Source: an uncultured delta proteobacterium (GTDB lineage: Bacteria > Desulfobacterota > RBG-13-43-22). From it: 64,000 nt of DNA. Numbering within the stretch: position 1 is the first letter of the stretch; every line of letters starts with the position of its first letter. This document shows positions 1-64,000 of this stretch, piece after piece. Position numbers and translations under genes: made by a program. Below the pieces are notes generated by a model. The model worked only from the letters and a program-made list of their open reading frames with translations, was not told the origin of the DNA and ran no database searches. The stretch is taken from contig CAWDKY010000015.1 in assembly GCA_963802945.1 (NCBI GenBank), positions 64,001 through 128,000 of the forward strand, read 5' to 3'.

Positions 1-15
1 TAGGAAAACGAATAA

Positions 16-948
16 ATGGACCTGACCTTTGAGCAAATCAACGCCTTTTATGCCGTGGCCACCACAGGCAGTTTTTCATCCGCAGCAGAAAAGATCTTCC
101 GGACCCAGTCAGCGGTCAGCATCCAGATTGCCCGTCTGGAAAAGACCATCGGCCTTCGATTGTTTCACCGGACCACTAAAAGCATCGAACTGACCGAAGC
201 CGGAAAAATATTTTTAGATTATGTCGAAAAGATTCGCAGTCTTTTGGAAGAAGCCCAACAGGAATTGCTCGATCTGGAAAAGATGGAGCGGGGAAGACTT
301 TCCATTTCCACTTCGGACACAACGGCCTGTTACCTGCTTCCAGGGATTCTGCAAACCTATAAGGACCATTATCCGGGGATTGAGGTTGTCGTGCGCAACT
401 CAACATCGCTTCAGACCATAGAAAAGGTTATGAACAATGAGGTGGATCTCGGTATCGCCACCCTGGCCTTTTTAAAGCCGGGGCTTGAGGTGATCCCTTT
501 GTTTTCCAGATTCGATGTGGTAATCTGCCATCCGGACCATCCGCTGGCCAATCGAAAGCAGGTCTATTTAAAAGATTTGGAAAAGCATATCTGCCTTCTT
601 TTGGATGACCATTGTTCTTCCCGGCGGATTTTGGATCAAGCCTGTCTGTCGGCCGGGGTGAAACTGCCCATTTCCATGGAGCTCAGCTCTATAGAGGTGA
701 TTAAAAACTTAGTCATGATCAAGTCCGGGATATCCATTGTCCCGGAAATCTCTATTCGAAAAGAGGTCCAGGCCGGCCTGCTGTCGGCCATAAAAATAAG
801 GGATTTTCGCCCAAACCGTCAAATCAGGATGGGGGTGATCTACAAGAAAAACCGCTATCTTTCCTTGGCCGCTCAAAGTTTTTTGAATGAACTGCAGGAA
901 AGAAGGAATATTATGAAAGTCTCGGAGGATGAAAGACCACTCATTTGA
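16..948 (+). CDS. LysR-family transcriptional regulator
   Basis: N-terminal LysR HTH (FYAVATTGSFSSAAEKIFRTQSAVSIQIARLE) plus substrate-binding domain; 310 aa. Confidence 0.95.
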   Translation: MDLTFEQINAFYAVATTGSFSSAAEKIFRTQSAVSIQIARLEKTIGLRLFHRTTKSIELTEAGKIFLDYVEKIRSLLEEAQQELLDLEKMERGRLSISTSDTTACYLLPGILQTYKDHYPGIEVVVRNSTSLQTIEKVMNNEVDLGIATLAFLKPGLEVIPLFSRFDVVICHPDHPLANRKQVYLKDLEKHICLLLDDHCSSRRILDQACLSAGVKLPISMELSSIEVIKNLVMIKSGISIVPEISIRKEVQAGLLSAIKIRDFRPNRQIRMGVIYKKNRYLSLAAQSFLNELQERRNIMKVSEDERPLI

Positions 949-1145
949 CAAGACGAGGGAGAACCAGTAAAATTGCTCATCTGTTTTTTCTTCATTCTAA
1001 ATATAGCGAGCCCATTCCCCGCAGCTAGCTAAGTGGATCAGCGAGCAAACTTTAAACAATAAATCTTTACCTTACTTAGAAGATTCCCTGTACCTTGTTT
1101 CAGAGAGCTTCAATTTTTTAATAAATAATTAAGGAGGTCATTTGA

Positions 1146-2423
1146 ATGACTTTGGCATTGGAAGGAATCAAGGTTGTTGATCTATCACAAGTAGCGGCCG
1201 TTCCCATGTGTGCCCGTCATCTGGCCGATTTCGGAGCGGATGTCATCCATATAGAAAATCTCGCTGGAGACTCTTGGCGCAGGTATCAGGACAGTCAGGT
1301 AAAGGCTATGAACGGCGCACCATCGGAATTCAACTATATGTGGGAGGTTTACAACCGCAACAAGAGAAGCCTTGCGCTCAATATTGCCGAGGAGAGCGGA
1401 CGCAACGTGCTCGACAAGCTGCTTTCCAAGGCGGACGTGTTCCTGACCAATCTGCGGGGATACGAACTGGAACGCTTTCGACTTTCCTACGAAGATATCA
1501 AGGCTATAAATCCCCGCATCATTGGCGGATATCTGTCCGGCTACGGAACCAAGGGCCCTGATAAAGACTCCCCAGCTTATGATATGACCGCCTACTGGGA
1601 GCGGTCGGGAATAGCCTATGCCTTCTCGCTACCGGGCGTACCGGTCATGGGATTTCGAGCAGGCTTTGGGGACAACCTGGCGGGTTTGGCCCTGGCCCAC
1701 GGTGTCATGACGGCCCTCTATGTGCGGGAACGGACGGGAAAAGGCCAGGAAATCAATGTATCCCTCTTGCATGCGGGACTATATCAGCTATCTTACGACA
1801 TCGCCGGGGCGCTGAACACCGGGCTTGATTTTGCCGACTGGCGGGAAAACCCGCCCCAAGGCATGATTGACCAGGCTCAGCTAGCCAACCTGCAGATCGG
1901 CCTTTTCTATGCCGGTAAGGCGATCAATCCTTTAGCGGCTGTTTACGTAACGAAAGACGGACGTTTCTTTCTTTTTTTGTCGCTTCAGCCGGACCGTTAC
2001 TGGAAAAGATTCTGCTTGGCCATCGGGAGGGAAGACCTGGCTAATGACTCGAGGTATCAGACGGAAGATGGCAGGGCGCCTTACAATCTGGCCTTGCGGC
2101 AGACCATCGGGGAGACCTTTATGACCAAGACGTACGCTGAATGGGTGCCGGTTCTGGAAGGGATGCCCTTCGCGCCCATTCAGAGCGTAAAGGAAGCCGC
2201 CAACGACCCACAGGCCCAGGCTACGGGCTGTTTCATAAGCTATGAACATCCCAGGCACGGCCAGGTTCACAATCTGGCCAGCCCGGTCAATATGAGCGAG
2301 ACCCCTGCCAGCTACCGAATGCCGGCCCCGGAGTTAGGGCAGCACACCGAAGAGGTATTGCTTGAATACGGTTTCAGACCGGAAGACATTGTCAGGTTTA
2401 AGGAGCAGGGAATAATTAAATAA
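1146..2423 (+). CDS. CaiB/BaiF family III CoA-transferase
   Basis: LEGIKVVDLS, LADFGADVIHIE, NRNKRSLAL, catalytic GD motif, PAPELGQHTEEVL; AAGGAGG RBS. Confidence 0.95.
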   Translation: MTLALEGIKVVDLSQVAAVPMCARHLADFGADVIHIENLAGDSWRRYQDSQVKAMNGAPSEFNYMWEVYNRNKRSLALNIAEESGRNVLDKLLSKADVFLTNLRGYELERFRLSYEDIKAINPRIIGGYLSGYGTKGPDKDSPAYDMTAYWERSGIAYAFSLPGVPVMGFRAGFGDNLAGLALAHGVMTALYVRERTGKGQEINVSLLHAGLYQLSYDIAGALNTGLDFADWRENPPQGMIDQAQLANLQIGLFYAGKAINPLAAVYVTKDGRFFLFLSLQPDRYWKRFCLAIGREDLANDSRYQTEDGRAPYNLALRQTIGETFMTKTYAEWVPVLEGMPFAPIQSVKEAANDPQAQATGCFISYEHPRHGQVHNLASPVNMSETPASYRMPAPELGQHTEEVLLEYGFRPEDIVRFKEQGIIK

Positions 2424-2576
2424 GTGGCAAAACAACCGGAACGCGCCGAACGCACGGGATGGCTGGCCACCGCTATCCTGGAAGGTTTTATGGCCTTCTG
2501 CGCAGCTGCTATATTATTGAGTGCCCCTTATTTTATGGGTATTTTCACCGTTCATTCCGCAGGGGGCGATAAGTGA
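2424..2576 (+). CDS. possible 50-aa small membrane protein
   Basis: GTG directly after the CoA-transferase stop; MAKQPERAERTGWLATAILEGFMAFCAAAILLSAPYFMGIFTVHSAGGDK has one hydrophobic stretch; no family recognised. Confidence 0.3.
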   Translation: MAKQPERAERTGWLATAILEGFMAFCAAAILLSAPYFMGIFTVHSAGGDK

Positions 2577-2740
2577 AAATGGACTCAAGGATTCCGTAGT
2601 TTTTTTGCCTTTTAAATAAAAAAGAAGATTAAGGGCTGCCCTAACTGATCGCCCTACTGTCCAACGGGGCGGTTAGAAGTTTGTGGATTTTATCGGGGAA
2701 TAAAATAGCCCAAAAGCAAGCAAAGACATCCCGAACAGGA

Positions 2741-3187
2741 CTACAGGATACTTCTAAAACCAATAAGGCTTTTCCGCCAATAGCTCGCATTAATATCATC
2801 TACAGCAACACCCCTTGACTTTGAGGCGTGAATAAAATCCTTTTTGTTGATCATTATTCCAGCATGGAGATCATTTTTTATTTTAAAAAATACAAGATCG
2901 CCGGGTTGAACCATATCGCCGGATAGGCCGGAGCCGGACTTTATTTGCCCCTCCGTCATGACAGGGAGCGTTAGGCCGACTTTTTGATATACAAAATAAA
3001 TAAAGCCGCTGCAGTCGAAGGCGTCCGGCCCCTTTGCCCCGTTTTTATAAGGCTTCCCGAGCAGATTAAAAGCCTGCCGAATGATCTCGTTTCGTGTCCC
3101 TGTTTCTGTTTCATAAACCTTAACCTGTTTAGGAGCGCACCCATACCAGAAGGCAAAAACTGCCATGATTAATACTAACCGTGGCAA
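2741..3187 (-). CDS. NlpC/P60 (C40) peptidase lipoprotein
   Basis: Lipobox-like WYGC; GKPYKNGAKGPDAFDCSGF; HAGI...FIHAS catalytic motifs. Confidence 0.93.
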   Translation of the reverse strand: MPRLVLIMAVFAFWYGCAPKQVKVYETETGTRNEIIRQAFNLLGKPYKNGAKGPDAFDCSGFIYFVYQKVGLTLPVMTEGQIKSGSGLSGDMVQPGDLVFFKIKNDLHAGIMINKKDFIHASKSRGVAVDDINASYWRKSLIGFRSIL

Positions 3188-3341
3188 AATATTTTTTATA
3201 AAAGAAATATTACATTCCCCCTATCGTATCTTATTTGATAAAAATCGCTTTGGGATAGAATGAAACTAGAATAATTGGGATGATCTTTGTCATCATAGAG
3301 TACCCCTAAAGACGCCGGAGGTTATCTGTAAGCGGTGTACA

Positions 3342-3923
3342 TCATTTTTTTAGATTAGTCTTCACTCTCGCCTTATGTCTTCTGAACCAATGGACGCTCC
3401 AAATAATTGCGCCTATTACCGCCAGCGCAAGAAACAGGTACGACTCATAACGTTTAAGCTTGCCTAGGAACAATTCTACCACATGGCCGAACAGATATCC
3501 ACAAACAGCAATTAAAACGGCCCAAAGGAATGCCCCAAGAATATTCAAGACAAGGAAGCGCACAGGTGAGATATGGCTTGCACCGAGTAAGAAAGGGGTT
3601 ATGGTACGAAAACCATAGAGGAATCGAAATCCCAAGAGAATCAGCAACTGATGTCTGCGCATGAGATCAAACACCCAAGCGGACCTGGATTTCCAATAGG
3701 GTCGCTTTTCCAAAACTGTCGTGCCCTTGATGCGACCAAGATAGAAGTAAAGCTGATCGCCGCACAAGGTCCCCAGGAATCCATAAACCACAACCCATAG
3801 CAGCTTAAGATAGCCCTGGTGGGTAGCGAAACCTGCCAAAACAAGGATGGTTTCACCTTCAAAGAAAGTGCCTATGGTGATGGCAGCATATCCATAGGTC
3901 GATATGAGTACTTCAAGTGACAT
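3342..3923 (-). CDS. DedA family membrane protein
   Basis: GTFFEGE, GDQLYFYLGR, RFLYGFR motifs. Confidence 0.93.
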   Translation of the reverse strand: MSLEVLISTYGYAAITIGTFFEGETILVLAGFATHQGYLKLLWVVVYGFLGTLCGDQLYFYLGRIKGTTVLEKRPYWKSRSAWVFDLMRRHQLLILLGFRFLYGFRTITPFLLGASHISPVRFLVLNILGAFLWAVLIAVCGYLFGHVVELFLGKLKRYESYLFLALAVIGAIIWSVHWFRRHKARVKTNLKK

Positions 3924-4092
3924 GATCCTACTCGGTCAACAATGCAATGAGAAATGGCGGCTGGCGGCCGGTTAACATCCTCTGAATGGTATGAGGTCGG
4001 GCCAGGCCAGCCCCTTTTATTTATTCATTTCCATTAGGCTCAGCTAATTGGTCCCTTAATGCAGGCCGTCCCCTTTGACTTCCTTTTAAAAG

Positions 4093-4329
4093 TTAGCCCT
4101 TCTCTTGTTTGATCAACTTGGTGATTTCTCCTTCATTGGGAAATCGTTGAACTTCAATATTTTTTTTAGAGAAGATCAACTTGCCGTTCCATTTAACATC
4201 GAAGATACCGCCACCGCCCCTGATCAATTTAATTTTTGAATCAGGATAATTGGCCTTCAATTCCGCTTCTACCCGAGAAGCTTGAGGCAAATAGTCTCAA
4301 GCACCACAATATTCAATAGAAATGTTCAT
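4093..4329 (-). CDS. SelW/SelT/SelH (Rdx) family selenoprotein, 78 aa, Sec at in-frame TGA 4297-4299
   Basis: AAGGAGG RBS, then MNISIEYCGA-U-DYLPQASRVEAEL...GGGGIFDV...RFP: CxxU motif and Rdx signature. ORF track starts only after the TGA. Confidence 0.92.
4253..4288 (-). promoter_or_regulatory. SECIS-like hairpin of the SelW gene
   Basis: GCTTCT-CGGGT-AGAAGC stem-loop, loop 21 nt 3' of the UGA, with lower stem GCCTCAA/TTGAAGGC. Confidence 0.8.
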
Positions 4330-4385
4330 AACGCCTCCTTTTTTCACCATGGGTAATTAATAGTTTGCCGAAAAACCCATTGTTA

Positions 4386-4565
4386 CAGGTTGCTCAAAAA
4401 GGTTCAGATACAAGGCGCCCGAAACCGGGAACCCGCCCCGAAGGGGTGGGACTGAGCGTTGCCCTTGACGCGAAGAAATCCCGAGGAATGAGTCGTACAT
4501 AGAAGTACGTCGCAATAAGCCTGTCCCGCCGTTGGCGGGATAGATGGGGTTTTTTCAGCAACCTG
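4386..4565. mobile_element. MITE with 15-bp terminal inverted repeats and nested small hairpins
   Basis: CAGGTTGCTCAAAAA ... TTTTTCAGCAACCTG (1 mismatch); internal hairpins cccgccccgaaggggtggg and tcccgccgttggcggga. Confidence 0.65.
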
Positions 4566-4757
4566 CTAATAGGGTTTCCCTGAACCAGAGACAAGAATAC
4601 AACGATTTAGTCACAGAATCAACTGTAAGTGGCCTCGTCATGTAATTTCAACCCTTAGGCCGATATCATCCTATCTTTTTCTCCATTGACTCGCGCCTTG
4701 GCCTATGGGTAAAATGCCGACTTGATCCGGCAATCATGCCCATAAGGAGGAAATACA

Positions 4758-5924
4758 ATGGACGGTTTCAGCTCGAAGAGAGCGCTCAGCTTCACAGAAT
4801 CGGTGATACGGGAAATGACCAGGGTCTGTCTGGCTCACCAGGGTATTAACCTGGCCCAGGGTTTTCCCGATTTTCCCGCGCCTGCCGAGATCAAGGAGGC
4901 AGCCGTTCGAGCCATCCGGGAAGATTTCAATCAATATTCGATTACCTGGGGGACGCCGTCTTTGCGCCGCGCCATTGCGGAAAAATTTTTCCGATACAAC
5001 GGTCTTCAGGTGGACCCCGAAAAGGAAATCACGGTCTGTTGCGGATCGACGGAGGGCATGATTGCATCACTCCTGGCCATCGTTAATCCAGGCGAAGAGG
5101 TGATTATTTTTGAACCTTTTTACGAAAACTACGGACCGGATTCCATTCTCTGTGACGCTGTTCCGAGGTTTATTACGCTGCATGAGCCTGACTGGCATTT
5201 CGATGAAACGGAACTTGGGAAGGCCTTCAAGAACAAGACCAAGGCCATTGTTATCAATACCCCGAATAACCCGACCGGCAAGGTGTTCTCACGGGAAGAG
5301 CTTACCTTTATCGCCGGACTCTGCCAGAAATGGGGAGTGGTTGCCGTAACCGATGAAATCTATGAACACATCCTCTACGACGGAGCAAAACACATCAGCA
5401 TTGCTTCCTTGCCGGGCATGGAAGAGATGACCGTTACCATCAACTCCATCTCAAAAACTTACAGCCTCACCGGATGGAGAGTAGGCTGGGCTATCGCCTC
5501 CCCGGCCATTACAGCGTCCATCCGCAAGGTTCATGATTTCCTTACCGTCGGAGCACCTCATCCACTTCAGGAGGCAGCAGCCCAGGCTTTGAAAAGCAGC
5601 GAATCGTATTACGAACATCTGGCGGCGGAATATACGAAAAAGCGGGATTTCCTCTTTTCGGCCCTTATCGGTGCCGGCTTTAAGGCTTTTAAACCTCAGG
5701 GGGCGTATTACATCATGACTGATGTGGGTCACTGGGGGGTAAGCGATGATACGGCTTTCGCCCTTCAGTTGATCAAGGAGGCCAAAGTGGCGACAGTGCC
5801 GGGGAGCGCCTTTTACAGCACCCCCGAACTTGGAAGGTCAAAGGTTAGATCCTGTTTTCCGAAAAAGATGGAGACGTTACTTGCGGCCGCCGAAGGCCTT
5901 CGCAACTTCCGAAATAAGCAGTGA
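4758..5924 (+). CDS. PLP-dependent class I/II aminotransferase
   Basis: INLAQGFPDF, NTPNNPTGKV, DEIYEH, SISKTYSLTGWRVGW. Confidence 0.95.
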   Translation: MDGFSSKRALSFTESVIREMTRVCLAHQGINLAQGFPDFPAPAEIKEAAVRAIREDFNQYSITWGTPSLRRAIAEKFFRYNGLQVDPEKEITVCCGSTEGMIASLLAIVNPGEEVIIFEPFYENYGPDSILCDAVPRFITLHEPDWHFDETELGKAFKNKTKAIVINTPNNPTGKVFSREELTFIAGLCQKWGVVAVTDEIYEHILYDGAKHISIASLPGMEEMTVTINSISKTYSLTGWRVGWAIASPAITASIRKVHDFLTVGAPHPLQEAAAQALKSSESYYEHLAAEYTKKRDFLFSALIGAGFKAFKPQGAYYIMTDVGHWGVSDDTAFALQLIKEAKVATVPGSAFYSTPELGRSKVRSCFPKKMETLLAAAEGLRNFRNKQ

Positions 5925-6078
5925 GCCTCCCGAAGTTGATGCTGTGCCAAACCCGATTTCACACGAATTATTTTTAAATATTCCCCCGACCTTTCAATCC
6001 CTTCGTATGATCCGACTCCAATTAAGATAATCAGAATTCGATGTCAAGGATATCGGTATTATATCCCTGGAATACCGC
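5923..6078. repeat. ~190-bp non-coding element, copy 1 (left end missing)
   Basis: gagcctcccgaagttgatgctgtgccaaa...tccgactccaattaaga...gatgtcaag...gtattatatccctggaataccg aligns by eye with copies at 7518, 8333, 9087 and 9897. Confidence 0.85.
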
Positions 6079-6095
6079 ATATCAAAGAATTACCC

Positions 6096-7478
6096 CTAAT
6101 CTAATCTTTTCAAAACTTCACGCGCTGCCACGACTCCTGAAATCGAGGCTTGGATCAACCCGCGGCTTACTCCTGCACCGTCCCCAACGGCGAAAAGATT
6201 CTTAACTTCCGTTTCCAGGCCGGAGGTAAGCTTGAGTTTCATGGAATAGAACTTGACCTCTACCCCATACAGGAGCGTATCACCGGAGTTCACTCCAGGG
6301 GCCACATTATCGAGCACTTCGAGCATCTCCATAAGGTTGCTCAGATGCCGGTAGGGCAGCACGAAGCTCAGGTCTCCCGGTGTAGCCTCTTCCAGGGTGG
6401 GGCGCACGGAGCCCTCGGCTATCCTCTCCGGCGTAGACCGTCTGCCCATCTTCAGATCTCCGAGGCGTTGGACGATGACCCCACCACCAATCAGGTTGGC
6501 TAAACCGGCGATGTATTTCCCATAGGATATAGGGTCATTAAAGGGTCTGGTAAAATCGGTACTCACCAGGAGGGCAAAGTTCGTATTTTCCGTCTTTTTA
6601 TTTTTGTAGCTGTGCCCGTTGACGCTGAATATGCCTTCGCTGTATTCCTTGACCACCTCTCCATAGGGATTCATGCAAAAGGTTCTGATTTTGTCTTGAA
6701 ATTTTTTTGAGAAATAGATGAACTTTCCCTCATAGGCCACGTCGGTTAAATTTTTCAGAATAGCTGCCGGAAGTTCAACCCTGACCCCGATATCGACCGG
6801 ATTCTTCTGGACCGAAAGGTTCAGCCGTTTGGCTTCTCCGGAAAGCCAGGTTGATCCTTCCCGGCCAACGGCGGTGACAACAAGCCGTGCATCAAAGGTC
6901 CGCCCGTCTTCCGTCATAACCCCGGAAACAGAGCCATCGACAGTCCGGATCTGCTGTACCGGAGAATCGAAGATCAAATCGACTTTACCATCCAGCTCAT
7001 CCCGAATTTTGCGCAGCACTTCTCCGCAAACTTCTGTGCCGATATGCCGTATCAATGCGGGAATAAGCTCCAGATTATACCCGGCAGCTTTTCTCTTCAG
7101 ACGGACCAGGGCGTCTTTGTCCTGCCCATGAATATCTCCCCCGGCCCCAAAAAAGCGGTAAACCGAATCCACATATTCGATCAGAACGGCCAAAGCTTCT
7201 TCGGAAACATACTCCTTTAACCATCCCCCGAATTCCGAGGTCAGGGTGAGTTTCCCATCGCTATAGGCCCCGGCCCCTCCCCAGCCGCAGAGGATACTGC
7301 AGAGTTCGCACTGGACACAGGGAATGGATGTCCCGTTTATGGGACAATTTCTGTCCTTGATGTCGCTGCCTTTCTCGATCATGAGGATTTTGAGACGGGA
7401 ATTCTTAATGAGCTCCAGGGCGGCAAATATCCCCGCCGGCCCGGTACCGATAATGATGACATCGTAAGAGGGTGACAT
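6096..7478 (-). CDS. FAD-dependent oxidoreductase (uncharacterised family with Cys-rich insert)
   Basis: GTGPAG Rossmann motif, CP...CVQCELCSILCGWGGAGAYSDGKL, VGDGAGVSRGL. Confidence 0.9.
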   Translation of the reverse strand: MSPSYDVIIIGTGPAGIFAALELIKNSRLKILMIEKGSDIKDRNCPINGTSIPCVQCELCSILCGWGGAGAYSDGKLTLTSEFGGWLKEYVSEEALAVLIEYVDSVYRFFGAGGDIHGQDKDALVRLKRKAAGYNLELIPALIRHIGTEVCGEVLRKIRDELDGKVDLIFDSPVQQIRTVDGSVSGVMTEDGRTFDARLVVTAVGREGSTWLSGEAKRLNLSVQKNPVDIGVRVELPAAILKNLTDVAYEGKFIYFSKKFQDKIRTFCMNPYGEVVKEYSEGIFSVNGHSYKNKKTENTNFALLVSTDFTRPFNDPISYGKYIAGLANLIGGGVIVQRLGDLKMGRRSTPERIAEGSVRPTLEEATPGDLSFVLPYRHLSNLMEMLEVLDNVAPGVNSGDTLLYGVEVKFYSMKLKLTSGLETEVKNLFAVGDGAGVSRGLIQASISGVVAAREVLKRLD

Positions 7479-7517
7479 CGTTAATCACAATCCCTAAAGG
7501 TTATTCCCGGATTCTGG

Positions 7518-7621
7518 GTTATCATGGATGTTGATGCTGTTCCAAATCCAATTTCGCACGAATCATTTTATATATATTCCCCCGGGCCTTCAATCCCCTC
7601 GAATGGCCCGATCCTCATTAG
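7518..7621. repeat. non-coding element, copy 2
   Basis: gttgatgctgttccaaatccaatttcgcacgaatcatttta...ttcaatcccctcgaatggcccgatcctc. Confidence 0.85.
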
Positions 7622-7653
7622 CCTAATTGAGTGAAATCAATGGTAGGCCGAAA

Positions 7654-7947
7654 CTATTCCGCATGCAAGGCTTCAAGAACAGCTCGTGGATTCTTTGATG
7701 CAATGCGCAATAATGCTTTCGCAGGCCCTTCCGGTTTCCTTCTGCCTTGTTCCCAATTCTGCAAGGTTCGAATACTGACTCCCATTATAAGAGCGAATTC
7801 ACTCTGTGAAACGTTGAGTCCCTCTCTCACATTCTTGATTTCAGGAGGCTTTATTTCATAAATACGACTTGGCTTCCTATGTCCTGTCTTAATCTCGCCG
7901 GCTTCTTTTATACTCGCCAGCAATTTATCAAAGTGTTCCTTTTTCAT
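7654..7947 (-). CDS. HigA/NadS-like XRE-HTH antitoxin
   Basis: SQSEFALIMGVSIRTLQNWEQGRRKPEGPA; start overlaps the toxin stop codon. Confidence 0.92.
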   Translation of the reverse strand: MKKEHFDKLLASIKEAGEIKTGHRKPSRIYEIKPPEIKNVREGLNVSQSEFALIMGVSIRTLQNWEQGRRKPEGPAKALLRIASKNPRAVLEALHAE

Positions 7948-8258
7948 AATAACATCTCCTTTACCGTTCTCCTGAGCAGCTTTAGCTGCTCTTTTGTCAG
8001 ATCTTCTTGTTCGGCCTTTCTGTAGGGGAAAAGCATAAATATTGTGTCAGGAGCGCTCCAATAGTAAATGATCCGCAATGCCCCACGTTTTCCGGTACCA
8101 GGAAGACTCCAGCGAATTTTTCGTAAACCTCCACTCCCTCTGATTAAACTTCCAGCATCCGGTCGTAGCATCAAAGCTGTTTGTAGCATCCGATAACTAT
8201 CATCCGAAAGCAGGGGTTCAATTTCCTTTGTACAAATGGAAGTTTCAACAAATATCAT
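7944..8258 (-). CDS. RelE/HigB-like toxin
   Basis: MIFVET...GSGGLRKIRW...GKRGALRIIYY; start reassigned to ATG 8258 because the -10 box lies at 8265-8270. Confidence 0.9.
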   Translation of the reverse strand: MIFVETSICTKEIEPLLSDDSYRMLQTALMLRPDAGSLIRGSGGLRKIRWSLPGTGKRGALRIIYYWSAPDTIFMLFPYRKAEQEDLTKEQLKLLRRTVKEMLL

Positions 8259-8264
8259 AGTCGC

Positions 8265-8292
8265 ATTATACGCCAATGGCGCATATTGTCAA
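8265..8292 (-). promoter_or_regulatory. sigma70 promoter with overlapping palindromic operator (higBA)
   Basis: TTGACA-16-TATAAT; TATACGCCA-A-TGGCGCATA near-palindrome overlapping the -10 box and spacer. Confidence 0.8.
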
Positions 8293-8332
8293 GAGGACTT
8301 TCTTTTTTATTGTCTAACAGAAAGTTAAGAGG

Positions 8333-8380
8333 GAGCTTCCTGGAGCTGATGCTGTGTCAGACCGATTTCGCACAAAATTA
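8333..8380. repeat. non-coding element, copy 3 (partial)
   Basis: gagcttcctggagctgatgctgtgtcagaccgatttcgcacaaaatta. Confidence 0.7.
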
Positions 8381-8413
8381 GAAAAATTATAAAGCAGAAT
8401 TTGAGCTGTTATT

Positions 8414-8791
8414 TTAGTTTTTCTTCGGAAAATATTTTACTCCCGACATATTTTTAAAATCTGCATCCTGAGTCCAGAGAACGGCATTAAATTCCCTTGC
8501 TGTTGCCAGAATAATTCCATCGGCCATTGGAAGATTATGCTCCAAACTTAACTTTGAAGCGGCAATCGCCAGAGAAGACGTTAGATCCACAACCGTACCT
8601 TTTTGCATAGCCATGGCTGCCTGGAGCGCATCATTCTCATTGGATTCCCGAAGGACTACTTTGAAAACCTCATAGATCGTTACCGTTGGGACAATAAGCG
8701 AAGCCGCATCCCTCAAAGGGGATATGAAATGTTTGGCATTAGGCTCATCCGCAAAATAAGCAAGCCAACCGGAAGAATCGACGATATTCAT
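8414..8791 (-). CDS. vapC: VapC PIN-domain toxin
   Basis: IVDSSGW, TIYEV, LPMADGIILATA, LWTQDADF. Confidence 0.93.
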   Translation of the reverse strand: MNIVDSSGWLAYFADEPNAKHFISPLRDAASLIVPTVTIYEVFKVVLRESNENDALQAAMAMQKGTVVDLTSSLAIAASKLSLEHNLPMADGIILATAREFNAVLWTQDADFKNMSGVKYFPKKN

Positions 8792-8994
8792 ACTCTGTCT
8801 TTCTCCCGTTTAAACTCCGTATTGATGCCTTTTAGGAATCCGCGGAGTTCTTTGAAGTCCCGTTCCGGGATGAACTCAATCCGTCCCTCATATTCTACAA
8901 CCTGCATTCTCTGACCTGGACGAAGATTCAGGGCATCCCTTACTGTTTTGGGTATTACGACTTGATATTTTGGTGATACGGTTACTGTTTGCAT
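8788..8994 (-). CDS. AbrB/MazE-type antitoxin (VapB)
   Basis: VSPKYQVVIPKTVRDALNLRPGQ; overlaps the vapC start. Confidence 0.92.
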   Translation of the reverse strand: MQTVTVSPKYQVVIPKTVRDALNLRPGQRMQVVEYEGRIEFIPERDFKELRGFLKGINTEFKREKDRV

Positions 8995-9086
8995 ACCAAA
9001 ACTCCCATCGATTATTTTCCGTATTACAATAGCATGATCGATATGATTTTGTCAACATTTTTCATGGTATTGGTTGAGTTTGACTC

Positions 9087-9220
9087 GGGCCAGGGCCAGC
9101 CCCTTTTATTGTATTGAGCATCCTGAAACGGATGCTGTGCCAAATCCAATTTCGCACGAATCATTTTTTATATATTCCCACGAGCTTTCAACCCCATAGG
9201 ATGGTCCGATCCTCCAATAA
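9087..9220. repeat. non-coding element, copy 4 (with left-end motif)
   Basis: gggccagggccagcccc...ttgtattgagcatcctgaaacggatgctgtgccaaatccaatttcgcacgaatc...ggatggtccgatcctcc. Confidence 0.85.
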
Positions 9221-9228
9221 CACCAGAA

Positions 9229-9528
9229 TTAGCCTTGAGCGGCTTCGGCATGCAACTTCAACCCTAATGCCGTCATAACCTTGAGGATGGTGTCAAAACC
9301 GGGACTACGCTCGCCTGAAAGAGCCTTATAAAGACTTTCTCTGGACAGGCCGGCATCACGAGCGACCTGCGCCATGCCCCTAGCGCGGGCAATATCGCCC
9401 AGTGCCTTGGCAATGAAGGCGGCATCGCCGTTAGCTTCCTCAAAGCAAGCCTCAAGATAGGCTGCCATTTCCTCTGGAGTTCGGAGGTGATCTGCGACAT
9501 CATAGCGAGTGGTCTTTGTCTTTTTCAT
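9229..9528 (-). CDS. addiction-module antidote protein (HI1420-like HTH)
   Basis: YDVADHLRTPEEMAAYL, ARARGMAQVARDAGLSRESLYKALS. Confidence 0.93.
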   Translation of the reverse strand: MKKTKTTRYDVADHLRTPEEMAAYLEACFEEANGDAAFIAKALGDIARARGMAQVARDAGLSRESLYKALSGERSPGFDTILKVMTALGLKLHAEAAQG

Positions 9529-9537
9529 TTTTTGCTC

Positions 9538-9828
9538 CTATAAGTTTCGTGCGAGGCGTAATGCAGTTTTAATGTCTGCGTCCTGGGTCCGTTTGTCCCC
9601 TCCAGCCAGTAAAATTACAACTGTGCGCCCACGCATTGTAAAATATACCCGGTAACCAGGGCCATAATCGATTCGTAATTCAGAAACGCCTTCCCCCACC
9701 GGTCTGACATCCCCCGGATTCCCCGTTGCAAGGCGCTCGGTCCTGACCATTACACGCGCACGGGCATGAATGTCCTTAAGGTTATCAAGCCATTGGGCAT
9801 AAGTTTCCGTTTTACGGATTTCAAGCAT
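9538..9828 (-). CDS. RelE/ParE-type addiction-module killer (HI1419-like)
   Basis: GNPGDVRPVGEGVSELRIDYGPGYRVYF...LLAGGDKRTQ. Confidence 0.93.
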   Translation of the reverse strand: MLEIRKTETYAQWLDNLKDIHARARVMVRTERLATGNPGDVRPVGEGVSELRIDYGPGYRVYFTMRGRTVVILLAGGDKRTQDADIKTALRLARNL

Positions 9829-9833
9829 AGTGA

Positions 9834-9862
9834 ATTGTAGCCATAAGGCTACACCGTGTCAA
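9834..9862 (-). promoter_or_regulatory. sigma70 promoter with palindromic operator
   Basis: TTGACA-17-TACAAT; perfect TGTAGCC-ataa-GGCTACA at 9836-9853; ATG 5 nt after the -10 box. Confidence 0.8.
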
Positions 9863-9896
9863 TGCTTTTTTTATTTTTATTGCTCAAGAAGGAAAT

Positions 9897-10085
9897 GGGG
9901 TACGGCCAGACTAGACTCTTTAATTGTATTGAGTATCTTAAGGATGATACCATGACAAATTTTATTGATCATGAAACACGTTATATTATCTCCTCGTTAA
10001 TTCAATCCGTTCAGATGGTCCGACTCCAATTAAGACAATAAGACCTCGATGTCAAGAAAATTAGTATTATGTCCCCGGAATACCG
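9897..10085. repeat. non-coding element, copy 5 (full length, diverged centre)
   Basis: ggccagac...ttgtattgagtatc...gatggtccgactccaattaaga...gatgtcaag...agtattatgtccccggaataccg; collinear with copies 1 and 4. Confidence 0.8.
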
Positions 10086-10382
10086 TAGAAGGAATGTCTA
10101 AGCTGTAACAGGTTATGACATCATTCTGAGAGATAAAAAATTTTTCAAGGTGATGCTTCCATCCTTGTTCTCTTTGGATTGTGTTATACAAACAAGACAA
10201 ATGAGTGTTGAGCACTGCGATTCGCTGAAGGCTGATACTGTCTATTGAGTCAAATCCCCCATCGGTGCGCGTCCTTAACTGGAGTCTGACCTCGTTATAG
10301 TCGTTGCACCTTCCTGACAAATATTGCCTGACTACCCTTGGAAGTTCAATGCGCCGCTAAGATATGGAGCATTTTAAACCTA

Positions 10383-10435
10383 TTGACATAGATTCTCTTC
10401 TGTAGTAATATTAAAATCTGTTAAACAGTAAAACA
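10383..10435 (+). promoter_or_regulatory. sigma70 promoter and candidate operator of the NuoEFG-like operon
   Basis: TTGACA-17-TAATAT, followed by CTGT-TAA-ACAG and repeated TAAA(A)CA. Confidence 0.55.
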
Positions 10436-10448
10436 TAAGGAGTACTAA

Positions 10449-11171
10449 ATGAGAAGAGAGAACAGGAAATCCAAGTATGCAGGAGTAAGACTGAGTGAAG
10501 AGCAAAGCCGCGTCTTATCACAGCTGCGGCAAAATTCCACCCTGAGCAAAAGCGAGATTCTGTTGAGAGGTTTGGATCTTCTTGCTGAATATTATTCGCT
10601 TGGTCTTAACGAACCACCTTTGAACCTTGAGTTAAGAGACCTCGAGATGGAAGCTGTTCATCATGCGGAGGCTCTTAGACAAATCAAGAAAAAGGAAGGA
10701 GCTATTTTGCAAATGGTTCAGGAGTTAATTAATGTCGAAAAGATTCTGGATAAATACCAGCGTGACAAAAGCAATTTAATCCAGATACTTCTTGACATTC
10801 AAGCACAAAATCACTGGCTTCCTAAACCGGATCTGATTTGGGTTTTCGAAAGGCTAGGGGTTCCTTGGTCCCAAATTTACCACATTGTTACCTTCTACAA
10901 AGCATTTAGTCTTATCCCTCGGGGTCGACATATGATGCAAGTATGCCTTGGGACTGCCTGTCAGGTAAGAAGTGGGCCACGAGTTCTGGATAAAGTGATG
11001 GATCTTCTTGGGATTAAGCCTGGTGAGACAGACCAGGAGCAAAAGTTTAGTTTATTTACAGTAAACTGTTTGGGCTGTTGCGCTTTGGGGCCAGTGGTAG
11101 CTGTTGATATGGATTACTATAGCGATCCCTCTACAGAACAACTTAAACAGATAGTCGCTAGCTATAAGTAG
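10449..11171 (+). CDS. NuoE/HydC-like [2Fe-2S] subunit with extra N-terminal RHH-like domain
   Basis: C-terminal VCLGTACQV...VNCLGCCALGP; ~88-aa extension beginning YAGVRLSEEQSRVLSQL...LSKSEILLRGL. Confidence 0.88.
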   Translation: MRRENRKSKYAGVRLSEEQSRVLSQLRQNSTLSKSEILLRGLDLLAEYYSLGLNEPPLNLELRDLEMEAVHHAEALRQIKKKEGAILQMVQELINVEKILDKYQRDKSNLIQILLDIQAQNHWLPKPDLIWVFERLGVPWSQIYHIVTFYKAFSLIPRGRHMMQVCLGTACQVRSGPRVLDKVMDLLGIKPGETDQEQKFSLFTVNCLGCCALGPVVAVDMDYYSDPSTEQLKQIVASYK

Positions 11172-11187
11172 ATAAGAGGAGAGAATT

Positions 11188-13104
11188 ATGAGAAAATTAG
11201 GTTCACCCGCAGATCTGGACAGGTTCAGGCGGCAGCTTGTTTCAAAGCGCGATCCTAGCCTCCCGTGTGTGACAATTTGCTCGGGTACGGGGTGCCAGGC
11301 CTACCGTGCCGAAGATGTGGCTGATACCTTCGTCCGTGAGATTGAAAAACAAGGGCTTAAGAAGAAAGTTAGCTTTCGACGCACTGGATGCCATGGTTTT
11401 TGCGAGCGTGGATCAATAGTGATTATCTTTCCCCAGGAGATCTGTTATCTGGGCGTGAGCAGCAAAGATATCCCCGAGATTATCTCCCAGACTCTGGGTA
11501 AGAATAAGCTGGTCGAACGTTTACTTTATAAGGATGACAAGACTGGTCAAAGTATAGCTTATGACTCAGAGATACCATTCTATAAGAACCAGAGTCGTAT
11601 ACTTCTTGCTAATAACCGGCTTATTAGCCCTCAGAATATTGATGATTATGTTGCCCTCGGGGGTTATTCTGCTCTCGTCAAGACCCTGTTTGAGCTTGGC
11701 CGTGATAATGTGCTGCAAATGATAAAGAATGCTAATCTGCGGGGTAGGGGTGGGGGCGGATTCCCGACCGGGATAAAATGGGAAACAACCCGTAATGCGC
11801 CCGGAGAGCCAAAATATGTTATTGTCAATGCCGATGAGGGCGATCCGGGGGCTTATATGAATCGAAGCTTGCTTGAAGGAAACCCCCACAGTGTGCTGGA
11901 AGGGTTGATTATCGGCGCTTATGTCATTGGTTCCAATAAGGGCTTTGTCTATGTCCGCCAGGAATATCGTCTAGCTGTGCAAAACGTTGCTATTGCTATT
12001 GAGCAAGCACGAGAATATGGACTTCTAGGTGAAAACATTCTAGGTTCAGGTTTCAATTTTGATGTCGATATACATCGGGGTCCTGGTGCTTTCGTATCGG
12101 GAGAATCAAGCGCATTAATGACGGCGATAGAAGGAAGGGTGGGTGAGCCAAGACCAAAGTATGTCCGCACGGCGGTAAGCGGCATCTGGGAGAGACCGAG
12201 CAACCTGAATAATGTGGAGACCTGGGCAAACGTGCCTCTCATTATAAATAAGGGTGTGGACTGGTTTAAGAGCATAGGTTCCGCAGGGAACCCGGGAACA
12301 AAGATTTTTTCTTTAGTTGGTAAGGTTAAGAATACTGGTCTAGTTGAGGTGCCGTTGGGTACTACATTTAGAGAAATTATCTTTAACATTGGTGGTGGCA
12401 TTCCCAAAGGCAAAAAGTTTAAAGCCGTTCAAACAGGGGGGCCCTCAGGAGGCTGTATTCCGGAGAGCCTGTTAGATATGCCGGTGGATTTTGATAACAT
12501 TGCCAAAGTTGGCTCGATGTTGGGCTCAGGTGGAATGATTGTCATGGACGAGGACAATTGCATGGTGGATATTGCCAGATACTTCGTTAATTTCCTCTGC
12601 GAGCAATCCTGTGGAAAATGCGTTCCTTGCCGCGAGGGGTTAAGACAAATGCACGTCATCTTGAATAACATCTGTAACAGCAAAGGCAAGGAAGGAGACA
12701 TTGAACTTCTCCATGAGATCTCTGAGGTAATGCAGGACGCTTCCCTCTGTGCTCTTGGTACTACTGCTGCCAATCCAGTGTTGAGCACCATCAAGTATTT
12801 CAGAGATGAGTATGAGGCACATATCCGTGAGAAGCGTTGTCCCGCTGGCGTTTGTCGAGAACTTATAACCTATTACATCCTTCCTGAGAAATGTAAGGCC
12901 TGTCTTATCTGCTTCCGAAACTGCCCGACAGGGGCGATTATTGGCAGGAAGGATACCGTTCATGTCATCGACCAAGCGAAGTGCACTAAGTGTGGGACTT
13001 GCCTTGAGGTCTGTCCTACTCGCTTTGGAGCAGTGGTGAAACTCTCGGGTCAGCCAGCGCCGGTGTCGGCTCTTGATGGCACCAAGGTAATACGGAGAAA
13101 GTGA
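11188..13104 (+). CDS. NuoF/HydB-like NADH-binding flavoprotein with N-terminal thioredoxin-like Fe-S and C-terminal 2x[4Fe-4S] domains
   Basis: LRGRGGGGFPTG, NADEGDPGA, QSCGKCVPCREG, CKACLICFRNCP and CTKCGTCLEVCP. Confidence 0.95.
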   Translation: MRKLGSPADLDRFRRQLVSKRDPSLPCVTICSGTGCQAYRAEDVADTFVREIEKQGLKKKVSFRRTGCHGFCERGSIVIIFPQEICYLGVSSKDIPEIISQTLGKNKLVERLLYKDDKTGQSIAYDSEIPFYKNQSRILLANNRLISPQNIDDYVALGGYSALVKTLFELGRDNVLQMIKNANLRGRGGGGFPTGIKWETTRNAPGEPKYVIVNADEGDPGAYMNRSLLEGNPHSVLEGLIIGAYVIGSNKGFVYVRQEYRLAVQNVAIAIEQAREYGLLGENILGSGFNFDVDIHRGPGAFVSGESSALMTAIEGRVGEPRPKYVRTAVSGIWERPSNLNNVETWANVPLIINKGVDWFKSIGSAGNPGTKIFSLVGKVKNTGLVEVPLGTTFREIIFNIGGGIPKGKKFKAVQTGGPSGGCIPESLLDMPVDFDNIAKVGSMLGSGGMIVMDEDNCMVDIARYFVNFLCEQSCGKCVPCREGLRQMHVILNNICNSKGKEGDIELLHEISEVMQDASLCALGTTAANPVLSTIKYFRDEYEAHIREKRCPAGVCRELITYYILPEKCKACLICFRNCPTGAIIGRKDTVHVIDQAKCTKCGTCLEVCPTRFGAVVKLSGQPAPVSALDGTKVIRRK

Positions 13105-13111
13105 GGGAAAT

Positions 13112-13711
13112 ATGGCAAAAATAAAATTGGAAATAGATGGTAAACTTGTTGAGGCAGAGGAGTCAATGACTCTTCTCCAGGCAGCTCGGAAGGCAGAAAT
13201 CGACATCCCTACCCTTTGCTACAACGAGCGGTTGTCTCCTTACGGTGGATGCCGGCTGTGTGTGGTAGAAATAAGTAGGAATAATAGAACGAGGATAGTA
13301 GCATCCTGTGTCTACATGGTAGAAAATAATTTGGTGGTAAAAACTGAGTCAAAACGAGTGATAAAGATTCGTAGAATGATTTTAGAGCTCCTTTTGCCCC
13401 TCTCTCCTACAGGACCAATAGAGAGTCTAGCTAGAAAATATGGCCTTGAAAAGTCACGGTTCCCGAGTGTAAATACAGGTTGTAGTTTATGTGGCTTATG
13501 CGTCCGCTACTGCGCAGAAATTAAGAAAGCCAATGCTATTGGCTTCATAGGTAAAGGCGTAGAACGTGAGGTTGCTTACATGCCAGATGTAGCTATCAAA
13601 GTATGTCCTGGCTGCCGAGAGTGTTTTGTTTTTTGTCCTGGGGGCAAAGTCATTACAGAACGCCCTTATGGAACTTGGTTCCCAACCCTGAGTTGGCAGA
13701 AGAAACCATAG
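13112..13711 (+). CDS. short NuoG/HoxU-like Fe-S subunit (no catalytic domain)
   Basis: IPTLC...GGCRLCVVE...ASC [2Fe-2S]; CSLCGLCVRYC; CPGCRECFVFCP; 199 aa. Confidence 0.9.
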   Translation: MAKIKLEIDGKLVEAEESMTLLQAARKAEIDIPTLCYNERLSPYGGCRLCVVEISRNNRTRIVASCVYMVENNLVVKTESKRVIKIRRMILELLLPLSPTGPIESLARKYGLEKSRFPSVNTGCSLCGLCVRYCAEIKKANAIGFIGKGVEREVAYMPDVAIKVCPGCRECFVFCPGGKVITERPYGTWFPTLSWQKKP

Positions 13712-13890
13712 CTTCATTATTAATAACCAACCCGATGAGGTCTCCGTCGCTCGCCTCGCTCACTCATAACATGCAGGCCTTTCAGCACTACCAACCAGGG
13801 CTCACATTCAGAACTACTTCTTCTTTTCTATCTGGTCATTTTTGATAGTGAGGACCACTTTATCGCCGATTTTGTTTATTTTGTCGAAGG

Positions 13891-13998
13891 TTATGTGGTC
13901 TTTTTGTTCCAGCCTGCTCGAACCGGTTCGGAAAGGGTCCCCTCTATCATGGCGTCAGAAACTGCTACAAAATGGTGATAATGACAATCAATAAACAT
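13891..13998 (-). pseudogene. N-terminal fragment resembling an amidohydrolase
   Basis: AAGGA RBS, then MFIDCHYH (IDxHxH), truncated after 35 aa. Confidence 0.4.
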
Positions 13999-14091
13999 GG
14001 CGATTTCCTTTGAGAAATGGAGTCCATTATTTTTCCATTGACACTCCTTGGATGTGTCCATTTTGAAAAAAGTAAATATTTCAATCAGTAA

Positions 14092-14717
14092 GTGTGCCAC
14101 GAAGCCGCACAAGAGATGAGAGGAGGTCCCTCGAAGTCGGCTTGCAGGGGTTGGCTTCAAACTACCTTAAGCTGCATTGGTCAAGAGCCATTGTGGTGAG
14201 CGTTAAGGAAAAGGCAGGGCAACGACCCTGTCAAGTGAGGATCAGGGAGGCGAGCGCAAGCGAACTATTTCTGAGGTGTCGAAATGAATTGGATGATGTC
14301 AAAACTGGGGGGCTTACTGATCCCCAGGATAAGTTCAAGGGGGACCTGTTTACTGCTTGGGCGAAATCCGGCATAAAGGTAGCGCGAACCTGATTCAGGC
14401 TCTTGTGTTGAACGTGGGAACCTGTCGTTCCGATGATAAGGGAGAAATTCAAGTGGAGGAAACCACAAGAATGAGAGTACCGATGCGGAAAACAGGGGCG
14501 GACCAACTCGTAGTAGTGTTGAAGTTCCTGTAATGGGAATGGAGCGAAGGGGTTGGATCATCCGTCCTTACTTTTTGGTCAACCAGTGATGGGAGGAGCC
14601 AGGAGGCAAGGCAAGGTTGCTATAAAAGACAACCGGATGATAGGAGCCGGATGACGGGAGACTGTCACGTCCGGATCTGTGAGGGCCTGGGGGTGAAATT
14701 CCCCCGGGCTCCTCGAC
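14092..14717 (+). mobile_element. ORF-less group II intron (IIB-like), ~626 nt
   Basis: 5' GTGTG; domain V GAGCCGGATGACGGGAGACTGTCACGTCCGGATC with AGC triad; domain VI ending CTCGAC; domain IV too short for a reverse transcriptase. Confidence 0.88.
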
Positions 14718-14906
14718 TCAACAAAAGGGAATTGAAATTTCTTGACTTTTTCCCAATTAAACGATAGAAAATCATTAATAAATTAAAAAAGTTTTCTTGT
14801 GAGCAATTTTTCTCAACCGTGAAACTGCGGGCGTTCGTAGACTTGTCGATGGTCTGTAGGCCTTATACAGAGTGTATAATTATTGTTAAACAGCAACGGA
14901 GAAGCT

Positions 14907-15650
14907 ATGGCCGACAAGTTTGAAGAGTTTATCGATCGTATCAAGAAGCAGCCCAATTTGATGCAATACAGTGAAGCTGACACGAAGCAGACTATCATAC
15001 TGCCGCTTCTTGGCCATCTCTGTTGGGATTTCAGTGACCGGGATGAAGTGAGACCCGAATATTCTGTCGCTGGCAAGCGGGTTGACTATGCTCTAATCCT
15101 TAGAGGCCAACCTAAAGTATTTATAGAAGCAAAACGTATTGATCAGGATCTTAGCGCCTATCACGAGCAATTAGTCGTCAAAGAAGAAGATTTCTACGGC
15201 CCGTTTGCTGACTGGCTTGTTAACGAACTGGAAGACTGCACCAAAGCAATACCCCTCGGTGGAAACAGATTTAAGGACAAATGGGGAACACCAGATGTCG
15301 TGGGGAAGAATGAGTCGAAACGAAGCGACATAATTCAAGGCCCTGTTGAAATTGTTTCTGCCGAAATAAAAACAGACGCCAATCAATTTAGTACGGCTTT
15401 TGGCCAAACCTGTTCTTATCGACTATTCAGCCACAAAGTGTATCTCGTCATTCCCCTGAACTCCCCCCAAGACGACATCGCCAGACTTGATTCTCTTTGC
15501 ATGGTCTTTAGTATCGGTCTTATACTTTTCAATCCAGAAAGCGTCGAAAATCCTGAATTTGACATACGAGTGAGGGCCAAAAAGCACGACCCAGATATGT
15601 ATTACGTTAATAAGAACATGAAGCTAATCGAAAAGGAATTATTCCAATGA
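14907..15650 (+). CDS. putative nuclease: HsdR-N-like PD-(D/E)xK part fused to a second PD-(D/E)xK domain
   Basis: EADTK...PLL...PEY...RVDYAL...FIEAK, then WGTPDVVG...SAEIK...AFGQTCSY; GGAG RBS before ATG 14907. Confidence 0.7.
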   Translation: MADKFEEFIDRIKKQPNLMQYSEADTKQTIILPLLGHLCWDFSDRDEVRPEYSVAGKRVDYALILRGQPKVFIEAKRIDQDLSAYHEQLVVKEEDFYGPFADWLVNELEDCTKAIPLGGNRFKDKWGTPDVVGKNESKRSDIIQGPVEIVSAEIKTDANQFSTAFGQTCSYRLFSHKVYLVIPLNSPQDDIARLDSLCMVFSIGLILFNPESVENPEFDIRVRAKKHDPDMYYVNKNMKLIEKELFQ

Positions 15651-15713
15651 GATACCAGCGGTTGCAGCGGATCGGCCATAAAGAGGGCATCTCGCTGATG
15701 CGTAGCGTTGGAC
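15651..15713 (+). other. degenerate integron attC site
   Basis: Starts right after the stop codon; imperfect palindrome (CAGCG/CGCTG) ending CGCTGATGCGTAGC-GTTGGAC (GTTRRRY); the left core is degenerate. Confidence 0.6.
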
Positions 15714-15812
15714 CCTATTGCATTGTGCCTTTGGCACCGCAAGATCGTGCCACGGGTCAACGCCGCATTAGCCTCGATTAACGACAGCCGTTGAAATCGG
15801 TGAGGTGATGAA

Positions 15813-16343
15813 GTGTCACTCGGTCTTGTCACAGCAGATGCTGATGGAATCTACCTCGCTGCCGAAAGCGAGGGCCTCCGGTGTGGTCTCATCACCTCCA
15901 AGATTCGGCTGCTACAGTCGGATCCCGAGTTCGCCATCGTTGTTACTGGTGGGCTTGAGCATTGGCGTTATGTCTTCACGTCCTTTCGGTGGCAGCCAAA
16001 TCTAAGGGCTACGTGCGATGAAATCGCACGCTTGCTGAACGAGAACATGAATCGTACAAATCAGGCTTACGGGCTGTTATGTGGCTATGAAGGCGATCAA
16101 CCCGTCTGGTATCGAATCACTCGGTCGGTAGGGTCGGAAGTCTCAAGGTGGTATAAGGGCAGATTGACGGCTGTGGAGATGATTGGTATCGAGGAACATG
16201 CGGTAGCAGCAAGACAGAACGCGGAAGCGGCGATCTTGCGCGGGAATCGTCCAGAACAAGCTTTGCGTGAGGCGATTGAGTCTCGAATTCCAGGCGAGGG
16301 AGTACGAGGCCCTGTTGAGTCGATGAGGATTCCATGCGCCTAA
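15813..16343 (+). CDS. hypothetical cassette protein, possible proteasome-beta/Ntn-hydrolase fold
   Basis: MSLGLVTADADGIYLAAES...SKI...VVTGG pattern; stop codon lies in GCCTAA (attC left core). Confidence 0.6.
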   Translation: MSLGLVTADADGIYLAAESEGLRCGLITSKIRLLQSDPEFAIVVTGGLEHWRYVFTSFRWQPNLRATCDEIARLLNENMNRTNQAYGLLCGYEGDQPVWYRITRSVGSEVSRWYKGRLTAVEMIGIEEHAVAARQNAEAAILRGNRPEQALREAIESRIPGEGVRGPVESMRIPCA

Positions 16344-16404
16344 TCGGGTAGCCGAGGGTTTTTCTCCCCCGGCCCCCACACCACCCGGCGTGCGGGGTCC
16401 GTAG
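16343..16404 (-). mobile_element. 3' remnant of a group IIC-attC intron
   Basis: Minus strand TACGGACCCCGCACGCCGGGTGGTGTGGGGGCC...CTCGGCTACCCGAT followed directly by TAGGC, the attC bottom-strand insertion point. Confidence 0.8.
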
Positions 16405-16485
16405 CTGAGGCAGGCAATCGCACCAATAAACCAAGTTTTCTTGTTGGCAGCCTTTAAACGGGAAGTGTCGATGGAAGGATAACGG

Positions 16486-16522
16486 ACCCCATTTCTCAAA
16501 GGAGAGGTGGGGTTTTTTGTTT
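16486..16522 (+). terminator. intrinsic terminator
   Basis: ACCCCATTTCTC-AAAG-GAGAGGTGGGGT followed by a T-rich tract. Confidence 0.7.
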
Positions 16523-16574
16523 TAAGAGAAGAACCATAATAATTTATGGTCGGCATCAAACGGAGACTTCAAAA

Positions 16575-17255
16575 ATGAAAGATGACAAAAAGACCAAAGA
16601 GCAACTGATCCAGGAGTTGGAAGATCTCCGTTGGAGGATTGCTAAACAAGAAAAGTTAAAAACCGAGCGCAAGCCAGCAGAAAAAGCATTGCAGGAGTCG
16701 GAGGAGAAATATCGTTCCCTGGCATCCTCTGATGACCCCATGTATTTCGTAGACAGGGAATGCCGATATCGGTTCATGAATGAGGCATACTTGTTGAGGC
16801 TTGGCCTATCGTTGGATAAGGTTATAGGCCGATCCTATGGAGAGTTCCATTCAGAAGAAGGTACAAAGCAGTTCGCTGATAAAGTTGAAACAGTGTTCGC
16901 TACAGGTAATTCTTTCCAAACCGAACACAGAAGTGAAAGAGATAATAAATATTTTCTCCGAACATTCGGTCCGGTTAAAGATTTACAGAGAAACGTTACT
17001 TACGTAACAGTGATTTCAAAAGACGTCACCGAGCGTAAGCGGGCTGAGGAGGCGCTCCTGGAATCCGAAAAACGTCTTCAGTGGTTGAACGAACATATTC
17101 TGAACATGGTAAAGGTCCTGTCTCATGATGTCAGGGGACCATTGATTTCCATCGTCTCCATCTTGAAACTCCTGCTTCGAGGCTCCTACGGAGAGCTGGA
17201 TCAAAATCTGGCCAACACCGTCAAGGAACTTTTGTCCCGTTGCCTCCGCCTGTAA
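16575..17255 (+). pseudogene. truncated PAS-domain histidine kinase
   Basis: KTKEQLIQEL leader, PAS/PAC (DVTERKRAEEAL), HisKA SHDVRGPL, then stop; no HATPase domain. Confidence 0.8.
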
Positions 17256-17310
17256 AAATAGGGTCAGCGCCCAATTATGCCGGTTTTGCTTCGGCCATTG
17301 GAGCTATCTT

Positions 17311-17550
17311 TTATGTGGTCTCTTTGTAATGCGAAGCGTACCAATCAACAACCTCTCGTATCATTTTCTGATAGGAAGTCTTATGTTTCTTCGCCTGCAT
17401 CTTAAAGAAATCGATGCTCGACTTTTTTAAAGAGATAGTAACCTTAAGATGATCTTCTTTCAATACCAATTGATCCGGGGGAAGCAGGAAATCTCTTACG
17501 ACCCTCAGTTCCCCTATCGGTTCATTGGTATAATTTATTTTCGATTTCAT
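17311..17550 (-). CDS. BrnA/CopG-like antitoxin (orphan)
   Basis: DFLLPPDQLVLKE..VTISL..SIDFFK..SYQKMIR. Confidence 0.8.
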   Translation of the reverse strand: MKSKINYTNEPIGELRVVRDFLLPPDQLVLKEDHLKVTISLKKSSIDFFKMQAKKHKTSYQKMIREVVDWYASHYKETT

Positions 17551-17560
17551 AATGGATTCC

Positions 17561-18394
17561 TTAAATGGTCCCCTTCACCAACTTGTGGAAAGTCTTAACC
17601 CATTCCTTCCACACTCGATCAAAATCAGGCAAGTCCTTCAGCATTGGTCCCAAACGGTTGAGCCAAGCTTTTTCATTCCACTCCCGCAGCGTGTCTGAAG
17701 TGAGACTCTCAATAACAGGCGGCACAGCCCGGAGACGGCATTTCTCCTCGAATAGAGGTTTCAGTTCTTTCCATGTAAAACGTTCGCCTGATTTGCATAG
17801 GATATACCATAAATCATACAAGTCTCTCGGGCGCGGCCACTTCTTCTGCTGTTGAAGTAGCGATCTAAGCTTTTCAGCGAGGATCTCTTTCTTAGAATAA
17901 GCCGTAATTCTAAAAGCAGAAAGATCGGAATAGCTTGATTTGACCGAATGAACAACCGTCTTATCGAGAATAGGCTCATCAAAGGTCAGATGCACCTTGA
18001 CTTGCGGTAACCTCTGCCGTCGAGCCCCTCCCCTATTATACTCCATAGGGATTTCTATTTGAAAATCGCCCGACACCGTCATGGACTCCCGCCCGGACAA
18101 ATTAATACCCGATTCACGTAAAACCCAGGTTCTGGCTTTTTCCAGCCGGCGGATCGATGCTTCAAGGCTATCTCTCTCAGGCCGGCAACTAAAATCGATA
18201 TCCTCAGAGAACCGGTAACCCTTAAAATAGCAGTGCCTCAGGCAGGTCCCGCCCTTGAAGACCCAACCATGCTCTTTCACCCCGGAATGGGCCAATCCAG
18301 ACAGAAGCCAGAGAATGACGTAGTCTTTTTCGACCTGATCAAAGCGGAGTCTTTCCTTTTCGGCCACCCGATGCAGTTCCACCGTCGTAATCAC
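17561..18394 (-). CDS. AbiEii-family nucleotidyltransferase toxin (type IV TA)
   Basis: VEKDY, FKGGTCL, RFSEDIDF, AEKLRS, RPRDLYDL; GTG start overlaps the AbiEi stop. Confidence 0.92.
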   Translation of the reverse strand: MITTVELHRVAEKERLRFDQVEKDYVILWLLSGLAHSGVKEHGWVFKGGTCLRHCYFKGYRFSEDIDFSCRPERDSLEASIRRLEKARTWVLRESGINLSGRESMTVSGDFQIEIPMEYNRGGARRQRLPQVKVHLTFDEPILDKTVVHSVKSSYSDLSAFRITAYSKKEILAEKLRSLLQQQKKWPRPRDLYDLWYILCKSGERFTWKELKPLFEEKCRLRAVPPVIESLTSDTLREWNEKAWLNRLGPMLKDLPDFDRVWKEWVKTFHKLVKGTI

Positions 18395-19197
18395 GTTTTT
18401 ATCTCCGCGTTTACTAAAAGCCCCCACCGTCTGTTGTATTTCCCCTTCTTCGGCATGGTCGGGTCAAGCGGAGAGAATCCAGCGGCCCGGGGTATAGAAG
18501 CGCGTAGGGCTTCGACATCTCCCAGGCCCAGCCCTTCCATCAGGAATCCCAACCTTTTGGCCACGGCGGAATTGCCTATTTTAGCGGCGTATTTTCTCAG
18601 CTTTTTCTCGTCCAGCTTCTTCCAGGAGGCGTTCAAGGCTTTGGCAATTTCGCTTGTCCCGCCTACATACTGCGGGAGATCAAGTCCGTCTATGATCGTC
18701 TTCTCCCGATCCGTAACCTTGAAAGGAATCTCGTTTATCCAATCCGTTATGACCCCGAAAATTTTGCCCGGTCTCAGCGACACAATCTTATAATTCACTT
18801 CCAGCACCTCTCCCGGCTGCCGGCGCACAGGATGGTCCGTAGCCACGAAGACGGTATGGGGAAGCTGTTCGGACATACCATGATGGTTTAGGGCCGACCA
18901 GTAAGCGATCACTGCCGGAGATACGATCTCCATGGCGATCACAAACTCATGCAACTGCGGTGAACGGTCTTCGCCGGAAGAGAGTGGAATAATGGCAAAC
19001 CGCCCCCTGCGAATGCGTCTTATCCAACCTTTAGTTTGCAGCCGCTCCAGAAACTGGGGAGTAGGGTCATTCTTTTTATGCCTCAATACTTGGCGGGCGA
19101 AAGGAAGGCCGAAGATTGGGTGAACACCTGCTTTGGCCAGAAATTCGGCTTCCTTCTTCCCTAACGGGCTCCTTGTTATATTTTGTAGGTCATTCAT
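18391..19197 (-). CDS. AbiEi-family antitoxin/transcriptional regulator
   Basis: N-terminal wHTH (KGWIRRIRRGRF), YWSALNHHGM, TDREKTIIDGL, KRLGFL. Confidence 0.92.
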   Translation of the reverse strand: MNDLQNITRSPLGKKEAEFLAKAGVHPIFGLPFARQVLRHKKNDPTPQFLERLQTKGWIRRIRRGRFAIIPLSSGEDRSPQLHEFVIAMEIVSPAVIAYWSALNHHGMSEQLPHTVFVATDHPVRRQPGEVLEVNYKIVSLRPGKIFGVITDWINEIPFKVTDREKTIIDGLDLPQYVGGTSEIAKALNASWKKLDEKKLRKYAAKIGNSAVAKRLGFLMEGLGLGDVEALRASIPRAAGFSPLDPTMPKKGKYNRRWGLLVNAEIKT

Positions 19198-19489
19198 ATG
19201 CTCTTAAGCCTATTTATGTCATACAGAATATAACATTTCGCTAGCATGTCAAGATATTTTTAAATCGAGGGACTCCTGGCAAGTAAAATCTTTAGTTGCC
19301 CTCATTTGGAACAGAGAATCAGTTTAATTCTGACGAGATAAATCGGATTTCAATTTCTATATTTTAGAGTCCCGGATTTAAATTGGTTCCTTAATCCGAA
19401 ATCTACAATCCAAAATCCGAATTAGAAAATGGAGTTTGGCGCCCTAAACTACGTTGAGTTTAGGACAGCCATGAACCTTACATGGTTCA

Positions 19490-19583
<94 letters not shown>

Positions 19584-19725
19584 GTTATGAAAAGACCGGT
19601 TCAAGGTTCGAGGTAAAAATCAAAACCCAAAATATTAGATGAGTTCAAAATACCATCATAATAAATTGGCAGACAATACCAAATGGAACTATCTTAAACC
19701 TTACACCTTGAACCATGAACCATTT

Positions 19726-20232
19726 TTAGTTTCGGCGGGTTTCAAAAAACTTTTGTATCAGTTCCCGGCATTCCGTTTCCAAAACCCCGGAAATTACCTC
19801 AAAGCAATGATTCAAACGCTCATCCTTGGAAACATCATATAAAGAACCCAAGGCCCCGGCCTTGGGATCGGCCGTTCCAAAAATCACCCGATCCACACGG
19901 GCCTGGATCACTGCCCCGACGCACATCAGGCAAGGTTCGATGGTGATGTATAAAATGGTTCCCGGAAGCCGATAATTATTTAGAACCCGGGCGGCCTTTC
20001 GCAGAACCAGAATCTCGGCATGGGCCGTGGGATCATTGTTCTGCCTGGTCCGGTTATGATCAACGGCAATGACCTCGCCTCCGGAAGAAACCAAAACCGC
20101 CCCGATGGGAACCTCATCTTCCTGGAAAGCCTTCTCGGCCTCTTTCAAGGCCGCGGCCATAAATTCTTCCGTTCGGGTTATGGTCCCATCCTCCTTATTT
20201 TCAATAATAAATTGACGGGGGCTTCCTGTCAA
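19726..20232 (-). CDS. tadA: tRNA adenosine(34) deaminase
   Basis: EVPIGAV, DPTAHAE, EPCLMC, DPKAGA; true start uncertain. Confidence 0.93.
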   Translation of the reverse strand: MTGSPRQFIIENKEDGTITRTEEFMAAALKEAEKAFQEDEVPIGAVLVSSGGEVIAVDHNRTRQNNDPTAHAEILVLRKAARVLNNYRLPGTILYITIEPCLMCVGAVIQARVDRVIFGTADPKAGALGSLYDVSKDERLNHCFEVISGVLETECRELIQKFFETRRN

Positions 20233-20257
20233 GCGCTTTAACTTTGTTCAACTTCTT

Positions 20258-21232
20258 TCACTTTAGAAGACCCGATTCGTCGAAAATCCCTTCAAACAGA
20301 GGGCCGCTCAGATACCGCTCTCCTGCATCCGGGAGTATGACCACCATGGTCTTCCCTACAAATTCAGGAAGGTCGGCCAACCTGAGGGCAGCGGCCAGGG
20401 CTGCTCCGCAACTGATGCCCGACAGGATGCCTTCTTCCCGGGCCAGTCTCCTGGAATGGGTGATGGCCTCTTCACTGCTCACCTGCTCCACCCTATCGAC
20501 CAGCGACAGATCCAGGGTATCCGGAATGAAACCGGCCCCGATCCCCTGGATCTTGTGCGGCCCGGGTTTGAGTTCTTTACCGGCCAGATGCTGGGTGATT
20601 ACCGGACTCTCCGCCGGTTCCACGGCCACACTAATGATCTTTCGCTTTTTATCTTTCTTGATGTACCGCGACACACCGGAAATCGTTCCCCCTGTGCCCA
20701 CTCCGGAGACCAGCACATCGATCTTTCCCTCAGTCTGCTCCCAAATCTCCGGACCGGTGGTCTTGTAATGTATTTCAGGATTGGCGGGATTTTTGAACTG
20801 TTGGGGGATAAAATACTTGGGATCTGATGCGGCAATGGCTTCGGCCTCGGCAATGGCCCCTTTCATCCCTTGAGCCCCGGGGGTTAAAATAAGATGGGCA
20901 CCAAATATCGCCAGGACCTTTCTTCGCTCCATGGACATGGTTTCCGGCATGGTGATGTGCAGTTTATAGCCCTTGGCCGCTGCCACATAGGCCAGGGCGA
21001 TGCCGGTGTTACCGCTGGTGGGTTCGATGATTTCCATGCCGGGTTTGAGTGAGCCATCCTTTTCGGCTGTCCAGATCATGTTTGCCCCTATCCGGCATTT
21101 GACGGAATAGGCAGGATTCCGGCCTTCCACCTTAGCCAAAACAATGGCCTTTTTCCCTTGGGCCATTTTGTTGATCCTGACCAACGGTGTATTTCCGATC
21201 GAAAAAGTATTGTCGTTAAAGTATGTTGCCAT
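20258..21232 (-). CDS. cysK: cysteine synthase A
   Basis: [37 protein letters not shown]. Confidence 0.96.
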
Positions 21233-21365
21233 GCCACCCCCTTGTTGATTATAGCCTCAATAAATTATTAAAAATCATTTAAATCAGGGTTTGGAGAGCC
21301 TTCCTTTCCAGAGTTTCGAACACCGGCGCTAAGGCCTACGAGTATGGTCCCAAGCCGGTTTCGAA

Positions 21366-22298
21366 TTAGTCATCCCATACCTGCATCTGAGTAATACGAC
21401 TGGAAGGCGGTACACTCCTCACCAACCAAACGTTTCCTCCGATGATTGAACCTTTTCCAATAGTGATCCGCCCCAGTATCGTTGCCCCGGAATAGATGAT
21501 CACATCATCCTCCACGATGGGATGTCTCGGTATCCCTTTGATAGGATTTCCATCGTCATCGACTTTGAAGCTCTTGGCTCCCAAAGTAACTCCCTGATAG
21601 ATACGCACACGCTTCCCGATGACGCTTGTTTCGCCGATGACCACACCGGTACCATGATCGATGAAGAAGTATTCGCCGATAGAGGCGCCCGGGTGGATAT
21701 CGATACCCGTACTGCTGTGGGCCAGCTCTGTGATCATTCTGGGGATGAAAGGGACATTCAGTTTATAAAGCTCATGAGCCAGACGATAATTGGTTATCGC
21801 CCATAGCCCGGGATAGCTGAAGATGACCTCGTCTAAACTTGTTGCTGCCGGATCACCCTCATAAGCGGCATGGACGTCCGTTCCCAGCATCCTCTGGATT
21901 TCGGGGAGACTTCTCAAAAAGGCCTCGGTAATCTTTTCCGCCTCATCATGGCAGCGTGTGCACCTTTGGATGTCATCACGGCACGAGAACCCGAGTCCGC
22001 GTTGAATTTGCTCCTGAAGCATCTCTTGGAGACGATCAATGGTCGAACCGATATAAAAAGACATGTTCTCTTTTTTCACTTCTGAGAAGCCAAAATAGCC
22101 GGGAAACAGAATCGTGCGCAAAGAGGAAGTAATTTCTTCCACCGCCCTGCGGGAGGGGAGGTTTTGATGACAGGCGGCCTTTCCGTTCTGATCGATGAAG
22201 CCCAAGGTATTAGCATAAAGCGTCTGGACAAGGTCCTTCAATGCACCGTTTTCTAATGATTCTTTTGGCACTGGATTATTTTGATTGGGATGATTCAT
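21366..22298 (-). CDS. cysE: serine O-acetyltransferase
   Basis: GDPAA, GIDIHPGA, IDHGTGVVIGET, RHP. Confidence 0.94.
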   Translation of the reverse strand: MNHPNQNNPVPKESLENGALKDLVQTLYANTLGFIDQNGKAACHQNLPSRRAVEEITSSLRTILFPGYFGFSEVKKENMSFYIGSTIDRLQEMLQEQIQRGLGFSCRDDIQRCTRCHDEAEKITEAFLRSLPEIQRMLGTDVHAAYEGDPAATSLDEVIFSYPGLWAITNYRLAHELYKLNVPFIPRMITELAHSSTGIDIHPGASIGEYFFIDHGTGVVIGETSVIGKRVRIYQGVTLGAKSFKVDDDGNPIKGIPRHPIVEDDVIIYSGATILGRITIGKGSIIGGNVWLVRSVPPSSRITQMQVWDD

Positions 22299-23078
22299 GG
22301 TTGATTATCCTTTCTTCTCCTGCATAGACATGCATTCGTTTACCTCCGGCAAAACCCACTAAGGTCATATTGAAATCCCTGGCCAGGCTCACACCCATAT
22401 CGGTAGGTACCGATTTCGAAACCAGGATAGGAATATTCCGCTTGGCCACCTTAAATAGTATTTCTGAAGATATTCGCCCACTGATGATCATCATCTTATC
22501 GTCTGACGGAACGGCCTCTTGCAGGCAGCGGCCGAACACCTTATCAACGGCATTATGCCGGCCGATATCTTCGGCAAAGATGAAAATACGTTTCCGGTCA
22601 CAGAGCGCGGCACTGTGGACACCGTGCGTTTCCCTATAGACCTCTGAATGACCCTGGAATTCCAGGTTCAATCTCATAATCTCCGCCGCCGATATCGTCA
22701 GTCCCGATGGGAGGCGATGTTTTTTGAGATCGGTATCGGCAAAACTGTAAAAGGCTAACCCGCTCCCACACCCTGTGGTCAGCACTCTTTTCATGAAGAG
22801 TTTATGGGCCGGATCGAGGCCGTCTTTGGTTTTCGGATACGAATGATCCCTCTGGTCTCATCGAGGTGCAACCTTTTCACATCTTCTTTCTGTTTGATAA
22901 AACCTTCGGAACTGAGAAAGCCTAAAGCCAGAGAATCCAGGTCGGTTGGTGAGCATAACAGGGTCACCAATTGTTCGTCGTTCAGGATGATGGTTAAGGG
23001 GAACTCGATGACAATACGATCTCGAAATGTCGACCGGTCCCCGTCTTGTATCCGCAAAATGTCGATCTCTTTCTTCAT
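22276..23078 (-). pseudogene. fdhD: FdhD sulfurtransferase, frameshifted near 22840
   Basis: N-half EFPLTI...LLCSP...GFL and C-half TTGCG...THGVHSAAL...EDIGRHNAVDK...SGRISSE lie in different frames. Confidence 0.85.
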
Positions 23079-23140
23079 AATAATGGCAGTCCCGAAGGGT
23101 TGAACTGATTCCTCCTCTTCTTGTTGGCTGGACTCCTTCC

Positions 23141-24307
23141 CTAAACCTTTTTATATAGGGGCGACATGGCTCTCAAACGGCTCACGACCTCGGGAAGGAT
23201 CTCCATGAGGTCGTCAATATCCCTCTCGGTATTGTATTTACCCAAGCTGAACCGCAGGGTTCCCTGAGCCTGCTCGCGATCCAAGCCGATAGCGGTCAGG
23301 ACATGGGAAGGCCCCTCACTGGATGAAGAACAGGCAGAACCCGTAGAACAGGCGATGCCCATCATGTCCAGACTCAGCAGCATCCCTTCCCCTTCGACAA
23401 AGGCTATGGATACATTGACATTGTTCGGAAGCCTCTTGCTCGGATGTCCATTCAATACCGTTTGGTCAATACGGCCGAGAATCTCTGAAATGAGCTTATC
23501 CCTTAACCCTGCAGTTTCGAGCATCTCCTTGTTCAAATTTTTCTGTGCCAGTTCGACGGCCTTGCCAAAACCGACAATGCCCGGAACGTTATGGGTGGAA
23601 GCCCTGCGATTGTCCTCCTGCTCTCCGCCGTGCATGAACGGCATAATCTTGGTACCCTGCCGGATATACAGCAGCCCTACCCCTTTCGGGCCGTAAAGCT
23701 TATGAGCCGAAGCGGAGAGTAAATCGACATTTAATTCGTTCACACTTAAAGGCAAATGCCCAAAGGTCTGAACAGCGTCGGTATGAAAACAGACCCCCAT
23801 TTCCTTGGCGATCCTCCCGATCTCCTTAATTGGCTGGATCGTGCCGATTTCATTGTTGGCCTGCATGATGGAAATCAGGATGGTTTTATCGGTAATCGCC
23901 TTGCGGATGTCGTCAGGGTCCACCAGGCCATAGGGATCAACCGGCAGATAAGTAATGCTGAATCCCTCTTCTTTTTCTAAAAAATGGCAGGGCTCGATGA
24001 TAGCGTGATGCTCTATGACCGAAGTGATAATGTGATTACCCTTTTTTTTGTTGGCATAAGCCACACCCTTTAAGGCGAAATTATTACTTTCTGTGCCGCC
24101 GCTGGTAAAAACGATCTCCGAGGCCTTTGCGCCAAAGAAAGAGGCGATGTTTTCCCTGGCCTCTTCAGTGGCTTCGCTGGCTTGCTGACCGAAGGCGTGC
24201 AGACTGGAGGGGTTCCCGAATTGCTCGTTCATATACGGCAGAATGGCCTGGACCACTTCCGGATCAACCGGTGTCGTCGCTGCATAGTCCATATATATCT
24301 TTTTCAT
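23141..24307 (-). CDS. nifS: cysteine desulfurase NifS/IscS
   Basis: YMDYAATTP, FTSGGTES, SAHKLYGPKG, STGSACSS. Confidence 0.95.
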   Translation of the reverse strand: MKKIYMDYAATTPVDPEVVQAILPYMNEQFGNPSSLHAFGQQASEATEEARENIASFFGAKASEIVFTSGGTESNNFALKGVAYANKKKGNHIITSVIEHHAIIEPCHFLEKEEGFSITYLPVDPYGLVDPDDIRKAITDKTILISIMQANNEIGTIQPIKEIGRIAKEMGVCFHTDAVQTFGHLPLSVNELNVDLLSASAHKLYGPKGVGLLYIRQGTKIMPFMHGGEQEDNRRASTHNVPGIVGFGKAVELAQKNLNKEMLETAGLRDKLISEILGRIDQTVLNGHPSKRLPNNVNVSIAFVEGEGMLLSLDMMGIACSTGSACSSSSEGPSHVLTAIGLDREQAQGTLRFSLGKYNTERDIDDLMEILPEVVSRLRAMSPLYKKV

Positions 24308-24352
24308 GACAGATCTCTTTTTTATCTTCCTGACGATCTTAACCTGCCCCTT

Positions 24353-24960
24353 TTAATATCCGTTGCCGGGTTGCAATATAAAAATGGCTTCGGAGGCAAA
24401 CCAATTGGGCCGGAAGTGCACGACGGTTTTTTCTCTCAGGTAGATGGCCTTTAGGACCTTTAGATTACGCTGCCGGCAGAAGTCCTGAAAATCCTTGATA
24501 CTTAAAAATCGCACGTTGGGCGTATTGAACCAGGCATAAGGCAGCGAACGGGTAATCGGGGCCTTTCCTCTCACAAAAAGCATATATCGTGCTTTCCAGT
24601 AGGCGAAATTCGGAAAGCCGACGATTAATATACGTCCCACACGCAAAGCTTCATTAATCAAAAAATCTACCTGTTTGACCTCCTGCATACTTTGATTCAG
24701 GATCACATAATCAAAGACCCCATCGGGATATTCCTTAAGACCGCTCTCGATATCGCTTTGAAAGGCATTGATTCCTTTTTTTACACAGGCGTGAATGGCC
24801 TGATCGTCCAGCTCAATGCCCTGAACCTTGGCCTGCTTTCCTTCAGCCAGAAGGGTCAAGAGATCGCCCTGGCCGCAGCCCAAATCGAGGACACGGGCCC
24901 CGGGTCGATCGCTTCATAAATGATCTGGTGATCCAAGCGAATTACTGAAGATGGATTCAT
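24353..24960 (-). pseudogene. metW: methionine biosynthesis protein MetW, -1 frameshift in a G run near 24900
   Basis: RLDHQII...IDPG/ARVLDLGCGQG...GFPNFAYW...WFNTPN. Confidence 0.85.
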
Positions 24961-24979
24961 GTTACGCACCTGCTATTAT

Positions 24980-25698
24980 TGATGAAACCGTAAAGAGGCG
25001 TCACCACGCCTGCCCCGGAATATTTCAATCCGGGGGCGAAGGCCGGGGTCCAGGAAAATAATAGTCATGACCACCGGCAGAGCCGGTGGCTTGCTGAGGG
25101 CCCCTGGAAGGGGCCTCGGTCTACTCTAATTCTAACTCCATCTGCTCTTTATCAAGTTTTTCCTGATTGCGAATATACTCTCGTACCTGCTTCTCATCAT
25201 AGCCAACAGTACTAACATAATACCCACGTACCCAAAAATGTTTTCCGGTCGTCCCCTTGCCTACAAACTCCCGATGCAACCGAATAGCACTTTTCCCTTT
25301 CAAAAATCCTGTTACATCGGAAATACTGTATTTGGGCGGAAAACTCAAACATACATGGAGATGATCGATCAACGCATGTCCCTCGATCACTTCAATCCCT
25401 TTCTGTCGGCATAAATCCTGAACAATCTCTCCCAATCGCTTCCTAACTTTCCCGTATAATATCTTCCGGCGGTATTTGGGAACCCAGACAATGTGATATT
25501 TGCACTCCCACTTAACATGTGCTAAACTTTGTAGGTCTTTCACGGAAATCTCCTTCCCGACCTACCCCTCCTCCGGGGCCCTCGGGAAGGAGATTTTATC
25601 ACCCCTGACCGGCAGAGCCTATTAATTGATAATTCTGGATTCCGGTTTTCGGCGGAATGACTCGAAGGAGTATATCACAACTTTTTACGAATCCATCA
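24980..25698. repeat. REP-doublet MITE split by IS200
   Basis: Left arm tgatgaaaccgtaaa...gcgaaggccggggtccag and right arm ctggattccggttttcggcggaatgac...ctttttacgaatccatca match the intact copy at 50293-50427. Confidence 0.7.
25065..25625 (-). mobile_element. tnpA: IS200-type element with tnpA (CDS 25121-25543)
   Basis: CKYHIVWVPKYRRK, DHLH (HUH), FWVRGYY, YIRNQ; subterminal hairpin ccaccggcagagccggtgg and partial copy gaccggcagagcc; ends approximate. Confidence 0.9.
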
Positions 25699-25705
25699 TT
25701 ATCGA

Positions 25706-26851
25706 TCATAAAATTTTTTCGAAAAAGTGCTGGATTAAATAGGTTTGTTCCTCAACGTCAACCAAAAAGGCATCATGTCCATAGGTCGAACGCAGCTCGC
25801 AGTAAGTGGCATCCACAAAATTCGTCTTTAACTGCCGGACGATCTCCTGGGATTGATAGGAGGGATAAAGCCAATCCGAACTAAAGGAAATGATGAGAAA
25901 TCGGGTGTCCATCGTATCCCGATTCGGGATCAGTTTTCCTCCGGACAGATCAAAATAATCCAGGGCCTTGGTGATATAGAGATAGGAATTGGCATCAAAG
26001 CGTTTGACAAAATTATCCCCCCGGTAGCGCAGGTATCCCTCGACCTCAAAATCGGCGGCGAAATCAAAACTCAAATTGCCGTTCTTGAACTTCCGGGAAA
26101 ATTTTTCCTCCATGGACTGATCACTCATGAAGGTGATGTGCCCGATCATACGGGCCACAGCCAGCCCCTTCCTGGGCTGACCGTGTTCGTAATAATTCCC
26201 GTGCCGCCAGGCCGGATCGGCCATGATCGATTGCCTGATCACCTCGTTGAAGGCGATCTGCTGAGGGGAATGTTTCAGGGCCGTGGCAATAGGAATGGCC
26301 GCCCGAACACGCTCCGGATAGGAAGCCACCCACTGCAGGACCTGCATGCCTCCCATCGAGCCGCCGGCCACGCAAAGGAGTTTCTCAATACCCAGATAAT
26401 CGATCAGCTAGCTCTGGGCCTTAACCATATCGGCAATGGTAATAAAAGGGAAATCGAGGGCAAAAGGCTTACCGGTTTTCGGATTGATCGAGGAAGGCCC
26501 GGTACTGCCCTTGCATCCGCCGATCACATTGGAGCAGATGATAAAAAACCTGTCGGTATCAAAGGCCTTGCCCGGACCGATCATGATATCCCACCATCCC
26601 GGGTCTTTTTCTCCCTTATGAAAGCCGGCGGCATGGGCATCGGCCGAAAGGGCATGGAGGATTAAAATGGCATTGCTCCTATCGCTGTTCAAAGTCCCGT
26701 AAGTTTCATAGGCGAGGGTAATACGACCCAAAGTCTGTCCGGATTCCAAATCTAGCTCATGGGGTGGCTCGGCCAAAACAAACTGTTTGGTTTCCACATA
26801 GCCCAGACTTTTTTTCTTGTCCGTAGCTGATTGGGTTATTTTCTGTTTCAT
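25706..26851 (-). pseudogene. metX: homoserine O-acetyltransferase with in-frame TAG at 26408-26410
   Basis: HALSADAH...GPSS...AQS*LIDYLGIEKLLCVAGGSMGGMQ...GHDAFL, all in one frame. Confidence 0.9.
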
Positions 26852-26893
26852 TTTTTCAATGACCGATTTTATTCTTTCCTATGACACTTCATC

Positions 26894-28180
<1,287 letters not shown>

Positions 28181-28333
28181 TGTTTTCTCCCATGAAATAG
28201 TAATCGGGGATAACTGCTGTTACGGGTTACCGGTTGCTGGTTTAAAATTTAAGGATTTTTTCCAACTCCAACCCGTAACCCGTAAAAAAATTAAATTTTC
28301 TTATAAGTTTCTTCTCTCTTTATTTTTTCACCA

Positions 28334-28756
28334 TCAGGTATTTTTCGCCTTCTTCCTGCTCAGATGCGTCAACTTCTTCAGGGTTATGGATTCAAGGGTC
28401 TCGGATATTTTCCCGCCCAATAAAATCCAGATATCCCGTGTGGCACAGGTTGAGATTCTGTTGCAGGCTGAGGAATCTTTTATACAATTGACCAGACAGT
28501 CCCCCTCCAGGACATCCATAATTTGCTTCATGGAAATTTTGGAAGGCTCTCTGGCCAGGGTATATCCCCCATAGGCCCCCCGGTTGGAATGGACCAGCCC
28601 GGCACCTCGTAGTGGGATGATGATCAGACTGAGATATTTCTCGGAAATGTCTTCTCTTTTGGCTATATCTTTCAAAAAAACCGGCCCTTTGCCATAATTA
28701 AGGGCCAAGGAGAGCATCAGCCTAACCCCGTACCGAGCCCTAGTAGAAAGTTTCAT
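28334..28756 (-). CDS. Rrf2-family regulator (IscR/CymR-like)
   Basis: MKLSTRARYGVR, ISEKYL, RGAYGGY, Cys-rich region CLVNCIKDSSACNRISTC. Confidence 0.94.
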   Translation of the reverse strand: MKLSTRARYGVRLMLSLALNYGKGPVFLKDIAKREDISEKYLSLIIIPLRGAGLVHSNRGAYGGYTLAREPSKISMKQIMDVLEGDCLVNCIKDSSACNRISTCATRDIWILLGGKISETLESITLKKLTHLSRKKAKNT

Positions 28757-28909
28757 AACACCGCCCCTTTGTAAATACTACGAGTTCTAAGAATTCCTTT
28801 AACTCAAAAGGAGAAATGATCTTCGGAAGCTCTGAACATAGATAACGACATCCTCCTCTTCAGTCCAACCGTGTGACGGAGTGGGCTAGCAAGGGGAATT
28901 CAAATAATA

Positions 28910-29011
28910 GGCAGATTCTTTGAATAAACCCTTTTCAGAAAAACAGCCATCCGTAACCAAGACATAGCCTTGGGGAATAAATCCTAAAAAATCTTCAAAG
29001 GCTCGTATGGT
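28910..29011 (-). mobile_element. remnant resembling an IS91-like (Y2) transposase segment
   Basis: IRAFEDFLGFIPQGYVLVTDGCF resembles the TFGDFLxFNPHxHxLVTDGCF block from memory; the HUH residues are lost. Confidence 0.45.
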
Positions 29012-29031
29012 TTTGGAATCATTAGTAATCT

Positions 29032-29739
29032 TTATTTCACCACGATACAAGTAATCTGCCCCTTCGAGCTTACATATTACCCCGAAATGATTATCCCATC
29101 CGATGTCTTTTTTACCGATACAAATAGTACAAACGCCCAAGGGAGGGACGCCCTTCAACCGCAGGCCTTTTACGTCGATATCTTTCATTCCTTTCAGTTC
29201 AAACAAAAGTCTTCCCGTTCCTGTGCCATGGAGCGCATTCATTTCGTATATCGTGATTGATTTGCTTACTTCACGTATCTTTTCATGAAAGACCTCTCTC
29301 TCAGCCTGGCTTATCAGATCAATTTTTGTTACAACGGCAATGTCAGCCAGACTACCATGGGGCTGATCTTTAAAGGAGAGTTCATGCCACCCAGCATGCT
29401 GAGGACAATAACTCCAAGGCCCTGGTTCAAATAAGGAGTGCAACGAAGACATAATCCGGCACTTTCTACAATAAGCATCTCACTTCCGTTGTCCTCGGCC
29501 CATTCAATGGTGTCTTTCATAATCATAACACTCGCATGGTCCGGACACATGTCCCCGGCATAGACAACTTTTATAGGTAAATCAAAGAATTCCTTTTCTA
29601 ATTCTTCTTTCTCGAAGGCGACCACGACATCAATTTTCAGATAAGATATTTTGACCTTAGGGTATAATTCTCGTATTATATTCTTGATGACAGCCGTCTT
29701 TCCTGCCGATGACGTTCCTGCAAAGTTTATTAGTTTCAT
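29032..29739 (-). pseudogene. G3E (UreG/HypB-like) GTPase, frameshifted
   Basis: AGTSSAGKT, GDMCPDH, ESAGLCLRCTP, then shifted frame LADIAVVTKID...GVCTICIG...YLYRGE. Confidence 0.8.
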
Positions 29740-29763
29740 AGATCATTCCTTTTTAACTGATAT

Positions 29764-30525
29764 TCATAACGAGATTACCTCTCCTCTTCTGACTCTCTCT
29801 CGGACAACATTAAACATAATATCTTGTTCAATAATCTTTTTCCGTGCTTTTTTCTCCGTCTCGTTGGTCTTATGGACTTTTATGATCCCTCCGTTTTTCA
29901 TGACCAGACGGATATGGCACAGGAGAGCTACAACGGGGTCATGGGTGACAAAAACGATTATTTTCCCTTCTGACTTCACCATCTCCATTGCTTCTTTTTT
30001 GAAGATGCCTGCATTCTCAATCTCAGATCGAGCAGAACAACCGGAGATTGACCGATAACAATAGCCTCTGCTATTATCAATGCTCTTGACTGTCCCCCGG
30101 ATAAAGTAGTCATTCTCATCTCTTCGCCAATTTTTTCTCCGGTCAGCCTGTTGGTCAGAATAAGGGTCTTTTTCACTGGTTCGCCTGATTTGATCTTCCT
30201 GGCCTTAGCATGAATAGTCAGAAATTCGCTGATCGTCAGATTAGCGAGAAAATTGGTATGTTGCGTAATCAGTACGATAGGGTTTAAAGATGCGTCCTGG
30301 CGAAAAGATAGTGAGGGGACTTTCCCGTTGATCGTTATTCTCCTTCCTGCTAATCGTATCGCCCTGAGTCAGCATTTCGATATCGTTTACGAATGAAGTC
30401 TTGCCGCTTCCTGTAGGCCCCACTATCGAAATCGTATCACCTGAAACAATGGTCAGCGTTGTAAACCTCTCCTCTTCCCCATCTTTGTTGTGCCCAGGGT
30501 AGATTGTTATCTTGTCTACTTTCAT
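29764..30525 (-). pseudogene. stand-alone ABC-type ATPase with several frameshifts
   Basis: GPTGSGKT, LSGGQSRAL, VVLLD and VTHDP spread over several short ORFs. Confidence 0.8.
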
Positions 30526-30552
30526 AGCATGTCCTTTCTCGTTCTTGCCGTC

Positions 30553-31519
30553 TCAATGATACTCCTGTAGTTTCTTATGTATATCACTCGTCGGACAAAA
30601 GCCGAGGGTTTTCCTCGCCCGCACGTTTGATATAGGATGCTGAATAATATTCTTCTGCCATTTCATATCTTTGTGCTGAATCTGGGCATCGTACATAGGG
30701 GTTATCCAATGTGCAATATCAATGATCCTGGTATCTTGATCAGAACAAATATTGAACGTATTCCCTGCAAACTTATTTTTATAATAAATTGATTTCATGA
30801 GCGCTTCCACAACATCCCCAACAAAAATAAAATTCCTCTTCTGCTCCCCTTTGTTATGGACTTCTATCATTTTTTTCCTCAGTGCGTCTCCCACCATAAC
30901 AGATATTACACCAGGTTCGTTGTCAACATACCATCGGTGAGAAGCATGGCCAACCCCATACACGTTTGACATCCTCAGGGTCACCGTATCAAGCATGAAT
31001 TCATGAGCAAACATCTTATTGTAGTACTCCTGGGCTATCTTCTGCTGAAAGTATTGATTGATAGGAACCATAGGCTCGTTTTCTGATAGTTTAGTATTCT
31101 GCAATTTCATATAAACTCCAGACCAGAAACCCAATATAATTCTCTTCACACCGCATATGATCGAGGCCTCCAGCAGCCGCCGATAACCTTCAACATTTTT
31201 TTTCCATCTCTCAACCTGTGATTGAGTGATCTCAGTCCTTTAGGGAAAGACTCTTTTGTCTTTTTCTTCGGCCAGATGAACTACTACATCAATCACCTCC
31301 AGTAAGGTTATAATCGTTTCCAGATCGTAAAAATCAATCTTAAAAAGCTCACACCTATTTTTTTTCACAGGGAGGCAAAGCGTGTCATCAAAGTGCTGCC
31401 GCTTTGTAGAGAAGAAGTTATCAACTGCATATATATGTACTTTCTCCGCCGAATTGCTAAGAGAGGCGACGAGGTTGCTCCCAATAAATCCGGCTGCACC
31501 AGTAATGAGTATTGTTCAT
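30553..31519 (-). pseudogene. NAD-dependent epimerase/dehydratase, heavily decayed
   Basis: ILITGAAGFIGSNL (out of frame with the ATG), VVVHLA, LRMSNVYG, RNFIFVGDVV; internal stop and shifts. Confidence 0.8.
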
Positions 31520-31529
31520 ATTATTATCC

Positions 31530-32183
31530 TTATAGAATTATTATGCCTTCAAGTCTTACGTGTAGTCCGTGTGATTTTTCAAGGACCATATTGACGACTC
31601 CGGTATGAGTAGCATTCATCATACAAAAACCGGGCAAGAACCTCTGGCGCCTGCCGAATTCCGGAGATCTCCTTACCACTTTAGCGATCCCCTCAAAACC
31701 TAACATGACGTAGGCTTCAACATCATATATTTTTTTTCCCCTAGAAAACTGAGGCCCCACACACCACGTATCGAGAATACCGGTAATGGGATTCGCCTTT
31801 ATCACCTGAAGAACATGCTGTACGGGGCATCCGGCGCTCATGGGGCGGCCAGTCACAATGTCCCCAGCCTTAATCTTCCATTTTTCCACCAGGTCAGGTC
31901 TGAAGGGCATAACAATCTTTCTCGCAGAAACCTCTCCAGGAAGAGAATCCAATACAAAATCAAAAGTCTCCCCGAAAACATCGACTGACTGAATTTTAGT
32001 CTCCACTATGCTGTCTGTGACACCTCCACCTTCGGTTAGTTCAGGTTCAAAAAAGACGCACATCTGGATCTTCTTTTCCTCTCTCCGAACGAGATCAATA
32101 AATTTATCGCAACGTTTCTCACCACAGAGGCCGCAATTCTTACCTGGTGGTTTCCATAATTGAGCTTTCTTCTTAGCAGCCAT
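31530..32183 (-). CDS. uncharacterised Fe-S protein with N-terminal FeS (PGxNCGxCG) domain
   Basis: PPGKNCGLCGEKRC...C; GRPMSAGCPVQHVL; PGFCMM..HTG; purine-rich RBS before ATG 32183. Confidence 0.85.
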   Translation of the reverse strand: MAAKKKAQLWKPPGKNCGLCGEKRCDKFIDLVRREEKKIQMCVFFEPELTEGGGVTDSIVETKIQSVDVFGETFDFVLDSLPGEVSARKIVMPFRPDLVEKWKIKAGDIVTGRPMSAGCPVQHVLQVIKANPITGILDTWCVGPQFSRGKKIYDVEAYVMLGFEGIAKVVRRSPEFGRRQRFLPGFCMMNATHTGVVNMVLEKSHGLHVRLEGIIIL

Positions 32184-32518
32184 CTCTCCCCTCATTATGT
32201 ATATCTGATTTTTATACAACAACGCCCGATGTTGAGAGGTCAGGTTTTGTATTACTGAAAATATTATTAAATTTTTCCCTGAGTATTATGACAACATCAA
32301 GACCAACGCATTAAAAATTACCTTACCTAAGGATAATTATTGTCGTCAGCAGCCCGCAGGTACCACATTGGGTTGTCGGGGGCCATTCTGTAGGCAGACC
32401 TCTCTCTTGATTTTAGGTATTTCATTTTTTCGATTTTTTCGTCTTCTGATTCTTCTAGCCTTCTTAATCCTCAATCAATTTCAACCTTAGCATGGTTATG
32501 TTTAAGTATTACTACTAT

Positions 32519-32564
32519 TACTATCGTTTTAATAGTATATAAACGTACCGACCATTCTTGTCAA
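32519..32564 (-). promoter_or_regulatory. promoter with Rrf2-type operator heading the sulfur cluster
   Basis: TTGACA-17-TATATA overlapping TACTAT-N7-ATAGTA. Confidence 0.55.
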
Positions 32565-32611
32565 GAAAAATTTTACAAAAACCAATCCCGTCAGGGATAA
32601 AGTTCGATTGT

Positions 32612-33313
32612 TTATTTTTTTTCAGTTGAAGGGGAGTTAATAGTGATCGTTATCGGGCGGGACAATTTAAAGACCAGTTCCGTGCCGGCCTTAAGGAATA
32701 AATTCTCTTTCCCGGTTACATAGGCAAATACCCCACCAATTACTGCTCCCAGGCTCATTCCCACCAAGGCCCCGGGTATTTGCCCAAAGAGAATACCCGC
32801 ACCGGCCCCCAGGATGGCCACGCCTCCAATCAGACCCATATTATGCAAAAGATGCGCCCGGCCTGTCTTTTGAAAAGGTTCGGTGGTCAGCAGATAAGTA
32901 GTTTGATCGAGCATAAAAATCCGCACTAATCGAAGTTCGATTAAAGCCATGCCGCTAAGATATCCCGACTCAATAGAACGGGAAATTACACCGAGCAATG
33001 GGACCCCTTCCGGGATCAAGGTCTTACTTCCGAGCATAATCGGCTCTTTGAGGGTGGCAAAAAAAGATTGGCCGTTTCGATGGGTGGATGTACGGATAGA
33101 CTGATTTAATTGGACTTTGAATAGGGTTCCTGCAGGAATGGTTACCCGGATGGGTTCGGGTATCGGCGGGGTGGGTTGCTGGGATGGTGTCGTTTGGGGT
33201 GCCTTTCCTTGGTTGGAACCCATGGCCATAAGGGCCGGAGCCTCTACCCATAAGGCAAAAAACATTAAAAGAAAAATCAAAAAAAATGCCCTTTTCATAT
33301 TTGATGATCTCAT
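32612..33313 (-). CDS. exported protein with glycine-zipper region (TrbI-like beta domain)
   Basis: Signal peptide, Pro-rich linker, TIPAGT...LKAGTELVF, GxxxG repeats. Confidence 0.75.
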   Translation of the reverse strand: MRSSNMKRAFFLIFLLMFFALWVEAPALMAMGSNQGKAPQTTPSQQPTPPIPEPIRVTIPAGTLFKVQLNQSIRTSTHRNGQSFFATLKEPIMLGSKTLIPEGVPLLGVISRSIESGYLSGMALIELRLVRIFMLDQTTYLLTTEPFQKTGRAHLLHNMGLIGGVAILGAGAGILFGQIPGALVGMSLGAVIGGVFAYVTGKENLFLKAGTELVFKLSRPITITINSPSTEKK

Positions 33314-33325
33314 GAGAAGTCTATC

Positions 33326-34510
33326 CTAAAAACGACCAAGCAATTCTTCAAATAGTTTCAGATGAGCCTGGGCAGCGGCTTGAAAGGTGAATTGTCTGGC
33401 ATAAGGCGGCCCGGCTTTTCCCAAACGATCCTGTAGTTCAGGGTCCTCCATCAATTGTTCCAATGCCTGAGCCAGTTGTTGGGGAGTGTTTTCTTTAAGA
33501 ATGATTCCTTTATCCTTGACTAACTCCGGCATGGCACCCAGGGGGCTGCTGATAACCGGCTTTCCGGCCATCATACCTTCCAGAAGTGTGACTCCCCAGC
33601 CCTCTTCTTCCAAAGAAGCCAAAACCACTACATCGGAAGCTGCATAATAAAGGGGTATCTGGTCCCTGGGAACCAATCCGGCATAACGAAAGTGATCGGT
33701 CAGTCTGTTTTTTTCAATGAATTTTTGCACCTGTTTTTGAGTTCGGTCGTCGGTTACTCCGGTGGCGTTAACCAATAGATTGGGATATCGATCCTTCAAC
33801 AAGCGCAGGGCCTTGAGGACATTCATAATACCTTTATTCAAACGTAACGGGCTGGTGTAAACCACAAAACGGCCGGATAAATTTAATTTTATTTTGGCTT
33901 CTTGCCGGGGAAAAACAGGCCAGTCCTGCCAATCAGCCCCGTTGTGTATTACCGTAATTTTCTCTTTGGAAAAACCTCGGACTAGCAATTTTTCCTGCCA
34001 GAATTCAGAAACCGTTACCACCCAAAACCGTTTGGCCAAATGATCTCCCCAGGTATGGTAAATGGTTTGGAAGGGCTTCCGAAAAGTTTCAGGGGTCATA
34101 AAAAATTTAAACCAGGGAACTTGCCTGAAGAGATGATGGATGACCGCTACGGACACCAGGGGCGCATAGGGACCTTTTTGACAGAGATAATTGACGATAT
34201 TGGATGGTCCTCCGACGGAATAGAGGATGTCATAAGATTCTTGGACTAATTTTTTTAAATGGGCAACGGCGGCCAATCTGGAATGGAAAAAAGATTTAAT
34301 GCGGCCTTTATCCGGCCTTTGGCCAAAGGAAAAGCCAACGGTATGGGAAACGATGCAAAGATTGGACGCCCAGGGAATATCCTGTGGTGGAACCAGGGTA
34401 ATCAAGGTCACATCCACCCCCAAGGCGGCTAATTCTTCGGCCACCCGGGCGACATACCAGTTCCCGCCGGTGGCCAAACCCAATCGATCTCCAATAAAAG
34501 CAACTTTCAT
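33326..34510 (-). CDS. GT4 glycosyltransferase
   Basis: EEGWGVTLLEGMMAGKPVI. Confidence 0.9.
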   Translation of the reverse strand: MKVAFIGDRLGLATGGNWYVARVAEELAALGVDVTLITLVPPQDIPWASNLCIVSHTVGFSFGQRPDKGRIKSFFHSRLAAVAHLKKLVQESYDILYSVGGPSNIVNYLCQKGPYAPLVSVAVIHHLFRQVPWFKFFMTPETFRKPFQTIYHTWGDHLAKRFWVVTVSEFWQEKLLVRGFSKEKITVIHNGADWQDWPVFPRQEAKIKLNLSGRFVVYTSPLRLNKGIMNVLKALRLLKDRYPNLLVNATGVTDDRTQKQVQKFIEKNRLTDHFRYAGLVPRDQIPLYYAASDVVVLASLEEEGWGVTLLEGMMAGKPVISSPLGAMPELVKDKGIILKENTPQQLAQALEQLMEDPELQDRLGKAGPPYARQFTFQAAAQAHLKLFEELLGRF

Positions 34511-34577
34511 ATGAAAAAGTCCCGTGTTCAGTGTTCAGTGTTCAGCGTTGACAGAAAAAATATAATTCTTTACTCCT

Positions 34578-35762
34578 TCAGCCTTCAGCCTTTTTTTCAC
34601 ACATGATCTTTTCAAACACCTCTAAAGTAATTTTGGCCGAGGTTTCCCAGGAAAATTTTTTAGCCTGTTCCAATCCGGCCTTCCGTAATTTTTCAGCCAA
34701 CTCAGGCTCCTGCACCAGACGAAGCATGGCCTTTTGCAAATCCTCCAGGCTATTAGGGTCGACCAATAATCCTGCCTCGCCAACAACCTCGGGCATAGCG
34801 CTTTTTCCGGAAGTGATCACCGGGCACCCGCACTGCATGGCCTCCAGCAGGGGCAGGCCGAATCCTTCATACCAGCTTGGATAAGCCAAAAATGCTGCGG
34901 CGTTGTAAAAAAGGACCCTTTCCGAGTCCGGTACATAGCCTACCCAGTAGACTCGTTGTTTAAGCTCCGGCCTTTCCATCTCCTTAAAGATCGGTTCCCA
35001 TTTCCAACCCTTTTGTCCAACCAGAACCAGGTCATGGGGAATTTGATCTCGTATCCCGGCGAAGGCTTTAAGCAAGGTCAGGATATTCTTTCGAGGCTCC
35101 AGAGTGCCCAGAAACAGGATAAAGGTTTTTTTTAGTCCATGGGTTTCAAGAAATTTTTCTTGGGCTCCGATATCCGATAAGGGCTGAAAATCCTCCTCGG
35201 CCCCATGATAAGCAACCGTTATCTTCTCTTCGGAAACCTTGAAAAGGGTGATCAAATCCTTGCGGGTGGCTTCGGAGACGGCCAAGATATGATCATAACG
35301 CCGCAACATGGCCGGGTAGGCCAGACGGTCCAGCACCTTCTGCATAGGATTGAAAGGAAAAAAATGGGGAAACAAGTATCGGGTCAGATCATGCACGACC
35401 ATTACTGAGGCTACTCCGGCAGGAATACGAAAAGGTCCATAAAGACCAGGAGAAAAAATCAGGTCAAATTGATGGAAGGTCTTAGAAACCTCCCAGAGGA
35501 TCCAGCGGGTTATTCCCATTGGATGGTTAGGCAGGTCGATGATCACTTGCTCAAACTGATCTCTGAAGGATATGGGATGGCGACGATGATCGATCAAGAC
35601 ATAACGATGCTCAGGGGCCTGTTTTTTCATGGCCAGAAGAACCTGATGGAGATAGTGATCTATTCCCGTCTTCTTTTCCCCGATCACCCCGTAAATGATC
35701 CCAATTTTAATGGGCTTTTTGCTCACAAGAAAAAGGTTAGGCCGAGGCCAATGAAAAGTCAA
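34578..35762 (-). CDS. GT4 glycosyltransferase (tandem paralog B)
   Basis: GTLEPRKN, YEGFGLPLLEAMQCGCPVI. Confidence 0.93.
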   Translation of the reverse strand: MTFHWPRPNLFLVSKKPIKIGIIYGVIGEKKTGIDHYLHQVLLAMKKQAPEHRYVLIDHRRHPISFRDQFEQVIIDLPNHPMGITRWILWEVSKTFHQFDLIFSPGLYGPFRIPAGVASVMVVHDLTRYLFPHFFPFNPMQKVLDRLAYPAMLRRYDHILAVSEATRKDLITLFKVSEEKITVAYHGAEEDFQPLSDIGAQEKFLETHGLKKTFILFLGTLEPRKNILTLLKAFAGIRDQIPHDLVLVGQKGWKWEPIFKEMERPELKQRVYWVGYVPDSERVLFYNAAAFLAYPSWYEGFGLPLLEAMQCGCPVITSGKSAMPEVVGEAGLLVDPNSLEDLQKAMLRLVQEPELAEKLRKAGLEQAKKFSWETSAKITLEVFEKIMCEKKAEG

Positions 35763-36904
35763 TCGGTAATCTTATTTTTTGTTACTTCCTTAAAAACCTC
35801 TAAAATTTTTCGGGCAGAAGTCTCGCCGGAAAATTTTTTGGCCTGCTCCAATCCAGCTTGCCTAAGTTGTTTTACCAAACCAGCGTCTTTAATCATACGC
35901 AACATGGCCTTTTGTAATTCCTCTTCGTTATCCGGATTGACTAAGAGGGCTGCGTCCCCGACTACTTCCGGCATAGAACTGGTGCTGGAGGTGATCACCG
36001 GACAGCCACATTGCATGGCCTCCAACAAAGGCATGCCGAATCCTTCATACCAGCTTGGATAGGCCAAAAATGCTGCGGCATTGTAAAAAAGGACCCTTTC
36101 CGAATCCGGTACATAGCCCACCCAATGGATGCGCTGCTGAAGTTTTTGCCTCCCAATCTCTTTAAAGATGGGATCATACTTCCAACCCTTTTGTCCAACC
36201 AGAACCAGATCATGGGGGATCTGATCCTTTAAACCGGCAAAGGCTCTGATGAGGGTCACTAGGTTCTTTCGGGGTTCCAAGGTACTCAGGAATAAAATGA
36301 AAGGTTTCTTTAAGCCGTACCTTTTAATGCATGGTACTAACGTAGCAGGATTGACTAAGGGTTGAAAGGATTCCTCCGCCCAAGGATAAACCACCGTCAT
36401 CTTTTCCTGGGGGATATTAAAAAGAGTCATCAAATCTTTTTGGGCGGATTTGGAGATGGTTAAGATATGATCATAACGCCGCAACATGGCCGGATAGGCA
36501 AACCGATCCAGGATTTTTTGTACGGGATTAAAAGAAAAAAAACGAGGGAAAAGATATCGGGCAAGATCAGGAACCATCATCACCGACGCTACGTTTGTAG
36601 GGATGCGAACAGGCCCGTAAAGACCAGGGGAATAAATCAAGTCAAATTGATCCAGAATCCTGGGGACCGCCAAAAGATTCCAGCGGGTTAATCTCACGGG
36701 ACGACCTGGCAGATCAATGATCAATTGCTCAAAATGATCCCGGAAGGGACCCTGTTGTCTGCGGTGATCGATCAGGACATATCGATGCTCAGGGGCCAGC
36801 CTTTTCATGGCCAATAGGACCTGATGGAGAAAATGATCCATGCCGGCCTTCTGTTCGCTGATCCCCCCATAAATGACCCCGATTTTTAGAGACTCGCCCG
36901 TCAT
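35759..36904 (-). CDS. GT4 glycosyltransferase (tandem paralog A)
   Basis: STLEPRKN, YEGFGMPLLEAMQCGCPVI. Confidence 0.93.
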   Translation of the reverse strand: MTGESLKIGVIYGGISEQKAGMDHFLHQVLLAMKRLAPEHRYVLIDHRRQQGPFRDHFEQLIIDLPGRPVRLTRWNLLAVPRILDQFDLIYSPGLYGPVRIPTNVASVMMVPDLARYLFPRFFSFNPVQKILDRFAYPAMLRRYDHILTISKSAQKDLMTLFNIPQEKMTVVYPWAEESFQPLVNPATLVPCIKRYGLKKPFILFLSTLEPRKNLVTLIRAFAGLKDQIPHDLVLVGQKGWKYDPIFKEIGRQKLQQRIHWVGYVPDSERVLFYNAAAFLAYPSWYEGFGMPLLEAMQCGCPVITSSTSSMPEVVGDAALLVNPDNEEELQKAMLRMIKDAGLVKQLRQAGLEQAKKFSGETSARKILEVFKEVTKNKITD

Positions 36905-36925
36905 GACTCAGACAGAAAGAAAAGT

Positions 36926-37582
36926 TCACAGCTTGCCGAGCAATCGGGTAAAAAGGCGTATAGCTGATTCATCCATCTGTTGCAGGGCTTTTTTATTCAA
37001 ACCGGCTCCTTCCACAATTCTTGCCCGCTGGTCCAAAGGGACAATATCTTCCGGTGAATGGGTGTCGGAATTTAAAACCAGGCCGGCCTTGGCCTTTTGG
37101 GCCAGACGAACAACATGCCCGTTGGTCAAGCTGTGCCCTTTCCGGGAAGTGACCTCCAGAAGAACCCCTTTTTCGGCTGCCCGGCGAACCTCGTCCAAGG
37201 TGATTAATCCCGGATGGGCCAGGATATTAACCCCGGCCTCGATGGCCGCCCGGTTGGTTCCTGGAGGCACCGGCTCGGCAATGGTTTCCCCATGAACGAC
37301 GATGAGACGGGCACCAAGTTTTCTGGCCTTGGCGACCAAACCGGCAATCGTCTCCGGTGGGACGTGGGTCAATTCAATCCCCGGGATCACTTTGATAGGC
37401 CAATGGGCATTTATTTCTCGAGCCGCAAAAACGATCCGGGGAACAATGTGATCCAGGTTGGAGACATCGGCGTGATCGGTAATGGCCCAATATTGATAGC
37501 CTTTGACTTCCGCCCTCCTGACCAGTTCCGAAGGAAGGAGGTCCCCATCACTAAGTAGAGAATGCGTATGAAGATCGATCAT
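36926..37582 (-). CDS. PHP-domain protein (histidinol-phosphatase-like)
   Basis: IDLHTHSLLSDG, ITDH, AHPG, NSDTH. Confidence 0.92.
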   Translation of the reverse strand: MIDLHTHSLLSDGDLLPSELVRRAEVKGYQYWAITDHADVSNLDHIVPRIVFAAREINAHWPIKVIPGIELTHVPPETIAGLVAKARKLGARLIVVHGETIAEPVPPGTNRAAIEAGVNILAHPGLITLDEVRRAAEKGVLLEVTSRKGHSLTNGHVVRLAQKAKAGLVLNSDTHSPEDIVPLDQRARIVEGAGLNKKALQQMDESAIRLFTRLLGKL

Positions 37583-37794
37583 GGTCGTGACTTAGACAGA
37601 AAATCCTTTCTTTTAAATTTAAAGAAGAACAGACCGCCAAACCCTCCCCCGAAACTATCCGCCAGGACATCGCCTAAGGGCGCATCTCGTCCGGGAACAA
37701 ACCATTAGGGGAAAAAATATTACCACCATCCACGGGAGGCCTGGGAGGACAAAACTAGTCTCAGGGAATAGGAAAAATCAGAATGGTCAGCCTC

Positions 37795-38292
37795 TCACAT
37801 TTTATATTTTCCGAAATCATCAGGAGCTAGGGATTCCAGGATTTCCGTCCACTTCTTGCCTTCAGTGGATTTAATTTCTTCTTTGGGCCCCATATCCATG
37901 TCTTTGGATTTCAGAATGACTTGTTCTTCCACATAAATGGGGGCCTCAGTCCGCAAGGCCAGGGCGATGGCATCGCTGGGACGGGCATCCAGGGAAAATT
38001 CCTTGTCCTTGAGAATCATATACATGAGCGCAAAAAAAGTATTGTCCCGAAGATCGCATATTTCGACCTTGGCCAGTTTTATGCCCAGTTGATCCATCAG
38101 ATTCTTCATTAAATCATGGGTCATGGGTCTGGAAAACTTGATATTTTCCAGTTCACTGGCTATGGCCGTGGCTTCCAAAAGGCCTATCCAGATAGGTATG
38201 GACTTGTCCCCCTCCAGATTTTTAAGGATCATGATCGGGCTGTTGGTCAAAGGGTCGATGGTTAACCCGAAAATTTTCATTCGAATAGACAT
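37795..38292 (-). CDS. bifunctional nuclease (DUF151) family protein
   Basis: IPIWIG..EA, RPMTHDL, DARPSDAIALALR. Confidence 0.93.
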   Translation of the reverse strand: MSIRMKIFGLTIDPLTNSPIMILKNLEGDKSIPIWIGLLEATAIASELENIKFSRPMTHDLMKNLMDQLGIKLAKVEICDLRDNTFFALMYMILKDKEFSLDARPSDAIALALRTEAPIYVEEQVILKSKDMDMGPKEEIKSTEGKKWTEILESLAPDDFGKYKM

Positions 38293-38348
38293 ATAACCTC
38301 ACTACTCAGTTTTGGATTCGAGATATTTTAAAAGTTGTCGTTTGATCT

Positions 38349-39668
38349 TTATAGTAACACACCTTTTAAGGAATGGATATAAGCCTTTTCAATCCGAACC
38401 GGGACCGTTTTCCCCAACAGATCCGAGGGGCCGGGAAAATTGACAATTTTATTGCTCCGGGTTCTCCCCATCCACTCCTGGGAGGATTTTTTGCTGGTTC
38501 CTTCAACCAATACTGTTTGCACCGTCCCTTCCATGGTCTGATTCTTTGAAAGGGTGACTTTTTTCTGATAGGTCTGAAGCTCCCGTAAACGGCGACTCTT
38601 TTCCTCCTCAGGTACCTGATTTGAAAAATGGGAGGCCGTTGTGTTGGGACGATTCGAATATTTAAAGGAGAACATATCATCCAGTTGAACCGCCCGGATC
38701 AGATCCATAGTCTCATCAAAATCAGCTTCGGTCTCTCCTGGAAACCCCACAATGACATCGCTGGTTATGGCTATGCCCGGGCATTGCTGCCTGAGTTGAG
38801 CAATCTTTTCCAGGTAATCTTCACGGGTATAATGCCGATTCATCTTTTTCAGTGTGCGATTTGAGCCGGCCTGGACAGGGAGATGAATATGTTCGCATAA
38901 ATTTGAAATCCGCCCAAAACAATCGATGAGTTCCGGGGAAAGGTCCTTGGGGTGAGAAGTCGTAAAACGAATCCGGTCCAGCCCGGAAATTTTTTCCAGA
39001 AGATGCAACAAAGAAGCAAAGGTCATTTCCCCCGTCCGATTTTGACCATAGGAATTGACGTTTTGGCCTAAAAGAAGGATCTCTTTGACCCCATTGGCCG
39101 CCAGGGTTTCCACCTCGGAAAGGATTTCCTGACTCGGACGGCTTTCCTCGGGTCCGCGGACAAACGGGACCACGCAATAAGCACAATAATTATTGCAGCC
39201 CTGCATAATGGTCACCGAGGCTTTAAGCCCTGGCGAAAAGTCGGAGGTCATCAACAGGGAATTAAGAGATAGTTCCCCCTGGTCCATATCAATTTGGGAT
39301 AATCGGTTTTTACCCCGTCTGACTTTTTCAATCAGGCCGGGAAGCTGATGGATCATTCGAGTCCCAAAGACCAAATCCAGGTGAGGCACCCTTTCTAATA
39401 GGTGTTCTCCTTCCTGTTGGGCCACACAGCCCCCCACTCCAATAACCAGATCTGGTTTTTGGTTCTTCAACCGTTTAAGTCGTCCTAAAAGGCTATAGGT
39501 TTTTTCCTCTGCTTTTTGGCGAATGCTGCAGGTATTGACCAGAATCAGATCGGCCTCTTCCATCTTCTGGGTAACCTGGTAATCGGCAGAGAGCAAAAGC
39601 TGGGCAATCGTCTGGGAATCTCTTTCGTTCATCTGGCAACCGAAGGTGGCAATATGGACCTGTTTCAT
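38349..39668 (-). CDS. miaB: tRNA-2-methylthio-N6-dimethylallyladenosine synthase
   Basis: TFGCQMN, NTCSIR, GCVAQ, CNNYCAYC, TRAM domain. Confidence 0.96.
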   Translation of the reverse strand: MKQVHIATFGCQMNERDSQTIAQLLLSADYQVTQKMEEADLILVNTCSIRQKAEEKTYSLLGRLKRLKNQKPDLVIGVGGCVAQQEGEHLLERVPHLDLVFGTRMIHQLPGLIEKVRRGKNRLSQIDMDQGELSLNSLLMTSDFSPGLKASVTIMQGCNNYCAYCVVPFVRGPEESRPSQEILSEVETLAANGVKEILLLGQNVNSYGQNRTGEMTFASLLHLLEKISGLDRIRFTTSHPKDLSPELIDCFGRISNLCEHIHLPVQAGSNRTLKKMNRHYTREDYLEKIAQLRQQCPGIAITSDVIVGFPGETEADFDETMDLIRAVQLDDMFSFKYSNRPNTTASHFSNQVPEEEKSRRLRELQTYQKKVTLSKNQTMEGTVQTVLVEGTSKKSSQEWMGRTRSNKIVNFPGPSDLLGKTVPVRIEKAYIHSLKGVLL

Positions 39669-39701
39669 GAAGATCTTTTCTGCTCTAAAATTTTTTTCTG
39701 G

Positions 39702-39750
39702 TTAAGCCTTCATGCCCGCCTGAGGTGGGCGCCGCGAGGCATCAAAATGT
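39702..39750. repeat. short hairpin repeat, second copy at 54228-54277
   Basis: ttaagccYtcatg...ggcgccRcga..cat shared by both sites. Confidence 0.55.
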
Positions 39751-39965
39751 CGAATATCGAATTACGAATATTGAATATCGAAGTTAGGAAGAAACCAATC
39801 CATTCATGATTTGAAATTCGACGTTTGGAATTCAATATTCGCATTTTTAAATAAATAGTAACGAATTTCTAATGAAATATCAAGGAAGAAACCATCCGAC
39901 AAAATTTCCTTGACTTATTTAAGGAAAAGGATACAAGGGAATAAATTTCGCCGGCAGAGCATGAT

Positions 39966-40634
39966 ATGATCCCCCTCAAGGATGACAACCCGACCCAAAC
40001 CTTTCCTCTGATTACCATCCTTATCATCGGCATCAATATTTTAGTTTATCTCTATCAACTCAGCTTATCGACCGAGGGACTGGAGGCCTTTCTCTTTCGC
40101 TATGGAGCCATTCCTTCCCGGCTATTACACCCTTTCTTTCAAGAAAATGCTCCTCGTCAAACCTTTCCCTTCGAATTGACTATATTCAGCTCCATGTTTC
40201 TTCATGGAGGTTTAATCCATTTACTCGGGAATATGCTTTATCTGTGGATCTTTGGAGACAACGTAGAGGATTACCTGGGTCATATCAAGTTTATCTTTTT
40301 TTACTTGATGGCGGGTTTTTTTGCCGCCTTCATCCATACCCTTTCCGATCTCAACTCCCCCATACCCATGATTGGGGCCAGTGGGGCCATCGCCGGAGTC
40401 CTCGGGGCTTACCTGATCCTTTTCCCCAGAACCAATGTATCAACCCTGTTTATTTTTATTATCTTTTTCAAGATCATCAAAGTCCCGGCTGTTCTGATCC
40501 TTGGGTTGTGGTTTCTGATTCAGCTGTTAAACGCCGGCGCCGGAGGAGGCCCGGTGGCCTGGTATGCTCATGTGGGGGGTTTTCTGACCGGGGTCATTCT
40601 GATACGGACCTTCAAAGCGATCCGCTTAAAGTGA
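39966..40634 (+). CDS. rhomboid intramembrane serine protease
   Basis: SMFLHGG..HLLGNM, IGASGAIAG, AHVGGF. Confidence 0.95.
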   Translation: MIPLKDDNPTQTFPLITILIIGINILVYLYQLSLSTEGLEAFLFRYGAIPSRLLHPFFQENAPRQTFPFELTIFSSMFLHGGLIHLLGNMLYLWIFGDNVEDYLGHIKFIFFYLMAGFFAAFIHTLSDLNSPIPMIGASGAIAGVLGAYLILFPRTNVSTLFIFIIFFKIIKVPAVLILGLWFLIQLLNAGAGGGPVAWYAHVGGFLTGVILIRTFKAIRLK

Positions 40635-40714
40635 AATAAGAAAAAGATCCAAAGGGTCAAGGGCACTACTTAGAAAGCCAAAAGACCTGAAGGTTTGGGA
40701 GAAAACCACGGGAA

Positions 40715-41191
40715 TTAATTCCGGTCCTTTTCCCTTTTCCTTTCGACTATGCCCTGAATCTCTATTTTCTTCAAATGATCCAAAAGAATTTGATAAGTCC
40801 CTGCCTTGATCTTCCCATAAGCCGTAACTCCTTTTTCCAAAAAAAGATTCATTTGACTGTGATCAGTCAACTCCACTTTGGCGGCTATTCCTTTGGACTC
40901 CGAAGAAAGGGCGATAACCCGGATCTGACTAAAGGGAACAGTTACCCGGCCAGCCCCCAACTTTCCGGTTAAATAGGTTTGGCCGTTGATACTGAATTGG
41001 TTCAGAGCCAGGGTCAGACCTTCGCTGTCGGTAATGACAACCGCAACCTCTTTGTCGGGAACCGGTATCACCCCGGGTTTCCCCGGTTGGCCCATGTTAC
41101 CCATACCCAATAAAAATAATGCTGCCACCATAATACTGGCCAGGCCGAATCGAGACTTCATCATTCTTTTTCCTTTCCCTTTCATCCCCAT
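40715..41191 (-). CDS. conserved hypothetical exported protein
   Basis: Hydrophobic N-terminus LFLLGMG; overlaps the nadK end; true start uncertain. Confidence 0.75.
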   Translation of the reverse strand: MGMKGKGKRMMKSRFGLASIMVAALFLLGMGNMGQPGKPGVIPVPDKEVAVVITDSEGLTLALNQFSINGQTYLTGKLGAGRVTVPFSQIRVIALSSESKGIAAKVELTDHSQMNLFLEKGVTAYGKIKAGTYQILLDHLKKIEIQGIVERKREKDRN

Positions 41192-42015
41192 TTCAATTTT
41201 GTTCGAAGGACTTCAAAATAATTTTTGAAAGGGGTTTTAATCAATTGGACGGATTTAGCCGCTTTTTGAACCCGCACCACATCTCCGGCTTGTAAAGGAT
41301 ATCCTACCTGCCCGTCAAAAGTCAACCAGACCTCACTGGCCTTAGACACCAAACGAATATCAATGACCGCATCGTCCTGGAGAATCAACGGGCGGTTGGT
41401 CAGAGTGAAGGGGCAAATGGGGGTAATGAGAATGGTCTTCAAGGACGGATGCAGGATCGGTCCGCCGGCGGATAGATTATAAGCCGTTGATCCCGTCGGG
41501 GTGGCTACGATCAGCCCATCCCCGCGATAGGAGGTCAGGAATTGACCGCCTATATTGGTTTCTATATCAATGATCCGGGCCAAAGCCCCCTTATTAACAA
41601 CCACGTCATTTAAAAAAGGAACCACAGGAAGGTCTTCCTCGGCCCTAATAATCCGTCCCGTCAATACCATCCGATTTTCAGTCTCATAATCTCCTTTGAG
41701 GATCCTTTCAAAAAGAAGACGGAATTCCTCCAGTCCGATTTCAGTTAAAAACCCCAAACCGCCTAAATTTACCCCCAGGACTGGGGCTTCCAGATGGCCG
41801 TAAAGGCGGGCCGCTTTAAGCAAAGTCCCATCACCACCTAAAACCACCACCAGATCCAAAGGTTCATGGGGCGGCCGAACTTCAAAGGCTGAAGACTCTT
41901 CTTTTTCGTCCCAAAGAACCAAAATCCCTTTTTCCTTTTCCAGCCAGGTCTTGATTTTCAGGGCTTCTTGATAGGCAAAGGGAATATTTTTAACTACCAA
42001 TCGAATCTGTTTCAC
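41182..42015 (-). CDS. nadK: NAD kinase
   Basis: LGGDGT, LGFL, ND, GDGLIVATPTGSTAYNLSAGGP. Confidence 0.96.
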   Translation of the reverse strand: MKQIRLVVKNIPFAYQEALKIKTWLEKEKGILVLWDEKEESSAFEVRPPHEPLDLVVVLGGDGTLLKAARLYGHLEAPVLGVNLGGLGFLTEIGLEEFRLLFERILKGDYETENRMVLTGRIIRAEEDLPVVPFLNDVVVNKGALARIIDIETNIGGQFLTSYRGDGLIVATPTGSTAYNLSAGGPILHPSLKTILITPICPFTLTNRPLILQDDAVIDIRLVSKASEVWLTFDGQVGYPLQAGDVVRVQKAAKSVQLIKTPFKNYFEVLRTKLKWG

Positions 42016-42200
42016 TTGGTTCTCCGTTAATCAGAAGGTCCTATGGCTATTAAATTATATTCTAATACAACTATGAGAATTTTTTATAAATTCTTCCAAT
42101 TGGAGTGATGGAGTATTGGATTTTTAACCATCACTCCACCACTCCATTACTCCATCGTTTGATATTTTGGTCAGGTTTTCAAATTAGTCCTGATCTTTTA

Positions 42201-44432
42201 TCATGCCCCTAAAGGCAATTCTATGGTAAAAATGGTCCCTGTGGGGCCATTATTTTTAACTCGAATATGGCCGTGATGATCCGAGATAATAGAGCTGACA
42301 ATAGTCAATCCCAGGCCGGTCCCCCCCTTTTTGGTGGAAAAATAAGGGACAAAAAGTCGGTCTCTATCTCGGGGTGCAATCCCAATACCGGTGTCGATAA
42401 CTTCAATACGGGCCATTGCCAAAAACGGATCGTAATCGGTCCGGACCTTTATGGAACCGCCGTTTTCAACGGCTGCCACCGCATTATCCAACAAATTGAG
42501 CATCACCCTTTTCATCTGTTCCCGATCCAGGGGAAATTGGGGCAGGTTCGGTTCGGCCATAAAGGAAAAATCGATAGTTTTGTGGTTCTCCCGGTACAAA
42601 ATCAGGACTTCTTGAATAATGGCATTCAGGTCATTCAGGGACAGGGTTGTCGCCGGCAAGCGGCCAAAGGTAAAAAATTCATTGACCAGGCCAATCAATT
42701 CATCCACTTGATTGATGATGGTCTGAGTGCATTCATCAAAAATTTCTTTTTCTTTTCCTTCGGACAAAAGGTGGGAATATTTTTTACGCAAACGTTGGGC
42801 CGATAATTTGATGGGGGTCAACGGGTTTTTGATTTCATGGGCCAGGCGTCTGGCCACCTCTCTCCAGGCCGCCACCTTCTGGACTTTTTCGATCTCGGTT
42901 AAATCATCAAAGACCAGAACCATCCCTAAATTTCGTTTTTCCTCGTCCTGTAACAAGGAGACTTTCACTAATAAAGTCAATGTCTTATCCGAAAGCGGAA
43001 CTTGAATGGTTCGCTCGAGGGTCCCTCTTTTAATCAAGTCCAGATTGACCAGCAGGTCGTGAAGCATAACCTTTTGTTCAGGACGAAGCACATCCTGATA
43101 CCGTTTTCCAAGGACCTCCTCGGTCTTTAATCGAAGCATTTCCCTGGCCGAGTGGTTAATGGTGCTGATCCGTCCATCGGCATCTATGGAAATAACCCCG
43201 GTTCCGATATTGGCCAGGACCGTCTCCATGTATTGTTTCCGTTGATTGATTTCCTCGGTGCTCTTCCATAATTTTTGATAGGTCTGTTCGATCTCTTCCT
43301 TGCCTTTTCTTAAATCGGAAGTCATTTTATTGAAGGAACTAACCAACAAGCCGAATTCATCTTTGGCCTCCAAGTCAATGGAAAAGTCATAGTCGCCCTG
43401 GGCGATCCTCAAGGTCCCTTCGGCCAGCTTTTGGATCGGGACCGTCATCCCTTTGGCCAGGTAAAAGCCAAACCAAGTGGCGGAAAAAAGGATCAATAAG
43501 GAGACGATGGAAAGAACGATCAGATAGATGAATTTAATGGGGTTTTTCAACATCTGCATCTGCCGATACCCTTCCAGGCCAGTAGAAATGGTTTCCATTT
43601 TTTTGAGTAAGACCCTCGGAAAATAGGAAGCGACCACCACGGTAGCCAGGGTTTTCCGGGCCTGGAAATTATCCCAGACCGGAACCCCGGCAACAAAAAA
43701 ATCCCCCTCCGAAGTGGATTGTACCTCGGAAATTCCCTTGGGCTGAAAGCCTTTTTGTATAAGACTTAGGGGTGGTTCTTTAAAGAATTGCAGATAGGTC
43801 TCTGAAGTCACGACACGAACTTTTTGTTCCAGATTGGGCAAATAAAGGCCGACCCAGGCCAATCCGTATTCCTGACGTTTGTCCTGGATATTCCGTATGA
43901 TCCCTTCCTGATCGTTTTTGGTTATAAGGCCGGACTGACTCAGATCAAGACTAAGTTGTTGGGCATATATCCGGGTTCCCCGCTGGGAAGCCTGATAATA
44001 GGCCCGGCCCACGTCGACAGAGTCCTGCAGGGATTTCTCGATATGAATATTAAACGAGTAATCCATGCCCATGGCCATGAATTCATAGGCGATAAAAAAC
44101 AGGACGATGGTCGGCACCAGAGAAAGGGTGATAAATCCGATGATTAACCGGGTCCGGATCTTTGATCCCAGGATCTTTCGTCTTCTTTCGGTGACCAGCT
44201 TAAGCAGGTTTCGCACGACCAAAAAGATCAACAGGAAAAGCAAAATAATGTTGACGTTGATTAAAGCAAAAAGGATGACCCGTTGGGATAGGGAAAAGGG
44301 GAAATCGGGCCGAAGGATATTAGTTTCCCAAAAGGTCAGTCCGAGGACCACCAGGATGGTGATAATGATAATCAAGCGTTCTCTTTTTTTTCGCCGCTGT
44401 TCTTTTTGTTCTTCTGATAAAAGGGGGTTCAT
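42201..44432 (-). CDS. NtrY-like HAMP/PAS sensor histidine kinase
   Basis: TM segments, HAMP, PAS, AWREVARRLAHEIKNPLTPIKLSAQRL, HATPase; start set at ATG 44432. Confidence 0.92.
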   Translation of the reverse strand: MNPLLSEEQKEQRRKKRERLIIIITILVVLGLTFWETNILRPDFPFSLSQRVILFALINVNIILLFLLIFLVVRNLLKLVTERRRKILGSKIRTRLIIGFITLSLVPTIVLFFIAYEFMAMGMDYSFNIHIEKSLQDSVDVGRAYYQASQRGTRIYAQQLSLDLSQSGLITKNDQEGIIRNIQDKRQEYGLAWVGLYLPNLEQKVRVVTSETYLQFFKEPPLSLIQKGFQPKGISEVQSTSEGDFFVAGVPVWDNFQARKTLATVVVASYFPRVLLKKMETISTGLEGYRQMQMLKNPIKFIYLIVLSIVSLLILFSATWFGFYLAKGMTVPIQKLAEGTLRIAQGDYDFSIDLEAKDEFGLLVSSFNKMTSDLRKGKEEIEQTYQKLWKSTEEINQRKQYMETVLANIGTGVISIDADGRISTINHSAREMLRLKTEEVLGKRYQDVLRPEQKVMLHDLLVNLDLIKRGTLERTIQVPLSDKTLTLLVKVSLLQDEEKRNLGMVLVFDDLTEIEKVQKVAAWREVARRLAHEIKNPLTPIKLSAQRLRKKYSHLLSEGKEKEIFDECTQTIINQVDELIGLVNEFFTFGRLPATTLSLNDLNAIIQEVLILYRENHKTIDFSFMAEPNLPQFPLDREQMKRVMLNLLDNAVAAVENGGSIKVRTDYDPFLAMARIEVIDTGIGIAPRDRDRLFVPYFSTKKGGTGLGLTIVSSIISDHHGHIRVKNNGPTGTIFTIELPLGA

Positions 44433-44460
44433 GGACCTACCGGAGAAGGGAGTTCCTCTA

Positions 44461-45057
44461 TTAATAGATGAAATCCACTTGATACCAATCCGTTTCAAAA
44501 TCCCATAAGGAAACAAAAAACAAAAGGTAATGGAGGTATAAAGGAAGCCTGACTTTATTAAGCTCTGCCTTTATCCGTAATTGATACTGGTTGTTCCTTT
44601 CCAGGGCCTGAAGAGGGATCAGTTGAATATTACTGACATCGGCCATCATCTCCTGGGCTTTAGAAAATTCCTTGACGACAAAAATCTGATTGCCCCGTTC
44701 GCTTAATTGAATGGAATATTCATCCCTTAGAGAATCATATTTAACAGTATGATGTAATTTTAGAGAGGCGATACGTTTATTGGGCCAAATGGAACGGGGT
44801 TTATATAGTTCAACCAGGAAGGTAAAGGTGGTTGGTATCCCATTGTGGATCGCTTTATTCATTTCGGGCGTAAAACAGCCTTTGGTAAAAAAATAAACCA
44901 ATAGATGGTCCTGATTATTGGTGACAATACTATCGGCAATTTGGGCTTGTTTGCTGAAGGCCGTTATTGGGCCGGAGAGAAGCAAGGAAAGAAAAATCAG
45001 GGAAACACCGAGAATTTTCAGTAAAGAAGAACGCTTTTCCAAAATAATTCGCTTCAT
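44461..45057 (-). CDS. DUF4390-like periplasmic protein
   Basis: Signal peptide, GIPTTFTF, SLWDFETDW; usual position upstream of an ntrY-like kinase. Confidence 0.8.
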   Translation of the reverse strand: MKRIILEKRSSLLKILGVSLIFLSLLLSGPITAFSKQAQIADSIVTNNQDHLLVYFFTKGCFTPEMNKAIHNGIPTTFTFLVELYKPRSIWPNKRIASLKLHHTVKYDSLRDEYSIQLSERGNQIFVVKEFSKAQEMMADVSNIQLIPLQALERNNQYQLRIKAELNKVRLPLYLHYLLFFVSLWDFETDWYQVDFIY

Positions 45058-45306
45058 TATTCTATAGTATCAAAAAGACAAAAAAATGCAAGCCCTTTCC
45101 AATCCGGCGACCTGATGGACATTATAGGAGAAGTTGGTTTTAAAAGACCTCCCTGGAGCCCAATTACCAAGAGGCTGTTTTTCCCCTTTCCAGCGGTTGT
45201 ATTCTGAATGGTCAGGTAGTTAAAATTTTGAAGAACGGCTGCAACGATTTTCTTCAGAAACATTCGCCATGGGCGAGTTTTTTAGAAAAATACGGGAAGT
45301 GCTGGG

Positions 45307-45459
45307 CTAGACCTTGTCTATATTATTTTCTTTGTCTTGCCCTTCAACCTGGCAAGAAGAGGAAGGCATTCAACCTTGTATTCCAAGCTTCGGAAAAATC
45401 CACCGATTCAAAGCATACCACCCAGCGATAATAATCAATAACCAGATAATCGTTTTCAT
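45307..45459 (-). CDS. candidate 50-aa single-TM selenoprotein (Sec30 at TGA 45370-45372)
   Basis: AGGAG RBS; MKTIIWLLIIIAGWYALNRWIFPKLGIQG-U-MPSSSCQVEGQDKENNIDKV; hairpin TCTTGCC-AGGTTGAAG-GGCAAGA with loop 19 nt after UGA. Confidence 0.65.
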
Positions 45460-45513
45460 TTTCACTCCTAAAAAATATTAAGAACGCACGGTTCTTATTA
45501 TTACTTACGATGC

Positions 45514-45720
45514 TCAGGAAAATCCAGAAGAAGATGGACCGCAGGTGGAAGGCAATGGAATTTCACCGGTTTGTCCTCCTGCCTGGGAAAAAGTCGAAAG
45601 CAATCGATCCACCTTTTCCCCTTTACAAAAAGGACACTCAATGCCCTCCTTTTTTGAATTCCAGACTATCTTTTTAAATATCCGGTCACATTCTAAACAA
45701 CGATATTCATAAATAGGCAT
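45514..45720 (-). CDS. FmdB-family zinc-ribbon protein (possible Sec read-through to 45505)
   Basis: AAGGAGG RBS; MPIYEYRCLEC...CPFC...RLLSTF...CGPSSSGFS-TGA. Confidence 0.9.
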   Translation of the reverse strand: MPIYEYRCLECDRIFKKIVWNSKKEGIECPFCKGEKVDRLLSTFSQAGGQTGEIPLPSTCGPSSSGFS

Positions 45721-45823
45721 ACCCGCCTCCTTCGCCTCTTTTAAGAAAATAGCTAAACTCGACGTTACAAAGATTAATTGATAAGATAACAATCAATATC
45801 CGTTTGTCAAGGATTCGGCTGTC

Positions 45824-46513
45824 TTAAGGTTCAATCCGGACTTTAGTCCCGATCGGTATTTGATCAAACAGTTCCTGCATATGGAAATTGATCAAGGCGA
45901 TACACCCTTGAGTCCAATCCACTCCTATCCCTTCCCCGTGGATCTCGATTAACCCTCCGATCCCAATGTCTTCGGAAAACTGCTTGTTTTTTAAGGCCTG
46001 TTCATAACGAATGCGATCCGAATCATTCGGATAGTCAAGAACTAAGGCCAGATAGAATTTGGTTTGACCTTGATTTTTTTTCTCAACAATCCGGTATTCC
46101 CCTTCCGGGGTTTTCATGTCTCCCTGATGGACTTTTGGCCCTTCAGGGCTTTCTCCTAGGTCAATGGGATACCATTTCAGCAATTCTCCCTCTTGGAAAA
46201 GGAACAGTTTTCGTTGTTTTTTTTTGACTACGATTTGCCATGATTCGGGGGGAAGGACTTGGACCATATCTTTCAAGGGGGACAGAACTGGGACGGGGGG
46301 AGGAATATCATCCACAATTCGGGCCGTCAAAGCCAGTTCCTCTGACGAAGGCTGGTTGGGAGTCGGACCCGGAGGCAAGGGGACGGCCGTCGCTGTTGGG
46401 GGAGGCGGGATTACCCGGCTGCAGGATAACAATCCCAGAAAGAGAAAGGTCGAGAAAAACAGAAATAAGATTCGACTAAAATAACCGTGGCTGATTGCAA
46501 GCTTGCCGTTCAT
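45824..46513 (-). CDS. L,D-transpeptidase (YkuD) lipoprotein
   Basis: LLSC lipobox, GDMKTPEG, IEIHG...WTQGCIAL. Confidence 0.92.
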   Translation of the reverse strand: MNGKLAISHGYFSRILFLFFSTFLFLGLLSCSRVIPPPPTATAVPLPPGPTPNQPSSEELALTARIVDDIPPPVPVLSPLKDMVQVLPPESWQIVVKKKQRKLFLFQEGELLKWYPIDLGESPEGPKVHQGDMKTPEGEYRIVEKKNQGQTKFYLALVLDYPNDSDRIRYEQALKNKQFSEDIGIGGLIEIHGEGIGVDWTQGCIALINFHMQELFDQIPIGTKVRIEP

Positions 46514-46686
46514 GTTCTCCAGGGTTTTTGAGTATTTCCTTTTAAAATCTGTAACAAGGATGGGCCTATTGTCAAGAGAATAATTCCCTAAAAAATAGGC
46601 GTCTAAATTTCTCTTTAACAGTTAATAAAAGAGGTTTCCTTTTACTGCGGTTGAGAAGACAGGTTATCATGTTTTCTTTTTCCTTT

Positions 46687-47553
46687 TTATCGAATGACTT
46701 GTCCTCTCTTGGGCAACGAGCCAGATTTTTTCAATTGTTCCGGCAGGGCGAGATAGAAATGACTTTCCTTTTCCCTGCCTCGTTTTAAGCACCCCTGCCC
46801 ATAAATACAGCATTTGGCTTTCAGTTCCTTGAAGGCTAGGTCGTATTGCGCGGCAGTTAACTGTCCCGAACCTAAAATTTTTACCAGGGACTGAATACGA
46901 AAGCGATCCAAGGCAGGCGTAGTTCGAGAGAGCTGGTCTCGGTGTCCGCCCCGTTTGACCACTAAGGGCTGGTCGATCAAAAAAATGGGGAATTGGGCCG
47001 AAATCCTGAGCCAGAGGTCATAATCTTCACAGGCCGGCAGGGTCTCATCAAAACAACCCACCTGCTCGAATAATTCCCTTTGAATCATCACGGCTGAGGG
47101 ACTGACCAGACATAGCAGGAGAGAAGGGGCAAAAATATCGCCTGAATATTTTCGATGCTTTTTACGGGGATTCACCCGGCGGCCGTTGCGAATCCAGATC
47201 TCTTGGGTCTGACAAATCATGGCTTCAGGGTTTTTGGAAAAGAAGTCGATCTGTGTTTCTAATTTTTCGGGCAGCCAGAGGTCATCGTCATCCAAAAAGG
47301 CGACCCATTTTCCTTTGGCCGTTTGGATTCCTCGGTTACGGGCCGCACTAACCCCCTGATGGTCTTGGAAGCTGTAAATTAAACGACCTTTATATGGGCT
47401 GAGGACCTCCGCCGTTCCGTCAATGGACCCGTCGTCGACAACGATCAATTCAAAATCTGCAAAGGTTTGTTTAAAAATGGAGTCAACAGCCTCGAGGACA
47501 AAGAAAGACCGATTGTAGGTTGGAACAATGACACTTACCAGAGGAGTAGGCAT
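46687..47553 (-). CDS. GT2 glycosyltransferase
   Basis: VSVIVPTYNR, VDDGS, AFLDDDD, EDYDLWLR. Confidence 0.93.
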   Translation of the reverse strand: MPTPLVSVIVPTYNRSFFVLEAVDSIFKQTFADFELIVVDDGSIDGTAEVLSPYKGRLIYSFQDHQGVSAARNRGIQTAKGKWVAFLDDDDLWLPEKLETQIDFFSKNPEAMICQTQEIWIRNGRRVNPRKKHRKYSGDIFAPSLLLCLVSPSAVMIQRELFEQVGCFDETLPACEDYDLWLRISAQFPIFLIDQPLVVKRGGHRDQLSRTTPALDRFRIQSLVKILGSGQLTAAQYDLAFKELKAKCCIYGQGCLKRGREKESHFYLALPEQLKKSGSLPKRGQVIR

Positions 47554-47569
47554 AGAAATTTAGAAAGAG

Positions 47570-49297
47570 TCACGGTATCAATAAGGCAGTCATTCCGGCC
47601 AGAATAAATCCGGCGTCCACCATAGTCTCGAAAAAGACATTCCCGGGCAAAGCCCGATTTTTTTCATAAATAATGAGAAAACCAAATTGGTACAAAAGGC
47701 TGATCAGCAACCATAGACTCCAAAGGGGAAGAAGCCCTCCAAGAACTCCCGCCGACAAACCCGCCATAGTCGCCAGACTGATAATTTTCAGAACATGGAT
47801 GGTTTTTTCTTCTCCGATAATAATCGGCAGGGTTTCTTTGCCAACGATCATATCGCCCTGGATATCCAAAATATCAAAAAGACCGGAGCTGATATAGACA
47901 ATAGAACAAATGACGAAAAAAATCATTATCAGAGAAAGGTTCACCGGCTGCTGTTCGGCCATGGCCGGCATCAAGGTGGTTACAGCTCCCCACCCCAGGG
48001 CCACGGAAAGGGTTTTAGATGCCGGGAGGTCTTTTATTTTTTTCATTCTGGTAAAGCGTTGCCAAACAGTCGGCACGATTTGAAAACTGTAGAGGATGCC
48101 CAAGGCGCTCAAGGCGGCAAGGAATAGGAACGGAGCCCAGCCTAAGTGCAGGGCCAAGGCCAGGGAAATCAGGACGGCAGCAATTCCTGAAAAGAAGAAG
48201 GCGGATCGATGCCTTTGATAAAATTCAGAACGATCCGGATCGTTATATTCCGCTGCCCCCCGGTCAAGGAGGTGATTCAGGATGTGCATGGCATAAATAT
48301 TCAGGAAGGTTATGGTAAAATAAATCCAGTTCAAAGGGACTTGCCGCAGTCGGGAAGCGGTCAAACTCAGACACCCGGCCCCCAGGGCTATCATCAAATT
48401 GCTTTTTAATAAGAAACGTACCCAACTAAAAAGAAAGGTGCTCCAGGTGTATTCTCCCTGACCCTTAATCATCTCCAGTTTCTGGACCACCTTTCGAATC
48501 ATCCAGTTGGGAGTTGAAGCCCCGGCGGTAACACCCACGGTTTTGAATCGGCGGATTTCATTTTTATCCAATTGATCTTCCGTCTCTATATGAAAGCAGG
48601 GAGTGCCCACGGATTCGGCGATCGCCGCTAGGCGCCGGGTATTTCCGCTGTTATAACCTCCCACAACCACCAGTCCATCCACTTGCCGAGCCAGATCCCG
48701 CACTTCTTCCTGCCGTTCGTGAGTGGCATTGCAGATGGTATTAAAAATCAGACTGTTGGGAAATCGCTCTCTGATTTTTTCCACGGCCGCCTGAAAAAGG
48801 GATTCGTCCTGAGTCGTCTGGGCCACCACAATCACCTGTTTCAAATCCGGAAGGTCTTTAACCTGATCCGGATGGGTCAGGATAATTCCCCTGTCTTGAG
48901 AATAGCCCAGCAGTCCTATGACTTCCGGATGATCCCGATCACCGACAATGATCGGGGTGTATCCTTCCTGGGCATATTTCTTGATGATGGCCTGGACCTT
49001 GATCACCCTTGGACAAGTGGCGTCCACGATGGTACACCCCATCTTTTTCAGCCGATCGTGATCCTGAGGAGATATGCCGTGGGCTCGGATAACAACCGTG
49101 CCGGTCTGCCCCTCTTGAACGGGGTCCAGGATACGGATGCCTTTTTCCCCCAGCATCGATAAGACCTGAGGATTATGGATCAAGGGTCCAAAGGTGTAAA
49201 CAGGGTCGGGATAATGGTAATTGGCCTCCAGGGCCATTTCCATAGCCCGGCGGACGCCCATACAAAATCCGGCCTTTTTTGCCAGACGGACTTTCAT
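47570..49297 (-). CDS. ispH: IspH fused to a UbiA-like prenyltransferase domain
   Basis: AGFCMGV, IHN, DATCP, TICNAT, SGNT, TAGASTP; then multi-TM domain with NHLLD and DILDIQGD motifs. Confidence 0.93.
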   Translation of the reverse strand: MKVRLAKKAGFCMGVRRAMEMALEANYHYPDPVYTFGPLIHNPQVLSMLGEKGIRILDPVQEGQTGTVVIRAHGISPQDHDRLKKMGCTIVDATCPRVIKVQAIIKKYAQEGYTPIIVGDRDHPEVIGLLGYSQDRGIILTHPDQVKDLPDLKQVIVVAQTTQDESLFQAAVEKIRERFPNSLIFNTICNATHERQEEVRDLARQVDGLVVVGGYNSGNTRRLAAIAESVGTPCFHIETEDQLDKNEIRRFKTVGVTAGASTPNWMIRKVVQKLEMIKGQGEYTWSTFLFSWVRFLLKSNLMIALGAGCLSLTASRLRQVPLNWIYFTITFLNIYAMHILNHLLDRGAAEYNDPDRSEFYQRHRSAFFFSGIAAVLISLALALHLGWAPFLFLAALSALGILYSFQIVPTVWQRFTRMKKIKDLPASKTLSVALGWGAVTTLMPAMAEQQPVNLSLIMIFFVICSIVYISSGLFDILDIQGDMIVGKETLPIIIGEEKTIHVLKIISLATMAGLSAGVLGGLLPLWSLWLLISLLYQFGFLIIYEKNRALPGNVFFETMVDAGFILAGMTALLIP

Positions 49298-49306
49298 AAA
49301 TTTAGT

Positions 49307-50278
49307 TTACTCTAATGAACCCAGGGAATCAAAATATTCTTCAAAAAGGATCTTTAATCTTTCTTTGCTTTTGGCCAAGGCCACGTTTTTCCTGAATTCT
49401 CCTGATGCCGGAAGTCCCCTGGTCAGGACAAACAAGGTCCTCCGCAAGGCTTTGATTTGAGCCGGGCCCTGATAATTTTCCTCAATCCATTCCCAGTAGG
49501 AAAAAAGCCATTCCCGCCTTTTCTCCGTATCAGGATGGGTCGGGGTTTCTCCGGCCTCCACTTCCCTTATTTGTTTAAATATCCAAGGAGTCCTCAAGGC
49601 TTGACGGCCGATCATGATCCCATCACACTGGGTTTGCCTTTTATGCTGCAGGGCTAGCTCCGGAGAGGTGATATCTCCACTTCCAATGACAGGGATACGG
49701 ACCCCTGCTTTGAGTTCCGTTATCACCGACCAGTCCGCTTGACCGGAAAAACCCTGGATTGCATAACGGGGGTGGATAATCAGGGCATCGACTCCGGAAT
49801 CCTCGGCGACCTGGGCCAATGTCCGGTAGGTTCGATCTCCTTCTTGCCATCCGGAGCGAATCTTGATCGTCAGGGGAAGATGAGTTGCCTTCCGAACGGC
49901 TTTTATCAGCGTTTCAGCTTGGTGCAGATCCTTAAGTAAAGCCGCTCCTGATCCTGATTTGGAGACCTTTTTTACTGAGCAGCCCATGTTGATATCGATA
50001 ATGTCCGCCCCTGCCTCCCCGGACAGAACAGCGGCCCGGGCCATCACTTCCGGGTTGAAACCGAATAACTGAACCGATAAGGGATGGTCCTCGGGAACGG
50101 TTTTCAGGATCGACCAAGTCAAGGGAATCTTTCGGACCAGTCCTTCGGCGCTGACCATTTCGGTGCAGGCCAGCTCGCAGCCCATTCTTCGGACCAACAA
50201 ACGGAAGGGCAAGTCCGTGTATCCGGCCATGGGGGCCATGATGTAAGGAAACGATATGGTTTGGGATCCTAATTTCAT
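49307..50278 (-). CDS. dusB: tRNA-dihydrouridine synthase
   Basis: APMAGYTD, DINMGC, TIKIRSG, GIMIGR. Confidence 0.93.
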   Translation of the reverse strand: MKLGSQTISFPYIMAPMAGYTDLPFRLLVRRMGCELACTEMVSAEGLVRKIPLTWSILKTVPEDHPLSVQLFGFNPEVMARAAVLSGEAGADIIDINMGCSVKKVSKSGSGAALLKDLHQAETLIKAVRKATHLPLTIKIRSGWQEGDRTYRTLAQVAEDSGVDALIIHPRYAIQGFSGQADWSVITELKAGVRIPVIGSGDITSPELALQHKRQTQCDGIMIGRQALRTPWIFKQIREVEAGETPTHPDTEKRREWLFSYWEWIEENYQGPAQIKALRRTLFVLTRGLPASGEFRKNVALAKSKERLKILFEEYFDSLGSLE

Positions 50279-50292
50279 ATGAGGTTCATCTT

Positions 50293-50427
50293 TGATGATT
50301 TCTTAAAAAGCCACCGAAAGCTGATTTTCGTCATTCCGGCGAAAGCCGGAATCCAGGAACCTCAACCGTTTAGAAAATCCCTGGACCCCGGTTTTCACCG
50401 GGGTGACGGCTTTTTGCGAATCCATCA
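50293..50427. repeat. REP-doublet MITE (intact copy)
   Basis: gtcattccggcgaaagccggaatccag ... ctggaccccggttttcaccggggtgac inside tgatgattt..aaaaag / ctttttgcgaatccatca termini. Confidence 0.75.
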
Positions 50428-50549
50428 TCTTTTCATCTTTTTTAATGGACTTTTTTGATTACCTTTAAAGTATATACCACACTAGGCCATTCCTGGATAA
50501 AAAAACCGCTGCTTGACTAATTCAATTGAATATTTTATAAAAAATTAAC

Positions 50550-50647
50550 GGAAGTGGAAAGCTCACTGGTGGGGCTCCCGGACTTCAAATCCGGTGTGCC
50601 GTCTGAAGAGGGCGGCAGGTGGGTTCGATTCCCATGCACTTCCGCCA
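50550..50647 (+). tRNA. selC: tRNA-Sec (UCA)
   Basis: GGAAGTG/CACTTCC acceptor, CCGGA-CTTCAAA-TCCGG anticodon arm, long variable arm, GTGGG-TTCGATT-CCCAT, GCCA end. Confidence 0.95.
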
Positions 50648-50737
50648 ACTTTTATCTGGTTGGACTTTCTACTTTTTTTGACTTTCACGGTTTCCATCAA
50701 ATTCTGGTCTCTATCCTAACAACTATCCATTTACCCC

Positions 50738-50949
50738 AAATTGCAGGATGAATTGCTGAATCGGGAGATTTTTGAGACCTTATTTGAAGCCAAAGTACTT
50801 GTTGAGCGGTGGAAGGTAGAATATAATACACTCAGGCCACATAGTTCATTGAATTACCAGCCTCCTGCTCCAGAGGCTGTTAAGCCAGAGTGGTTAGAAA
50901 ATGCGGTTGTTCTCTCTTAAAAACTGGTACAACTTAGAGGGGCAGGTCA
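50738..50949 (+). mobile_element. IS3-family 3' remnant
   Basis: KLQDELLNREIF..EAKVLVERWKVEYNTLRPHSSLNYQPPAP, stop at 50920, IS3-type right end ...ggggcaggtca. Confidence 0.85.
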
Positions 50950-51047
50950 CTGGATGCTTGATTCTTGATACTGGATAGTCGATGATTCTTTTTATCGGCT
51001 CGATGCTTAAGGTTTTTATCCAGCATCCAGCTTCCATTATCAGTCCT

Positions 51048-52229
51048 CTATTTTTTTCCTCGTATCCTGTCCATAGTGCCCCGAGGGACCCATAACCCTT
51101 CATGGGGACAATGTTCCAGACAACAATAACACTCAATGCACAGCTCCTGATCAAGGGTCAACAGGTGGTCGGAGAACGTCAGGGCTTGGGCCGGACAAGC
51201 CTTGACGCAGAGGCCGCATTCTTGACACTGTTCCGGGCGCCAGCGAGGTTTGGCTTCGTACAACCAGTCATAGGCCCGGCCGATCAACCAAGTTGGTATA
51301 ACCCTCTCAGCCCATTCACGTGATCTGGTAAAAGAATGTTTAAAACCAGGGACCGGAAGTTCAGACCAGTCAGCCCCCCGAAGTTCGATACGAGACGGGT
51401 CGGCGATTCCTAAGCCAGCTTTGGCAGCTCGAACAATGGTAAGGACTCTGGCCGGATTAAATCCCATGATGGAAGCAGCAGTAACATCTAAAGCCACCGG
51501 GTCAGTCGAAGCCAGAAGCCAGCCTGTTTCCCGGGCCTGACCGTGGGTTGGCCCTTGGCCTTCCATGGCGATTATCCCATCCATAAGATTTAAGGCCAGG
51601 GGAACCTTGATCTTTATCCCGCTGAAAATATCAACCAAGGCCTGGGACATGGCCGGGCCACTGAAGGCAATCCTATGAACGGCTCGTTTGAGCGAACCGG
51701 GCAGTAAGCCCAAACAATTTTTAATCGCCCCGGTGATCCCGGTCAGGATATGCGTTTTCATCTTGGGCAGATTGACAATGGCATCAACCTGCTCCAAAAG
51801 GTCCGTGGCCATGAATTTAGGCAATATCTGGCCTTCCGGGCTTTGGAGTTCGATAAATCGGAGTTCCTCAAGATTGACTAACTCAGCCTTAAGGCAAATT
51901 GCCGCCTGATCCAGTCCCATGAGGGTATAGGCCCGTTTGGTCATGCCGTAAGATCCCATTCCACAGGAATCGGCGATAACTAGGTTGGTTTGATGACGGT
52001 TACGCAGGTAATGTCCGACTGCCTCAATCACCTCAACCCGGGTATTGACCGGCTGATCAGGACCATGGTCGGCCGATAGGCAATTGGGTTTAAGCAGGAC
52101 CCGGGCGCCGTTGGACAAAGGGAGGGGTTCCAGGGCGGATAAAATTTTTTCCACCGCCCTGGTCAGATGGGTTGGTTGATAATCCGGACAGCGGCAGACA
52201 CTGACCCGGCTGGAATATTCAGTCATCAA
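51048..52229 (-). CDS. DUF362 protein with C-terminal 2x[4Fe-4S] domain
   Basis: VLLKPN, NLPKMKTH, GAIKN, MEGQGP, DPVALD, CQECGLCVKACP and CIECYCCLEHCP. Confidence 0.92.
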   Translation of the reverse strand: MMTEYSSRVSVCRCPDYQPTHLTRAVEKILSALEPLPLSNGARVLLKPNCLSADHGPDQPVNTRVEVIEAVGHYLRNRHQTNLVIADSCGMGSYGMTKRAYTLMGLDQAAICLKAELVNLEELRFIELQSPEGQILPKFMATDLLEQVDAIVNLPKMKTHILTGITGAIKNCLGLLPGSLKRAVHRIAFSGPAMSQALVDIFSGIKIKVPLALNLMDGIIAMEGQGPTHGQARETGWLLASTDPVALDVTAASIMGFNPARVLTIVRAAKAGLGIADPSRIELRGADWSELPVPGFKHSFTRSREWAERVIPTWLIGRAYDWLYEAKPRWRPEQCQECGLCVKACPAQALTFSDHLLTLDQELCIECYCCLEHCPHEGLWVPRGTMDRIRGKK

Positions 52230-52243
52230 ATTTATTTTATGGG

Positions 52244-52870
52244 TTATGTTTGAACCGGTTGAGAGACAACGCTCTCCATAGACGGGAGACCTTCTCCCGC
52301 CTTCAGATCATCATAAAACCGCGCTAACGTAGTTTGCAAATAAGGCATGATCCACAGGAAGCCTATTCCCAGGCTTAGGATTCCCAACAGGAACCAGCCA
52401 AAGAATCTCCAGCAAAGACAAAACAACTTCCAACGGTTTCCTTTCATCATGGCCTTGCTTTTTTTCAGGGCATCCGACCCGGCCATCTGAGGGTTCTCAG
52501 CCAATATGAAAAAGGTCTGGGAATAAGACAAGGCGGCGACAATGCCGGGAATAACCAGCAGGATGGTCCAGAGTAAAATAAATAAGATCATCAAAAGATA
52601 GGCCACCAGGGCCTGGGTAAGACGCTGGAAACCGTCAAATAACTGGGAGAGTTGGGCATCTTGTTTTCGGGAAAGGGACAGAAAAAAAATGGACATTCCT
52701 AAAACTAAAGGACCGTTGATGATCAGGCTTCCAATCCAACCCACTTTTGGGATAGCTGAAATCAGGACGGCAAGGATAAAATAGATCACACTTCCGCCGA
52801 TAGCCAATCCCCAACGCCCTTTCAGGGCCTCTCTGGCCTGTCGCATCAAATCGCGATTCGTGGTTTCCAT
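52244..52870 (-). CDS. DUF975 family membrane protein
   Basis: AREALKGRWG, LVIPGIVAALSYS, SKAMMKGNRWKLF, GFLWIMPY. Confidence 0.9.
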   Translation of the reverse strand: METTNRDLMRQAREALKGRWGLAIGGSVIYFILAVLISAIPKVGWIGSLIINGPLVLGMSIFFLSLSRKQDAQLSQLFDGFQRLTQALVAYLLMILFILLWTILLVIPGIVAALSYSQTFFILAENPQMAGSDALKKSKAMMKGNRWKLFCLCWRFFGWFLLGILSLGIGFLWIMPYLQTTLARFYDDLKAGEGLPSMESVVSQPVQT

Positions 52871-52904
52871 AGAACACCTCCTTGTTATTATTTCCCGCAG
52901 ATTT

Positions 52905-53662
52905 TCAGATTATACTAAATTTCCAGGCACAAAACCAGTTCTCCGGGTGGTGATCCGGAGGACAGCCGAGACATTCGGTTTTGATCCGACGGTCAATCGT
53001 CGAAGCAAAAAAGGGATATTCGACCAGACCTGCAGATTTGCAGGGATAATCGGGCAATCCTTTCCGTTTTCTGGCCGATTGGACGCGGCAGTCGTTCATC
53101 TGAAATACAAATTGGGTCTTATCTATTTCTTCAATGGATTGTCTATTGATTTGGGCATACATGCGAAACCCGAGGGCGGTTTTTAGTCCTTCCAACCCCG
53201 GAGATTCAGGTAAACCCAGGAGTTTTTTGATCCTCCAGGCTTCGTAAGGGGAAAAACGGGACCAGCAGGTGTCGTTACAGCGTTTGGCATAGTCCATCCC
53301 ATATTGGTTTTCCACGGTTTGAAACCAGACTCCGTCATTGGCCAGCCAGTTGACTGCTGTGGTCTCAATGGCCTCAATCAGTTTTTCTTTGCTCAAGCCG
53401 ACTTCAAGGCCCGGGGAACCCCATTTTCGATTTCGAAACCGAAGAGACCGGCCATACGCTTTAGTATGATTGGCCAAGCCAGATCCCCGGCTTCCCCTTC
53501 AATTTCGGTGGCCTTTTCAATGCCAAGCTGATATTCCACTTCTCGAAACCAGCAGCCGTAATGGATCAAGGTCCTGCGAAATCCTTCCATGAGCCATTGG
53601 ACCAGTTCAGCTTGAGATAGATCTTCTATTCTCTGGGGAAAATGATGTTCAGACATTATCAT
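52905..53662 (-). pseudogene. DUF6125-like protein, frameshifted near 53400
   Basis: N-half HYGCWFREVE...GVPRALKS and C-half LSKEKL...NWLANDGVWFQ...CRVQSAR...CPPD..WFCAW lie in different frames. Confidence 0.75.
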
Positions 53663-53671
53663 TCCTTCTTT

Positions 53672-54223
53672 TTAAAAGAGATGCTCCTTGAGAGCCGAGG
53701 GAGAAAAAGGAAGAAGTCGAAAAATCCTTTTTTCTACCTTCAAGGTGTCTTGATATAAGGCTTCGATGCGCTGTACGGCCTCTTGGGAACGCCCATAGGT
53801 CTCCACCAGATACGCAAAACGTTCTTCTAAATCGACTAGTTCTTCGTGGCGGACCCGTTTATCGGCATAATGAACAATGACCACCTCGTCCAGGCAACCA
53901 TTTTGGAAATACTTATCTTCCAGGAGGACATGCTGGGCCACGATTGGGGCCAACGAATAAAAACCCATGGCTTTGACCTTTTCTTCACCGACCAGGGCAT
54001 GATTGCCCCGAGTCTTAAGGCATTCGGTTTTAGCAATGTCATGGAGTAAAGCACCGGCCTCAACCAGATCCATATTCAATCCCGGGAAATGAACCATCAA
54101 ATTTTTCCCAAGACAAAGGGCTATCCGGGCAACTTGAAGGCTGTGGGCCTTGATATTCGGGAGCATGCCGTGCTGTTCCATCAGGGATAAGCAGATCTCG
54201 CGAGTGGGTATATTATCATTCAT
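53672..54223 (-). CDS. HD-domain protein
   Basis: HS..V, LLHDIAK, H, YADKRV. Confidence 0.9.
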   Translation of the reverse strand: MNDNIPTREICLSLMEQHGMLPNIKAHSLQVARIALCLGKNLMVHFPGLNMDLVEAGALLHDIAKTECLKTRGNHALVGEEKVKAMGFYSLAPIVAQHVLLEDKYFQNGCLDEVVIVHYADKRVRHEELVDLEERFAYLVETYGRSQEAVQRIEALYQDTLKVEKRIFRLLPFSPSALKEHLF

Positions 54224-54298
54224 TGTATTAAGCCCTCATGTCTCGCATGCGCTGGGGCGCCACGAAACATAATAATGTTCCTTTACCGGGAAATGGGT

Positions 54299-54376
54299 CG
54301 TCTTTCCGGCGAAAGCCGGAATCCAGGTTTTTTAAATCGTCAAAAGTCCTGGATGCCGGATCAAGTCCGGCATGAC
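54299..54376. repeat. REP doublet
   Basis: gtctttccggcgaaagccggaatccag ... ctggatgccggatcaagtccggcatgac. Confidence 0.7.
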
Positions 54377-54479
54377 AGTAAACAAATCAATCAAAATTTT
54401 AGTCCGGTTTTTTTTCGTATTAAACCAGCATATACGCTTAAGCAGATAAAAAAATATGAAAACAAATATCTCCGAACTC

Positions 54480-56434
54480 TCATTTTTTAAGCTCCGGAAG
54501 ATTTTTATACAAATCCAAGGCCTCGGGATTGGCCAGGGCGTCTTTGTTCAAAACGGGTTTGCCATGAATCACATTCCTAACCGCCAGCTCTACCTTTTTC
54601 ATGTTGATGGTATAAGGGATATCAATTACCGGAATGATCTTGGCCGGGACATGGCGGGGGGAAGTGTTTTCCCGGATTATTTTTTTGATCTTGTTCACCA
54701 GGGTATCGTCCAACTGCACCCCTTCAGCCGTTTTTACAAAAAGGATAATCCGCACATCACTGTCCCAATCCTGGCCTACGACAATGCTGTCAGCGATCTC
54801 CGGCAGGGTCTCCACCTGCCGGTAGATATCGGCCGTGCCGATGCGCACCCCGCCCGGATTAAGGGTGGCATCAGAGCGCCCATAAATGACCACCCCGCCG
54901 TTTTCAGTGATTTTGATAAAATCACCGTGACACCAGACCCCGGGAAATGTCTTGAAATAGGCGTTTAAATATTTTTCATTATCCGGATCGTTCCAAAAGT
55001 AGAGAGGCATGGAAGGAAAGGGGGCGGTGCAGACCAGTTCTCCCAGTTCGTTGATAACCGATTCCCCCCGGTCATTAAAGGCTTCAACCTTCATGCCCAG
55101 TCCGCGGCACTGGAGTTCTCCTTCATACACCGGCAGAATAGGATTTCCCAGGGCAAAACAACCGTTCAGGTCGGTGCCGCCTGAAATGGAGGCCAGTTGA
55201 ACCTCCTTTTTCACTTCCCGATAAATATAACGGAATCCCTCAACAGCCAGAGGAGAACCGGTGGAAAGCACAGCCCGCAAAGGAGTCAGGTCATAATCCG
55301 TTCCCGGTTTAATCCCTTCCTTCTCAAGGGCCGCAATGTATCGGGCACTGGTCCCGAAGACAGTGATCTTCTCATCCTGGGCCAGCTTCCAGAGGACCCC
55401 GGGATCGGGATAAAAGGGAGATCCATCGAACAGCACCACGGTGGCCCCGCAGGCCAGGGAACAGGTCAGCCAGTTCCACATCATCCAACCGCAGGTGGTG
55501 AAATAAAAGATGGTGTCCTCCCGCTTCAGGTCGGTATGGAGCATCAATTCCTTGAGCTGGTGCACCAGGATGCCGGCTACGCCCTGGACCATACATTTGG
55601 GCAGCCCGGTGGTGCCTGAGGAATACATAATGTACAGAGGATGATCGGCCGGCACCTGGACAAAATCGATTTCCAGGTCGGACTCCGGGGATATAAAGTC
55701 CTGGTAATGAGACGGCCCTGGGTATGGGGCTGATGTCCGGCTTTCCCTGGAGATAAGGCACAACAACGACCTGCTGGATGGAAGGAAGGTCTTGGACGAT
55801 ATCGGCAACCCGGCCGATGGAATCAAAGGATTTCCCGTTGTAGGAATAGCCATCGGTTGTAAAAAGGACCTTGGGTTCGATTTGTCCAAAACGATCCAGG
55901 ACACCCTTGATCCCGAAATCAGGCGAGCAGGAAGACCAGACCGCACCCAGGGAAGTGGCGGCCAGCATGGCGATGATGGTCTCCATCATATTGGGCATGA
56001 ATCCCACCACCCGGTCTCCCGTTTTGACCCCCCGACCCTTAAGAGACTTGGCCAAAGCAGCAACCCGTGAATACAACTTCTGATAGGTGATCCTTTCTGT
56101 TTCTCGGGCTTCCCCCTTAAAGATCAGGGCCGTTTGATCATCCCGATAGCGGAGTAAATTTTCCGCAAAATTAAGCCTGGCCCCTTCAAACCATTTGGCC
56201 CCAGGCATCTTGGTCAGATCATCCACTATCCGATTATAATTATGCGAGGACTTGATCTCTCCAAATTCCCACATGGCCGCCCAGAATTCCGGGATTTGAG
56301 TCACAGACCAGTCATACAGTTCCGGATAGTTTTTAAAATTTTTCCCATAATTCTGATTCACAGAATCGAATGAAACGGGTCATATTGGATTTTTGGATTA
56401 ATTCCCTGGATGGTTCCCACAATGGTTTTTTCAT
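54480..56434 (-). pseudogene. acetoacetate-CoA ligase with two frameshifts (~56370, ~55710)
   Basis: MKKPLWEPS...MTRFI/...RLNFAENLL...WSSCSPDFG.../HYQDF...[11 protein letters not shown]...GWMMWNW...GRSDATLNPGGVRIGT. Confidence 0.85.
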
Positions 56435-56728
56435 AATATTTTTTTCTTATTATTTATTTTATTCTGTTAATCCTGACTAAAAGCAACTTGGTTATGGAGA
56501 TTTTAATAATGGAAGGGATTTTTATCAACCTAAATCTTCATCATTTGAAAATCCTGGGAAAGGTAAAAAACATAATATTTGACTTGACAATAAGGAGAGC
56601 TTTAATGCAGCATACTTGTAAGATTTAATGGTAGACCTCATAAGGCACGTCCCCGCTAAATCAATCCAAGAGGTTAATTCATTAAAGTATAACCCTATCT
56701 TTTAAATACTTAGGAGGAACTGATAACT

Positions 56729-57928
56729 ATGGCTAAACCTGCAGGAAATCGAATGATACAAATTAACAATGGAATAATCGGACCACGCGAACCCCGAAGA
56801 AAGACGGTCAAAGTCAAGAAGACCAGTGACTATCCGGAAGTGTCTAAAGCCCTTCTTGAGGTTGCAGAACTATATGCCGACCGTAAAATGGCCGGGGGCG
56901 TTCCGATCTGTGACGAATCCATCGCCTTGATGCTGCATTTATTTACAGAGGAAGAGGCCTCAATCATGAGGTACTTGAAACCAGGAGTAAAAGAAACGGC
57001 CAAGGCAGTGGCCGAGGCCGAGCACCGGCCGGTTGAAGAAGTGAAAAAAATTCTGCACAGCCTGGCCGAGGAGAAACATATCATTGTCAGTATCGGTTCG
57101 GGAGAAGAAAAAGTCTATTTGGCCCTTCCTTTGCTGCCGGGTGTTTTTGAGTTTGTTTTATTCAGATCCTCAATGGATACCTTGACGGATTGGCATCGCC
57201 GCTTCTGCGAGTTGTTTGAAAAACTCTATGAGACCGGCTATTCCATAGACGTTGTGAGCAAGGCCCCTCCAGCCATTAAATATTTGCCCATCGGCCAGGT
57301 CATCGAATCCAACCCCATGGCCTTTCCGTCGGATAAACTGGAGGAGGTTTTCTCCCGGTATAAAACCTTCGGCGTAACCCTTTGCCAGTGCCGCATAGCG
57401 GAAAAAGTGGTCGGCCGCGGTTGTGAAAGACCTATGGAGGTTTGCATGTCCATGGGACCTATGGCCGAAGCGGCCATCCGCTCAGGCCGATTACGCCGTA
57501 TCGAATTGAAGGAGGCCCTGGAGATCAAGGCCGAGGCCGAGGCCAATGGCTTGGTCACCTGGATTGACAATCGTGATCCGAAATTGGGTGGGACCTCTTG
57601 TTCCTGCTGCGGGTGCTGTTGTCATTTTATGAGAAGGATATCCGAATTCAATATGCCTGGCAGGATTGCTCCTCCGCACTTTATGCCCAAGGTCGATTTT
57701 GATCAGTGTAATTTTTGCGGCAAATGCGCCCTGGCCTGTCCGATGGGGGCCATCACGGTGGATATCGTAAATAATAAGCATGTCCACGACCCCAATCGCT
57801 GTATCGGCTGTGCCCAATGTGCTGTGGCCTGTAGTAAACTCAAAGCCATCGAGATGCAAGCCGTTCCGGACTACCAGGAATTTGTTCAGAACAGTACCAG
57901 ATCATTACTGAGTTCCTCCGGGGATTAA
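56729..57928 (+). CDS. multi-[4Fe-4S] ferredoxin-domain protein
   Basis: LFTEEEA HTH-like N-terminus, CQCR, CSCCGCCC, CNFCGKCALACP, CIGCAQCAVAC. Confidence 0.88.
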   Translation: MAKPAGNRMIQINNGIIGPREPRRKTVKVKKTSDYPEVSKALLEVAELYADRKMAGGVPICDESIALMLHLFTEEEASIMRYLKPGVKETAKAVAEAEHRPVEEVKKILHSLAEEKHIIVSIGSGEEKVYLALPLLPGVFEFVLFRSSMDTLTDWHRRFCELFEKLYETGYSIDVVSKAPPAIKYLPIGQVIESNPMAFPSDKLEEVFSRYKTFGVTLCQCRIAEKVVGRGCERPMEVCMSMGPMAEAAIRSGRLRRIELKEALEIKAEAEANGLVTWIDNRDPKLGGTSCSCCGCCCHFMRRISEFNMPGRIAPPHFMPKVDFDQCNFCGKCALACPMGAITVDIVNNKHVHDPNRCIGCAQCAVACSKLKAIEMQAVPDYQEFVQNSTRSLLSSSGD

Positions 57929-57972
57929 AATCAAATCAGGCGTTAACAGGACTAAGGCCTTAGGAAAACAAC

Positions 57973-58407
57973 ATGCATGAAATGTCCCTGGTCCAGAATA
58001 TCATCGACATTGTTCAACAGGAGATGGATCGTCATGGTGTAGAGAAACTTAAAGCCATCCACCTGGCCGTGGGCAGGATGTCCGCCGTGGTCCCGGAGCA
58101 GTTGACCCTTTGCTTTGAGATTCTGACCAGCAAGACAAATCTGGCCGGTACTGCCCTCAATATAAAAATGGTGCCGATAACCTATCAATGTCGAGATTGT
58201 CATCAAGAATTCACTTCGGAAGGGTTTACTTATAAATGCCCTTCCTGTAATGGAGAAAATGCGGAACTGATATTCGGTCGGGAATTGAAAATCGAATGCA
58301 TCGAGGTCATGCAGATTAAAAGTAATTTTTCATCGCAGCTGGTTCTGGGTACGTCATTCCTGGAATTTCGGGGTCTGTATCTAAACCTTTTGAGAACCTG
58401 TAATTAA
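57973..58407 (+). CDS. hypA: Ni metallochaperone HypA (C-terminus probably extended by an indel)
   Basis: MHEMS, CRDC...CPSC, GRELKIECIEV; GCA GAT TAA (AD*) follows out of frame. Confidence 0.88.
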   Translation: MHEMSLVQNIIDIVQQEMDRHGVEKLKAIHLAVGRMSAVVPEQLTLCFEILTSKTNLAGTALNIKMVPITYQCRDCHQEFTSEGFTYKCPSCNGENAELIFGRELKIECIEVMQIKSNFSSQLVLGTSFLEFRGLYLNLLRTCN

Positions 58408-58443
58408 GTACCTAATCATTGAAAGTGAATTTGTTAGGAGGCA

Positions 58444-59112
58444 ATGATGAAAATACCCGTGGTACGCAATGTTTTGGAAGTCAATGACCGGATCGCCGAT
58501 CAGAATCGGGAGATATTCGACCGGAACAACTTATTTGTGATCAACCTCATGTCCAGTCCTGGGGCCGGCAAGACAAGCCTCTTGGAAAAAACCATAGAAC
58601 GATTAAAAGACCGTCTGCCTATGGGGGTGATCGAAGGGGATATCCAGTGCAGCTTTGATGCCGAACGGATCGCCAAAAAAGGGATCCAGGCCATACAGAT
58701 CAACACCGATGGGGCCTGTCACCTGGACGGAAATATGATCCGGGAGGCAATGAATCAGCTCGATTTATCTGCCCTGGATCTGCTCATCGTGGAGAATGTG
58801 GGCAACCTGGTCTGCCCCGCCGAATTTAAGGTGGGGGAGAATATGAAAGCTATGCTTTTGTCCGTCACCGAAGGGGATGACAAGCCATTAAAATATCCCC
58901 TAATGTTTCAGGAAAGCCGGGTTCTTATTATCAATAAAATCGATCTGCTTCCTTATGTCGATTGCCGTGTTGATAAAATCAAGGAAGCGGTAGCACAACT
59001 GAATCGGGATATGGTTATATTTGAAGTGTCCTGCAAGACCGGTGAAGGGATTGAAGCCTGGGCGAATTGGCTGGAAGAACAGGTTAAGCGATCAAAAACA
59101 TCCAAAGGTTAA
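58444..59112 (+). CDS. hypB: Ni-GTPase HypB
   Basis: SSPGAGKT, GACHLD, ENVGNLVCPA, EGDDKPLKYP, NKID. Confidence 0.96.
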   Translation: MMKIPVVRNVLEVNDRIADQNREIFDRNNLFVINLMSSPGAGKTSLLEKTIERLKDRLPMGVIEGDIQCSFDAERIAKKGIQAIQINTDGACHLDGNMIREAMNQLDLSALDLLIVENVGNLVCPAEFKVGENMKAMLLSVTEGDDKPLKYPLMFQESRVLIINKIDLLPYVDCRVDKIKEAVAQLNRDMVIFEVSCKTGEGIEAWANWLEEQVKRSKTSKG

Positions 59113-59174
59113 GGTGGACACCGGCGTTTGAAGAGGTGATTGACTGATATTCATTTTCAATCAGGAGGTCGATT

Positions 59175-59984
59175 ATGACACTGGTGAAATTAAACCGGGT
59201 AAATCTGAATTATAAAGCGGTGGGAAAAGGTGAAGCCGTGATTTTCCTTCACGGCTTCACGGGCAGCGGGATAGATTGGGCCAACCAGATGAAGGTTGTA
59301 AAAAATAAATACCGAGGGATTGCCCTGGACTTCAGAGGCCACGGCAAGTCGGAAGCCCCAACTAAAGAAAAGGACTATTCGATTTATCTCAACTGTGAAG
59401 ATGTTTATCGGTTGATAAATCATCTTGGCATCGGACGCTGCTGCCTGGTGGGGCATTCCATGGGAGGTTTCACTGCTTTGCAGTTCGCCCTGGATCATCC
59501 TGAGATGGTCAGGGGATTGGTGCTGGTCGATACCTCCAGCGGCGAATGGGATGTCGTCCCTGGATATGCCGAATTAAGGGCCAAGCTGGACGAACTGGCC
59601 AGGACCAAGGGGCTTGAGGCCGCCTTTGCCTATGATGCCGCCAACAACCCTATTCGAATTCAAAGATTTCAAAAAGAACCCGAACAGCGGGAAATAGCCC
59701 GGCAGAAAACAATGAATACCTCAGTGGATGGCTATATATACGTTCCAAGGTCTTTTGGAAAATGGCAGCCGGTAACTTCGAGGCTGGGTGAAATCAAGGT
59801 GCCGACCATCATCTTCCGTGGAGAGGAGGACTTGGGCTTTGTACGGGCGTCCCAAATCTTGAAGGAATCCATCAAAGGGGCTGAACTGGTTGTTATCGCA
59901 GGGGCCTATCACAATCCCCATGAAGAATCTCCTGCCTTCTTCAATGAAAACTTCTTGAAATTTCTATCTGGAATAAAGTGGTAG
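59175..59984 (+). CDS. alpha/beta hydrolase
   Basis: LHGF, DFRGHG, GHSMGG, GEED, HNPH. Confidence 0.93.
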   Translation: MTLVKLNRVNLNYKAVGKGEAVIFLHGFTGSGIDWANQMKVVKNKYRGIALDFRGHGKSEAPTKEKDYSIYLNCEDVYRLINHLGIGRCCLVGHSMGGFTALQFALDHPEMVRGLVLVDTSSGEWDVVPGYAELRAKLDELARTKGLEAAFAYDAANNPIRIQRFQKEPEQREIARQKTMNTSVDGYIYVPRSFGKWQPVTSRLGEIKVPTIIFRGEEDLGFVRASQILKESIKGAELVVIAGAYHNPHEESPAFFNENFLKFLSGIKW

Positions 59985-60035
59985 TTGTTCTTTTTGAATA
60001 GTTTTAATCAAGGAGCAACACGGAAAACCGGAATT

Positions 60036-60063
60036 GGAGCGAGGCTGATATCGGCCCCGCTCC
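60036..60063. terminator. hairpin between convergent genes
   Basis: GGAGCGAGGCTG-ATAT-CGGCCCCGCTCC. Confidence 0.5.
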
Positions 60064-60072
60064 GCTGTTATT

Positions 60073-62157
60073 TTACCTTCTAAAATCCTTGAAACCTTTA
60101 CCCTCCTTGGCCAATTTTTCCAAAAGGGCCGACGGCTTCCAAACGTCGCCTTCCTTCTTTTGAAATTCGATCATCTTGTCATAGATCTTTTTAACCCCCA
60201 CCAGATCGGCATAAAACATGGGGCCCCCGCGATAGATGGGCCAGCCGTATCCATAAATCCAAATGACATCAATATCACTGGGCCGGATGGCGATCCCTTC
60301 TTCTAGAGTCTTGGCCCCTTCATTGATCATGGGATACAGACTCTTTTCCAGGATCTCTTCATCGGAAATCGGTCGTTGCATGATATGGTGCTCGGCTGCA
60401 AAGCCTTTGATCATTTTTTCCACGACCGGTGAGGGAATCGGGGTCCGGTTACCCGGTTGGTAATCATAGAAACCGGCATTGGTCTTTTGACCCAGTCGTC
60501 CGGCTTCACAGAGACGTTCCCGAAGGGTGGCCCCCTGGGAGGTGGCCTTGTTCCAGCCGATATCAAGTCCGGCCATATCGCTCATGGTGAATGGTCCCAT
60601 GGGGAATCCGAAATCGAAGATGACTTTGTCGATCTGCTGAGGTGAACCCGATTCCAGGATCAATTTATTGGTTTCACGAGAGCGTTGACCAAGCATACGG
60701 TTACCCACGAACCCTTGGCAGACCCCGACCAGCGCGGCAATTTTCTGTATCCTTTTTCCAAAGGCCATAGAGGTGGCAATAACATCCTTGGCCGTCTTGG
60801 CCCCGCGCACAACCTCCAGAAGCCGCATGACATTGGCCGGGCTGAAGAAATGTAATCCGATAACGCTCTCCGGCCGTTTAGTTGCCGAAGCGATTTCATT
60901 GATATTCAAACCCGAGGTGTTGGATGCCAGAATGGCCCCCGGCTTGCAGATCTTGTCAAGTTTGGCAAAGATCTCTTTTTTGAGATCCATATTTTCGTAT
61001 ACGGCCTCGATCACCAGATCGACATCCTTCAAGTCATCCAGGGACAGAGTACCCTTGATAAGCGACAAGCGTTTTTCCACATCCTCCTTGGTGATCCGTC
61101 CTTTGGCCGCTGTGTTTTCGTAGTTTTTTCGGCAAATGCTTAGACCCTTGTCCAGCAACTGCTGGTTGACTTCCATAATGATGACCGGTATCCCTACATT
61201 GGCACAGCTCATGGCAATACCGCCGCCCATAGTTCCCGCTCCGACAATACCGACCTTGTTAATGGGTATCTGCGGAGTGTCCGCCGGGACATTGGGTATC
61301 TTGGCCACTTCTCTCTCGGCAAAGAAGGCATAGCGCTGGGCTGCAGACTGAGAACCCATCATCAATTTGAGAAAAAGGTCTCTTTCTTTTTTCAATCCTT
61401 CTTCAAAGGGAAGGTTTACCGCAGCTTCTACGGCCTCGACACAAGCCTGAGGTGCCTCGAATCCCCGTTTTGATCGGGCGAAAGACTTACGGGCTTCAAC
61501 AAAAATCTCCGGCTTGCCTTTCTCCGCATCAACTTTTTCTCGTCTGTCACGGATCTTCCTCAAAGGACGTCCCTCCGTAAGAATTTTCTTGGCAAAGGCG
61601 ACGGCACCAGTTACCAGATCTCCTTCAAGGATCTCATCGATCAAGCCTTCCCTAAGGGCCTCCTGGGCGCTGATTTGATTGCCGGTGGCAATCATCTGAA
61701 TGGCCTTTTCTACCCCGACGATAAGGGGCAACCGCTGGGTCCCACCGCCCCCGGGTAATAGCCCGAGAAGGACTTCCGGTAGACCAAATCTGGCTGAAGG
61801 CACGGCTACACGAAAATGACAGACCATAGCCGTTTCCAAACCTCCACCCAGGGCAGTGCCATGAATGGCGGCGATAACGGGTTTCTTGCCGTTTTCAATC
61901 AAGGCAAAAGGAACCTCTAAACCGGGCTCCTGAGGTGGTTTTCCAAATTCGGTGATATCGGCTCCGGCGATAAAGGTCCGTCCCATACAGGCGATCACCA
62001 CGGCCTTAACTGAATCATCTTCCATGGCCGCCTTGACACCGTCGGCCATGCCTTTACGAACCCCTACGCTGAGGGCGTTGACAGGTGGATTGTTGATCAT
62101 GAGAACGGCAATCTCACCCTGTTTCTCCACATCAACCACGTCGGTAATTTTGGTCAT
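60073..62157 (-). CDS. enoyl-CoA hydratase / 3-hydroxyacyl-CoA dehydrogenase multifunctional protein
   Basis: NPPVNAL, FIAGADI, GGGLE, LPEV; [26 protein letters not shown]. Confidence 0.95.
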
Positions 62158-62748
62158 TTTTTTCCTCCTTTTTGATCAGATTCTGACTGGGTCATAATTA
62201 TCAAAAGTGGATAAAGTGTCAAGGCAATAATAAAGGCTTTTTTTAAGTTAACGCCTTTTTAGACCAAACCGGTTTGATTGCCCTTTTCTCTTCAACCTGC
62301 CGCCTGGCCATGAGATCGAAGCTCATGGCTGAAAGTTCTAAGGGAGTTTAAAGTATGGTGTTTGGAGTTCGAAGTTGGAATTTGGGGATAGAATCAGGAG
62401 CTCGAAGCCCGGCCCCGTTGGAACCCTTTATGAAAGAAGGCGAGAAAATATTTCTTCTTGATCTTTTAAAATGATTTGGACTGGAGATTCGAAATTAATC
62501 CATTTTATTGAAATTTCTTTTTCGGAAAAATTGATACATGATACAATTGAGATGATCGATCAGGTTTTTGCGGGGGATTTTTTTGGTATGGTTGAATCCT
62601 TTTTAAAGTTCTCCTTCGATCAATAATTGGACCAGTTCAAATAAATTCCCATAGGTCAGGTCTCGACCCCCAGATTCTTTCTCTTTCGATAAATTAGGGG
62701 CCGGGATGGCCAGGCTCATTTCTTGACTGAAAGGTTTTTAGATTCTTT

Positions 62749-63939
62749 TTAATCCGCTCCTTTACGGATAAAAGTCGGGACTTCCAGTTCTTCTTCATCA
62801 AAGTAGTATTCCGGAGCCTTGGCCGGCCTTTTGGGCCCGTATTTGTCAATCTCTTTTCCCTTGCGAACAAAGGTCGGGGTTTCCCGATCTTCCGATCGAT
62901 CCGGTTTTATCTCCGACAAGCCGGGCCGTATCCGGTCAAAGTCGATAACAACCCTTTCTTCCTTGGGATTGATCCCAGTGGCCACAACGGTAACCCGGAG
63001 TTCGTCTCCCATACTTTCATCAATGGCCGTCCCCCAAATAATATTGGCCTCTTCATGCACTTCCTTCTGAATCAAGGTGGAAGCTTCAATGACCTCTTCA
63101 AAACCGAGGTTTGAGCTGGCGGTAATATTCAATAATAAAGCCTTGGCCCCGGTGATGGAGATATCCTCTAATAAGGGACTTGAAATGGCCCGTTGAGCCG
63201 CCTCCAGGGCACGATTCTCACCGCTGGCTATACCGGTTCCCATGAGAGCCACACCCATTTCAGCCATGATCGTTTTAACATCAGCGAAATCAAGAACAAT
63301 CAAGCCGGGTGCCACGATTAAGTCGGAAATACCTTTAACGGCATAGAGTAAAACATCATCGGCCTTTTTAAGCATTTCCAAAAAGCTGGCCTTCTTGGTG
63401 GCCAGAGAAATAAGACGATCATTGGGAATAGTGATCAGGCTGTCCACGACCTTCCGCATTTCAATGACCCCTTCGTTGGCCTGTTTTTGACGTATCGGCC
63501 CTTCAAAATGAAAGGGTTTGGTAACCACGGCTACGGTCAGGATATCCAATTCCTTACAGATCTGGGCTACAATCGGGGCGCCGCCTGTTCCGGTTCCTCC
63601 ACCCATCCCGGCCGTGATAAAAACCATGTCGCTGCCTTCTAATTCCTGACGGATTTTTTCGGCATCTTCCAAGGTGGCGTTTCTGCCGATTTCCGGAACA
63701 CCCCCGGCCCCCAACCCCTTGGTCAAGGAGGTCCCGAGCTGGATACGGGTATCGGCCATAGAAGAAGTAAGGGCCTTTAGATCCGTATTGGCAGCGATAA
63801 ACTCCACTCCTGTTAGGAGTTGGGACCTGATCATATTATTGATGGCATTATTTCCCCCTCCTCCAATCCCGACCACTCGGATTTTAGCCCCTTTTTGGAT
63901 TTCTTCTTCCACTCCGACCATTTCAATATTCATCATCAT
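62749..63939 (-). CDS. ftsZ: cell division protein FtsZ
   Basis: [23 protein letters not shown]-terminal LEVPTFIRK. Confidence 0.98.
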
Positions 63940-64000
63940 TTACCTCCCCTTTTAATATGATCTGTCTGCCTATGACTAAAAAATTTTCATATCCATAAAC

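Follow-up and report, generated by a model that had tools for sequence, protein, structure and literature searches.

The 64,000-nucleotide stretch of bacterial DNA analysed here (hereafter, the window) carries on its minus strand, at 45459..45307, a gene of 50 codons plus a TAG stop for a single-pass membrane protein, and this is almost certainly a genuine protein-coding gene with selenocysteine (Sec, U) encoded at codon 30. Taken as a whole, the evidence is best explained, and in our judgement probably correctly, by a 50-residue membrane selenoprotein that is directed by a bacterial SECIS (bSECIS) element, belongs to a widespread family and would serve in thiol or sulfur chemistry.

The original prediction had described the ribosome-binding site, the ATG, one transmembrane helix, an in-frame TGA and 20 further codons to a TAG, leaving the strand unstated; all of these are present, and they lie on the minus strand. 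An AGGAG ribosome-binding site (45465..45469) sits 5 nt upstream of the ATG at 45459-45457, from which the frame runs through MKTIIWLLIIIAGWYALNRWIFPKLGIQG, containing one hydrophobic helix, to the in-frame UGA at 45370..45372. The context of this codon is NRWIFPKLGIQG-UGA-MPSSSC, followed by 14 codons to the TAG at 45309-45307; the read-through part, MPSSSCQVEGQDKENNIDKV, thus comprises 20 codons, and the complete product, as delimited from the sequence and comparison with homologues, is MKTIIWLLIIIAGWYALNRWIFPKLGIQG-U-MPSSSCQVEGQDKENNIDKV. Cys36, invariant in the alignment, is encoded by a TGC at 45352..45354 that falls within the 5' arm of a hairpin discussed below.

Reading the UGA as Sec draws on two comparative observations: conservation of TGA in Sec-type loci and the presence of Cys in homologues. 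Among 41 related genomes, 22 contained between them 24 places matching at E<0.01, and all 24 had exactly one in-frame TGA. In each of 20 loci read individually, the ATG is preceded by a ribosome-binding-like site (of GGA/AGGA type in most) and U falls at codon 29-31; the alignment of these 20 sequences shows no variation at M1, P23, G26, U30 or C36. A first scan of species genomes gave 122 confirmed stretches, from which 80 loci were kept, with TGA at the same codon in 80/80 and Cys 4-5 residues later in 78. A second scan, seeded with 15 Cys-form sequences, gave 208 confirmed stretches and 80 typed loci, of which 47 have TGA at the position and 33 have Cys. Homologues ending at this codon in TAA or TAG, which the original prediction had named as the observation that would count against it, did not appear: the codon is TGA in all Sec-type loci (24/24, 80/80 and 47). 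Conservation of the downstream Cys segment, also called for, is borne out by the invariance of C36 and by a Cys 4-5 residues after U in 125 of 127 Sec loci. The predicted U-x5-C spacing describes the window's clade (19 loci) but not the family at large, which is mostly U-x4-C (106 loci), and insertions and deletions between U and C are of whole codons. The ratio pN/pS is higher after the UGA (0.61-0.68) than before it (0.37-0.41), but as synonymous sites are near saturation this supports coding weakly. More generally, homologous sequences share ancestry and are not independent, so that the statistics given here overstate the support.

Family members are proteins of 45-90 residues that follow the pattern helix-LNRW-x-LP-x-x-G-x-x-T-[U/C]-M-S-x-x-C and occur in both Sec and Cys forms, the full-length Cys homologues being common, mostly from Planctomycetota, and carrying the motif C-MSGA-C. 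Homologues with Cys in place of U30 had been anticipated, and exist both in the 33 loci above and in databases. When 1.84 billion representatives were searched with a profile, 630 matched at E<=0.001; among 179 sequences taken from these, Cys occupies the position in 89, 58 end at the UGA, and 25 show W (22) or G (3), as would result from translating TGA under a different code. Similarly, of 32 database matches, 27 are open reading frames that end exactly at the UGA and five are full-length with Cys there. Sec and Cys forms differ immediately after the invariant Pro, where Lys or Arg stands in 202/206 of the former versus 36/120 of the latter. The family extends from Desulfobacterota to Planctomycetota (including the anammox bacterium Kuenenia), Spirochaetota, Verrucomicrobiota, Acidobacteriota and others; carriers that are open to cultivation or enrichment include Desulforhabdus sp. 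TSK, Candidatus Kuenenia stuttgartiensis, and Geobacter or Desulfuromonas relatives, and the relatives of the window found in the species-genome scan include groundwater metagenome-assembled genomes (MAGs).

Bacterial SECIS elements are hairpins just 3' of the UGA, with an apical loop about 16-37 nt downstream and a G among the first loop bases; in loop distance and in this G, the hairpins of the window and of the family fit that model. The candidate element in the window (45335..45357, minus strand, identified from sequence and comparison) has a perfect 7-bp stem, TCTTGCC (45357-45351) with GGCAAGA (45341-45335), and a 9-nt loop, AGGTTGAAG, with G at loop positions 2-3. The stem begins 12 nt and the loop 19 nt after the UGA, so the stem length and loop distance first reported are correct, as is the comparator then invoked: a SelW-like gene in the window (4093-4350, minus strand; motif CGAU; UGA at 4299-4297) has a hairpin whose loop starts 21 nt after its UGA. 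Folding, proposed as a check, does not by itself favour the element, since the 66 nt after the window's UGA fold at -12.4 kcal/mol compared with a mean of -12.56 for dinucleotide shuffles (z 0.06), a stability equalled or bettered by 98 of the 200 shuffles. The hairpin is therefore within chance by single-sequence folding, and only comparison with relatives gives it significance; there its position, G-containing loop and covariation all speak for it.

This comparison was made per sequence, with the Cys forms as control. Stems that pair perfectly over 6 bp or more are found in 82% of Sec-form sequences (125 distinct) versus 27% of 33 Cys forms, loops starting 19-24 nt after the codon in 109/124 versus 5/30, and a G within the first two loop bases in 92% versus 53%; mean fold z is -0.91 for Sec forms versus +0.06 for Cys forms, and the 124 Sec forms include 75 distinct 5' arms. 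In a gap-free alignment of 16 sequences from the window's clade, 97.3% of cells pair, versus 34-61% in slid controls, and pair 18:36 exchanges C-G for U-A through two synonymous third positions (Ser TCT/TCC and Gln CAA/CAG). Judged from these alignments, the SECIS-like hairpin is kept through compensatory changes. RNAalifold found no consensus structure in a MAFFT alignment of 81 post-UGA segments because the hairpins differ in loop size and register.

Much of the machinery for Sec insertion is encoded in the same genome. A tRNA-Sec with anticodon TCA (50550..50647, plus strand; ARAGORN; Rfam RF01852, 74.3 bits) lies 5.2 kb from the gene, in agreement with the distance of about 5 kb originally given. 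The genome also has selA (627 bits), selD, itself with an in-frame TGA, and selB, which in this assembly is spread over three reading frames by two frameshifts; were these real rather than assembly errors, the organism would be unable to insert Sec. On co-occurrence with selABCD, suggested as a further check, the genome thus offers selA, selD and tRNA-Sec together with a split selB; with selA in 37 of the 41 related genomes, co-occurrence with selA is uninformative as a discriminator.

Could the UGA be an ordinary stop, leaving a 29-residue membrane peptide and a hairpin that is a terminator or unrelated? Gene callers do end the open reading frame there in 27 of the 32 database entries, the window's hairpin taken alone is not significant, and selB is frameshifted in this assembly. 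Sec codons, moreover, lead to termination at UGA when selenium is scarce, and scarcity would yield exactly the 29-residue peptide. Yet past the UGA there is amino-acid conservation, an invariant Cys and a restriction of indels to whole codons; homologues with Cys in place of the stop run on; the codon is never TAA or TAG in Sec-type loci; and the hairpin is followed by no T-run and is absent from Cys forms. On these sequence comparisons the ordinary-stop reading is already contradicted, and it is highly improbable. That the UGA is instead decoded as Trp or some other residue, through a variant code or a near-cognate tRNA, we regard as exceedingly improbable. The 22 W and three G entries in databases could be cited in its favour, but show only that some pipelines used other translation tables; the aligned residue in homologues is Cys rather than Trp, the positioned SECIS-like hairpin accompanies only TGA, some family genes use TGA both at the U position and as a true stop, and tRNA-Sec, selA and selD are present. 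The comparisons indicate that the UGA at codon 30 is recoded as Sec under the direction of the hairpin 12 nt downstream, with its G-containing loop at 19 nt, and that translation continues past U30 and through Cys36 to end in a short, charged C-terminal segment.

Directly upstream of the selenoprotein gene lies an FmdB-family zinc-ribbon gene (45514..45720, minus strand; 68 aa from MPIYEYRC) that scores 51.8 bits against TIGR02605 (cut-off 31.3) and 47.5 bits against PF09723, and whose product combines a CxxC...CPxC arrangement with a C-terminal ..STCGPSSSGFS tail. The two genes have been duplicated together in this genome, and FmdB adjoins the small gene in 18 of the 20 loci read. A regex-based count placed it no more than 400 bp away in 28 of 160 loci, every one of them a Sec form; no Cys-form locus had it, and it was accordingly rejected as a universal partner. 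None of these 28 FmdB partners has an in-frame TGA, the copy here likewise being a Cys rather than a Sec protein; across 29 partners C8, C11, C29 and C32 do not vary, and there is also an extra, near-invariant C-terminal Cys.

Possible boundaries of a two-gene unit can be read from the surrounding sequence; no RNA sequencing run was listed as containing this stretch. A consensus scan places a promoter-like site (TTGACA, 16 nt, TATCTT with TG; 45783..45810, minus strand) upstream of the FmdB gene, where it could start a joint transcript; such matches numbered three against 1.6 expected and are pattern matches only. A terminator-like hairpin about 30 nt past the TAG (45264..45276, minus strand) could likewise end the unit, the scan having found two against 1.6 expected, again as pattern matches only. 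Between the two genes, just before the ribosome-binding site, the minus-strand sequence reads as a hairpin, AAGAAC-CGTGC-GTTCTT, followed by AATATTTTTT (45480..45496), which is not among the terminator-scan matches and is possibly an attenuator or weak terminator; its 3' arm together with the ribosome-binding site (GTTCTTAAGGA) recurs before the ATG in relatives.

Across the wider family, no neighbour gene is universal, but several classes recur. In 34 of 160 loci, purpose-built HMMs detected YgaP-like_TM, rhodanese and/or disulfide reductase genes no further than 1.5 kb away; YgaP-like_TM (PF11127) genes stand directly beside family members in 20 of the 160, often with overlapping stop and start, and such neighbours match PF11127 at 49.9 and 54.7 bits. 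Zinc-finger anti-sigma (zf-HC2) genes occur within 300 bp in 25 loci, ArsR genes in 14 and thioredoxin genes in 10, and 13 loci have RND pump genes at up to 1.5 kb, these and all other neighbour counts except the HMM recount being based on single-linkage clusters with one or two Pfam-checked members each, of which one cluster was mixed. That cluster, labelled 'disulfide reductase + rhodanese' (32 loci), was discarded as a single class: a member of at least 400 aa lies within 300 bp in 13 loci only, and the small members are YgaP-like_TM proteins. None of the ten tallied neighbour classes is present in 39 of the 160 loci (YgaP-like proteins were classed later), and the window's 64 kb contain no YgaP, rhodanese or disulfide-reductase gene. 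Two fusion proteins, each from a single short contig, join the family domain to thioredoxin (P0138) and to rhodanese (P0180). A RiPP precursor was also considered, and dropped for want of any maturase-type gene among the tallied neighbours.

The charge distribution around the helix suggests an orientation. Lys plus Arg average 1.85 after the helix versus 0.49 before it, and are more numerous after it in 84% of 151 sequences; on this sequence-based indication the N-terminus is somewhat more probably outside than inside, which would place the Sec...Cys pair at the cytoplasmic face of the membrane. Some of the neighbouring thioredoxins resemble exported lipoproteins, and these fit a periplasmic motif better than a cytoplasmic one.

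What the pair does there is a more tentative matter. From gene neighbourhoods and the two fusion proteins we infer the 'redox or metal-binding' role that had been suggested at the outset; within it, a redox or sulfur-relay function is a plausible reading to which we would give slightly less than even chances. Were it correct, the helix would anchor the peptide with its Sec...Cys pair on the cytoplasmic side, and the pair would cycle between selenol/thiol and selenenylsulfide, or carry a sulfane sulfur or selenium atom, making the peptide a membrane-tethered partner of soluble thiol and sulfur enzymes. In this genome the likely partner would be the co-encoded FmdB zinc-ribbon protein, and in other lineages YgaP-type membrane proteins, rhodaneses, and rhodanese-fused disulfide reductases or thioredoxins.

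The same Sec decoding could instead serve a metal site, a reading we consider unlikely. At the membrane surface, for example, two chains could together coordinate Zn, Cu, Hg, Fe or an Fe-S cluster through two Se and two S ligands, in a protein for the sensing, storage or hand-over of metals or metalloids. A C-x4-C motif with small residues (MSGA) could chelate metal, the zinc-ribbon partner in this genome carries an additional C-terminal Cys, and ArsR-family regulators and RND pumps are among the recurrent neighbours (14 and 13 loci at the distances above). The ArsR family, however, includes persulfide sensors too; the most specific neighbours and both fusions, furthermore, belong to thiol or sulfur enzymology, namely thioredoxin, rhodanese, YgaP-like_TM and rhodanese-fused disulfide reductase. 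Several of the selenoprotein families catalogued in Table 1 of PMC13188914 do bind metal.

As to known families, the original statement that the peptide could be assigned to none is upheld by the models of Pfam-A and NCBIfam 20.0, the latter including models cited in Table 1 of PMC13188914. The window peptide has no Pfam-A match at E<=1 and in NCBIfam 20.0 only a chance-level match to P2_Rz1 (13.6 bits; cut-off 27), for which reason a phage Rz1-like lipoprotein was dropped as a candidate; for ten Cys forms, no model of either collection covers the shared domain at E<=1 beyond chance level. SelW-like CxxU and thioredoxin-fold UxxC selenoproteins resemble the small protein in having a UGA and a downstream hairpin with G at the loop start, Cys homologues, a second Cys near the Sec and an occurrence in Sec-rich anaerobes. 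The small protein differs from them in that it is membrane-anchored, lacks a thioredoxin fold or globular domain, consists of a helix and a tail of about 20-60 residues, has U-x4-C or U-x5-C and matches no Pfam-A or NCBIfam model. The FeoB-associated Cys-rich membrane proteins of PF12669 have a similar architecture, being very small and consisting of a single N-terminal helix that leads into a Cys-containing tail. There is, however, no match to that family at E<=1, no feoB among the tallied neighbour genes, and the LNRW-x-LP-x-x-G segment with a single C/U-x4-5-C pair is specific to the family described here. YgaP-like_TM proteins (PF11127, DUF2892) and the membrane rhodanese YgaP are likewise small membrane proteins with conserved Cys and rhodanese- or ArsR-type links, but are built of two helices with an N-[WF]-C-P motif; PF11127 does not match the window peptide, and these proteins are neighbours rather than homologues.

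Table 1 of PMC13188914 also lists small families with short Sec/Cys motifs known from genomics only, namely TsoA with its LULAXC motif (NF045695), the dual-CXXC OS_HP3 (NF041197), CYCXC (PF13798) and KCU-star/DUF466 (NF033934). These differ from the small protein in motif, spacing and N-terminal helix, and their models miss the window peptide and the ten Cys forms at E<=1. The FmdB family (TIGR02605), listed in the same catalogue with UxxU forms (PMC13188914), shares small size, richness in Cys and an unassigned role, and is the conserved partner gene here, but its members are soluble, have CxxC...CPxC, and in this genome carry Cys, not Sec.

It is rather improbable that the family has already been described under another name or in survey supplements, and is thus a known selenoprotein. 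PMC13188914 does cite a study in which over 44,000 groundwater MAGs were surveyed and 'potentially novel candidate selenoproteins' reported, and groundwater MAGs are among the window's relatives. Against this, no single-helix U-x4/5-C microprotein appears among the 119 families in Table 1 of PMC13188914 (2026), no NCBIfam 20.0 or Pfam-A model matches, and a search of published accounts found no description of the family. Database copies are unnamed or called 'hypothetical protein', as is the nearest ESM Atlas cluster (Planctomycetota, score 0.84, without a Pfam family), itself a lead at most. That the family represents an undescribed class, in which a very short membrane-anchored Sec microprotein relays membrane redox or sulfane-sulfur chemistry to soluble sulfur enzymes, is accordingly put forward as a possibility for which we would claim modest odds.

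With 122 and 208 confirmed stretches in the two scans, the family occurs in hundreds of species genomes and has escaped annotation because gene callers either skip the gene or cut it to 29 residues. With its recognition the bacterial selenoproteome gains a membrane-anchored microprotein, and the use of Sec in Planctomycetota, including Candidatus Kuenenia, is extended. The Sec and Cys forms make a clean natural pair to study, and the two sets of sequences can serve as positives and negatives in testing SECIS predictors on very short open reading frames. The recurrent neighbours provide a way into several small proteins that are poorly understood, FmdB zinc ribbons and DUF2892 above all. If the relay reading is true, the preference of Sec forms for Lys or Arg after the Pro would reflect selenolate chemistry or a requirement of Sec decoding, FmdB and YgaP-type proteins would gain their first defined partner, and the peptide would link sulfurtransferases, persulfide and disulfide reductases and thioredoxins, and here FmdB also, to the membrane.

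On the minus strand, a ribosome-binding site, AGGAG (45469-45465), precedes an ATG at 45459 whose reading frame translates as MKTIIWLLIIIAGWYALNRWIFPKLGIQG, then an in-frame UGA (TGA, 45372-45370), then MPSSSCQVEGQDKENNIDKV, ending at a TAG (45309-45307). The reading frame, ribosome-binding site, UGA, stem and loop spacing described in the original prediction are all present in the sequence as written, and its two reference points are equally real: tRNA-Sec lies at 50550-50647, and the SelW comparator is a gene (4093-4350, minus strand) with the motif CGAU and a loop starting 21 nt past its UGA. This SelW/Rdx-like gene (..IEYCGAUDYL..) has 85 codons, with the UGA at 4299-4297. Overall, the interpretation as a candidate new selenoprotein family holds on the comparative behaviour of the UGA, the Cys homologues and the hairpin, and sequence comparison identifies the small gene as one that truly encodes a selenoprotein, is conserved widely, lacks annotation and belongs to a nameless family.

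Relatives retain the UGA throughout (24 of 24 places; 80 of 80 loci), and the frame is conserved beyond it. In a six-frame search of 41 related genomes that translated across stop codons (cut-off E<0.01), the 24 places fell in 22 genomes and contained exactly one in-frame TGA each. At 20 loci read from related genomes, the ATG is preceded by a GGA/AGGA-type site and U is codon 29-31; M1, P23, G26, U30 and C36 are invariant in their alignment. Conservation continues past the UGA (for example UMSSSSCQVEGQD, UMTPASCPVPGRD, UMSEACSIEDR and UFKNSCRIGDS), and U-to-C spacing varies by whole codons only. Scanning one genome for each prokaryotic species with a pattern gave 122 confirmed stretches, and the 80 loci kept all carried TGA at the position, 78 of them with a Cys 4-5 residues on. 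The exceptions, L074 (UMVPDPKNRSG..) and L087 (UIAPANDAGS..), are Sec forms, with in-frame TGA, that lack the downstream Cys and retain a hairpin after the UGA; in some lineages Sec may work without a resolving Cys. According to genome records, carriers in the species scan are mostly Desulfobacterota (Desulfuromonadales, Geobacteraceae, Syntrophobacterales, Desulfomonile and the isolate Desulforhabdus sp. TSK), alongside Spirochaetota/Leptospirales, Verrucomicrobiota, Planctomycetota, Acidobacteriota, Gemmatimonadota, KSB1, Cytophagia and Bacteriovoracaceae.

Homologues with Cys at the UGA position (Cys forms), a proposed check on the family, proved numerous. In a collection of 5.8 billion proteins, 27 of 32 matches were reading frames ending exactly at the UGA (...PKLGVST) and five were full-length with Cys there, and a profile run against 1.84 billion cluster representatives returned 630 matches at E<=0.001. 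Among 179 sequences examined from database searches, 89 had Cys at the position, 58 stopped at the UGA, 22 had W and three G, the last two being expected if a pipeline used another table for TGA. Cys forms share the pattern ...W-x-x-LNRW-x-LP-x-x-G-x-x-T-C-M-S-G-x-C. When the genome scan was repeated with Cys forms as seed, 208 stretches were confirmed and 80 loci kept, of which 47 are Sec forms and 33 are Cys forms, mostly of Planctomycetota; the Sec forms include those of two Candidatus Kuenenia stuttgartiensis MAGs. In these anammox bacteria (L124, L130) the sequence reads ..LPRFGVQTUMSGACTRVPRDE.. and adjoins a gene for a disulfide-reductase-type protein of some 480 aa. On sequence grounds, this exchange of UGA and Cys amounts to the classical Sec/Cys signature. 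At the position following the invariant Pro (LP-x-x-G; K24 in the window), Lys/Arg occurs in 202 of 206 Sec-type versus 36 of 120 Cys-type sequences, in the latter of which W and A are common, a bias that could reflect phylogeny, selenolate chemistry or decoding context.

The hairpin after the UGA pairs TCTTGCC (45357-45351) with GGCAAGA (45341-45335) around the loop AGGTTGAAG, its stem starting 12 nt and its loop 19 nt past the codon. The window's post-UGA segment is no more stably folded than shuffled sequence (z 0.06), so that the 7-bp stem, taken alone, is not beyond chance, and RNAalifold on a plain alignment gave no consensus because loop size and register vary among the hairpins. Hairpins were then scored sequence by sequence in 125 distinct Sec forms, with 33 distinct Cys forms as control. 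Mean fold z-score over +6..+50 was -0.91 in Sec forms against +0.06 in Cys forms (Mann-Whitney p 1.3e-6, the sequences being related and not independent); perfect stems of at least 6 bp occurred in 82% against 27%, and of at least 7 bp in 57% against 12%; loops started 19-24 nt past the codon in 109/124 against 5/30; and G lay within the first two loop bases in 92% against 53%. The 124 Sec-form hairpins have 75 different 5' arms, with GGA, GTC, GTT and TGGAT the commonest loops. In a gap-free alignment of the window's clade (16 sequences, including this genome's second copy), the seven stem pairs formed in 97.3% of cells, compared with 34-61% when the partner was slid by 1-3 columns. Pair 18:36 changes from C-G to U-A in five of the 16, and both columns are synonymous third positions (Ser TCT/TCC, Gln CAA/CAG), so this covariation cannot stem from protein selection. 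Geometry and loop composition match the bacterial SECIS model of the bSECISearch literature. A role as terminator was rejected, since no T-run lies 3' of the stem.

For decoding, the genome has selA (627 bits; found in 37 of the 41 relatives) and a selD with an in-frame TGA of its own. Its selB is present, but two frameshifts break it up into three frames that overlap, of 254, 160 and 260 aa (contig C30, L181:220-2139, minus strand); the breaks are either assembly indels or the mark of an organism with a broken Sec elongation factor, and are the main local caveat to Sec decoding here.

An FmdB-family zinc-ribbon gene (45514-45720, minus strand) directly precedes the small gene, and the two together have a promoter-like site upstream and a terminator-like hairpin downstream, both pattern matches only. 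Beyond the FmdB gene's 3' end follow a hairpin (45480-45496, minus strand; AAGAAC-CGTGC-GTTCTT plus AATATTTTTT), a T-rich stretch, AGGAG and the small gene's ATG. Relatives also have the 3' arm of this hairpin and the ribosome-binding site (GTTCTTAAGGA); the hairpin is possibly an attenuator or translational control element. FmdB adjoins the small gene at 18 of the 20 related-genome loci (17 upstream, one downstream) and at 28 of 160 species-scan loci, all 28 Sec forms and including one Gemmatimonadota and one Cytophagia record. Beside the four zinc-ribbon Cys, the partner FmdB proteins retain one more Cys and a Phe at the C-terminus (..SCGPSSSGFS). Contig C32 of this genome carries a second copy of the whole pair (L184:2860-3275, minus strand), with transposase genes of IS110 and REP/Y1 type on its flanks, 74.7% identity to the window over 438 bp only, a peptide 81% identical and a compensatory TCCTGCC/GGCAGGA hairpin; as the genome's estimated contamination is 6.7%, that pair may come from a second strain. 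Downstream on the minus strand, a DUF4390 gene (44461-45057; PF14334, 148 bits) and a large sensor histidine kinase (42201-44516) are probably a separate unit, their arrangement being common to the closest relatives only. Elsewhere, the window holds group II intron RNA domains (14118-14722, plus strand; Rfam RF01999, 107.6 bits; RF00029, 52.8 bits) and a 575-aa reading frame (47570-49297, minus strand) with an IspH/LytB-like N-terminal half and a multi-helix membrane C-terminal half, an apparent domain fusion as judged from the ORF list alone.

The original prediction assigned the peptide to no named selenoprotein family, and Pfam-A, NCBIfam 20.0 and the table of a recent review agree. The window peptide and ten Cys forms matched no Pfam-A or NCBIfam model over the shared domain, the closest cluster in the ESM Atlas is a nameless 'hypothetical protein' of Planctomycetota, and database copies are unnamed or 'hypothetical'. 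In May 2026 a review listed, in its Table 1, 119 families and subfamilies of prokaryotic selenoproteins (PMC13188914); a microprotein with one helix and U-x4/5-C is absent from that table, the models of its small motif-defined families give no match, and full-text searches of the main papers found no such protein. An earlier description is unlikely, though one could lie among the unvalidated novel candidates of a groundwater-MAG survey that the review cites (PMC13188914).

No neighbour is universal among the 160 loci. Within 300 bp lie YgaP-like_TM (PF11127; 20 loci, stop and start often overlapping), rhodanese (17) and pyridine-nucleotide disulfide reductase (14, most also with a rhodanese match), and at least one of these three occurs within 1.5 kb at 34 loci (21 Sec, 13 Cys). 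Counts based on clusters, in each of which only one or two members were checked against Pfam, add within the same 300 bp a short soluble zf-HC2 protein (25 loci; HxxxCxxC in the one inspected, L123), an ArsR-family regulator (14) and thioredoxin (10, all Cys forms). In two database proteins the domain is also fused, to thioredoxin (P0138) and to rhodanese (P0180), each known from one short contig. K+R averages 1.85 after the helix versus 0.49 before, which predicts an N-terminus outside and a tail inside, although some neighbouring thioredoxins are lipoprotein-like, which counts against a tail-in topology. The small protein could plausibly be a membrane-tethered Sec/Cys...Cys redox or sulfane-sulfur relay; the main alternative, that the same residues form a metal site, seems unlikely. 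The gene would use the known bacterial Sec-insertion mechanism, but the architecture of its protein is unusual.
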